NCBI RefSeq assembly: GCF_009914755.1
Contig: NC_060936.1
Origin: the human T2T-CHM13v2.0 reference genome, Homo sapiens
Strand: one strand, 5' to 3'
DNA length: 64,000 nt
The notes beneath the pieces were generated by a model. That model searched no databases and was not told the DNA's origin. It worked only from the letters and a program-made list of their open reading frames with translations. The translations under genes and the position numbers were made by a program. The stretch's first letter is position 1. Every line of letters begins with the position of its first letter. This document shows positions 1 to 64,000 of the stretch, piece after piece.

Positions 1-566
1 TGTATCTCCTTGGATCTATTAACTTATCTGAAGAACTTTCCAGGTACTTGGTATGTACTGAAAATTCTTACTGGAATCAGTTTATCATGGAGAAAACCTA
101 CTGTTCTTTCAAGATGCCAGTTAAAATAATGGCACAATAAACATTTTAAACTTACCTTTTATAAAAACTGAGATATTCTAGTATTAAAAAGAGAGAAAAA
201 AAAAAACCCAAATCCCTAATCCCTGAAAGGCTAACCAGGACTCCATTATTTAAATTTCCCCTCTGTTTCTAAAACACAGGTTTTACTGTCTAGAATTTTG
301 CAACATGGCTAATGGCTACCACCTGGTCACCAAATTAACACTTCATTCATTGTAAAGCATTTGGGGATTTTCAAGTGTGAAAATATTTCATCAGTGATTA
401 GATAAACAACAACTTTACGCCAGTGCCATGAGTCTTGTAATTCTTAGCCCCAAGGAAGGGAGGATAACAGCCTAACAGCAATTCTCGAATTGGCACAAAT
501 AATTTATCGTCTGCAACGGGTAGAAGAAGATACTATGAAAGAACATAATTTCTACAAAGTCAACAC

Positions 567-867
<301 letters not shown>

Positions 868-1010
868 GAAAGTCAACAATTTTTCCAAATCTTTTTCCTC
901 AAAGTCTTCAACAAAGACTTTGAACTGCCAAAGTTGTAATCTAGTAAGTCAAACTGCTTATCTCAATTAGGGGTAAACAAAGGCACAAAAGAAAAACAAG
1001 CAGCATAACC

Positions 1011-1103
1011 TTTATTTGGTCATACAATAGGTGAAGAGTGTCTCAATGTTTTGAACACTAAATTTTACTCGTGATAATTTTTTTTCTATCTAGGCAATTT
1101 ATT
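1011..1103 (-). terminator. Two AATAAA polyadenylation signals (1098-1103 and 1011-1016)
   Basis: tttatt on + at both sites. The 1011 site is followed on the minus strand by a GU/U-rich element (CTTGTTTTTCTTTTGTG). Confidence 0.6.
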
Positions 1104-1633
1104 CAGATATGTGCTTTAAAAATACACATTAGGAACTTTGCAACTGATATGTTCTATTTAATATTAGAAACATTTTTCATGGTAATACATTATTTAACTT
1201 TCTATAATTAGAGGGAAAAAATCATAAAGATCATACTTTATATTTTAACCTGACAGAATAAATGCATTATATATATCTCTTTGAAAACCAGTGCACTTAG
1301 AAGTTTCTAATTTATGCACTCCATTGCCCTAATCAAAAAGCTATACATTTTCCAGTATCCACACTATAACACAGTCCTAGTAAAGATGCACATTCCTTTA
1401 AACCCTTTACTTTCCCTTGAATTTTGTGGGGGAGGGTGGAGGGGAAGGAAGGATACAGAAGTTGCAGTGCAGACCTATATTTATTTAGAACAAAACATCA
1501 TATCCTATGTTAAAAAAATAATTTTATCAAAACCAAATTTCAATCACAGTTATGTATGATTTTCAGTTAATGGTACATGTTGAAATTGCACTTTGCAGAT
1601 ATCCTGATAATGTCCTTGACAGCGTTCCCCATT

Positions 1634-1780
1634 TCAGCCTATGTTTTTTTCAGTAGACACAGGTTCTTCCAGAGTTTTCTTTTGGCTCCCCTTCCGTGAA
1701 TATTTGTATTTGTCTACATAGGCTTTAACCAGATTTGCCACTTTAGTAGAATTTACTTCTCCACTCTTACTATGACAAAC
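1634..1780 (-). CDS. SCAF11: SCAF11 last coding exon ([30 protein letters not shown]...EKNIG*)
   Basis: tttttcttag| acceptor, TGA at 1634-1636. Total spliced CDS is 4392 nt = 1463 aa. Confidence 0.97.
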
Positions 1781-2048
1781 CTAAGAAAAAAGGGGTGGGG
1801 GGTAAACTTTTTTCATGCTTAAAGGGATTAAAGCCAAAATAGAAAGCTTTGTGAAAAACAACCCCAAAGAGATAACCAGACTTATTTTCATGTTTCATTA
1901 TCTCACACAAACTAATCAAAAGGCAAAAAAGTAGACAGGAATTAGTAGGAGCTAGCTTTTATTATTTTAATTAAACTTCAGCATTCATTTATTAAAACAG
2001 AGGTGGTTCAAAACAACGTGCACATACTCCACTAAAGCCATAACTTAC

Positions 2049-2168
2049 TTTATCTACTGCTTTCCGTACAATTTCTTTATATTCTTCCTTGGTGATATCT
2101 TTATTTTGGTAAAATGGCTTGATGGCCAATTTTACCTCTTGTGCTGCTTTTTCTTGAATTTGCAATTT
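2049..2168 (-). CDS. SCAF11: SCAF11 exon 14, CTD-binding (SRI-like) domain [40 protein letters not shown]
   Basis: ctcatcag| acceptor, AAA|gtaagt donor, 120 nt. Motif typical of SCAF1/PHRF1/SCAF11 C-termini. Confidence 0.97.
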
Positions 2169-2521
2169 CTGATGAGAAGAAAATGTATAATTTATTATTT
2201 GCCAGTCATACTGCTCTCACAAAATCCCAAACAAGAAATTGAAAATACTTCATATTTACAATAAGAGACTCTCCAACTATTAACGTGACAAATATAAAAC
2301 AGTTTATTTACTAAAACATATCAAACATTTCTAAAAACAATTATAAAATATTACCAGTAATTTACTGGACATCAACACATCTAGAGAGAATCCTTCAAAT
2401 AATAATGGCATTTAGACAGCCAATAAGAAATTCCCTTCACCACTCATACAATAAAAAGCTGATATTTTTTCTCCTTTATCATATACAGAATTATGAAGGT
2501 TGCTCTCAACCTTGAACTTGC

Positions 2522-2740
2522 CTTGTCTGTCTTCGAGCTATCTGCGCTGGCTTCCACTGCAACACTTACTTTGCTTTCTGCCAATTTTACAGCAGCATTA
2601 GAGGCTTTGCTGTGACTTGATGACGAAGTATTACCAGAACTTGGTCCCTGAACCATTCCCGTATTTCCTGGGGCTGCTGTCGGAGCAGGCAAAACTGGTG
2701 TACTCATGTTATTACTTACATGAGAAGAACTAGGAATACC
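2522..2740 (-). CDS. SCAF11: SCAF11 exon 13 (GIPSSSHVSNNMSTP...SSKTDK), ends at a GC donor
   Basis: aaaacag| acceptor. AAG|gcaagt donor keeps frame with exon 14. 219 nt. Confidence 0.9.
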
Positions 2741-3121
2741 CTGTTTTAAAGAGTTATCATCAGTTAATGAATTACTTGTACTCGATAGAAGTCTTTTAGT
2801 GATGCAATAGAAATAACATTAAAAAACACAAAGCAAACCAACCTTAGTACTAAAGAAAAATGCATATTTCAGGTAATTATATCTAAAGGGCCCTTTAAAG
2901 AAAAATGAGTAACATTCTTAAACGGGGCCTTATTTAGATATGTCAAGATGACTTTTAAATTATATATATGTATTGTAACATTTTGACAGCAATACTAAAC
3001 ACAAGGAGGAGAATAGCATTTAAAGAATTATATCTTTCCTGCAAGGATCTTTAGGAATATTAACAAATATTAAAGTGCCCTCACTTTAAAGCCTGGAAAA
3101 AATAAGGCAGTAAAGTCAAAT

Positions 3122-3179
3122 GGCTTGTAGTAAGTTGACAGGAGAAAAAAGGCTTGCAGTAAGTTGACAGGAGAAAAAG
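3122..3179. repeat. 29-bp tandem duplication (ggcttgYagtaagttgacaggagaaaaaR x2)
   Basis: Directly visible. Confidence 0.9.
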
Positions 3180-3247
3180 ATTAAGATCCCAAATACTAAA
3201 ATCCAATTTCCCTATTCCTTCAACTCTATCTTACTGTCAGGATTCTA

Positions 3248-3726
<479 letters not shown>

Positions 3727-4313
3727 TAGGATTCTAAAATTTTTAAAAGGCAGTCATAAAATTATAAGCAACAAATTGTTTGCAAATTATTCAAATTTTC
3801 TATGTCTCACAGAGGCACTTCTCCTTTCTTTTTAGCATGATAAATTCATGAAAATGAAACACAGATGGTAATGGATAATAAACAGCTTTATCCAGTGTTT
3901 GTCTGAACAAGACAATAAAAGCTTCATCACAGTACTTAATCACTAGTTCCCACCGTCCCCATATACCCCCTAAACAGTGCAAAACAGGGGAAAAATGTAA
4001 AGCACCCACCACTCGATTCTAATTTGGCTTATAATTTGGTTTACTTAATATGAATAAAAAAATCCTGTTCAGATATAAGTAACAGCATATATGTAGCTTG
4101 GATTTGGTAATAAGTATTTAATTAATTTTCTAATTTGGGAGTTGGGGGGTTTTGAGAAGGATAGTGAAAGAGGGATTATGAAGGTTTACCATAACTGAAA
4201 TCAAATAAACAATTGTTTTTGAATGCCAGGATGCCTTTTTTTGAACATCTGTCATGAACAGCTAAATGTTTACAATGGCTATATTGATTAAACTTGAGTT
4301 GCTAAAAACATAC

Positions 4314-4660
4314 CTGCAATTGCTTTCCATCTGGTTGTGAAGCAATGTAGTTGACTTGTTGGGATGGTGGGGGAGGGGGTGGTGGTGGTGGTAGTCCCTG
4401 AGATACACTGGTAGGAGTGGCTACCTGCATGAGGGGCACTCCTGTGTGGAGATGCAAGGGTAGCTGAGGATGAATGTTAAATGGATTGCGTTGGATGTTC
4501 ATCAAAGGAGCATGAACACCCACTGGATATGGGAAGATATTCATAGGCTGGTGTTGTGCATTCATTTGTTGCTGCATTACATTCATTTGCGGTTGCATCA
4601 TATTTATAGGTAGCTGAGAACCATCAACTTGCTGGTTTGTTTGGTCTTTTAGGCTAGAAT
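4314..4660 (-). CDS. SCAF11: SCAF11 exon 12, Q/M/P-rich region with polyproline
   Basis: ORF 4302..4667. tttgatag| acceptor, CAG|gtatgt donor, 347 nt. Confidence 0.96.
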
Positions 4661-4840
4661 CTATCAAAAGAAAAAAAGCTTGTGAAAAAAATCATGTTAT
4701 AAATCTCTTTAGACAGAGAAACAAAGAACCACTGGTTACAGTAAAATTAAATAGCAATTAATAGGCTCAGTATACCAATACCAATCTCCAATTGCTTAAT
4801 TTAATCCTGTCATTTCTAAATAATGTGGACTGACTTTCTA

Positions 4841-5197
<357 letters not shown>

Positions 5198-5727
5198 TCA
5201 ACAATCAGTAGCTCAAGAAACTGACTAGTTAAAAAAAAAAATCACATAAAATTTAACTACTAAATTATAAGGTTATTCAATTTTTACATCTTCAACAGCC
5301 TTTATCTTGCAATGTTCTTAACAAGAAAAAAAACAAGGAAATATAAATCTTTACTATTAAAACAATGGCTTATTTTATTTGTATGAGAACAATTATCAAA
5401 AAAATTAAAAGTGTACATATCTGAAATAAACAAATTAGAGGTTAAATCCTGCATAGGAATATCCCAAACTCTTCTATTGTAGCAAACAGTGCTGAAAATA
5501 TTTAAGTCTTTGGCAAGGTTTGGAGCAGAGGTAGCATTAATAATATACTTATGTAGATAAACGTACGTGTATATATATTTATATAATGCTAAGTGACTTG
5601 TAAACAACTAAGGTTCAGCTTATTATAAAAACTACAAATAAGGATCATTTCAACTCATACAAATAACATATTAAATTTATAATTCTTCAAATAAAACAGT
5701 ATCAATAAACCAACAAGAATACATTAC

Positions 5728-8445
5728 CCTGTCCAGATGTTTCCTCCTCTTGTTTCATCCATCCAGACTGTGGACCTGAAGAATTTCTGCCTCGTCGTGA
5801 GTAGTAGTTTTGTACATCTGCTGGCAAAGTCTTTCTCACGGCCCAGCTGGATGCAGATGTCCATCCAGATCTATCTGCTGGTGTATCAAATGAGAACTCC
5901 TGTTCACTTTTTCGCTTATAGGATTGCTGTTCCACAAACTTGAAAGATTCACTCCCTGAACTGTTTGAATTCCCTGAGAGGGGTTTTCGATTTTGCCACC
6001 GATTTTCATTCTGATCTTTATAGGCAAAACTACTTCTGTAAGTGCCTCTGCCACGGTTGCCTCTGCCTCTACCACGGTTAGATACCCAACCAGAACCAAA
6101 GTTTTTATTCCAAGAATTTCCTGAATTTTCATTTCTATTTTCTTCCCAATGAGACTCTTTCAACTTTTCTGGATTTCTGGTTCTTGGATCAGGCCCAGAG
6201 TTTATTTTTTCTGTTATCCAATTGGGACAGTCATTTCTATGTTTGTCAGCAGAATTTGGATCATCAGCATCTAGATGGATGTCATTTTTTTCTTTTCTTG
6301 TATTTTCATTCTGTTTCTCTGGGTCATTCTTTCTGTACCGATCATTTCCTCGTGGACATCTCCAACCATCATTTGCCCATCTTCCCTTCCACCGGGGAGA
6401 GTAACTATCTCTGTCAATTCTACCAAATGATGAACTCTTACTTTTTGTTCTACATCTTGAGGGGGACCTAGAATGAGATCTGGACCTAGACCACTTTCTG
6501 GTTCTCCTTTCTCTCTCTCTCCTCTGCCCATCTCTATCACTTTCTCGTTCTCTGCTCTGGGACCTGGATTTTTCTCCTGGGGAAGAATCTTTCACTCTTG
6601 GCTGAGATCTTTTGTTCTCTCTAGAAGTTTCTCTTCTTGGGGACAGTGATTCAGATCTTCTGCTTTCCCTAGTAGTATCCCTTTTTGGAGACCGAGACTG
6701 AGATTGCCTCCTTTCTCTTGCAATATCCTTTTTTGGGGACTGAGAACGGGATTTTTTCCGGCCTCTGGCTGACTCATTCTTAGGAGATGGTGATTGAGAC
6801 TTCCTGCTTTCTTTCCCAGTTTCTCTTCTGGGAGATGGAGACTGGGGCCGCTTCTTTTCTTGTGGAGTGTCTTTGTTGGGTGACCAAGTTGTAGATGGAG
6901 AATGAAATCTAGATCTTCGAGTACGAGGCTTTTTGGTTTTATCTATGGTATCTTTTGGGCTTTCAGATGGTTGAGAAACAGTTTCAACCTTTTCATCCGC
7001 AAGATCAGAAGACGGCATATTATTTTCAGAACAGTGTGTCACAGAATTTTCATTCATTTGTTTAAGATCAGCATTTACAGATGGTTCAACTTCAGATTCA
7101 TTTTGGTCACTGCAAAATGAATCACACTCCATAGGTATCATTTCATTGTTGTCCTCACTAAAATGCTTCTGAATCTGTTCAATGTGTGTTTTAGGCAACT
7201 CTGTAGATCTAGGATGTTCGGTCAGCGATTCATTCTTTTCTTCTAAAGATTTTTCCAATTTGGTGTTCAGAAGATTATTTTTTAGTAAGTTATTTTCAGA
7301 GTCTTGAATATTATTGAAATCTTCATTCCCAAAAGTATCACATGTTGCAATTATTTCTACATCTTCAGTTTCAACATGCCCAAGCAATTGAACCTCTGGG
7401 CTCTTAACAGATTGTCTGTCCACTGTCTGTATAATTTCACCCTCAGAAGATTCTAACTTGGGGCTCTCTATAAGCTCCTCTGTTTTTAGTGTAAAATCTT
7501 TATGTTCAGTAATTTCTACTAGGGAACTCTCTGTTATTTTTTCTTCATTAACCACTGACTCTACATTCTCAGATAAGTCACTTAGGGGACAAGATACAGG
7601 TTGGTACACTTTGCTTTCAGATGTTAAACATGTAGGAAAATCATTTGGAAGATGAACTGTACATACATCTGTCTTTACCTCTGATTGTGAAAGTCCAGAT
7701 ATCTGGTCTTGCTTTTCCAATGGATCACCTCCTTTTTCAAGAATATTTTCAGAAATCTCACTTTCCAAACACAAAACATTAGCCTCTATACCTGTATTCT
7801 CGAGTTTTTTAACTTCCCCTTCCTCACCAACTAGCACAGGAAGATCTTGAGCACAAGACTCAGAAGATGAAGATCCTACTCTTTCCTCTGTATCATAATT
7901 TGCAGTATGCTTCTCACTTTCTTCTATTTGCTCATTGCAACTTTTCAAGCAATTAGCAGACTGGTTTTCTACATGAGTCTGCACAGTACAAATGTTACTA
8001 CTGTCTACATCTGGTTGGTGCTCTTTTTCTAACACAGGTGATGTGTCAGATTCTGCTGTTTCTTCATCTACTGAATCATTGGAAGATGATTTTTCAGGGG
8101 CAGCTACAGAGCTCCGAAGTTTCTTTTTCAGTAAAGGTGGTTTTCTTCCTCTTCTTACAGACTTCCGTTTTGGAGCCTGTCTTGTTTGCTTTTCTGACTC
8201 AGCTGAAGAGGGAACACTTAAAGATGGATTACTGTTACCTGGGGCATCACACCCAGAATTGTCTGATATTGGGGATCTCTGAGACTGACTGGCTGTTTCA
8301 GCTCTTGTGTTACGTGTAGACCTCCTTGTAGGAGTTGTCATTGCAGGTTTTCGTCTTGATCCTCTGGTATTTGATGTACCAGAAGTTTGCTTCTTTTCTT
8401 CCCCTTCTTGAGTATGTGCTAATGCATATCCCTTGCAAGAAGTAC
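5728..8445 (-). CDS. SCAF11: SCAF11 exon 11, 2718 nt: acidic low-complexity region, SP/RS domain, RG-rich segment
   Basis: Contains nearly all of the 879-aa ORF 5702..8341. Acceptor tattag|GTACT at 8446-47, donor CAGG|gtaatg at 5727, phase 1-1. Confidence 0.98.
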
Positions 8446-8651
8446 CTAATAATATTTAAAAAAAAAAAAAAAGTAAAAAATATGTTTTAAGAAATAGTAA
8501 TTTGGCTTTAGCTAATTTTAGCATAAAATAGTCTGCAACAGAGTGAAACTAAATACTTATAAATAAAACTATTAATAAATGCATAGCTACTAACATCTGA
8601 GTAATATGACTTATTCATCAACTTTCTTAATGACACTGAAATAAGTTATAA

Positions 8652-9044
<393 letters not shown>

Positions 9045-9269
9045 TGATCTGGGATTATCTAAGCAAAAGGAGAGAGAAAATGGTCAAGTTATCCATGAAT
9101 TAATAAAGACTCAAACTATTTATTAATAATTAATTAACAGATGTTACTTCTAAAGATCTATGGTTTGGATATGAAAGCCTGAAACAGAAAGGAGACTTCT
9201 AATCAGTTCCTCAAAGCCTCCAAGTTGTAATTTCAAAAACTACAACAGAGTTTCTAGTTGGAATATTTT

Positions 9270-10865
9270 TTATTTTTAAAACTGACTAACAGATAAAACT
9301 GTGTTTCTCATGTACAACATGATGTTTTGAAGTACATATACATTGTGGAATGACCAAATCTAGCTACTTAATATATGCACTACCTCACATAGTTATAATT
9401 TGTTTAGTGAGAACACTTTACGTCCACTCTCTAGCAATTTTCAAAAATACAATATAGTCGACCCTTTAACAACACAGGGATTAGGAGCACCAACCCCCAA
9501 CACAGTCAAAAATTGAAACAGTTTTTACTCCCCAAAACTTAACTGTTATTCACCAGACTCCTTACTGATAACAGTGAATTAATATATTTTTTATGTTATG
9601 TGTTACATACTGTATTCTTACAATAAAAGAAGCTAAAGAAAAGGTTATTACAAAAATCATAAGAGAAAATACATTATAATGCTGTACTGTATTTATTGAT
9701 ACCCTAAGTTTATATCATTTGTTTACAAGATGAATCATCTGTCTGAAATGGCAGGCAACTGCAGCTATAGATCTCAATCTGTTCCTATCAAGGAATTAAA
9801 CTTCTTCTTATAAAGCCATAATTTTGCTTCTTGGGAGCACTTCCTACATCACTAATGGCACTTATGTGGGTCCCAAAGGTGTTACTCAAGGTTTACAGTA
9901 TTGCACTAAACACTATGAAAAATATGCATGCACTGCAAGAGATCACTTTTTACTGTGATATGCAATCTATTAGAAAGACAAATGCTCACATGGAGATGAT
10001 TACATTAAACCAGGTTTTGCGTTGTGTTTTGTTTTTTTTTTGTTTTTTTTTTTTTTTGAGACAGGCTGTTGTTCTGTTGCACAGGCTGGAGTGCAGTGGT
10101 GCAATCATGGCTCATTGTAGCCTCAACCTCCCAGACATTCACAACACTTGAGTACACCAGAATAGCAACAGGTGGCGGCCACAAAAATTGTTACACTGGT
10201 AAATACGTACTATATTTAATTTTACACAGCTATGATTTAATACTGTATCTTTACAGCTGTTTACATTTCTTATGACTGCAAATGGTGGAACCATGTGGTT
10301 TGAGTGTGTATATGTTTTGATAAATTTTAACTTGTTATCATAGATTTGTATATATTTTATGGTAGTAAATGATGAAATAGACTAGTACCTACATATATTT
10401 TATACATTAATGACATACCTTTTTCTTAATTTTTTTCACTATTTATAGGTTATGCGATTTTTCTGTTTTTTCAGTGTTGCAAATCTCCAAACATTTTCCG
10501 ATATATTTATTTTTTAAAATTCATGTATAATGTCGCCACCCAGTTAAAACCTATGTTGTTCAAGGGTCAACTGTATTATTATAGTCATCACGTTTCACAA
10601 TTGATCTTTAGAACTTATTCTATCCAGCTGAAACTGTATCCTCTGACCAACAACCTCCACCCCACCACACCTACCCCACCCCCTAATCTACAATCTAGTT
10701 CTACGAGATCAACTTTTTTAGATTCCACATATAAGTGAGATCATGTGGTTATGTGCCTTTCTGTGCCTGCCTTATTCACTTAGCCTAATGTCCTCCAGGT
10801 TCATCCACGTTGGCACAAACAAGATTTCCTTCTTTTTGTGGCAGAATAATATTCCATTGTGTGTG
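9270..10865 (-). mobile_element. Old L1M 3'-end fragment split by a Tigger2-type insertion
   Basis: L1 3'UTR motifs on both sides (gtacaacatgatgttttga; ttagattccacatataagtgagatcatg). Confidence 0.7.
9455..10573 (-). mobile_element. Tigger2-family (Tigger2b-like) DNA transposon with an internal partial Alu (~10026-10133)
   Basis: TIRs tagtcgaccctttaacaacacagg ... ctatgttgttcaagggtcaactg, flanked by TA. Confidence 0.8.
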
Positions 10866-11091
10866 TATATAGATATATGGAGAGACTATGTATCTATCTA
10901 TCTATATATACATACACTCTAGTTGAAGCAATTCTAAAGTTAAGTCATTGTCCAAATATTTATAGACGTATTTACAAGTTACTATGCCTTACTTTACAGC
11001 TTTTCTAAGTCATCAAACACACATTTTTATGAAACTGGAAGAAACTAATAATAATAATTTTTAAAATAGAAAATGATTTCACAAACTTTAC

Positions 11092-11198
11092 CAAAATGTT
11101 CGAAAGATATGGTACTTGTTGGAAAAATAGTTCTTGGCAACACAGAAGAAATGAGAGGAAGGACTTCTGTTTCAACATTCCAGGGTATAAAACCAATT
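11092..11198 (-). CDS. SCAF11: SCAF11 exon 10 (IGFIPWNVETEVLPLISSVLPRTIFPTSTISFEHF)
   Basis: ttttcag| acceptor, G|gtaaag donor, 107 nt. Confidence 0.93.
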
Positions 11199-12716
11199 CT
11201 GAAAACATAATAAAGACATTTTTGTTTAAATGGTTTAAAAAATTAAACCACCAATTTAAAAGTATTAATTCTCTAAATCAGGTTAGCAATATTAAAATAC
11301 AGTGCTTAAATGTTTTTTGCCCAAATAGCTAAAAATGTAAATTCAAGGTTACTCCTTGTCTAAAGATAGCTACCAATTGGCTAAAATTCAGAAAAAAACC
11401 TTTAAAAGTATGTTTTTCTGATAAATTCATGGCAAAGAAAAGATGAAAGCAACTTAACACAGATGTTTCTCTTTGAAATAATTTATGTAGTATTTTGTCA
11501 AGAATTTTTCCAGCTTTCATCATGTTCTTCACTACTCTAAAAAAATAAAATCAACTTTGAGGTGTAATTCAACATAAAATGCAGACTTTAAGCGTACATT
11601 TGCTAACTTTTTACCAAAGTGTGTGCATATATATATATATATGTCTGTGTTAACCACCACCCCAATCAAGAAAGAGAACATTTCTGCCCCCCTAGAAAGT
11701 GTCCTCACACTCCTTTGTATCCTTCTCCCTCCTTTCCAGGCAACCAAGGAACTGATTTATACCACTATGTTATATTCTAAAATTCCTCGACCTGGTGATG
11801 GCTCTTCAAAGTTCTCAGTGTCCCTAGAGACCTGTTAAGACCCCCTCCTTCAAATTTTCTCCATTCAAACCCAAACCACTTCTTGGCTTTCTTTTTCTTA
11901 TTCATTTAGGTCTCCTAACAAAAGACTATCTGATTCAATATAAGGTAAGACTCTGGAGTAGGAGAAGCATGGGAAAAAAAATGTAACTTGTACATGTATA
12001 AAAATATGTAACTATAAGGAAGGGTTTCATAGTACATACATCTGGAATTCTTCATCTGACTTCTATTATGTTCTGCCATCATTCCTAGAGGGTGAATGCC
12101 CTATACAGAACTATATTATAGTGACATATAAAATAAAGTCATAATATGTTATAGGAATTAATATAAAACTCAGGCAGCGACCCTAATCTTTACTTAGGAG
12201 CTTGATTTAAGTATATATTATATATCTAGCACCATCTTAGTAGCTTCAAGAATAAACTAAGAAATAAAAAACTAGATTACAGAAAGTCATGAGTGTCAGG
12301 GTAGAGTAGGCACTTGATCAAATAGTTATTTAGAAAAACATTTTTGAGGAGAGGAATATGGTAAAAGCGTGATTCAGCTGACAGCACGCAGGTAAGACTG
12401 GAATGGGAGAAGAGTAGAGGAATGATGACAGATGTATTACTAACAATAAATCTTAATATTCGGGTTCTCTCCCTTTTAAATAAATCTAGCATATACACAG
12501 CTATACTTGTTAAACAGATAAATTAAGGATTCTTTACTTTCTAAGGGGTCCTTTATATAGCAATCTTTATTGGGCATTTGAAACACCAAAGTTTAATTTG
12601 CACAAAACTTCCTTAGGAAAATAACAATTGAATAAGGTACCCTTGTACTTAAGTACTAATGCTATCTTGTTCATGTTAGCATGTAAACACCTGAGTAAAT
12701 AATTTTTTATTTTTAC

Positions 12717-12818
12717 CTTCCAATTCCAGGTAATGTATCAGGAAACCATGACAATTCCAGTTCATGTCTCTTCTGCCTAATCAATGCACTGATTTCACTG
12801 GCTTCTATAAATTCTGTA
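12717..12818 (-). CDS. SCAF11: SCAF11 exon 9 (TEFIEASEISALIRQKRHELELSWFPDTLPGIG)
   Basis: cttttag| acceptor, AG|gtaaaa donor, 102 nt, phase 2-2. Confidence 0.93.
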
Positions 12819-13761
12819 CTAAAAGATAAATTTTAGACCTTCATCAGAATCTCACAATTTTAGGTTCAAAAAAACAATTAGGTTGTACAAAGAATAGCAG
12901 TCGTTTTTGTACCTGGCATTATGAATCACACTTACAAGCATGTGAGCTCTTTTCTATTTAAACACTTTCAAAATAAACTCATTCCTAAAATAAGTACAAT
13001 TTTTATATTGCAAATCAGAGTTGTATTTATATGATTGTTAAAAATAACCCTTGAATTTCTATCTTAAGTGACAGAATTTTTTAAATAAAGTCAAGTCAGA
13101 GTAATATCCTCATTATTGAAAGGAAGAAATTCTAGGTGCAATAGTTTCCTACTTGAAACTAAGCCTAAGACAAAAGAAGAAAATAAAGTAGGGTAAGATG
13201 ACTGCAACCAAAAATGGGTATAGTTCAGCTTTTCAAAAGCCTACTTAGACATAATTTTTTTCTTGGTACCTTGCCAAGTTCTAAAATTAAATCACACAAT
13301 CGTATTCTGTGCTGCTGGCTCAACTAACTGTACGTGATTTTAAAACCTCAATTTAATCTTCAAATTCCATAAATATCAACTTAGTATCTACATGCCAGTC
13401 ACTAGGATTCAAAGATGAATGGATCAGCTGTAAAAGGGTTCTTCTTTAGGTAACATCCCCACAAGCTAATAAATAAGCTACTTCTCAATCATATAAACAG
13501 CTTATATAGAACAACTTATTAATGAAAACAAAGCACACTGGCATAGGCAATCACTGCACAATAGAGAAGCTCCCAAAATTAACAGGTTTTCTCTTTGCTA
13601 GAGCTAGTTTACCTTCCCCCCCGCCCAAAAAAAAACTAAAGCAAAACAACCAGGTGGGCCTTTCAGTTTTTATTGGGCCCAGAGTTTAAATTTCTAGCAA
13701 AAGTTAATAATTATTAAACATCAAGTATAAACAGCATAAATTAAAAGTAGAAAATACTAAC

Positions 13762-13871
13762 CAATAAGCTCTATAGGTAAAGGAAGATTCTCCAGAGTGG
13801 CTAACAGAAGAAAACATATTGGAGAAAAAATTTCTGAAGCACTGATTTGTACTCCAATTTGATCTCTGAGG
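13762..13871 (-). CDS. SCAF11: SCAF11 exon 8 (PQRSNWSTNQCFRNFFSNMFSSVSHSGESSFTYRAY)
   Basis: cttttctag| acceptor, TG|gttagt donor, 110 nt. Confidence 0.92.
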
Positions 13872-14032
13872 CTAGAAAAGTAAAAAGTAGTTAGTGAAAC
13901 AGCAAATAAATAACAGGTAAATAATAGTTATACTTAAATATTTTGATACACCTGAAGCACTGGTTATTTATGGACTAAATAACCCTAAAGTGTTATCATC
14001 TAAGAAAAAGATTTTTCTTGGTTTCAACAAAC

Positions 14033-14091
14033 CTTATTTATCTTTATTGCTGCATTTTTCTTTCCTCCTGTTTCACTGTATAAAGAGTTTC
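14033..14091 (-). CDS. SCAF11: SCAF11 exon 7 (NSLYSETGGKKNAAIKINK)
   Basis: gtacag| acceptor, AAG|gtttgt donor, 59 nt. Confidence 0.9.
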
Positions 14092-15683
14092 CTGTACAAA
14101 GACATAAAAGGACTTGGTTACCTTGTATTAATTTTTATTAAAAAGGCTGTAAACCAGCATCGATACCAGCACATTGGCAAGGGTTGAAATACGTAGAAAA
14201 GCTGTATTTCAAATAATACACAATTTTTTACACAATTTTCCCAAATGCTGATTTCATCTTACCTTGTTAAGCTATTACTACAAGTAAAATATAAAAGGCC
14301 ACAATACAGAAACTGGGTGAAGTATGTCAAACCTGCTATGTTTACAACATATGAGTTAAAATTCTAATCAACATTTTCTGCTACCTTATGCAAACTTAAA
14401 GTATCTTGTAACAAAAGGTATACACAAGAAGTCAAGCTATTTAATATCAATAATACACTTAACATTTCTTTTCCAGCTATCATCTAGAAAACAGGTAGCT
14501 ATCTCAAGCAGGGGCTGACTAGGTGGCCTGGGGCCATCAGCTCTTGTTAACCATAAATTACCATTTAGCCACTGGCACCCACTTCAGGTATGTTCTTTCC
14601 TTCCAATTTTATACTAAGATGGAAAAGTAGATGTGCTGACTGAAACAGCTTTCTGTTACAACGTTGGTGGCTGCATTGCTTATGACTTGTCCACAGTGCA
14701 TATGACAACTGCCTTTTAATTTTCCCCCTTGCTTGCCTCACAAAGGGCCTATTGACATTGTTCAAAATAAATCACACTAACTAGGAGGCTTGTTTCCTGC
14801 ACTGCAAGATCATATGTATTTTGGTTTACTTCTGTTAGTTCAGTTGGTAATAGCCTACTTTCTACTTAATAGCATACTAATTTCCTTTTTAGTTATTATA
14901 CAACAGCTGTTTGGTTTTGCACAAGTCCCTCTCAGAACTACTGTAACAAATGTAATTTCAATGTTAGTGGAAGACGAACAGGCTGAGTTCCGGATCTTAC
15001 TGCCTTACCCCTTTGAAAATCTGTATCTAAAAGATGATACGCTGATTTTTTAAAATGGCTTAAGAGGCAAGAAGTAAAAATGTGTGGTAGGTACACAGAT
15101 AACACTCTTAGAAATAACCATGTTCCTTCAGCTAGACATAGAATTGCTGTGCTATACCTACATAGTGTCTTTTATGCCCTAAGGATGCTGAGTTGTTTTG
15201 TTTCAGGTTGCATTCACTCAACACTTAACGAGTATGTAGTGTTTACATAGCATTCTTTCATTTGGAAACCTATCTCAGAAAGCCATCATTAGATAAAATG
15301 CTCTCTACTGAAAGAACTGTTAGTTTTCTCTGAGCAATGCTACATGTGAAAATCCAGTTCAAAAGCTGTTTCACATATTTCTGGGTAATTCTCAGGTAAT
15401 TACTCAACAGCTTCAATGGCAATCTCTAAAGTATTCGATACTGGTGAATTTGTCTAAATTGTGGTTTCCTGAAGATCCACCCTACTTGTCTGTTTTTGGT
15501 GGGCAGTGATACGCCTTTTCATTTAATTTTTATCAAAGTAATGCATGTACATACTTTAAGATGTCAAACAGTACTTCCAAACTTATAAAGAAAAATTATG
15601 GAAATACCCACTCTTGATTTCTGCTTCCCCAAAGCACTCATCAAATCCTTTGGCTGTTTCTTCTAACATTTACTTATTACTAA

Positions 15684-16016
<333 letters not shown>

Positions 16017-17781
16017 GCTTCATTCAGGTATTTTCCTAGGGTTAATAATGTCTTTGTTTTCTCTTTTCCTTTTCTTCCTTATTATCCATCATTAATTTAG
16101 CTAACTACAACAAAAGTATAAATCTGAGTTTAATACACTCAAACACAACAACTCATCCATAAGGTTTGTTCCCCACTCTCCTGGCAAAACTCTTTCTTTG
16201 TCCTGGTCCAATATGAACTGGTAACTCTCAAAGCTGCTGTTCAATAGTCATTTTGGGATTGTCCTTTGTCATTATCCCAATAATCCTCTTTGTCCTGTTT
16301 AATCTTTTCCTGAGTTGGAACTCATTTTCTGAATCTCACATTGTTCTTCCATTTACTATCTCATTTAGTGAAGTATATACATACATCCTCCAGCAGAAGT
16401 GGAAAAGGGTGGGAATTCTGAGTTAGTGCACGATGGATAGTTTGATAGGTTATAGAATTGTCTAGGTTAGTAATTATTTTCCCTAGAGTTTTCAAGGCAT
16501 TGCTTCACTACTCCAACTATTGTTGATGACACTCTGTAACCCCAATCCTCTATGTGGTCTGTTTTTACTCTCTCTCTTGTCATCCTCAGACTTCTAGAAC
16601 TTTATGAAGTATTTGGTATGATTTTTTTTTCATTTACTAAGTATTATATTATTTCTTCATATCTGGACACCTGTGCTCTACTATTACGGAAAAAATTTCC
16701 TTTGTATTACTTTTTTAAAAATAAATTTTTGCATTTTTCCTTCCTGAAATTTTATTATTCGATATTGAATCTCTTAAATGAATATCCTATCATCTCTTTT
16801 TTAGTCCTACTTTGAGACTTAAGAACTTATCTTCTACTCCTGTTGAATTTTTGTATTTTTGCTGTAATATTTTTAACTTCTGAAAGCTTTTTCTTAAATA
16901 TTATTTTTCTTGTATCATTGATAAAATATCCCTTCTTTCAGGCTTTGAGGATATTAAGTTTTTTAAAGTTATTCCCTATTTTTCAGCATTGGGTCTGTCC
17001 CATCAGGTTGCTTTTGTCTTTGTTTTGATCTCTATTATGTTGATTTTCCTCAAACATCTGGAGATCCTTGATTGTTTGCTGGACACTAAAATATTGATTG
17101 AAAATGGTGTAGATGGGTGGTCAGAGCCTTTCAGCTAATGTGTTTCACTGTAGGGTGATCAAGCAGACATCTGGTTACTTCATTGGGAGACTCTCAAATG
17201 ACATTATCTTTAAGTCTTTTCTTTTGGGCAAGTCAGTTTTCCAAAAGATGTCCCTTATTTCCTACTTTGGAAAATTATAATAATCAAGACTGCCAGTGCT
17301 TTGAAAAATGCTCTTAGGTAGAGGACTAGAAGCCTCATCATTTGACTTAATTTCCCTCTCTGTTGTTTCCTGTACCATCATTTATGCTAAAGTTTAAATC
17401 TGGTTCAAATACTCATTTTAGAGTGTAAATCTCCAGTCTTTCATTGGGTACTCCCCTTCCTCTACCCACAGCCAGGAATCTTCAGGATCTAAAGATTTTT
17501 AACCAATTCTGTTTTCCAAAACCACCCCATATCTCTGCCTTCACAGATAATGGAGGCCTCCAAACTCAACTTGCTAAGGTTTGATGGTATGTGTACTGTC
17601 TTGAGATTCTTAACTCCATTCTTCCCATGAAATGTCTATGTATCAGCTTTCTGCTAAGACAATTTACCATCCCCCTCATACTGTTTTACTTTCTATTTTG
17701 TGGACACTTATGTGCTGTCCCCCTCTCTCCAGCTTTCTTGTCTTTGTGGCTTAAACTTTGTGGCTTAAAACTCTTCTTTCT

Positions 17782-18090
17782 GGCCAGGCACAGTGGCTCA
17801 CAACTGTAATCCCAGCACTCTGGGAGGCCGAGGTTGGCGGATCACCTGAGGTCAGGAGTTCGAGACCAGCCTGGCCAACATGGTGAAACCCTGCTCTACT
17901 AAAAATACCAAAATTAGCTGGGCATGATGGCGGGCACCTGTAATCCCAGCTACTCAGGAGGCTAAGGCAGTAGAATCACTTGAACCTGGGAGGCGGAGGT
18001 TGCAGTAAGCTGAGATTGTGTCACTGTACTCCAGCCTGGGTGACAAGAGCGAGACTGCATCTCAAAAAAACAAACACAAACAAACAAAAA
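17782..18090 (+). mobile_element. AluS
   Basis: Alu consensus with tail. Confidence 0.93.
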
Positions 18091-18921
18091 ACACACTTTT
18101 CTTTCATTCCTTTATTGTCATTTTAGTAGAGATTTGGGATGAGAGGGATCACAGCATTAAACAAGTACTCAATCTGCTATGCTTAACTAGAACCTTGTTT
18201 TATTTATGTTAATTCAGCATATCCCTAAACATGTTTCATGAAACACTAATCCGAAAGGATGTTTCATGAAAACATCCTTTTGTACGATACAAACAAGTAT
18301 AATAAAGGCTCTGAGCTTAGAACCCAGTACTTGGCAGGCATCCAATTAAAGTCTGACTAATTGATTCCAAAGTTTAATAAAGACATAATTAGATGGATCT
18401 AGTATGTACTTAAAGAAGTACTACATTAAGAAATGCCTGAAAGGGAGATCCTGTCTGTAAACTATATCAATTATAAACTACTATCCCAAACCAAAGATTA
18501 ATGTTCATTCCAAGAAACAAAGTGAACATAAAGGAGATTAAAAACAAAAATGTATAATTCAGTTATCTAGTATGACAGAAGAAAGAAAGTGATATTTCCT
18601 CAACAAATTTGCTAATAGGTTTGCTGTCTAACCTTTCACTATACCTCTAGTGTGGCAACATCATCTTCATTATATGAGAAAACTAGACAGTTTATATAAT
18701 TTTACTAAAGTCACAGGTGTTTTAATGGTAAAAACTGTACAAAACTCAAGGGGCTTGACTTCCAGTAAAACCATCTATTAGACCTGCTGAAGTTTTAACT
18801 AATAGTATACTATATTTATAGGCTATAATAATCTCTAATCAAGATATAAGAATTCGCAACTTCACAAACTCTATTCATTAGTTTGATTACTGTATAACAA
18901 ATGACTTCAGATAGAAAGTCA

Positions 18922-19315
<394 letters not shown>

Positions 19316-20374
19316 AAGCTAAGCTAAGTAGAGTTGCTTCTAAAATCTAACCAATCAATCCTAGATAAAGAGACAGACAACAGTTTCTCAAGTAGTTCTT
19401 TTATAAAAAGAAATTTAAATTATCCTTAGGCTATATCATGGTTTCTGTTCAGTGTAACTGGGTAAATAAAGATGTATTCAATTTGCACAATCCCCCACTA
19501 ACTCTACCTTCGTGACTTTGTCTCTTGGTTCCTTGCTTAGTCATCAAATGTCAACATTTAAGGATACAAGCTGTCTTTTCTGTTGCGTGACAGACTCATT
19601 TCTGCCCCTAAACTTTGCAATAATTCCAAGTTACACTTACAGGTTCTCTTAGTCTTCTAATTAGTCAGTTTGTTAATAAATACTGTCTAAGAAACCTCAT
19701 AAGAAATGTGAAAATTAAAAGAAAAATTAAAAACAAAAGAAATGTCCAAATTAAAGGCAAAAACTCTTAAAGGTTCTAATCTTACAGCTATGATTTATGA
19801 CCTTTAACCTGAAGGAAAAAAAAATCACAGTTAACTGATAAGTGGGGAGCAGACATTCTGCTATCAAAATGAAAGAGAACTAATTTTACATTAAAAATTA
19901 TTTTTGAGCTCAAAAGTACATCCAAACAAGATCCACCAGAATGGCAATAATTTCAGTTACAAAGGTTGCAGACAACCATAAAGTGAGAGGCTTAATTAAG
20001 GTCGGTAACACTAACAATATCATGCTTTGGTATTATTTTGTAGTAGAAAGTGGCATTGGATATAGAGTCAGAAGACTGGATCAAATTCTGGTGGCTCCAA
20101 TTATTAGCAATGTGATCTCGGACAAGACATTTAGCCTTTTAAAAAAGACTTTACAAAATGATGTTAATACATAATCTCAGAAGACAGAGTTATCTTATTA
20201 ACCTCCTCTTTTGACATCTTTAGAAACTTTCTAACAGATTACTTGGCTTCCCATCCTTTTGGAATACTTCAACCAGGTTAGTTTATCTAAAACAGTTTCA
20301 CCGCATTGTATCTCAATGAAAAAAACTTTTAATTGTGTCTACTTGCATAGCAATCTTCCTTTTCAGTCTTATTT

Positions 20375-20584
20375 CCTTTTATTTATTCTTTTGAGAAAGG
20401 GTCTTACTCTGGCGCCCACGCTGGAGTGCAGTGGCATGATCATGACTCACCTGCAGCCTCAACTTCCCCAGGCTCAGGTGATCCTCCCACCTCAGCCTCC
20501 CGAGTAGCTGGGACTACAGGTGTGTATCACCACACTTGGCTAATTTTTGTATTTTTTGTAGAGGTGGGTTTCGCCACGTTGCCT
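20375..20584 (-). mobile_element. Truncated AluJ
   Basis: Right arm plus part of the left arm. Confidence 0.85.
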
Positions 20585-21361
20585 CAATCTTATTTCTGAT
20601 CATCATTAGTCTTAAACATTCTGCCTGAACTCAAGAGTGAGAAAAGAAATGACAACTGGAAGAAACCATCAATTTAACTGAGGAGTCAAGCATAAATAAA
20701 CATATATCAACACAAACTGTTCACCATTAAAATAACATGAAGATGAGTAGATCTTATTTGTACATGAAATGCAAATATACAATTTCTTCAGAGCATCTCT
20801 ATGGTCGTAGACACCTTACTTATCGAAAAACGAATTTGCCTGTCATCTTTATTGAGGTACAATTGACAAAAATTGTATATATTTAAGGTATACTACTTAA
20901 TGTTCTGATATATGTACACATTGTGAAAATAATCACCACAAACCAAACATATGCATCACCTCACAGTTACCATTCTCCCTTTTTCTTGTAGTGAGAACAC
21001 AAGATCTAAATTTCAAGTGTACAATACACCATTATTAATTATATCCACACTGCTGTACATCTATACATTAGGTATCCAGAATTTATTCATCTTGCATAAC
21101 TGAACCTCTGAATCCCTTGACAAACATCTCCCTATCTTCCCCGCTCCCAAAAACCACCACCATTCTACTTCCAAAAGAGAATTCTTCATTATACCCTACC
21201 AAACGTTCTCCCACCAGCCTTCCCCATTTCAGTAACTGGCAACTCCTATTTTACCAGTTCCTTAGGTCAAGACCTTGTAGTCAACCCTGACTTCCTTCTT
21301 TCTTGTAGCCTATATCCAATCCATCAATGAATCCTGTTAGCTTCATCTTTCAAGTACGATG

Positions 21362-21833
21362 CAGCTGACCCTTGAACAACATGTGTTTGAACTCCATGGG
21401 TCTGCTTATTCATGAATGTTTTTCAATAAAAGTTACACTGAGTGTGCTTGCCTCTCCTGCCTCCCCTTCCACCTTTTCTGCCATTGCCATCCAAGACAGC
21501 AAGACCAACCCCTTCTCTTCCTTAGCCCACTCAATGTGAAGACAAGGACAAAGACCTTTATGATGATCCACTTCTGCTCAATGAACAGTAAATGTATTTT
21601 CTCATCCTTATGATTTCTTAATAACATTCTTTCTCCAGCTTACTTTATTGTAGGAATACTGTATATAATACATATAACATATAAAATGTGTTTATCAACT
21701 GTTTATGTTATCTGTAAGGTTTCCAGTCAACAGGAGGCTATTAGTAGTCAAGTTCTGAGGCAGTCAAAAGTAATACACTGATTTCTGACTGTGCAGGGGT
21801 ACCCCTAACTCTTGTGTTTTCAAGGATCAATGG
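21362..21833 (+). mobile_element. MER28/Tigger2a-like element inserted in an L2 fragment (~21180-22530)
   Basis: TIR cagctgacccttgaacaac ... gttttcaaggatcaatgg. Confidence 0.8.
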
Positions 21834-22788
21834 TACATACAGAATGGAACCACTTATCATCATCTCCACTAATATCTCCTTGGCCCAAGCCACTACAATT
21901 TGTGGCCTAGAAAAACGTCACCTAAAATAAAAAGAACAAAAAAGAAAAAAGCCACCTAAATAGTCAATTTCCACTTCTACTCTTATTCGTCTATGATTTT
22001 CTTCCCTTCACAGCCAGAGTAATCCTTTTAAAATGTACCAGATCACGTTACTCCTGAAAACACTCCCTAGCTCACATTGGCCCTAAATGATCTCCCCTTA
22101 TGTCTTACTCTTTCTCCTCCATCTACCTAATTCAGTCATTCTAGCCACACTAACTTCCTTGCTATTCTTTGGAGACATTCCAAGAATATTCCTGTCTCAG
22201 GCTTTTACACTTGCTGTTCCCTTGCCCCAAACAAGATTCCCTGAGATATCTTCATGGCTTAACTTCTTACTTCTTGAAGGTCACTGCTCAAATATATCTT
22301 TATTCAAGAGGGTTTCCCTAACACTTTAAATAAACGGTCATCTCCACAATGTCATCACCCTTTAATCTTTTACCCAGCTTTATTCTTCTTTAAAGCATTT
22401 ATTACCGCCTGTTTTATATTTATATTTGCGTTTGTCTACGAGAAGATCCCATTGACAAGCACTTTGTTGTTTTTGTTCACTACTATACCCCTAAGAGTCA
22501 CTGTGCTCAGTATAGTTAGGTATTTGTTAAATGTATGAGTGATCTCAATTCCCTTTTGCTTCTCCGAGTATGAACATCTAATACTGAGTACGTATTGAGT
22601 ATGAATCTAGAATTTAAACCTGAATAATTTTCATCAAATGTAATATCTAAATATAAGCTGCTTCATCCAATAAATAATCTATTTCAATATAGGAAGAAAA
22701 ACTGACCATGTTAGACTTATCAAATTTCCCTAGTAAAAAGTAACATCACAGCAAAACTATTAATAACGAAATGGATAATCCATGAGTA

Positions 22789-23219
22789 AAGTGGTCCCCC
22801 CTTATTTATGGTGTCTCTTTCTGCAGTTTCAGTTACCTGTGGTCAAATGCAGCCCAAAAATATTAAGTGGAAAATTCCAGATACAAACAATTCTTAAGTT
22901 TTAAATTGTACACCATTCTGAATAACATGATGAAATCTTGTGTCACTCTACCTTCATCACAAGAAGAGTAAGAAGAGTAAGTACAATAAGAAATTTTGAG
23001 AGAGCCCACGCTCACCTAACTTTTATTACAGTATATTATTATAATTGTTCTATATTATTATTCATTATTGTTAATCTTTCCACCACCTAATTTATAAATT
23101 AAACTTTATCATGGGTATGTACATATAGGAAAAAACAAAATATACACAGAGTTTGGTACTATCTGTAGTTTCAGGCATCTACTTGGAACATATCCCCCAT
23201 GGACAAGGGGTAACTACCA
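22789..23219 (+). mobile_element. MER44/Tigger7-family element, internally deleted
   Basis: Ends aagtggtccccccttat ... ggacaaggggtaactac, TA-flanked. Confidence 0.8.
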
Positions 23220-24819
23220 TACCCAGTTCCCTTCAAATCAGTCCAGGTTGGTCAGTGAAGACATTTGCTCATAATTACCTCAGCATCAGCACTCTTGTAT
23301 TACCCACTCAAAGTATAATGAGTATTTCTGCCTATCCTAAACCAAACAAACGACTTCAGGCATCTTAAGTAGATACAGCATTGAGTTACAGGCCTTAGAT
23401 AATGCTAACCTTCTGGCAGAAATTGTTTTTTTCCTCATTATAATTTTAAAATAGCTATCCAATCTAATATGCCACATTCTAAACAGTAAAACAAAATCTC
23501 AAATCAGAATTAATCATAGATGCTTATAAATGAGCTTTACTATACTGAAGCATATGGAATTTAAGATTTTCCTGTATTTCACCTTCTAAAAATGAGCCCA
23601 GGCAAGAGATAAACACTTTAAGAAAATTACAGTTGTCAGTGGTCTTAAAACTAAGACTAGCATAATTTAGTGGGCCAAATTACCTAGAAAAAATCTGTAA
23701 CATCATTTAATCTTCCTCAGCAGTAAATTTTATATTGGTTCTTAGAATTGGCAAGCAAATGCTATTCATAAAAAAAGAATGCTAATCTACAGCAATGACA
23801 TAGAAAAGCAAAGACTGTTTTCATATCTAAAGCTGACAAAAGAAAAATGCCTTTTTAACCACAGAAGTCCAGAGATCAAAACAACTTTTGCTTCAATTTC
23901 ACTTTAATAGTAAAATTTCAAAGGCAGAACGTTTGTTAATCTGTAAATCTAACCTGAGGGATCATATTAATTCTAATCAAAAACAAAGCCAACAAAAAAC
24001 CAACAACTTGGTATTCATAGTGCATAAAAAATGAAGTTATTCACTTTTTAAAACAATAAATTAATTCTTTCACAGCTCACTAATTTACTAGTTCTAGCTG
24101 TAAGTGGAAATTCACTGTGACTTAGTCTGGAAAATAAATGCCCACCTCCTCGCTTACAAACAGATCATAGTAAGATGTTCTTTGGGACAGAATAAACAGC
24201 CTGAACCCCCAAGGAGGAGTCACAAAGAACTATGGATGTTGTCATTTTTATTCAGGCTCTGCTGCAAAGCCTTCCTGTGTATTAGAAAATCATGTACCAG
24301 ACAAAAACAGAAGACAGGAATATTTAACTGCTCATGTAGATAAATATGTTAGAGGTGCTTTATTTCTAAAGTTTCAAATTAGAAGTAAGGCTAGAGGCCA
24401 AACTACAACTTCCTTCAGGAACTGTGAATTACTTTCTTGCTGTCACAGTCTTCCTTTGCTACTGCTTACAGTAACTGGCCCACAAGGTATTTAATCTCAT
24501 CTCCCCCAAGGACTTCTGCACTAATGGGTGGAATAAGGCCACAGTATGAGCTGGTCAACACCAAGAAATTGTGAAACACTCTTTTCTCCCAACACACGCA
24601 CACACACACCCCTTTTAAGAGGAGCAAGAAGGAAAAAAGGGGCAGAAAACAGTATAAATTGCTCCATGAAAACAAAATTTATGTAGGATTTAACACAATG
24701 TACAGAGTTCTGAGGACTATTTTCCAGCCTGAAGTGTTACTGATGAGAACTCTGACACAACCATTAAATTAAAAAACAACAAAAAAAAAGGTAGAATCCA
24801 CAAGCAAAAAGTAACTTAC

Positions 24820-24884
24820 TATGTATCCACTTCAAGTCACAAACTTTTGCACTTAATAGATCTTCTCTTACGATGGCTTTTCTT
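24820..24884 (-). CDS. SCAF11: SCAF11 exon 6 (RKAIVREDLLSAKVCDLKWIH)
   Basis: tttacag| acceptor, A|gtaagt donor, 65 nt, phases match both neighbours. Confidence 0.92.
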
Positions 24885-25106
24885 CTGTAAACATCAATAA
24901 AGACAGGAAAGAATTAAGAAAAAAACTGTCATTTTGCTCACTTATTTTCAACTCATTCTCCTCCATCAAAATGAAATCTATCATGCACTGATTTTGGTAA
25001 CTATGCTGAAATCTGGTAAATGGTTTAAGGATATTCTCACAGACTCCTATGAGATATTAGAATGTCAAGTTAGGTTTTAATATCTATTGAGTTGTATTAT
25101 CTCAGT

Positions 25107-25560
25107 CTTTTTTTTTTTTTTTTTTTTGAGACAAGATTTTGCTGACACCCAGGCTGGACTGTTGTGGTGCAATCACGGCTTACTGCAGTCTTGACCTCCT
25201 GGGCAGAAGCAATCCTCCCAGCTCAGCCTCCTGAGTAGCTTGGACTACAGGCATGCACCACCTTGTCAGGTTAATTTTTTCTATTTTTGCAGAGAGTTTC
25301 CCTTTGCTCATGAGGCTGTTCTTGAACTCCTGGGCTCAAGTGATCCTCCCGCCTTGGCCTCCCTAAGTGCTGGAATTACAGGTGTAAGCTACCATGCCTG
25401 GCTAATATATTTTTTATTCTTATTCTTATTATTATTTTTTTTACTAGACACGAGGTCTCACTATGTTGCCCAGGCTGGTCTCAAACCCCGGATCTCAAGC
25501 GATTCTCCCCCTCAGCCTCCCAAAGTGCTGGGATTACAGGCATGAGCCACCACGTCTGGC
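25107..25560 (-). mobile_element. Composite AluJ with an extra left monomer
   Basis: TSD atctcagtcttt at 25099-25110 and 25564-25575. Confidence 0.88.
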
Positions 25561-27249
25561 TTCATCTCAGTCTTTAAACAACAATCTTACTGGCTGATCA
25601 TGACTGACTGGCTATTGAGCCACGCAGACTAGAGGTAAGCAGATATTGTCTTTTTTAAAAGGACCATTAGGAAATTCTAGCAAAGAAAGCATGATTAGTT
25701 TCACTCCTCACTCAGTTACCATTCTCTACAATGACTTAAAATGGAGGTTCACTACCAAGAAACAAAATACCACTGCAATGCCTTCTTTGGAACTGGTAAA
25801 AAGTATCAGAAACAGAGAGGTCCCAGGGTTTTATTGCTTTGGAAGGGAGAGGCAAAATTGAATGAAGTTTGTCTGTGTGTTGGAAGACCAAGTATCCAGT
25901 AAATAGAAGACTGAATGACAGGACTACTAAAAACATCCAAGACTCCAAAAAAGAGTATAATGTAAATATCCAACAGCTGACAGAGATTTTCCACCTTGGG
26001 AAAAATAGTTAAGCTATGCCTTGGTGGGCAAAGGCAAATTATTAATTTTGCAGCTGTTATTTCCTTATGACAAATCTCAGAAAAAGCAGTTAAATATGGG
26101 GACGACTTTTGCTATGTTAGACTCAAATAAGAGCTGTGAGCCTTATAGGTAATTCTGTGATGACCACTACACCCTTGGCAAGAGCCAAGAGAATTGGGTA
26201 ATTTTGAGGGAGAAAAAAAAAATGCATATCTATGATACTGTCACAGCCAGTGATATGAGTTGTATCAAGAATTAAAAGTATTTCTACCAAAAGGTTATTT
26301 CTTCACTATGCCTGGGAAAAGTGTACTATTATCTACTATGTAAATACAAATGCAAGAACCAAAGCTGATAAGTATTTTTCAGAAATAATTATAAAATTTG
26401 GTCTAATGCAGTTACTAACTTTGGGGCTCATGGGTAGGCTCTTGGAGGGGGTATTCCATGAATACCTTGAAATCATATACAAAGTTTTATGTCTGTAAAC
26501 GTGTATTTTTCTAGCAGAAGGGATCTGAATCATTCTTCACATTCTTAAAGAATGCCATAACTACCCAAAAGTTAACATCTAAGGAGCTTACAGTGTTATA
26601 AATTAGTGATAGGTTGAATTAATCTCAGTGACTACTGCCAACTGTTTTAGGAACTAAATAAACTTACTCTTTTAAGAAATTAGTATTCTGATGAAAAGTA
26701 CTAATGAATCATAGATTTAATTATGAATCTGACAACATATTGACTTAAAAATTCAACTCTTGGACAGCTCTAAATACATTTCAGATCAAAATGAGCTTAA
26801 GTTTCAAATGTATTAGAACAAGTTATTTAAGCATTAATTTCCAGTGTACTACTCATATTCAATTTACCTCAAAAATGTGTTAAACACCTACTAAACTCAA
26901 GTATTAAACACCGCATTTCTAGGCATTTATGTTAAAATAGGCAATGGTTTTAACAGCAACTAAAAAAAAGAAACCTGTATATTTAAAAAAATGTTTTAAC
27001 ATAAACACTTGTTATAGTAGACAGCAAGTGCCTGCTGCAACACAGGAAAGCAGTACGTGAAGGTTAATAAACAGTTTAAATTATAACTGATGAAGAATGT
27101 TGTGCTATACTATTAGGTATTCCGTACTTTTTGTCCATAAGTAACTTGATCAGTGCTATTTACAGTGTGGTATGAGCACCAATGCTTATCTATTAGGTGT
27201 TTAATATTGGTATGTGATTAAGTACAAAAATGAGGGTAAGCATTCAGAA

Positions 27250-27860
<611 letters not shown>

Positions 27861-28006
27861 TAGTCCCTCCTTAAATTATCAAGTGTGTGCTTTTGAATAA
27901 GTGATTAAATACATTTAAACCCCACTTCATTTTTTTAATACCTTTTTTGTACTAGTTAACTTCTGTTCCACTCATTTGCATTCCACTTCTAAAGTTAATC
28001 ACTAAC

Positions 28007-28107
28007 CTTATACAGCTTTTAGAATTTTCATGACAGGAGACCTGTTTCTCAAATGAGTTTTCATTTTTCTTGTCTTTTGTTTCTCTCAGCTGTTTTTTTA
28101 CTTGAAC
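28007..28107 (-). CDS. SCAF11: SCAF11 exon 5 (VQVKKQLRETKDKKNENSFEKQVSCHENSKSCI)
   Basis: ctcatag| acceptor, AG|gttagt donor, 101 nt, open frame. Confidence 0.93.
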
Positions 28108-28788
28108 CTATGAGAAAAGCAAAATCAATTTAGAGCAACAATCCAGCCTTACAAATAACTTTTTAAATTCTTCCTTGAAATGATTAAAATTACAGAAACA
28201 AAACTGTCCAATTAAAAAGTGTAGTCCAAATACATATGCTTATTCATTCAAGCATGCTAAACCATAAGCTTAGTAAGTATGCTTAGGTCTGGGGAAACAA
28301 AATAGTGACAGCTAAGCATAAACAGATTAAGTGCTTATAACAGAGATATGAACACAGATTTGTATATACATATAGGACTCAGAAATTAACTGAGGATGTC
28401 ACAGAAGACTTTAATGAGTAGATGATGTATGAGTTGGTCTTAAAGGATAGTTAGGAATTGGTCTAAGAAAAAAATATTCTAGGTGGAGGAAAGAACAGAG
28501 TTGTAAGGAACAGTGAGAAGCCAATGTAGACAGGTAAAAACAGAGTAGCTAGATGTGAAATTGGTGAAATGTGTTAGGACTCGACTGTAAAGGTTCTTGA
28601 ATAAGAAAATCTACAGGCATCAGAGAGTAAGCGGACTTTTTAAAGCAAGTGAATGCGATGATCAAATTTGTTTTTAGGAAGATAACTTTGGTGTGATATG
28701 GGGAATCAACCAGTTAAGGAGAGACTATAAAAACCAGGCTCTTATAGATAAACTAGATCTTAAAAGAAAGCTCTTAAGATAGACTAGA

Positions 28789-29103
28789 TCTATGCTGTCC
28801 AAGACAACAGTCACTAGCCACATATGGCCACTCAGTGCTTGGAATGTGGCTCGTCTAAATTGGAATGTGCCGCAAGTATAAAATAGACACAAGATTTCAA
28901 AGACTTAGTATAATTTTTTAAAAGAATGTAAAATCTCTCAATAATAATTTTAAAATATTACATGTTGAGCTAATACATTAGATATATTGGATTAAAAATA
29001 AAATATATCATTCAATTTATTTCATTTTTTTATTATTTTAGGATGCTTACTTAAAATTTTAGTTATTTAGTGGCTTATAGTATACTTCTATCAGACAGCA
29101 CTA
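28789..29103. mobile_element. MER33-like hAT-Charlie element inside an L2 fragment (~28240-29950)
   Basis: tgctgtccaa ... agacagcactag termini, and agccacatatggc motif. Confidence 0.6.
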
Positions 29104-29595
29104 GTTAGATGAAAGAATAGGGGTCTACAAAGAGGGAACAATGGAGGGATACAGAAGAAACATATTTAAGACATTGAGCAGAAAAAAACAGATGAGGGAG
29201 AGAAAACTGGAAAAGTCCCAGATATTTCTGATCTTGGTGACTAGGGCTGTGATTCCATTAACAACTGGGGCTGGGGAAAGGGGTAGGGAATGTGATTAAT
29301 TTGGAGTTTGTTAATGTCAGATTTTGTTGGTATTCCAGATAGAGATGCACAAGTGGTTGTAAATACAGGTCTGGCTCTCAGTAAAGAAGTCTAGGACAGT
29401 GACAGAATTTTAGAAGCATCCAAATATACGTAGTACTTAAAGCTACTGAAGTATAATAGCTGAGAAGACTTAGAAAGAAAGTATACTGAAAGAATTTAAA
29501 TGAAGATCCTATGAGTCCTAATGATTAAGAAAAGGAACAGGAGGGTAGGGATATGACAAAGAAGATTGTGAAAGGACAGAGAAGTAAAACAATCA

Positions 29596-29633
29596 TTCAT
29601 ACATACATACATACATACATACTTACATACATA
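29596..29633. repeat. (CATA)n tetranucleotide repeat
   Basis: Directly visible. Confidence 0.9.
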
Positions 29634-31219
29634 CCCACAAGAGAAGGATGTTTTAGAAGCCGAAGGAATTAGAGGGTAGTCAGCAGCACTACACGCAGAA
29701 AACAAACCATGGAATGTGGAAGTCTGAGCCTGGACCTTGGTGAGGGTAGTGTTTGTAAAATAAGATAATAGAGGTAAATGTTCTATGGGAACTGAAAAGT
29801 GAGTAAGAATTGAGAAGAGGTAGTTGTAGAATTCAAGAAGTTCAATTGCAAAGGGAAAAAGATAATGAAGTGAAGATTCGAAAGAAGTAAAGGTCTAGGG
29901 AAGGCACTTAAGAGAATGTGGAAGATATCTCATGTGCCAAGAAATACCTTTTAAGTTAAACAAAAATTAAACTAGCACTGTACCAAACTTTTAAGTAAAA
30001 TACAAACTCTATCAAATAAATTTTATTCTAAGCAAGAAAACATAATTTCACAGAAAAATATATTTGGAATCTACTTTACACTAATGAATCTTTTGCAATG
30101 TAATTATACATACAAACAGCGTTTGGAAAAATGGAGAATATGTCTTCAGGAAAAGCCACACTTACTATATTACACTTCTATAATGTTTTATCTTTTTTCT
30201 GAGATATAAACTAATTTGCATTGATGGCAAAGTTATACAATTACAACAAGCAAACCGTTTATTTGAATTGCAGTCCTGTTTGTACCTTGCATCAAGATTC
30301 ATCTGGTAAAAATATATCAAAACAAATTATGAAAACCTACACTGAGAAAGACAAATAATTAAATAGTTGTACATTGCTTCCATCCCCTTTTCTACTTACA
30401 TAGACAGTAACCAAGTGGACAAAGACTAACAGTGCTACCTAAAAACGGTTTGTTTCTCCTATTAACGGCATCACTTATGTTTATATTGAGTACTCTCATT
30501 TTTAGCTATTTTTCATTCATGACTTGGTAGTGATACATCAAGAAATCTTTCTCATATACTTAACTACTACTCTTCTCCTTTTCTCTTTTCTTCTTACTCA
30601 ACTCAGACATGTTTTTTTGTTTTTTCAGGTAAGCAAAAAATTAACATAAATACAAATCATAATCATGGCTCACAACAGTAAGTAACATTAATGAGGTAAG
30701 CAGAATTTAATTTTATTGGCTAATTTCAAAATTATTGTTTTTCAGGAAAACACAGTTTTCAGTTATTTTGGACTTAAGGTTTTGTGGGAGTTGGTCTTTG
30801 AATCTAATACTTCATTTCAAACATTTTTTCAATGGAAAACATGTATTCAAAGTGCTAGCCAATTAAATTGTTTGAAATATGGGAAGAAGTCCTCGCATTC
30901 AAGATATTCTAAAATGTTAAGTATTTTATAATTAAGCCTTAGTACAAAACGTCCTTCAGATTATCAGAGATCTAATACATTTTGTGGTATACTACAAGGT
31001 GATCATTATGGATATGCCCTCTTTAGGGGGCAAATGAATAAAAGGTTCAGAATTTAAGTATATTAGTTGAAAGGTATAAATTTATCATGCTAAGGAGGAT
31101 TAAAATAACATATTAAACCTTAAGTTGAACAATTTTCAAATATACACAAACTGGAAATCAAAGTCAAACAGCTTCAATTAATTTTTATATAATTCATGTT
31201 GCAGAATAAAAAGACTTAC

Positions 31220-31297
31220 CTTAACATAACCTTCCAATGCACTGAATTTAAACACTGCCTGAAAAGGTTTACGGTCAATAGGACATGAAGCCAGTGT
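31220..31297 (-). CDS. SCAF11: SCAF11 exon 4, end of RING (TLASCPIDRKPFQAVFKFSALEGYVK)
   Basis: tttcag| acceptor, AAG|gtaagt donor, 78 nt, phase 0-0. Confidence 0.97.
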
Positions 31298-32953
31298 CTG
31301 AAAAGTGATTAACAAATTATATCTTTACAAATGTTTCTTTAGATCAAAATTATAAATACAATTATAAATTTTCCATAAAATTATTTTTATCTCTATCTTC
31401 GAAAGAAAAAAATATTTTTATACCTTAAATTTGTTTCATTCATTCAAACATTTACTGAATACCTCCTGTATGCTAGATAGTTGGAATACAATGATGAACG
31501 AGACAGAATCTGTTATTAAAATCCCATTAAGATATGCTGCCCGGTTGAGAACTACTAGTATAGTGAAAGATGAGTTGGGCTGACAGCAGTAGTTCTGTGA
31601 TGTAAAGCTGGCTGTTACACTAAACTTGGGCCACTCCAAATGGCTCCGAAAGGTTCCTCACAAATTTTAATATTCTATGACTTAATATTTTCCCCCCAAA
31701 TTAGTTACATTAAATAGGCAGTTGTGCCAGCAATAAAAACATTTGAAAGATATGAAGAAAATGAAGTACTCCTTCACCCCTCCCCTCAGCCACCTAGATG
31801 GCCACTCCAGAGGCAGTTTCTTACATAACCTTTTGTGGATATCCATTGCATATGCATATATGTGTATCTTTTTAATATATAAACTTAAGATTGATTCATA
31901 TTAGTAATTCAGAGCTGCCTTATCCTTAACAGAATAATATGAATAAGAGTTTTTTACTTTACATTTCCTTTTATAGGAGTAAGGTTGAGCACATTTTCCT
32001 ATTTTTAAGGACTATCCAAAGTTCCTTTTCTTTAAGCTGCCTATTCAAGTTCTTTGCTTAGGTTCTTATTAAGTTGCTACTCTTTTTCAAATTGAGTTAT
32101 AGGTGCTCTTTATTTATTAAGGAAATTGGTCCTTAAGTGATACTATGATTATAAGTCAACATCATCTTGCTTTATTTCCTGTCCTTTTAAAATTCCTGTG
32201 CATCAACTCTAAGAGTTTCTCTGATAAAACTACTAAATATTTGTGTAAGAATGGGTTTACATTATTTAAAGAATTTAAGATGAAATGTATTTTCTATTAG
32301 GGTAGGAGGGAAAACTCTGCAAAGAGCGTACCAAAAGGTGATATTATTAATACCTATGGTTACAAAAATAAAACGGAATTTTAACAATCTAATAGCAATA
32401 GTCTCAAAGAGCAAAGATAGTAATGGAAACTAGATATATTATTCCTATGTAAAAAATGTGATCTTTGCCTTTCTGGGTTTTACCACGTATCAAGACATGC
32501 TTATACAAGTAAAAGTAGAGCAGATTGTGTATGGTCCTTGATCATTTAACACATTTTCACAAAGCTCACAAGTCACTTTGGGAGCAGCCAAAATATGGGC
32601 TGAGTTACTATTTTCTTTCTCTTTTAAGTGGGCTTCAATGGGAAAAAAGCTTTACCACATCTGAATTAGGAAATGTGACCTTACTATATTAAATTGGTTC
32701 AGACTGGAAGAAGCCAGTTCAGCCTACTTTTAAGTACTATGGATTTAGGAGGCTATTACTTTCCCTATAGAAAACTTGACCTTAAGAAGGTTTGCTTCAG
32801 CAACAAAGAAGTTCATATATTTTTTAATAATGCATTGTCTAGTTCGAAGAACTTAACATCATAACCATTGCTGTTTATCCCAGTGGCATACCCTGTATGA
32901 AATTTCTTAAGAGATTATATTAATGCTACATTTATGGTTTTCAAAAATATTTA

Positions 32954-35020
<2,067 letters not shown>

Positions 35021-37469
35021 CAGACTGGCCTAATTTTAAGGAACTCCCAAGGATGCCTCACTCTTATATCCAGCAGATATCTATCCAGAAAGGTCTCAAA
35101 GATGTTTTTAGTTTTCAGAGTAAAATTTACAATTAAATTTCCAAGTTGTGAGGTTTTAAAAGTTCACATTTTAAACTAATGTAAAGAAATTTTAACTAAT
35201 ACTTACTCTATTTTTAAGTTATTTTAATTTTGAAGAAAATTATCTCAAATTTTGTTGCCTTAAATACAATAAAAATATCCTTCAATTATTTACCATTTTG
35301 ATTCCTTATATACAACAAAATATCCTTCAATGACTCACTTGTTTGAATTACTGACTTTCATTTCAATAATTTTTAAAGTATCTAATTCAGTTTCATAACC
35401 AAGTAGTCTAATAACATCATTGGCTTTATGATACAGCTACAAAATTAATGGAATTTGCTCACTGCTTTACAGTGTAATGTGTATTAAACAGAGCATATGT
35501 TTTACTGTGAATGCTCTGTACTAAGGTTGTTGTATCAGTTAAGAAGGCAATTTTGATAGAAAAAAATAATCTTCCTAATGATTTCAGTAAAACACACCCT
35601 ACTATTCTGAAGCATTATAAATTCTCAGCTCAGACAAACCCACATTTAAATGTAAGAACAAGAAACCTTCCTTATTTGGGAATTCAGGATCCTCGATTTC
35701 TAATTTCTCGCTTCCTCCTGCTGCTCTATCCTCAATCACATAGGCTGCTTATAGATAGCTCCTCTTAGAGAGAGAGAAACAAGTGTTAAGACAAGTGCTT
35801 AAAGACTAAATCTCAATACCTATGTTTATAGGTAGGTTTGCCTGTTTGTGGGAATCTCGAACATCTATCTCTCTACTAACAAAATAGAGCATGTTATACA
35901 AAATTCTAGTTCAAAATCAAATAAAGATGACTTAGAAATGCATACCATTAGTGGCTAATGCTTATTTTAAAGCTATTTTCCAGGACCTATCTTTTTTCAT
36001 TTATGGTTCTAAGACACCTCACCTGTACTTCCAAATTAATTGTTCACCTGCAGTCAGCCTACATGTTCCCTATCACATTTAACCAGTTCTTTCAAGACAG
36101 TCTTTGTCAATCCATATTAGTGAAACTGTGGTTCTTTATACCAGCATTCAGGAGTGTATCCCTAAAGGACAAATGGCTGTCAGTGATAAAATTAACCCCC
36201 AGTAAGAACACATTTCATCAAACTACTTAAAATCCTTTCATGTTCTCCAAGATACCAGTTGGGGAGAATTACATGTAATCTTAATTTATTCTGACAATAG
36301 GCAACACTTTATCTAGTGTAAAAACAAGAAACTCAGTAAACTACCCATACAGATCATTTTACATATTCTGACATTTAAAACTAGGCACAAAGAAATGCAT
36401 GTTAATTTACCTTACTGGTAAACAGAGTACTTAAATTCTTTTAGATATATGCTTTAGGTGATGGGTGTTCACAATGCAAAAATCCTCTTTGCTCTACTAA
36501 AAAATTTCCCAAAGGATTAATTCACAGGGTGAAAATAGTGGTGGATCTGAAAAAATTAGCTACAAGTTAAAGTTCTTGTGGAGCTAGCAATCACTCCAAC
36601 CCACACTAAGGATGAAGATGGAGAGAGCCCTGATCATCTATTGCATAGGCGTAATAAATTTAAAAAATGTATCTGACAATACTTTATAAATTATAAATGA
36701 CTAATGTTAGTGGTACTACACAGGTACATTTACATTACCGTTCACAGAGAGCTACATAACAGAGGTGTCTGGGTTAGTTCTGGTTAATTTTTTTAAAATT
36801 AGAATTTGAGGAAAAATTGATTGAAAATTCCAGATAATAAAGCTTTACTGAATTATATTACTTAAAAGTAGTCTAACAACCAGAATGGACAAATTTCCAC
36901 CTACTGCATAAAGAAACACCTGTATATAAAACACATGTGCAGTCCAGATATAAGTCAAGAACTCACATCTTGATTTTTTGGTATTTATTATTAATTCAAA
37001 AATATAACCTTCACCTATGTTGAACACTATTGTTTGACTTCTTCAAGAACTGCATGTCACCTTAATAAGACACTTCATTTCTAGTTTAGGAGAGAAACCA
37101 TGCCTTTGCCAACTGCCGAATTTTGATTTCATTAACCTTTACTCTCTCATACTGAAGCTGTTGGCATTTTATACAAAATGGGTGATTTTGTATAAAATGG
37201 AGGGAGAATAATCTGCTTATAATGGGAAACTAATCACATTTTTAAAAATAATACTTAAAAGATAAGGGAAATATTTTATATTATGTAAAAGGGAAAAGAA
37301 TGCCAGCAGATATCAAGAACATCCTCATCACATATACTGCAGGTTCCATTAAACATTGTTAAGAACTCTTAAATGCTTTAAACATGTGTCTTCAAACCAT
37401 GACCTTATTTTAAGGGCCAAATTTTTAATCACTTCTCGGCAACTGTGGGAAATAATGATTCCTACTTTC

Positions 37470-37932
<463 letters not shown>

Positions 37933-38734
37933 TAAGTATATATTGTTTTTGCCCACAATATGGGTAAAATAAATAACTTCCTAACTGAATAGATGATAAG
38001 CTTTAGCATACTGGCTCTATATACATTTCATCAGTTCAAATGTCTTTGATTAATTTTAGATTGTTGGATCTAACAGTTATGGTTTAAATTAACAAAAATT
38101 TCAGCCTTCCTTAATGTCAATTATTGTGTCATTGTTCAATATTCTATTTCTATATAATCATCATTATTTTATAAATCAACAGGTTTACCATCTATGAATT
38201 CCTTGAAACTAAATATAATCATAGTGGACATGATTAATTTCAATTTGTTCTAGTGTCCCTAAGGGCAGGCAATTAGGCTATGGGCCATGAAGGCTACCAC
38301 AGGTTCACCCTGAAACATTTTGCCCTAAGTAAAGAGGATTCTGACATACCTAAAGACTTTTTACTTAATCACTTTAAAGTCCTTACATAGCTTTTGTTTA
38401 AATAACCACAGAACCAAAATTTTAGAGCTTGAAAAGACTGAAACTAACTTTGATCTATGTGGCCAAAATAAATATACTAGACTACGACACACTTTAATTT
38501 TTCAAAACACCAGTTTCTTACAGACCAGTGTTTTTAAGAATGTGTTCAATGCCTAAAATATTAAGGTGAAAGTAAATAAATGAGTCCTTTTTTGGTGCTT
38601 GATATTCCTTCTGAATCATATTTCAGTGAACCTTGGGTACAAATCTCAGAAAGCACAGAAATTTTGAAAGATACAGAAATCTAGAAAGATGATCCTAACT
38701 GCAAATTGTACTGTTCTCTTATGCAGATTTCTCA

Positions 38735-38855
38735 GGAGCTGTGGCACAAGAATCGCTTGGCCTGGGAGGCAGAAGTTGCAGTGAGCCGAGATGGTTCCAC
38801 TGCACTAGAGCCTGGGTGACAGACTGAGACTCTGTCTCAAATAAAAAAAAAAAAA
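38735..38855 (+). mobile_element. 5'-truncated Alu right arm
   Basis: gaggcagaagttgcagtgagccgag ... poly-A. Confidence 0.85.
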
Positions 38856-41270
38856 GAAGTGAACATGCATAAAATTGTACACCACAAACCAATTTTTTAA
38901 AAAGATTTTAACGTCAGGCTATCCCTTGACGTACTTAAAAATCGTAAGTTTAGAATCCTTGTCTTGTATAGCAAATAAATATTAACATAGTGAATTAAAT
39001 GAAATTAAATGTTAGAATGTGTATGACAGCCTAGGCATAAGGCATGGCCTGTTAGAAGGCTGAAGACACTTATTCCTGATCCTGAAATCCGAAGTAAACT
39101 GTAAACTTTGCTTTTAGATGGAAGAAGACTGAGGGAAATGAGAGGATGGAGCTTAATTTATAATGATGAAAAAAAGAAACATACTCCTGAATTTGAAATC
39201 TGATTCTATTTGTGAAAGCACTTACATGCTTTGAAACATATCTATTTTTATCACAGCAATAAAAGATTCAAACTGAAAACTTAGTCTACATGATTTTTTT
39301 AGCCAGCATTCACTTATAATTTATAATAAGCAATTTATTAATAGATTGCTCTCTTGTTACTGCTCAACTGAAAGGTTTATTTAAATGATGATTGCTATCC
39401 CCATCAGGGACAACGAAATAATTCAGAATGTTCTGTTTATTCTCCCCTTTAAAGGTTAATTACCTTTGTTTAAACACTATCACAACTCCTCCCTGCCTAC
39501 CCAGCATCACAGTTTATAATAGCAGCATAAAGATAAGTACTTTCTTTTGAAAAGCAATTTGAAAAATATTACATGCGGGAAAGGTGTTGGCTGCCATACC
39601 ATGTATGTTATCCAGTATTTTCAACTTAAAAATATTCAACAAGAGTTAAAAATATAGACAAGTTTGCCACTGTCTAGTAGAGTTAAGTATGTGCATCATC
39701 TACAACCCGTAATTCCACCTCTAGATACATACCCTAGAGAAACCTGGAACATGTACATCAGGGTAAAGGTTGTGTGAAAGATGCACTTGAAGTTGAAAGA
39801 AAGGATGGAGAACCATTATCTACTTATTACATACACATTATAATTTTCTTAGAGCAAAACATATACTCCGATTAAGTTGTTGAAATTCACAATTATGTGG
39901 TCACCAAATACAATCTTATAAAAAAGCACTGTATTGAAACCTTCCACCCATCCAACAATATTATTTCTTTACCCAAAGCAAAATCTCTAAAAAAATTTAA
40001 CCACAAAGCAACCATGTGCACTAAATTCAACACAGATAAAAATCTTTATTTGGGTGGCAGAAAAAAAATATGCATTATTTCATTAAACAGTGATCCTACA
40101 CAGAGAGAGATTTACCAACCATATTAATTCAGCAAAACTCAAAATACTTTTCCCCAAAATACATTTTCACCTATCCTGTCACTTCTTGTTAAAGACCAGT
40201 TTAGGTTTTACTAAATTAAAATAGTTTATATGTATACTATTATTAATTCAATTTGTATAACAAATCTTCTCTTCCTTCTTTTGAGAACTCAGCCAGAGTC
40301 ACTATACAGTTACATTCTCCTTTCCACACTATTAATGAAAATTTAAGCAAAACATAGCGCTTTGAAAACCCCAATTATGTAATATGCAATTAATTCCAAC
40401 ATATTTAAGAACATTAACAATTGGAATGCAGCTAATGTTAAAATATTTTTAAGATATTATCTTCTTTACTAATTTTTACAGACTGACAAATATTAACTTA
40501 GAAAATATAGCATAATATGAACAATAATTTTTTACTTAACATTTCATAACAATAAGGCTTATATTAAATTAATATTTACTTCAAAGTATTTGGCCCAAAT
40601 TGAGTCAACATAATACATTAAAAGTCACGAATGTCTTGTTTCTTATTCACTGTCTATGACGGTAATATCTCTAATTCAGACTCTGAAATTAGTCCACACT
40701 AAATTAAAAACAGGAATTAGAAAATCAGTTCTAAATTCACTTCTGCCTCTTAAACTATGAGATCTTGACCAAGTCATAGAACATAAAATCCAAGTTTCCT
40801 CATCTGTAAAATGGAAGGACACTATCGTATCTGCTCTGGTTATTCCACAAGGCTGATATAAAGAAGAAATCAAATAACCTATGTGAAAAGTCCCTGAAAA
40901 ATATAAAACAAAAAGCAGACAGAAGGTGTTATTAGTGGTAAACAGATATTATCCTATTAAGCACAGAGTCAAGTACACTGAAAAATTAATTACTGCATTT
41001 CTACCAGAAAAAAAGTTTGATCTGTTCTTCCTATAAGGTTATTAACTTTTTTTAAAAAAGTATGCATTTAAAATATTATTTGCAAAATCAAAGCCTGATA
41101 AAAGAAAATTAGAAGAAAATGACTGACAGAATTTGAATAATACAAGGAAATTTGTCCAAAGTAGGAAGAAAATACATTACTGTGAAATAATTTATGAAAG
41201 GCAGTATCAACTCTTTAGGTGAAATGAAATCATGCTAGGAAATTAAAATACATTAATGTGTCAGACTTAC

Positions 41271-41428
41271 CTCTGCCCATTTAAGAATACAAGTCATACA
41301 GAAGACATGATTACAGCTTTCTGGAAAACCAACTTCCTTTTCTAATAGACAATTAAGACATATTGGGCATCTGTCAGCCTCACTGTACAACAGACCAGTG
41401 GAAATAGTATTATCTCCGTTTTCTTCAC
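41271..41428 (-). CDS. SCAF11: SCAF11 exon 3, first part of RING finger (CPICLNCLLEKEVGFPESCNHVFCMTCILKWAE)
   Basis: aacag|GTGAAG acceptor, GAG|gtaagt donor, 158 nt, RING Cys/His spacing. Confidence 0.97.
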
Positions 41429-41489
41429 CTGTTAAAGTAAAACAGCCATATGTGCTTTCAAGTTCTCCAGACCAAAAATCTTGTGTTTC

Positions 41490-43500
41490 TAGGAGTATAG
41501 TGGATTAGATACTCTAAAGGACCCTCCTACTATAAAGCAAATAGATCTTAGATAAATTATAGCAAACATACTGCTTGAGCCCAACGTGCCCAACATTTAC
41601 TTTCTTAAATTTTTTTAACGGGGGACTGAAACAAACTTTTCATTAATTAAATTTAAAGTGAGTAATATTCACACGGATCAAAAATTTAAGAGCAAATTTC
41701 TCATTCAAATTTATCCCCATCCAGTTCCAACCAATCCAATAAGTAACAACTGTTAAATTTCTTTTGTGTTCTTCCTAGGAATTTTTAATGTACAGAAAAA
41801 CAAATGCTAATACAAACTCTTCCACATTCCTTTCTTTACACAAATGCAAGAATACTATACACACTAGTCTGCTTTTTTCTTTATTCAAATCTATTGATGG
41901 ACATTCACATGTTTTCAACTTTTGGCTATGACAATGTTGCAATAAAAATTTAGTTATTTCACATTTTTAAAAGTATATCTGTAGTGTAAGTTCCTAAAAA
42001 TGGAACTGCTAGAGTAATGTGTGTATACATTTGTATTATGAATAGGTATTAACAAATTATTCTCCTTAGGATTTGTACTACTTTAAACTCCCACCAGTAA
42101 TGTAACCAACTCATACAAAAGTATGCATCGCTGGCTCATAAGAAAATAATAGATACTCTGAAATTCAACATAAAAATAAAACAGAAATAAAGGATTGGTC
42201 AGCTGAAATGTGAACAGTAATATCAAGCAAAGTTGGAACTGTCCTGGGCACAACTGTCCAAACCAGTGTTTAGATCTGGAGACTAAGCCTTAGAACCGCT
42301 TCAGGAAGGAAAACTAATCCTGATAGACTCCAGTATCAAGCCAAGACTTTTAAATGGGGCTAAAGAGGTCCCAGCATGGGCCTGGGAAGAAACAAATACA
42401 AATCCTCTGGAGGAAAGAATACCTAAATTAGGCCCTCACAGATTTAATTTATCAAATGTAAGCTCATAATCAAACATTACCAAACCTAAGAAAATAAGCT
42501 GTCTTGAGTGAGAAGCAGCAGGAAACACATTTAGAAATCCACTAACTTCAAATATCAGAAGTTTCAAATACCACATAAAATGGACAATCAGCAGATTAGA
42601 TCCAAGAAAAATACTTGTGAATTGGAAGACAAATCTGAGGAAACCAGCTAGACTCTAGGAGACAGAAAAGGAAATATAAGACATAGCCTGTGAAACAGGT
42701 TAAGAAATGAGGTTACAGAACGGTCTAACATACTAATTGAAATCCAAAAGAGAATAAAGGAAAGGCAACAAAGAGGTAATGGTCGGGAAATGATTAAACA
42801 CATGAACCAACAAAGGAAACACAATGCATACTGTTAAGAGAAATAAAAATAATCCATGCCTAGAAACAATGGAGTAAAACTGTAAAATATCAAAGACGAA
42901 ACCAAGACCTTAAAAGCAGAAAATTGGAAAAGACAGATCACCTACAAAAGAGAATGATAATTAGACTGGGAAGAAATCTCCAGACAGCAAGGGAAAAAAA
43001 ATGAGTAATATCTTCAAAGTGCTAAGAGAAAAAAAAACTATCATTTCAGAATTATATACCCAGTAAAACTATCTTTGAATAGTTTTAAAGTGGATAAAAT
43101 AGATTAAAAAAATTCAGAGTTTACCACCAATAGACCTTCACTAAAGAAACTTCTCAGATTTATTTTCAGAAAGAAAATAAATGAAGAGGAAATAAACTCA
43201 AGCAAACATTGCATAAAACATCATCTAACTGGTGGTGTCTGAAATAAAAGAACTCAAATAATGGAACTATAACCTATACATTGAGATTAGGATGATCAGA
43301 GTTAAAGCATTCTTGGGTTCTTCTTCTGTTGGTAGTGAAAATTAAATTAGCTTTAGAAGCAGAGGACAGTACCAACGCTAACTTTTTTTCTTTTTTAAAA
43401 AGACAGGGACAAAAACATAAACAGTAATTCCTAAACCAGTAGAGAGTAAACCTTTAAGAAAAAAGGGAAAAGTAAACAATTTAACAAATCAAAAAACTTG
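41490..43500 (+). mobile_element. Degraded ancient L1M fragments (ORF1-like) in intron 2
   Basis: A-rich L1 ORF1-like motifs (agaattatatacccagtaaaactatc). No intact ORF. Confidence 0.6.
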
Positions 43501-43677
43501 ATCAGTCGAAAATAAGATATGGGAAGAAAAAAATGTGTATACTTAGGCAGCTTATTTTGGAATTTAAGAACAACAATAACAAAAAACTCCTGTGTATTCT
43601 GAAATGTATACAAGTGGACAGTTTGGAAACAACTGTTTTGCTTTCAACAAACAAACTTTATAAAAATGAAAAGTTAC

Positions 43678-43738
43678 CTTCCATGTCTTCATACTTCTTA
43701 TCTCCCATATTTAGGGTACATACAGTTTTCTTCTTCAT
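43678..43738 (-). CDS. SCAF11: SCAF11 first coding exon (exon 2; whole exon 43678-43759 includes 21 nt of 5'UTR), MKKKTVCTLNMGDKKYEDME
   Basis: Acceptor ttatcttatag| at 43760-61, ATG at 43738, donor AAG|gtaact. 61 nt coding, phase 1, joins the next exon in frame. Confidence 0.95.
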
Positions 43739-43956
43739 TTCTCTTTGGAAAAGGGTTTCCTATAAGATAAATTATAATAGAGAATTTTATGTTTGCCTTC
43801 TCCCAATAATATCAATTAAAAAAAAATCCTAAACTGTAAGAAATTATTTTACACATAAAAGAACACAGTACGAGCCAAGCCAGTTTGTGGATAATCCAGT
43901 ACTCTTTTATACTCCTTGCTATCAAAATGCACAGTCTTATTGAACGGAAAAGCCTT

Positions 43957-44266
<310 letters not shown>

Positions 44267-44499
44267 TTATAACTATTAAGCAACAAAGCCTAAATGATAT
44301 ATTTTGTGGCACAGACATAAATGCAATTGAAGCTTAAGGAACAGAGATCAATTTGGAATAGAGTTTTCAGAGAATGTGATAGGTTAGATGTGTTGAGGAA
44401 CTTCAGGCATTCAAGGAGCAACACAGTATGGAGAAATACAATAACATTTAGCTAGGCCAATCTCACAATTGAGCGGGTGAGAGAAAACAGTGGGTGAAA

Positions 44500-44555
44500 G
44501 TGTGTGTGTGTGTGTGTCTACTAAGGAGACAGTTGTGTGTGTGTATGTGTGTGTC
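44500..44555. repeat. Two (TG)n runs, each followed by ctact(a/g)aggag
   Basis: Directly visible short tandem duplication. Confidence 0.85.
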
Positions 44556-45056
44556 TCTACTGAGGAGGGGGTTGGCATGTAAGCCATGAATTTTATCTGA
44601 AAAATCACAGTGAGAGGTAATAAGAAATAAGCAGAGCAATGTAAATCAAGTATGGCTAGATTATAGATGGATCGCTAATGATTGACTGAGAACCTTAGAT
44701 TCAATCTTACAAATTCTATGAAGAAGAGTGACAAGATAAAAGTGATATAAGTGAATTTTTTAAAAAAAGATAGATACGCCAGCCAAGTATGGATTGAATT
44801 ACAATGGAAGGAGATTATAAGCAGAGATATTTGCATAGCTAAAGTAACTGGCTGTGAAGTATATTTGAAAAGCACGGAATTAAAAGGCTGCAGAAATTCT
44901 GAGATTTGGTGAGCAACTACAGTGAAGGAGACAATATCCTGGCCTAAAAGACTAGGAAAATGGTGCTTATAAAAAGGTAAAAATGAGAAAAGTGGGAAAG
45001 GATGTTAATATGGCAAAGGCAAGAAATTCATACAGTAACATTTTATTTTAATCAAC

Positions 45057-48527
<3,471 letters not shown>

Positions 48528-48557
48528 CGGTCTGTATTAAGTCATTTCGGTTCTCTA

Positions 48558-48732
48558 GAATAGTGCTGCCCAACAGGGAATTCTTCTATCAAGCACTTCA
48601 AGTGTGGACAGTGCATGTGAGAAACTAAATTTTAAATTTTTGTGAAGTTTTAGTTAATTTAAATAGCCCAATGTGCTACTGTACAGCTATTTAAAAATAT
48701 ATTTAATAGCTGCACTGCTACTGTAGAGCACA
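48558..48732. mobile_element. MER3-like hAT-Charlie fragment
   Basis: tagtgctgcccaacag and agcacttcaagtgtgg motifs. Confidence 0.5.
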
Positions 48733-49319
48733 ACTGTTAAAAACCTGTTTCAAGTTATATTTGGGATGCTAAGAATGTACATTCCATTTTAACAGTTGCT
48801 GGGTACCTCAAGCCTCGGGGAATCAGAAGTAGCCAGGGTTCCTAATAATGTAAACTATTCTTTAGCCTAGTCTGGTTTGGTTTCAAATTACTACCCTTCT
48901 TTCCTTCTATTTTTTTTCTTCCAAAGTCTGTTTCTTTCTGCTGTTACAAAACAGAGCTCCTTTCCCTTCCAGTTCACTTCAAAACTCCCTCTCCCTCCTT
49001 GCTCTTGCTGTTCTCTTCAAGTAAGCCCATGGTATCTAAAGATACCTACATCCTGGTTAATACTACAAACTTTAGAATCCAACAGGTCTAGATTCAAATC
49101 CTAACTCTACCATCATTCAATAAATGGCTGTTATCAAGATCATTATTATTCTTATTGTCAGAAACAACAGAGAAATAGGAAATAGTAATAAAACTGTTGC
49201 TTGCCACTTTCTTTGTTTTCCCTAAAGCAAATGCAAGGACTAAAAAAAGATAAATCAACATTACTAAATAACAACTAAATTGATCAAGTCTCCTATTAGA
49301 GTGTGAGTGTGTGTGTTTG

Positions 49320-49901
49320 TTTTAAGAGAAACAGTCTTGCTCTGTCGTCCAGGCTGGAGCGTGGTGGCACAATTACAGCTCACTGCAGCCTTGAATTCCT
49401 GGGCTCAAGCAATCCTCCTGCCTCAGCCTCTCAAGTAGCTAGGACTGCAGGTGCACACCACCACATTCAACCATTTTTTTTTTCTTAAGACGGAGTCTCG
49501 CTCTGTCGCCCAGGCTGGAGTGCAGTGGCGCATCTCAGCTCACCGCAACCTCCGCTTCCCAAGTTCAAGCAATTCTCTGCCTCAGCCTCCTGAGTAGCTG
49601 GGATTACAGGTGCCCGCCACCACGCCCAGCTAATTTTTGTATTTTTAGGAGAGACGGGGTTTCACCATCTTGGCCAGGCTGGTCTTGAACTCCTGACCTC
49701 GTGATCCACCCGCCTTGGCCTCCCAAAGTGCTGGGATTACAGGCATGAGCCACCGCGCCCGGCCTCAACTAATTTTTTTATTTGTAGAGATGGAGTCTCA
49801 CTCTGTTGCCCAGGCTGGTCTCAAATTCCAGACCTCAAGCAATCTTCCCACCTTGGTCTCCTAAAATGCCGGGATTACAAGCATGTGCCACTGTGCCCAG
49901 C
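49320..49901 (-). mobile_element. AluJ with a younger AluS (49475-49764) nested in its A-rich linker
   Basis: Order: old right arm, full younger Alu, old left arm. Linker duplicated (tcaacca / tcaacta). Confidence 0.9.
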
Positions 49902-52419
49902 CTTCTAGTGATATTTTGTCAAAAAGGTAAAATCAGATTCTCTGGTTACACAGAAAGAAGAGGGATATAAATGGCCACGAGGAAATATCACACTATTACC
50001 AATCCTACTCCCAAGCCCAATCCTGCCATGACAGACCCTACTATGGATGAGCACTGATATGATAAATGAGAGACAGAGGTGAATAAAAGGGAAAGTAGAA
50101 GCAGTCTCTATGTTGGGCACACTTATGCCAAGGGCATACCAGTCCCCAGAATTAGTTTCTAGTTCAGTTTCTAAGAAGATTATCAGTGACCTGATTGCTT
50201 GTTAGCAGTTGATCAACAAAAGCAATTTCTAGGAATCTTTCATATTCACTTCCTCCACTGTGGACCTATGTTAAGAAAAGGACCAAGCACCATTCACTGA
50301 TGAACAAATTATCCTATTATCTTGTGCTTACCAGATAAATGGAAAATTAAGAAGCTGAAGTCACCCACATTTACAGGTCTTTTAATAAAATCAGTTTCCT
50401 ATATCAATCCAGAAAGTAAGGATATGTTTCAGAACGTCTCTAAAATTCTCGTGCAGTGTGGAAGCGAGTGCCAAAATAATCCATAATGATGCATGTCACC
50501 TCACACTATGCTCTACAATGATCAAAAACCTAATTATTGAAACAAATCATTTTCTAAAGAGTAAAATGAATAAAGAATAAAACACTTTCAAAGTGAAAGG
50601 CAAGCCAGAAATCGTCAGCCAGACAATGAAGACTGAATTGAAAATAGGACAAGTTTTTCAAAGCTAATACATTTATTTAGAAAGTTCATCAAGTGTTCTA
50701 AAAAAAGAATTAATTTTCCTGCTTCCTTCTTCATTTAATGTAGCATCATCTCCTTAACAGAAATTGTACTGTTGCATGCAGCAAGGTCACCTACATGTTG
50801 AAAAAAATTATAAAATATAATTCTCAAACTGTATTTAACATGAATATGAGGTGATTAAAGTTGGCATTACATTCCAAAATATATCAAAAGTGAGATCAAG
50901 GAGTTCCAGTTCCAGGTAAGATGGAATAAACACATCCCACCTTGTTAATCTCACTGAATGAAACTACAAAATACTGACAGAATGAATGGAGCAGCTATAT
51001 GAAGACTCAGGAGTAAATAATAGCATATGGACTAGAGAAGACACCAGAATCTGATGCATCATCAAACTGTCAGTAAGTTTACCACCTTTTCTCCATCCAG
51101 AATCCCCTGGCCTGGGATTAATAAAGCCTGAAACCTAGAAAGTAGGCACTGGTAACAACAGAGAGCAAGCTCTAAGAGAATCCCTCTAAATATAAAGTGA
51201 GGTGGGTAAGGGGGAGGGGAGCTGGGGGTAAGGAGTGTCTCCTTCCTAATGTTCAGAAAGAGAGGGGGAAACTGCTCCTTTTTTTTTGTTTTCCCCCTTT
51301 CTCTGTTCCTCATGTCCCAATTCCCAAATGATCTGGTGATGGTAGTGGGTGCAACAGTGGCAGCAGCAGGAACCTAAAACTCTTAAGAAAAGAGAGAGAT
51401 GAACCATCCTCACCAAATAAAAAAACTCTGGGCCAATCTTGTTGACTTCTGTCTTCCTGTTACTTGGATCCAGACACAGTTACAGAAAATGGAGTAAATG
51501 AAAACCAATTTTCTGGCCAAAAGACAGAAAAGACTGTCCCAGGGATCTAGAAAATACCATGGATATAACAGAGAGAAAAGAACTCAAGAAAGTAACAGCT
51601 GTTTTTGAACTCCTAACTCACCCAAGCTGAACGTATGTGGATTTAAACCCAAGCAGCATACCACCGACTCTGAAAACTGAAATATAAGATAAACCTCCAC
51701 ACATGTCACAGACTGGCTACTGGGTAGCGCATATTGAAAAAGTATAAATAGTAATGTAAAGTTTTGAAAACAGAACTGAAGTTAAAAAACTACAACCTAC
51801 AGAAAGCTAATTGGAACTTGTGACCAACCTGAACCCAACTGGATCAACTGCCTGTAAAAATAAAAATATTGGCTGGGCACAGTGACTCAAGCATGTAATC
51901 CCAGCACTTTAAGAGGTCAAGATGGGAGGACTGCTTAAAGCTAGTAGTTAGAGACCAGTCTGGGCAACAAAGTGAGATCCTCTCTCTACAAAAAATAGAA
52001 AATAAAGTAGCCAAGCATAGTGGTGTGTCACTGTAGTCCCAGCTAATCAGGTGACTGGGGCAGGAGGATCCCTTGAGCCCAGGAGTTGAAGGATGAAGGA
52101 AAGTACAATCATGCCATGCACTTCAGCCTGGATGCGACAGCAAAACCCTGTCTCTTAAAAAAAAAAAAAAAAAAAAAATCCAAAAAACAAAAACAAAAAC
52201 ATCAACATTTTCCATAGCATTTAAACAAAAGACAAAGTTTTGTAACATAATATTCAAAATGTACAGAACACAATCCAAAATTACTTGGCATAGAGAGAGG
52301 TGGGAAAAATAACACTCTCATGGGAAAAGACAATTAAAAGAAAACACCACCAAGATGATACAGCTGGGTGAATTATCTAAAATGAATTACCTAACAAGCA
52401 GACAAAGATTTAAAGCCAG

Positions 52420-52580
52420 TATATATATATATATCGATATATATATATAGATATATATATAGATATATAGATATATATATAGATATATAGATATATATAT
52501 AGATATATAGATATATAGATATAGATATATAGATATATATATAGATATATAGATATATAGATATAGATATATAGATATAT
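52420..52580. repeat. Compound (TA)n/(TAGA)n microsatellite, ~160 bp
   Basis: Directly visible. Confidence 0.97.
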
Positions 52581-53535
52581 CCCAACAAGTATAAGCAAAT
52601 ACTTTTGAAACAAATGGAAAGCCAAAAGATCACAGCAAACAAACAGAAGACATAAAGAACAACCAAATGGAAACCAACAAAAAGTGAAAACGGAAATAAA
52701 AATACACTGAATAGACTCAACAGAAGAATGGAAATAAAAGAGTAAAGAGTCAGTAAACTTGAAGATAAACCACTAGAAATTACCCAACCTAAAAAACAAA
52801 GAGAAAAACATTGAAAAAAAAATATTAAAGGCTTAGGGACCTGTGAGGCAGTACCAAAAACCCAACATTCACATCAAGAATGCAAGAAAAGGAAAATCAC
52901 TGCAGAAAAGAAGAAAAAAGAAAGTAGAAAGAAGAAGAAAAAGAAGAAGAAGAAGAAATAATGGGTGGAAACTTCCTGAAATTTGGTGAAAGGCATAAAC
53001 TGCTACATTTAAGAAGTTCTCAAAACCTCAGACAGAATAATCCCAATGAAATCCATGCCTGGACACACATCAGAGTCAAGCTACTGAAAGTTACAAAGGA
53101 AAACCTTGAAAGCACCCAGAAAAAACAATGATGCATTACTTACGAGGGGGAGGGAGTTTAATGATTTGAATCACCGGTGATTTCTTATCAGAAACCATGC
53201 AAGTCAGAAGAAAGGGGAACAACATCCTTCAAATGCTAAAATGGAAAAGAACTGTAAACCTAAAATCCTCTATCTAGTGAAAATATCCTTCAGGAATGAA
53301 TGTGAAACAAAAGGTATTCAAAGTGGAAGAAAAATGATGAGAATTCTTTTCCAGCTCTAAAAAAATTCTTAAATGAAGTTGTGTCAGAAGAAAAACAATG
53401 TTAGGAATGATGGAAGATCAACAGAAACAGTAAATGCCTGAGCAAACATAGTTAACTATTCTCATCTTGAATTCTTTAAAATAGGTTTGGCATTAAAGCA
53501 AATATTTATAACACTTTCTGATAAGATTTCCAATA

Positions 53536-55634
53536 CAGGCATATATACCTCAAAGACATCATGGGTCTAGGTCCAGACCGGAGTAATAAAACAATATTGC
53601 AATAAAGCAAGTCACACAAAATTTTTGGTTTCCTAGTATATATGTTTATATTATACTGTAGTCCATGAAGTGTGCAACAGCATTATGTCTAGAAACTGTA
53701 CATACTTGATTTAAAAATACCTTATTGCTAAAAATGCTAACAATCATCTCAGCAAGGCTTCAGCAAGTCATAATCTTTTTGATGGTGGAGGGTCTTGCTT
53801 TGATGTTGATGGTTGCTGACTAATCACAGGATGGTAGTTGCTGAAGGGCAGGGTTGGCTGTGGCAATTCCTTAAAATGAGATAACATTCAAGTATGCCAC
53901 ACTGACACTCCTTTCACAAAAAATTTCTCTGTGTACAAGATGCTATTTGACAGCATTTTATCCACAGCAGAATGTCTTTCAAAATTGGAGTTAATCCTCT
54001 CAAACTCTGCCACTGTGTTATCAACTAAGTTTATATACTATTTTAACAATGTTCACATCTTCAGCAAGAGCACATTCCATCTCAAGAAACCACATTCTTT
54101 GTTCATCCCTAAGAAACAACTCTTCATTCAAAATTTATCATAAAATTGCAGCAATTCAGTCATGTCTTCAGGCTCCACTTCTAATTCTATAATAGTTCTC
54201 CTGCTGTTTATACCACACCTGTAATAGTTACTTCCTCCACACAAGTTTTGAATCCCTAAAAGTCATCCATGAGGGTTGGAATCAACTTCTTCACAATCCT
54301 GTTCATATTTTAACCTCCTTCTATGAATTACGAATGTTCTTTATGGCATCTAGAATGGTGAATCCTTTCCATTACTTTGCCCATATCCATCCAAGAAATC
54401 ACTGTCTGAAGCAGCTGTAGCCTTATGAAATGTATTTCTAACAGAATAAGACTTAACAGTCAAAATTACTTCTTGATCACTGGGTTGAAAAATGGATGTT
54501 GTGTTAGCAGGCATGGCAACATTTATCTCCGTGTATTTCCATCAGAGTTCTTGGATGGCTACGTGCACTGTCAATAAGTAAGTACTATGTTGAAAGGAAT
54601 CTTTTTATCTGAGCATTTGGTCTCAACAGTGAGCTCAAAATATTCAGTAAACCATGCTGTAAACGGATGTGCTGTCATCCAAGCTTTGTTGTTCCATTTA
54701 TAGAGCACAGAGTAGATTCAGTATAATTCTTAAGAGTCCTGGAATTTTCAGAACGGTCAGTGAGCACTGGTTTATAAATTTATAGTCACCAGCTGCATTA
54801 GCCCCTAACAAGACAGTCAGCCTGTCCTTGGAAGCTTTGAAGCCAGGCATTGACTTCTCCTCTCTACTTATGAAAGTCCTGGATGGCATCTACTTTCAAT
54901 AGAAGGCTGGCTCATCTGCATTAAAAATCTTTTGTTTAGTATAGCCACTTTCATCAATGATGTTAGCTAGGTCTTCTGGATAACCTGATGCAGCTTCCGC
55001 ATCACCACTTGCTGCTTCGCCTTGCACTTTTATGTTATGGAGATGGCTTCTTTCCTTAAACTTCATGAACCAACCTCTGCTAGCTTCAAACTTTTCTTCT
55101 GCAGCTTCCTTATCCCTCTCAGACTTCACTGGCTTGAAGAGCGTTAGAGACGCGCTCTGGATTAGGCTTTGAGTTAAGAGAATGTTACGACTGGTTTGAC
55201 CTTCTACCCAGATCAGGCAAACTTTCTTCATATCAGTGACAAGGCTGTTTGGTCTAATTTCAATACTGTTGAGAAACAGGGAGGTCCAAGGAGAAGGGGA
55301 GAGATGAGAGAACAGCTGGTCAGTGGAGCAGTCAGCACACAGGCAAACATAAGTTACCTGTCTTATATGGGCGCTCTTCGTGGTGCCCCAAAATAATTAC
55401 AATAATAACACTAAAGATCACTGATCACATATCACAACAGATATAATAATAACAAAGATATTTGAAATACTGTGAGAATTACCAAAATGTGAAAGAAACA
55501 TGAAGTAAACACAAGTTGTTGGAAAAACGGTGGCAAACCTGCTTGATGCAGAATTGCCACAATCTTCAATTTGTAAAATATGCAGTATCTACAAAACACA
55601 ATAAACTGAACTGCAATAAAAAGAGGTATGCCTA
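53536..55634 (-). mobile_element. Near full-length Tigger1 (pogo/Tc1-mariner) with a broken transposase
   Basis: TIRs caggcat... / ...gaggtatgcct, TA TSDs. ORF fragments 54896..55231 ([23 protein letters not shown]-like) and 54698..54889 (MPSRTFISREEKSMPGFKASKDRLT, DDE_1-like). Confidence 0.93.
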
Positions 55635-58384
55635 TATGTGTACATTTAACACAAGATAACTGCAACATAAAGGGGGAAAGGTAAAGGGACATACATGGTG
55701 GTAAGACCTCTATTTCACTTCAAGTGGTAAAATATCAATTCTAAGTAGACTAAAATTTTAAGTATGTATAATTCTTAGAGCTACCACTAAAAACATTAGT
55801 CAACGTCTTGTGTCATTCCACCTTCATTTCAAGAAGGGTGAGTAAAGTACAGTAAGATATTTTGAGAGAGCCCACATTCACATAACTTTTATTACAGTAT
55901 ATTGTTATAATTGTTCTATTATTTGTTATTGTTAATCTTTTCTGCACCTAATTTATAAGTTAAACTTTATCATGAGTATGTACATATAGGAAAAAACATG
56001 ATAGACATAGAGTTTGGTACTATCTGTAGTTTCAGGCATCTACTTGAAATATATCCCACATGGAAAAGGGGTAACTACTATACCCAGTTCCCTTCAAATC
56101 AGTCCAAGTTGGCCAGTTAAAATGGAATACTAAAAAAATGTTCAAATAACCCAAAGAAGGAAGTTACAGAGGAACAAAAACAGAGGGAACAAACAGAAAA
56201 TAGACTTGAACCCAAACATATCCATATTTAAAATATGTGAGATGTAGCAAAAGCACTATAGTATTAAATTTCTTCTATCAGAAAAGGTCTCAAATCAGTA
56301 ATTTAAACTTGCACCTTAAACTAAAAAAGGAGCAAAGTATATACAAAACTGGCAGAAGGAAGAAAATAAAGGAACAGAAATCAATGAAATTGGAAACAGA
56401 AAAACAGATAAAAATCAATGAGACCAAAAGCTCATTCTTTGAAAAGATCAATAAAATTTAAACCTCTTGCCAGACTGATGATGTAGATAGCCTGAATAGC
56501 CTTAGGACTATTTGAAGAAATTGAATTTGTAGTTAAAAGCCTTCCAAAAAAGAAACCTCGAGGCCCACATAATTTCCCTGGTGAATTCTAAGAAATATTT
56601 AAAGGAGAAATAACACCAAATCAACACAATCTCTTCCAGAAAATGGAAGATGAACACTTCCCAAATCATTTTATGAATCCAGCATTATCCTCATGCAAAA
56701 AAAAAATAGTACATGAAAAGAACAAATTTATATTCTGCTCCTCATCAAAACAAAAACTATGGTACATTCAATCATATAATGAAATACTGCTCAGCAATAA
56801 AAAGGAATGAACTAGCATTTCATTCAACAAATTGTATGCATCTTAAAGGCATTCTATTTTGTGAAAGAAGCCAGTCTCAAAAGGCAACATATTCTAGAAT
56901 TGCATTTACATGCAAACCTATAGTGATGAAGAACTTGTTAGCAGTTACCTGGGTTAGGGGAATGTATGACAACACAGTTTTTGGCGGGGGTGGGATGATA
57001 GAACCATTGCAAATCTTGACTGTAGTGGTAATACAGATCTATACATGTATTAAAACTCACAGAACTATACACCTCAAAAAGCTCAATTTTACTGTATATA
57101 ATAAAAGTTAAACTTTCTTAAAAAGACTAACATGAGAGCAATTTTTTGAAAATATTATGAACTAAAATATAAATTGTTAACATTTTCAGGAAAGGCACTT
57201 TTTCACTGTCAACTTCATAGTTTCAGTTGTTCCAATTCTTATAACTACTGCCAACACAGAAGGCACCCAAATTATACTGCCACAAGATGAGCTTGGGAGG
57301 GGGTGTTTGAATGTTTTATCTCTGCTTTCTCCATTTCTTCAGCACTGACAGTTCTGAGAGACAACAGATATCTATAACCTGTACAGACACAGAGATTAAA
57401 AACAACAGGCTCAATTTAACAACTGCACTAAATTCTAAGGCAGAGTTGCAGAAACAGATCAGTTCCAAAACCCTAATGATAGCATGGGTGATCACCAAAA
57501 GAAGACATCTATTATGACTCCCAGTTAGGTTACACTCTTATGTGACAGTCATCCACTCTATGGGAAGAATATATTTACAACGCAGTACTTTATTTAAGAA
57601 AATACAAATGAGTGCCTTTTATGTGCCTGGATAGTTTACCATGAGAGTCTGAAAAATCATCAAATGACAGGCTTCCATTACTTCTCCAAATAAGAAACAA
57701 CTGTAAACAGTAGCATATGTCCTTTGATAACTTCAATATATTTATGCAATTGTTGTCTAATAACCCCACCCCTGCTTAAGTTATGGAGGACAGAACACAA
57801 AGAGTTGGTTACACAATCTTCATTTATCCTCAAGATTCTCATCCCCATTTACTGAAGTACAATGACATAACTAATTTATATGCTAAGGGCAAACCTAAAG
57901 CTCTCTTATATTTATTTCCGCCAGGCAATTTCTGAATGCCTGTTACAGGTACTTTTAAGGGATGAGTTATACATTTGGAAAAGTAGAGTTTACACGTAGA
58001 AAACTAAACTTTATGCCTATTAGTGACAAAAAGCAAAAGAGCAGTGAGATGTTACAGACTCATTTTACAACCAAACTTCCCAAGAAGACTACAGGAGCAC
58101 TTGGGTCAACAGCACTGTATTTTCACATCTGGGAGGCAGAATAACAAAGAGAAGAAAGGCATCTTGGATGGACGTATGGAAGTAGAGGAAGAACTGGTGA
58201 ATTTTTATCCTTTTAAGAAAAACAGGAAAACTGTCAACTATATTTTTACTTCAACACTTGGTGTACCCTGGAAAGACTTCTGAGCAGAAATGACAATGCC
58301 TGTCCATCTACTCACCTCCCAAAAAAGGGAGATGGGAAAATTGTGTAGGGCACAGAAAATACTTGCAAATAATAAAGAAAGCTC

Positions 58385-58846
58385 TCTTAGTTCATTTGTG
58401 CTGCTGTACAAAAACAAACAACAAATAAAAACAAACAAACAAACAAAAGACACTTGAGACAGTTAATTTATAAAAAATAGAAATTTCTCACACAGTTGTG
58501 GAGGCTAAGAAGTCTAAGATCAAGGCATCAGCAGGTTCAGTGCCTGGTGAGGATCCGGTCCCTGCTTCCAAGATGGCACCTGTTACTGCATCTTCAAGTA
58601 TTAGGTGGTGGGGCTTTTAGGAGGTGATTAGGCTGTGAGGGCTATGCCCTCATGGATGGAATTAGTGCCTTATAAAAGGGCCCTGTTAGTTCTCTCCAGC
58701 CCTTATAGAAGGCACTAATTCCATCCATGAGGGCAGAGCCCTCACAGCCTAATCACCTCCTAAAAGCCCCACCACTTAATACTGTTGCATTCAGGATTAA
58801 GTTTCAACATGAATTTTGGAGAGGGCATAAACATTGAAACCACAGA
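58385..58846 (+). mobile_element. MaLR solo LTR (MST/MLT1A-like) with an internal inverted duplication
   Basis: ttagttcatttgtgctgct start, aagtctaagatcaagg, aagtttcaacatgaattttgg end. Confidence 0.85.
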
Positions 58847-61164
58847 AAAATCCTAAGAGTTAAAGGGGGAGAATTAGTGAAAATAAATGACCACATAAAA
58901 ATGCTTGTCACAGAAAAATGAGAATGGATTTAATAGGAAAAAAGGGATGATGTTCAAAACACTGCTTCTGAAATTCTACCCCGTTCTGTTTAAACAAGAT
59001 TTTTAAAACTTTACAGAGTTTCAATTCCAGAAATTAGTTTATTTTGCACAAATGCTGAAAGTTACTCTTTCGTTGGTTTCTTGAGAACTGATCACTTTCT
59101 TCATACTAATCCCTTACAAATTGGTACAAGTAGTTATTATAAAACCAAGACAGAAAAAAGCAATTATCTTGCACAGTGTAAACAGGACATCTACTCTTTT
59201 CTCTAGCTATGCCTATTATCTGAATTTCTTAAACACAAACTCATCCTTCTAGGTATCTCAGAGATAAGTACAATTATGTTACATAAATGTATATGTATCA
59301 ATGTGCCCTCATATGAATATTTTACACATAATTTAAAGAAGCATTTCACAATCCTACTCCTATGAAATACAACTCTAACCCAGATACCGATTGTATTACA
59401 TACTATGCAAACTTAAAATTAAAAAAAAAAAAATTCTGCCACATTAGCATAAGGCATGAATAGATATTGGGATTCTTTCCTAAATGTAATCATATCACAA
59501 ATGCTACAAATGCCCATAACCTAGATTTTTGTGTAAGCGTTTCATATTATTTTTGGCTACTACTTTCTAACAGGTCACGAATGATCTCATTTAACTTTTA
59601 TAGAACCTGGTGAAAGAGGCATCTCAATTTTACATACAATGAAAATAAGTAACATGCCCAAGATCGAAAAGCCAGCATTAAGTAGTAGGACTGGAACCCA
59701 TTAGCAATTTACCAACAAATAACACAAATATTAATCCAAGTCACCAGAAATCATGAGTATTCAAACAACAAGAAGTGGTAACATTCTTAATGATTCAAAT
59801 GACTGCAAAAATGTTAAGCTTTTAACCTGCCTTCTTTATCACTATATTACTAGGATCCAACAGCATGCCTTCAAAGGAATGCCCAATTATTTATGGATAT
59901 GTTTAGCAACCATAGCACATGTTATTTGTCAGGCATGATTCTAAACACACTTAGTCCCTCTCTCTACATATATTAACAAACCACTATGATCTTGAGAGAT
60001 TAACTTCATTTTACAGTGATACTGTCATTACCCCCATTTTATTGTGGAAACACCTAGCAAGTGATGGAGCTGGGACTGAAATTCAGATAATCAGGCTCCC
60101 TTATGCTCTTAACCATTGACACTAAACGGCCTAATACACAAAAGGATCTCTATAAGGGTCATAAGTTACCCAACAACTCACCTGAACATCATATCCTTAC
60201 AGTATTTATGTAACTAATTAAGTAACATTTATCTGAGTCCAGTGGTAATAAATAGCAGCTAACTCTATGTTCCATTCTCTTAAATTAGCTCTATTTAGTG
60301 AGTGACTCTCATGCCCTTTTAGTGCAAAGAACCTGAGAGTAGAATAACTGGATTAAGACTGTCCTGCTCCACCAGGTTCCAAAATACCTGTGTTTGGGAG
60401 GAGTGTTCCTCCTCCCAAAATACACTAATAGGAAAAACTAAACTGATATTAGTAAGATACTAGTTATCAATGTCTTAGGACATAACCTAATATATCACAT
60501 CATTTAGAATAGTTTGTTTTAGGGAAACAGGGCAGGTGATTTATAAATTAACAAAATAAAGAAATATTGTCAAAGAGTATATATAGTTGGTTTTTGGAAG
60601 AGACAACTCAGACCAAAATAATGCTGTTAGAGATTGAGTGATATTCGGATTATCACCTAAATGTAATCTTATTATAAATGCTACAAACTGCCAACTACCT
60701 TTTCAAGTGAAATTTCTAACTGGCCAGTCTTCTGCTATGTTCACCATGACTAACACAGGATATGATTTGTTCGACACCATAAAAGTATATCAGTAAGACA
60801 TGTTAATGAGAAAGGAAACAGGGATGAAGAGTCAAAAACGATGAATGAACTCATCCCTAAAACAAACTATTCTAAATGATGTGATGATGTAGAGAACAGT
60901 CTTACAAATCCATGCCAAAGAAATAACCCTGATATTAATCCAAGTCCCTTAAAGTTGTATCAAAATAATCTCTAAACAAATAGCCCCTTACAGCTCTGAG
61001 ATTCCTGTCTCCCAAAAAGATCCAAAAACCGAAACATCATTCTCCCATTTTCTGAGGAATAAATATAATCCGTCATCCTTGAATAAATACGTTTTTGTTT
61101 TTTATCTCATTTCCCCAAGTTATTCTAGTTACAGATTAACTCTAGACTGTTCACCTATCTCTAA

Positions 61165-62255
61165 CAAAAATTTAAAAAATTAGCCGAGTGTGGTGGCATG
61201 CCTGTAGTACTAGGTACTCTGGAGGCTAAGGCAGGAGGATTACTTGAGCCCAGGAGGTTAAGGTTGCAGGGAACTATGGCCATCCCATAGCATTCCAGCC
61301 AGGGGACAGAGTGAGACCTTGTCTCTCCCCATACCTCCCAAAAAAGGAAGAAAATAGAGGAACAAACATTATTATATTAAATGTAAATAATGTAAATAAT
61401 CGTGCACACCAATTAAAAGAGATTATCAAACTGGATTTTAAAGAAAGACTGAATTATATGCCTGTCTACAAGAAACTCCCTTTAAAAATAAAGATAGGTT
61501 AAACATATAGAACAAGATATGCCAAATAATGCAAACAATAATAAACGATGGTTGGAATGGCTATATTAATATGAACTATATTTTAAACCTTTTTAAAGAG
61601 TCTAAGTGGATTTGTTTACCCTCCATTCAGTTTTAATTATATCTAGTTCTGTGGCAGTTTTGAAACAATGAAGCTATTTCGTTTCATCCATCTCCCTCAT
61701 ATTACTCAAGCTGATGTCTTAAGTAACTGGACATGCACAACAGTTTCTAAAGAAATATGACCTATTACATTAAAACTGTCCTATCTGAAGGGTTTTCTAT
61801 GATGAAGTTTTCAGGTGAGTGATAGCTTATAAATTTTTTGAGTCATTAATATTTATTCCCCATTATAACAGCTTACAGAATCATTCTTCTTGACAAGCCA
61901 TCTAGGCATACAAAATAGTGCTATACGTATATTTACATTAAAAAATCACCTATCGGGGCCGGGTACAGTGGCTCATGACTGTAATCCCAGCAATTCAGGA
62001 GGCCAAGGCGGGCAGATCACTTGAGGTCAGGAGTTCGAGATCAGCCTGACCAACATGGTGAAACCGTTTCTACTAAAAATACAAAAATTAGCCGGGTGTA
62101 GTGGTACACGCCTGTAATCCTAGCTACTCAGGAGACTGAGGCAGGAGAATTGCTTGAACTTGGGAAGCAAAGGTTACAGTGAACCGAGATTGTACCACTG
62201 CACTCCAGCCTGGGTGACAGAATGAGACTGTGTCTCAAAACAAACCAAACAAAAC
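61165..62255 (+). mobile_element. Partial AluJ (61165-61325) and AluS (61957-62255)
   Basis: Alu consensus. Confidence 0.88.
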
Positions 62256-63271
62256 CTATCATTTGTAGACTGTTTCATTGATCCCAGAGAATTTTTATAA
62301 CAGTGTTGTTTTGGCCGCTGTCTTTCATGTTTGTACTTCTGTTTTGGTTTACTTTAAGCTGCTAAATAACTACTGTGGTCAGGGTACTGAGCCTGGTATT
62401 GGAATATAAAGACGGATTAAGATACTGTATCACTTCCCGGTACAAGGAGTAGACTTGGAGACATAGGATACAGAAGATGAACAAGATAGCATATGCCAAG
62501 TGCCAAATGTGAGAAATAGGCAAAGAGTTTCTAAGACATTTTTTTAAATGTACCAGTGGGGGAGTAACTAACGACTGAGGCAAGTAAAGAAAAATAATGA
62601 TAATAAAGTGCAAAAAGTTAATGTTCTTAAGTCCAATTAGGACTTACGTTGTGTTTCCTTAGGTGGACTTCAAGTCTATCTCTCTCCCATTTATTTGTTT
62701 TGAAAGTGGTTTATAAGATGTTTAAATTGGGGATTTTGAGCTTAATGTAGTAGCAGAAAGGTGGCAGTGGTGGAGAGATGGAAAGTACGAGAAACTAGTT
62801 AGGAGAAAATGGAAAGAAGACTAGATATCAAAAAAGAAGGCCTGATTAGGACTAAGCTCCCCTAGGGCACAGACCTAATAGACACATAGATATCAACAAA
62901 CCTGGAGTTCAGAACTATGGGTAGAGTGAATGCCTACAATATACTACGTAATGAACTACACATTCTGGCATGCCTTTCCACATTTAATCCTCAAAATACC
63001 AGAACACGATACATTTAAAAAATTAAAACACCGTCAATACTGAACAACAGAACACTGCATTAAAAAGGCTTAAAAATCACCCACTAAACAAAGCTAACTT
63101 AAGAGTATGAACAGAGACAGAGTTAGCTGCTATTACCACTGGACTTAGATAAATGTTATTAAAAAATTAGGTGAGGAAATTGAGATACTGATTAGATCAC
63201 CTATAAAAGGTGACAATCAGTCATCTAGGACAACCAGAGTTCAAAACCAGGTCTGACTGACTCCTAAACCT

Positions 63272-63274
<3 letters not shown>

Positions 63275-63333
<59 letters not shown>
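63275..63333. repeat. (AC)~29 microsatellite
   Basis: Uninterrupted AC run. Confidence 0.98.
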
Positions 63334-63335
<2 letters not shown>

Positions 63336-64000
63336 GACTGAACTAATTTTTACCTTACTGTCAAAATTACAATAAAAAGACAACCCTAAAAGTACATCTG
63401 AGAAGTCTAGGGTAAAAGAAAGGATAAAAAAGGAAGAAGTTTAGTCTTATCCCTAATAGAGATGTGAGTCTTAAGAGGGTTTAAATTTACTCAAGAGGGT
63501 TTAAAGATTGAGAACACTTTTAATTTTCACTAAAAGTGTTGGTATAATAATCTTTTACAAAAAGGAATAAGTATAAACTTTAAAAGAACACGTCTGTATG
63601 CTGCTATTCTGGCTGGAGGCATTGGAGCCCAAGTTAGTGAGCAAAATGCTCATGTTACGAATAGTGAGGGAACCCAGATTAAGATTCTTTTTACCTTAAT
63701 AAAAAGAAAAAGGGATTACTTCTTTTTAGACTCCTTCAACTTGGAACAGTCCCCCAGTCTTGACTTTCATGACCTTGTTTGTACTCCTTAAAGCTTATAG
63801 ATTAGTTCTGTTGCAAAATGTCTTCCAATTTGGGTTTGCCTGATACTTCCTTTTATTTTTTTTCAGATGTAGTTTTCTTTCTGTAGGATGCCAGATATTT
63901 CCTTATGGTTAGATTCAGGTTGTACACTATTTGACAGTAATTATGATGTGTTTTTCTCATTGTGTCCTGTCAAATGGCATACAATTTCTGTTTGTCTCAT

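What the first reader, a model, noticed from the sequence alone, without database searches (positions are those of the whole stretch)
58597..58783. 85-bp near-perfect hairpin formed by an inverted duplication inside an old MaLR LTR (intron 1)
Seen: arm 1 (58597-58681) is the reverse complement of arm 2 (58699-58783) with 4 mismatches in 85 bp and a 17-nt loop. Arm 2 is the normal 3' part of the LTR, and arm 1 sits where the LTR's middle section should be. Each arm also contains a small palindrome (tgagggc-3nt-gccctca). Inference: ~95% arm identity is much higher than expected for an element of this age class. The inversion therefore arose later by replication template switching, or has been homogenised. 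In SCAF11 pre-mRNA it would be a long local dsRNA stem, a possible ADAR, Microprocessor or Dicer substrate. In DNA it could form a cruciform.
Basis: partly seen in the sequence, partly recalled or inferred. Interest (0 to 1): 0.7.

Follow-up and report, generated by a model that had tools for sequence, protein, structure and literature searches.

The report
Fold-back hairpin inside an old LTR
An ancient retroviral-type LTR in the first intron of SCAF11 copied 77 bases of itself backwards, probably in a primate ancestor, which made a real but most likely harmless 85-base-pair hairpin of a kind already described.

Summary
Arms 58597-58681 and 58699-58783 are 85 nt, 81 of 85 complementary, with a 17-nt spacer. 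The fold is far stronger than chance (RNA -165.8 kcal/mol, z -20; 0 of 200 shuffles as good).

The host is a solitary MaLR-type LTR of the MLT1 group, about 58375-58848, on the + strand and antisense to SCAF11. It lies in intron 1 of 10 of 12 RefSeq transcripts.

In 24 other genomic copies, arm 2 and the spacer are native, and so are the innermost 8 nt of arm 1. The other 77 nt of arm 1 (58597-58673) have no native counterpart; they stand where copies have roughly 20 other bases.

The family already carries an 8-bp inverted repeat with a 17-nt spacer at exactly this axis. The hairpin therefore grew outward from that seed in one fold-back or template-switch event.

The copied tract differs from its source at 3 of 77 sites. 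That puts the event at roughly 10-25 Myr (interval about 3-70), against about 100 Myr for the LTR.

No other place in the genome has this inverted form. No curated RNA family matches. Function is untested and most likely absent. This is a new example of a known mutation class.

The parts
58375..58848 (+). Solitary MaLR-type LTR of the MLT1 group, as it stands today. It includes a later microsatellite and the inverted tract. The bounds are approximate and come from homology.
   Evidence: Homology to other genomic copies starts at 58375-58387 and ends at 58835-58851. Of 24 distinct copies, 20 align separately to a right part and 4 give one long gapped match; a left-part match appears in 19 of 24. 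The termini and the target-site duplication were not resolved.
58412..58447 (.). (AAAC)n microsatellite inside the 5' part of the LTR
   Evidence: TRF: period 4, 9.8 copies, 82% matches
58442..58596 (+). Native 5'/middle part of the LTR, up to the left junction
   Evidence: Colinear with other copies at 72-78% identity. The match runs up to 58596 in L015.
58597..58673 (+). Inverted copy (77 nt) of 58707-58783: the newly made part of arm 1
   Evidence: In all 24 copies it matches only in reverse orientation, and at the same place as arm 2. It differs from its source at 3 of 77 sites. Over 58583-58783 the copies have a median of 144.5 nt where the window has 201.
58674..58681 (+). Native 8-nt left half of the family's short inverted repeat: the seed and junction homology, and the innermost part of arm 1
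   Evidence: Native-orientation matches of 14 of 24 copies begin at 58673-58675. At least 6 of 8 pairs with the right half are present in 11 of 24 copies.
58682..58698 (+). 17-nt spacer, native LTR sequence, now the hairpin loop
   Evidence: The spacer between the two native 8-mers is 17 nt in 20 of 24 copies.
58699..58783 (+). Arm 2: native 3' part of the LTR. 58699-58706 is the right half of the native 8-bp repeat and 58707-58783 is the template of the copy.
   Evidence: Native-orientation homology in all 24 copies. It contains the native small palindrome at 58726-58746.
58784..58848 (+). Native 3' end of the LTR
   Evidence: Matches to copies run up to 58835-58851.

Best explanation
A solitary LTR of the ERVL-MaLR superfamily (MLT1 group, subfamily not resolved) inserted on the + strand long ago, in what is now SCAF11 intron 1. 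Like its relatives, it carried a short inverted repeat: 8 bp with a 17-nt spacer.

Much later, probably in a catarrhine or ape ancestor, one template-switch (fold-back) event took place. A growing DNA strand that had just copied one half of that 8-bp repeat paired with the other half on itself, or on the sister strand. It copied 77 nt of the LTR's own 3' part in reverse complement and then returned to its template about 20 nt further on. The result replaced roughly 20 native bases with a 77-nt inverted copy. An 8-bp stem thereby became an 85-bp stem with the same 17-nt loop.

Shown: the structure, the native seed, the non-native tract, the uniqueness of the locus, and the low divergence of the arms.

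Inferred: the single-event mechanism, the date, and that the hairpin is selectively neutral. In SCAF11 pre-mRNA it should form an 85-bp near-perfect dsRNA stem and be a passive ADAR target that is removed with the intron. This part is prediction only.
For: Structure.

Origin in the same copy:
- The 77 other matches in the human reference all lie on single segments of at most 113 nt. These hit query 77-103 onward on one strand and query 1-88 on the other, at the same place. Only 40 of 1428 candidates were scored.
- All 24 distinct copies match arm 1 only in reverse, at the coordinates of their arm-2 homologue.
- In the MAFFT alignment with 18 copies the window carries extra length here: 201 nt against a median of 144.5.

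Late timing:
- The arms share 3 states held by fewer than 25% of 24 copies, and 5 held by fewer than 50%.
- Of the 4 arm differences, 2 are private to arm 2 (0 of 23 and 0 of 24 copies share them) and 2 are private to arm 1 (1 of 23 and 1 of 24).
- The K2P distance of the LTR to copies has a median of 0.289, against 0.040 between the copied tract and its source.

Seed: the native 8-bp repeat has at least 6 of 8 pairs in 11 of 24 copies, and the 17-nt spacer is present in 20 of 24. Native-orientation matches of 14 of 24 copies start at 58673-58675, inside arm 1.

Uniqueness:
- An inverted pair of 13-mers 104-134 nt apart, with up to 2 mismatches, is found at this locus plus one dissimilar chr6 place.
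- An inner inverted pair of 12-mers, with up to 1 mismatch, is found at this locus only.
- The single 16-mer occurs 382 times in the genome.

Known mechanism:
- PMC5453318 (passages) describes the four-point template-switch model and the classic conversion of near-perfect inverted repeats.
- PMC10710096 (abstract, sections 9 and 14, passages) reports 53,666 putative events in human gene regions since the primate ancestor, 31,007 of them making new stems, with events of up to 83 bases.
Against: - No outgroup species could be examined. The state before the event is inferred from paralogous copies, not from orthologues.
- The date rests on 3 substitutions.
- The left junction (58596/58597) shows no clear microhomology, at most 1-2 nt by eye, so the return step is unexplained.
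- The 24 copies were chosen by similarity to the hairpin itself. This lowers the apparent divergence of the arm-2 tract.
- The seed repeat has fewer than 6 of 8 pairs in 13 of 24 copies. Three of those 13 lack letters only because of how I cut them. Its state in this copy at the time of the event is therefore unknown.
- Nothing here tests whether the stem forms in vivo or is edited.
Confidence: 0.8

Rival explanations
1. The same product arose during repair of a double-strand break in the middle of the LTR, not at a replication fork. A resected 3' end snapped back on the native 8-bp repeat, primed limited synthesis on itself, and was then joined to the other end (synthesis-dependent or polymerase-theta-type end joining).
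For: The native seed repeat sits at the apex and about 20 native bases are lost at the junction. The left junction has little or no microhomology, which suits end joining. Snap-back templated synthesis at sequences that form secondary structure is in print: PMC5728401 and PMC4912351 (search listing and start of abstracts only).
Against: By my recall, templated insertions in that pathway are usually far shorter than 77 nt; this was not checked in a paper. The sequence alone cannot tell the two routes apart.
Confidence: 0.15
2. The inverted duplication is nearly as old as the LTR, and the arms have been kept alike by gene conversion or by repeated template switching between them.
For: Template switching is reported to maintain hairpins (PMC8794818, listing and abstract only). 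States that are rare in the family and shared by both arms (3 to 5 columns) would also arise by conversion.
Against: The arms are only 85 nt long. The 4 differences split 2 and 2 between the arms, as expected from simple independent decay. No second event is needed to explain the data.
Confidence: 0.04
3. Arm 1 is a fragment of a second, independent MLT1-type LTR that inserted in opposite orientation into the first.
For: Nested insertions are common in general (recall). Arm 1 matches other copies at 80-90% identity.
Against: - Arm 1 is 95% identical to arm 2, while the best match of the arm-2 part of the query to any other scored copy is 88%.
- It shares this copy's rare states.
- It is an exact mirror about the family's own 8-bp repeat, with the native 17-nt spacer.
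- It covers exactly the span of arm 2 and nothing more.
Confidence: 0.01
4. The hairpin is a functional RNA element: a young small-RNA precursor or an editing-dependent regulator of SCAF11 pre-mRNA.
For: It lies sense-transcribed inside the intron of a gene. The stem is very stable. Introns are where template-switch-born miRNAs are enriched (PMC10710096 abstract).
Against: - The 85-bp stem is outside the 30-55 range used for miRNA-like hairpins.
- Only 57 of 6,054 suitable hairpins are annotated miRNAs.
- There is no RefSeq gene or functional element at the site and no Rfam family at gathering score.
- The arms are decaying at a rate that fits neutrality.
- No paper holds SCAF11 together with A-to-I and intron. 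The 7 papers that hold SCAF11 and RNA editing look unrelated by title and abstract.
Confidence: 0.05
5. Assembly artefact: a fold-back chimera in the reference.
For: None found here.
Against: The arms differ at 4 sites, split between both arms and polarised by other copies. The loop is native LTR sequence. An artefactual fold-back would be expected to be exact, which is an inference.
Confidence: 0.01

Closest known systems
Template-switch mutations that create hairpins in primate genomes (four-point model; Loytynoja and Goldman 2017, PMC5453318; Monttinen et al. 2023, PMC10710096)
   Same: - A nearby stretch is copied in reverse complement and replaces a shorter stretch, in one step.
- This makes a near-perfect stem in a transcribed intron.
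- It starts from a pre-existing short inverted repeat, as in the classic model quoted in PMC5453318.
- The length is within the reported range: events of up to 83 bases.
   Different: - At 77 nt copied and an 85-bp stem, it is at the long end and beyond the 30-55 stem class that the paper calls miRNA-like.
- It lies inside a repeat element. The polymorphism part of that study excluded candidate events that overlap repeat elements.
- Whether this locus is in their tables I could not see, because supplements are closed.
miRNA hairpins born from MaLR LTRs, such as miR-558 in an MLT1C copy (table in PMC10671384)
   Same: The LTR group is the same. Window 58397-58415 resembles the printed mature miR-558 at 16 of 19 positions by eye. 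The MIR558 locus matches the window's LTR colinearly at 58397-58414 and 58485-58535.
   Different: That resemblance lies in the 5' part of the LTR, not in the hairpin. The hairpin here comes from a later inversion, is much longer than a pre-miRNA, and has no annotation.
Inverted Alu pairs, the usual intronic dsRNA and ADAR substrates
   Same: It is an intramolecular dsRNA made of repeat sequence in an intron. The same intron holds several long inverted pairs, for example 46999-47122 with 49577-49700 at 124 nt and 87%.
   Different: Here a single element folds on itself with a 17-nt loop and 95% pairing, instead of two insertions a kilobase or more apart at 72-87%. It is shorter than the 300 bp taken as the MDA5 range (PMC11838218, section 10).
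Snap-back templated insertions in alternative end joining
   Same: A 3' end folds back on a short inverted repeat and primes synthesis on its own strand (PMC5728401 and PMC4912351, listings and abstracts).
   Different: That route starts from a break rather than a fork. By recall its tracts are usually much shorter.

Membership tests
ERVL-MaLR LTR, MLT1 group | Dispersed, many-copy homology over the length of the LTR | tested here: met
   1428 first-look candidates, 40 scored, 79 matches. All 24 distinct copies match the right part and 19 of 24 a left part, colinearly. One 16-mer of the arm occurs 382 times in the genome and 0 times in the reversed control.
ERVL-MaLR LTR, MLT1 group | Homology to a copy that print names as MLT1 | tested here: inconclusive
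   The MIR558 locus is named MLT1C in the table of PMC10671384. It gives two colinear matches to the window: 18 nt at 89% and 51 nt at 80%, E 7e-7. It also gives 66-84-nt matches at about 74% to three distinct copies. The MLT1H2 anchor (MIR3927) gives none. This is enough for the group but not for the subfamily. No Dfam or RepeatMasker names were available, and my reading of the sequence as MLT1 is otherwise recall.
ERVL-MaLR LTR, MLT1 group | LTR termini and target-site duplication; solitary state | tested here: inconclusive
   The ends are placed only by homology. I did not resolve a duplication. Neither flank is listed as a masked repeat of 100 nt or more within 57500-60000, which fits a solitary LTR.
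Template-switch mutation (four-point model) | A fragment equal to the reverse complement of nearby sequence, with mismatches only | tested here: met
   58597-58673 is the reverse complement of 58707-58783 with 3 mismatches and no gap.
Template-switch mutation (four-point model) | It replaces the fragment between leave and return points, seen against the ancestral state | tested here: inconclusive
   Against paralogous copies, about 20 native bases are missing and 77 are gained: 201 nt against a median of 144.5. The true ancestral state needs orthologues from other species, which no tool here holds.
Template-switch mutation (four-point model) | Classic variant: a pre-existing short or imperfect inverted repeat at the switch point | tested here: met
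   The 8-bp repeat with a 17-nt spacer is present in relatives: at least 6 of 8 pairs in 11 of 24, spacer of 17 in 20 of 24.
miRNA precursor | Stem of about 35 bp (30-55) with an apical loop, and a match to a curated family or annotation | tested here: not met
   The stem is 85 bp against 30-55. The Rfam hits are generic long-stem matches to MIR7486 and MIR533 on both strands, all below gathering score. There are 0 matches at gathering score in the whole window and no MIR gene in the RefSeq table for the window.
miRNA precursor | Small RNAs with defined ends | not testable with these tools
ADAR-edited intronic dsRNA | Long, mostly paired intramolecular duplex in a transcribed region | tested here: met
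   81 of 85 positions pair, and the hairpin is in intron 1 of 10 of 12 transcripts. The transcript-strand arms hold 17 and 25 adenosines.
ADAR-edited intronic dsRNA | Observed A-to-I sites | not testable with these tools
   No editing tables are reachable. No paper was found with SCAF11, A-to-I and intron together.
MDA5-type immunogenic dsRNA | More than 300 bp, highly paired, and in a cytoplasmic transcript | tested here: not met
   The stem is 85 bp and intronic. The threshold is as given in PMC11838218, section 10.

The most novel reading that the evidence does not exclude
The hairpin is an ape- or catarrhine-specific functional dsRNA. On this reading it is heavily edited in SCAF11 pre-mRNA, or cut into small RNAs, and so affects the processing or level of SCAF11 transcripts. 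The short inverted repeat native to this LTR group would then be a seed from which such elements can arise.
Probability: 0.05. Interest if true: 0.55.

Novelty: new member of a known kind. Interest (0 to 1): 0.25.

Why it matters
This is a clean, easily read example of how one template-switch event turns an 8-bp inverted repeat inside an old mobile-element remnant into an 85-bp stem. The seed, the template, the copy and the lost bases can all be identified from paralogous copies alone.

It also shows a practical effect: the inversion seems to break the repeat annotation of the LTR.

For RNA biology it is one more candidate among the tens of thousands of highly paired predicted dsRNAs (31,017 of 5.13 million in PMC11838218). 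It is short and intronic, so it is unlikely to matter for innate immunity. It does not open a new question.

Tried and rejected
- **Rfam.** E-value mode over 57500-59800 gave only sub-threshold matches to two long-stem miRNA models, on both strands. I read these as generic helix matches; that MIR7486 and MIR533 are plant families is my recall. Gathering mode over the whole window gave nothing.
- **A second local hairpin in the intron.** The pair 52420-52481 / 52486-52547 proved to be a (TA)n/(GATA)n tract.
- **Naming the subfamily.** No Dfam or RepeatMasker names are available. Smit's 1993 paper on MaLRs is not held. Two anchors named in print were fetched: the MLT1C one matches weakly and the MLT1H2 one does not. 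A third anchor named in print, MIR1246 (MLT1M), was located but not fetched. The subfamily is left open.
- **Recurrence of the same fold-back in other copies.** Two inverted-motif patterns found no second case. The chr6 place has 2 mismatches and its printed letters show no mirror, so I dropped it as chance without fetching it.
- **Target-site duplication and exact LTR ends.** Not resolved by eye.
- **Literature on editing or hairpins in SCAF11.** There were 0 papers for SCAF11 with A-to-I and intron. For SCAF11 with RNA editing there were 7, judged unrelated from title and abstract only.
- **Limits of the copy counts.** The 24 copies are the best of only 40 scored candidates out of 1428 and were picked by likeness to the hairpin. 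Four saved loci (L006, L008, L019, L022) are the same places as others and were dropped before the counts and, through its alignment. One search used 18 of the 24, namely those with both a left and a right match. In one search, three copies (L005, L017, L029) lack letters at the left 8-mer because of my slicing, and they count as misses.

Full report
**1. The observation**

The repeat finder reports arms 58597-58681 and 58699-58783, 85 nt, 95% complementary, 17 nt apart. A script finds 4 mismatches in 85.

The SCAF11-sense (minus) strand 58577-58803 folds as RNA into one long stem at -165.8 kcal/mol. Dinucleotide shuffles average -66.0 (sd 4.9), z = -20.2, and 0 of 200 do as well. As DNA the + strand gives -102.9 kcal/mol, z = -22.7, 0 of 200. 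This is not chance.

The site lies in the first intron of 10 of 12 RefSeq SCAF11 transcripts. NM_004719.3 intron 1 is window 43760-69900. The other two transcripts start downstream of the site.

**2. What the host sequence is**

A search of the reference genome with the 187 nt gave 79 matches. Only 40 of 1428 first-look candidates were scored. Only the window's own place covers the whole query. The other 77 matches lie on single segments of at most 113 nt. These match query positions 77-103 onward on one strand and positions 1-88 on the other strand, at the same place. They are therefore one-armed relatives seen twice because the query is a palindrome.

BLAST of window 58300-58900 against the saved flanks showed the following:
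- The saved loci are 28 in number and represent 24 distinct places.
- The relatives are colinear with a left part, from about 58442 (and in 7 distinct places from 58375-58387) up to 58596 at most.
- They are also colinear with a right part, from 58673-58675 up to 58835-58851.

So the hairpin sits in a dispersed repeat of about 474 bp, on the + strand and antisense to SCAF11. Its flanks are not listed as masked repeats, which fits a solitary LTR. A later (AAAC)n tract lies at 58412-58447.

**3. Family and name**

No Dfam or RepeatMasker names are available here, and window.fa carries no soft-masking. By recall the sequence reads as an MLT1-type MaLR LTR.

From print, the table of PMC10671384 names miR-558 as derived from MLT1C.
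- Window 58397-58415 resembles the printed mature sequence at 16 of 19 positions by eye.
- The MIR558 locus, fetched by its RefSeq place, gives two colinear matches to the window's LTR: 58397-58414 at 89%, and 58485-58535 at 80% with E 7e-7.
- It also matches the 5' parts of three distinct other copies at about 74%.
- A locus that print names MLT1H2 (MIR3927) matches nothing.

I file the element as ERVL-MaLR, MLT1 group, subfamily open. No inner genes are involved or needed. A review describes MaLRs as lacking pol and env (PMC11359688, passages).

**4. Which parts of the hairpin are native**

In a MAFFT alignment of the window's LTR as it stands with 18 copies, arm 2, the 17-nt spacer and the last 8 nt of arm 1 (58674-58681) align with native sequence. 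Native-orientation matches of 14 of 24 copies start at 58673-58675. Four more are long gapped matches across the region, and six start later, at 58687-58703.

The remaining 77 nt of arm 1 (58597-58673) match relatives only in reverse, at the coordinates of their arm-2 homologue. This holds in all 24 copies.

Between the points homologous to 58583 and 58783 the window has 201 nt, while 18 copies have 132-171 nt with a median of 144.5. So 77 nt were gained and roughly 20 native bases were lost.

The homologous segments of the 18 copies fold at -38.8 to -65.0 kcal/mol (median -47.0), against -157.8 for the window.

**5. The seed**

The family does carry a short inverted repeat at exactly this axis. 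The 8-mer at 58674-58681 and the 8-mer at 58699-58706 form at least 6 of 8 pairs in 11 of 24 copies (distribution: 8 pairs in 1, 7 in 3, 6 in 7, 5 in 6, 4 in 2, 3 in 2, 0-1 in 3). The three lowest are copies that my slicing cut short. The distance between the two 8-mers is 17 nt in 20 of 24 copies.

Today's loop is that native spacer, and today's stem is that native stem extended outward by 77 bp. It was simply copied along with the rest.

**6. How it arose (inference)**

The simplest account is one template switch.

*Intrastrand form.* A minus strand growing leftward had just copied 58681-58674. Its 3' end paired with the complementary 8-mer 17 nt behind on the same strand. It was then extended for 77 nt on itself and returned to the + template at 58596, skipping about 20 nt.

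*Interstrand form.* A + strand growing rightward left its template at 58596 and copied the other strand from 58783 back to about 58699-58707. It then returned at 58674-58682, helped by the 8-nt homology.

In the terms of the four-point model (PMC5453318, passages), the copied fragment is 58707-58783 and the replaced fragment is the lost native stretch. The same paper quotes the classic view that such switching uses a pre-existing near-perfect inverted repeat.

The left junction shows no convincing microhomology. That is the weak point of the account, and it leaves room for a break-repair route with snap-back synthesis (PMC5728401 and PMC4912351, listings and abstracts only).

**7. Age**

The four arm differences are at 58705/58675, 58708/58672, 58736/58644 and 58776/58604.
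- At the first two, 0 of 23 and 0 of 24 copies share arm 2's state, while 21 and 20 share arm 1's.
- At the last two, 18 of 23 and 22 of 24 share arm 2's state, and 1 each shares arm 1's.

So each arm has changed twice. One of these sites lies in the native 8-mer, which leaves 3 differences in the 77 copied bases (3.9%; 0.020 per arm after correction). Neither arm contains a CG dinucleotide in the sequences printed.

Both arms share 3 states that fewer than 25% of copies hold (5 at fewer than 50%). These are changes that this LTR had already made before the copy.

The LTR as a whole is far more diverged. The median K2P distance is 0.289 to 18 copies, and 0.304 among the copies; for the arm-2 tract alone it is 0.180. 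That tract figure is biased low because the copies were chosen by likeness to it.

Print places MLT1 insertions before the human-mouse split and the spread of MaLRs at about 110 Myr (PMC11359688, passages). Scaling by that gives 12-24 Myr for the inversion. The interval from the count of 3 alone is about 3-71 Myr. Fixed rates of 0.5, 1.0 and 2.2 per site per billion years give 40, 20 and 9 Myr.

The event therefore most likely happened in a catarrhine or ape ancestor. I could not test this on orthologues, because no primate genome is reachable.

**8. Uniqueness**

- An inverted pair of the 13-mers from the arms, 104-134 nt apart with up to 2 mismatches, occurs at this locus and at one chr6 place. 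The printed letters of the chr6 place show no mirror.
- An inner inverted pair of 12-mers, 29-49 nt apart with up to 1 mismatch, occurs at this locus only.
- The corresponding single 16-mer occurs 382 times in the genome and 0 times in the reversed control.

The inverted form was therefore not spread by the family, which again places the event after insertion. The tool warns that its counts for repeats are lower bounds.

**9. What it does**

Nothing is annotated at the site. No Rfam family reaches its gathering score in the window. The sub-threshold hits in E-value mode are to two long-stem miRNA models, they score on both strands, and I read them as generic helix matches.

The stem is 85 bp. 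The template-switch study counts hairpins with stems of 30-55 as miRNA-like, and finds only 57 of 6,054 such hairpins annotated as miRNAs (PMC10710096, sections 14 and 9).

The stem is far below the 300 bp taken as the MDA5 range, and it is intronic. In the dsRNA catalogue, 96% of the predicted dsRNAs that lie within protein-coding gene loci are intronic, and 31,017 of 5.13 million predictions are more than 96% paired (PMC11838218, passages and section 10).

The same intron holds several other long inverted pairs with kilobase spacers.

My best reading is a neutral by-product. It is transcribed within the intron, probably edited by ADAR as any such duplex would be (17 and 25 adenosines in the two arms), and then discarded with the intron. 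As DNA, an 85-bp inverted repeat with a 17-nt spacer could extrude a cruciform under torsional stress, but by recall that is inefficient with such a spacer. The even decay of both arms shows that it has persisted.

I found no paper on editing or hairpins in this intron.

**10. Verdict**

The account is refined in three ways: a native 8-bp seed, 77 nt copied, and about 20 nt lost. The functional suggestions are untested, and one of them (Microprocessor) is unlikely.

The thing is a new example of a known class, a template-switch-born hairpin. It is notable mainly for its length and for how clearly its parts can be read.

Noticed in passing
window 58412-58447: An (AAAC)n microsatellite, 9.8 copies, grew inside the 5' part of the LTR and splits its homology to other copies.
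   Followed up: partly
window 52420-52547: the repeat finder reports a second tight inverted repeat in the same intron: 62-nt arms, 84% complementary, 4-nt spacer. It is only a (TA)n/(GATA)n low-complexity tract.
   Followed up: yes
window 45068-52000: There is a cluster of long inverted pairs with 0.8-2.7 kb spacers, for example 46999-47122 with 49577-49700 (124 nt, 87%). One printed arm pair reads like Alu by recall. These would be the more usual dsRNA sources in this intron.
   Followed up: no
window 58397-58415: The LTR's 5' part resembles the mature miR-558 sequence printed in PMC10671384 (16 of 19 by eye). The MIR558 locus on chr2 is a homologous LTR copy. No miRNA family is detected here by Rfam.
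   Followed up: partly
window 58352-58454 and 58721-58826: The repeat-mask rows supplied with the annotation cover only these two stretches, although the LTR spans about 58375-58848 by homology. The inverted tract and the diverged middle seem to have broken the repeat call. Rows under 100 nt are not listed, so this is not certain.
   Followed up: partly
G000:C6:10211272-10211430: This was the only other genomic place to satisfy the outer inverted-motif pattern, with 2 mismatches. One end looks like a related LTR and the other does not. It was judged chance from the printed letters and was not fetched.
   Followed up: no
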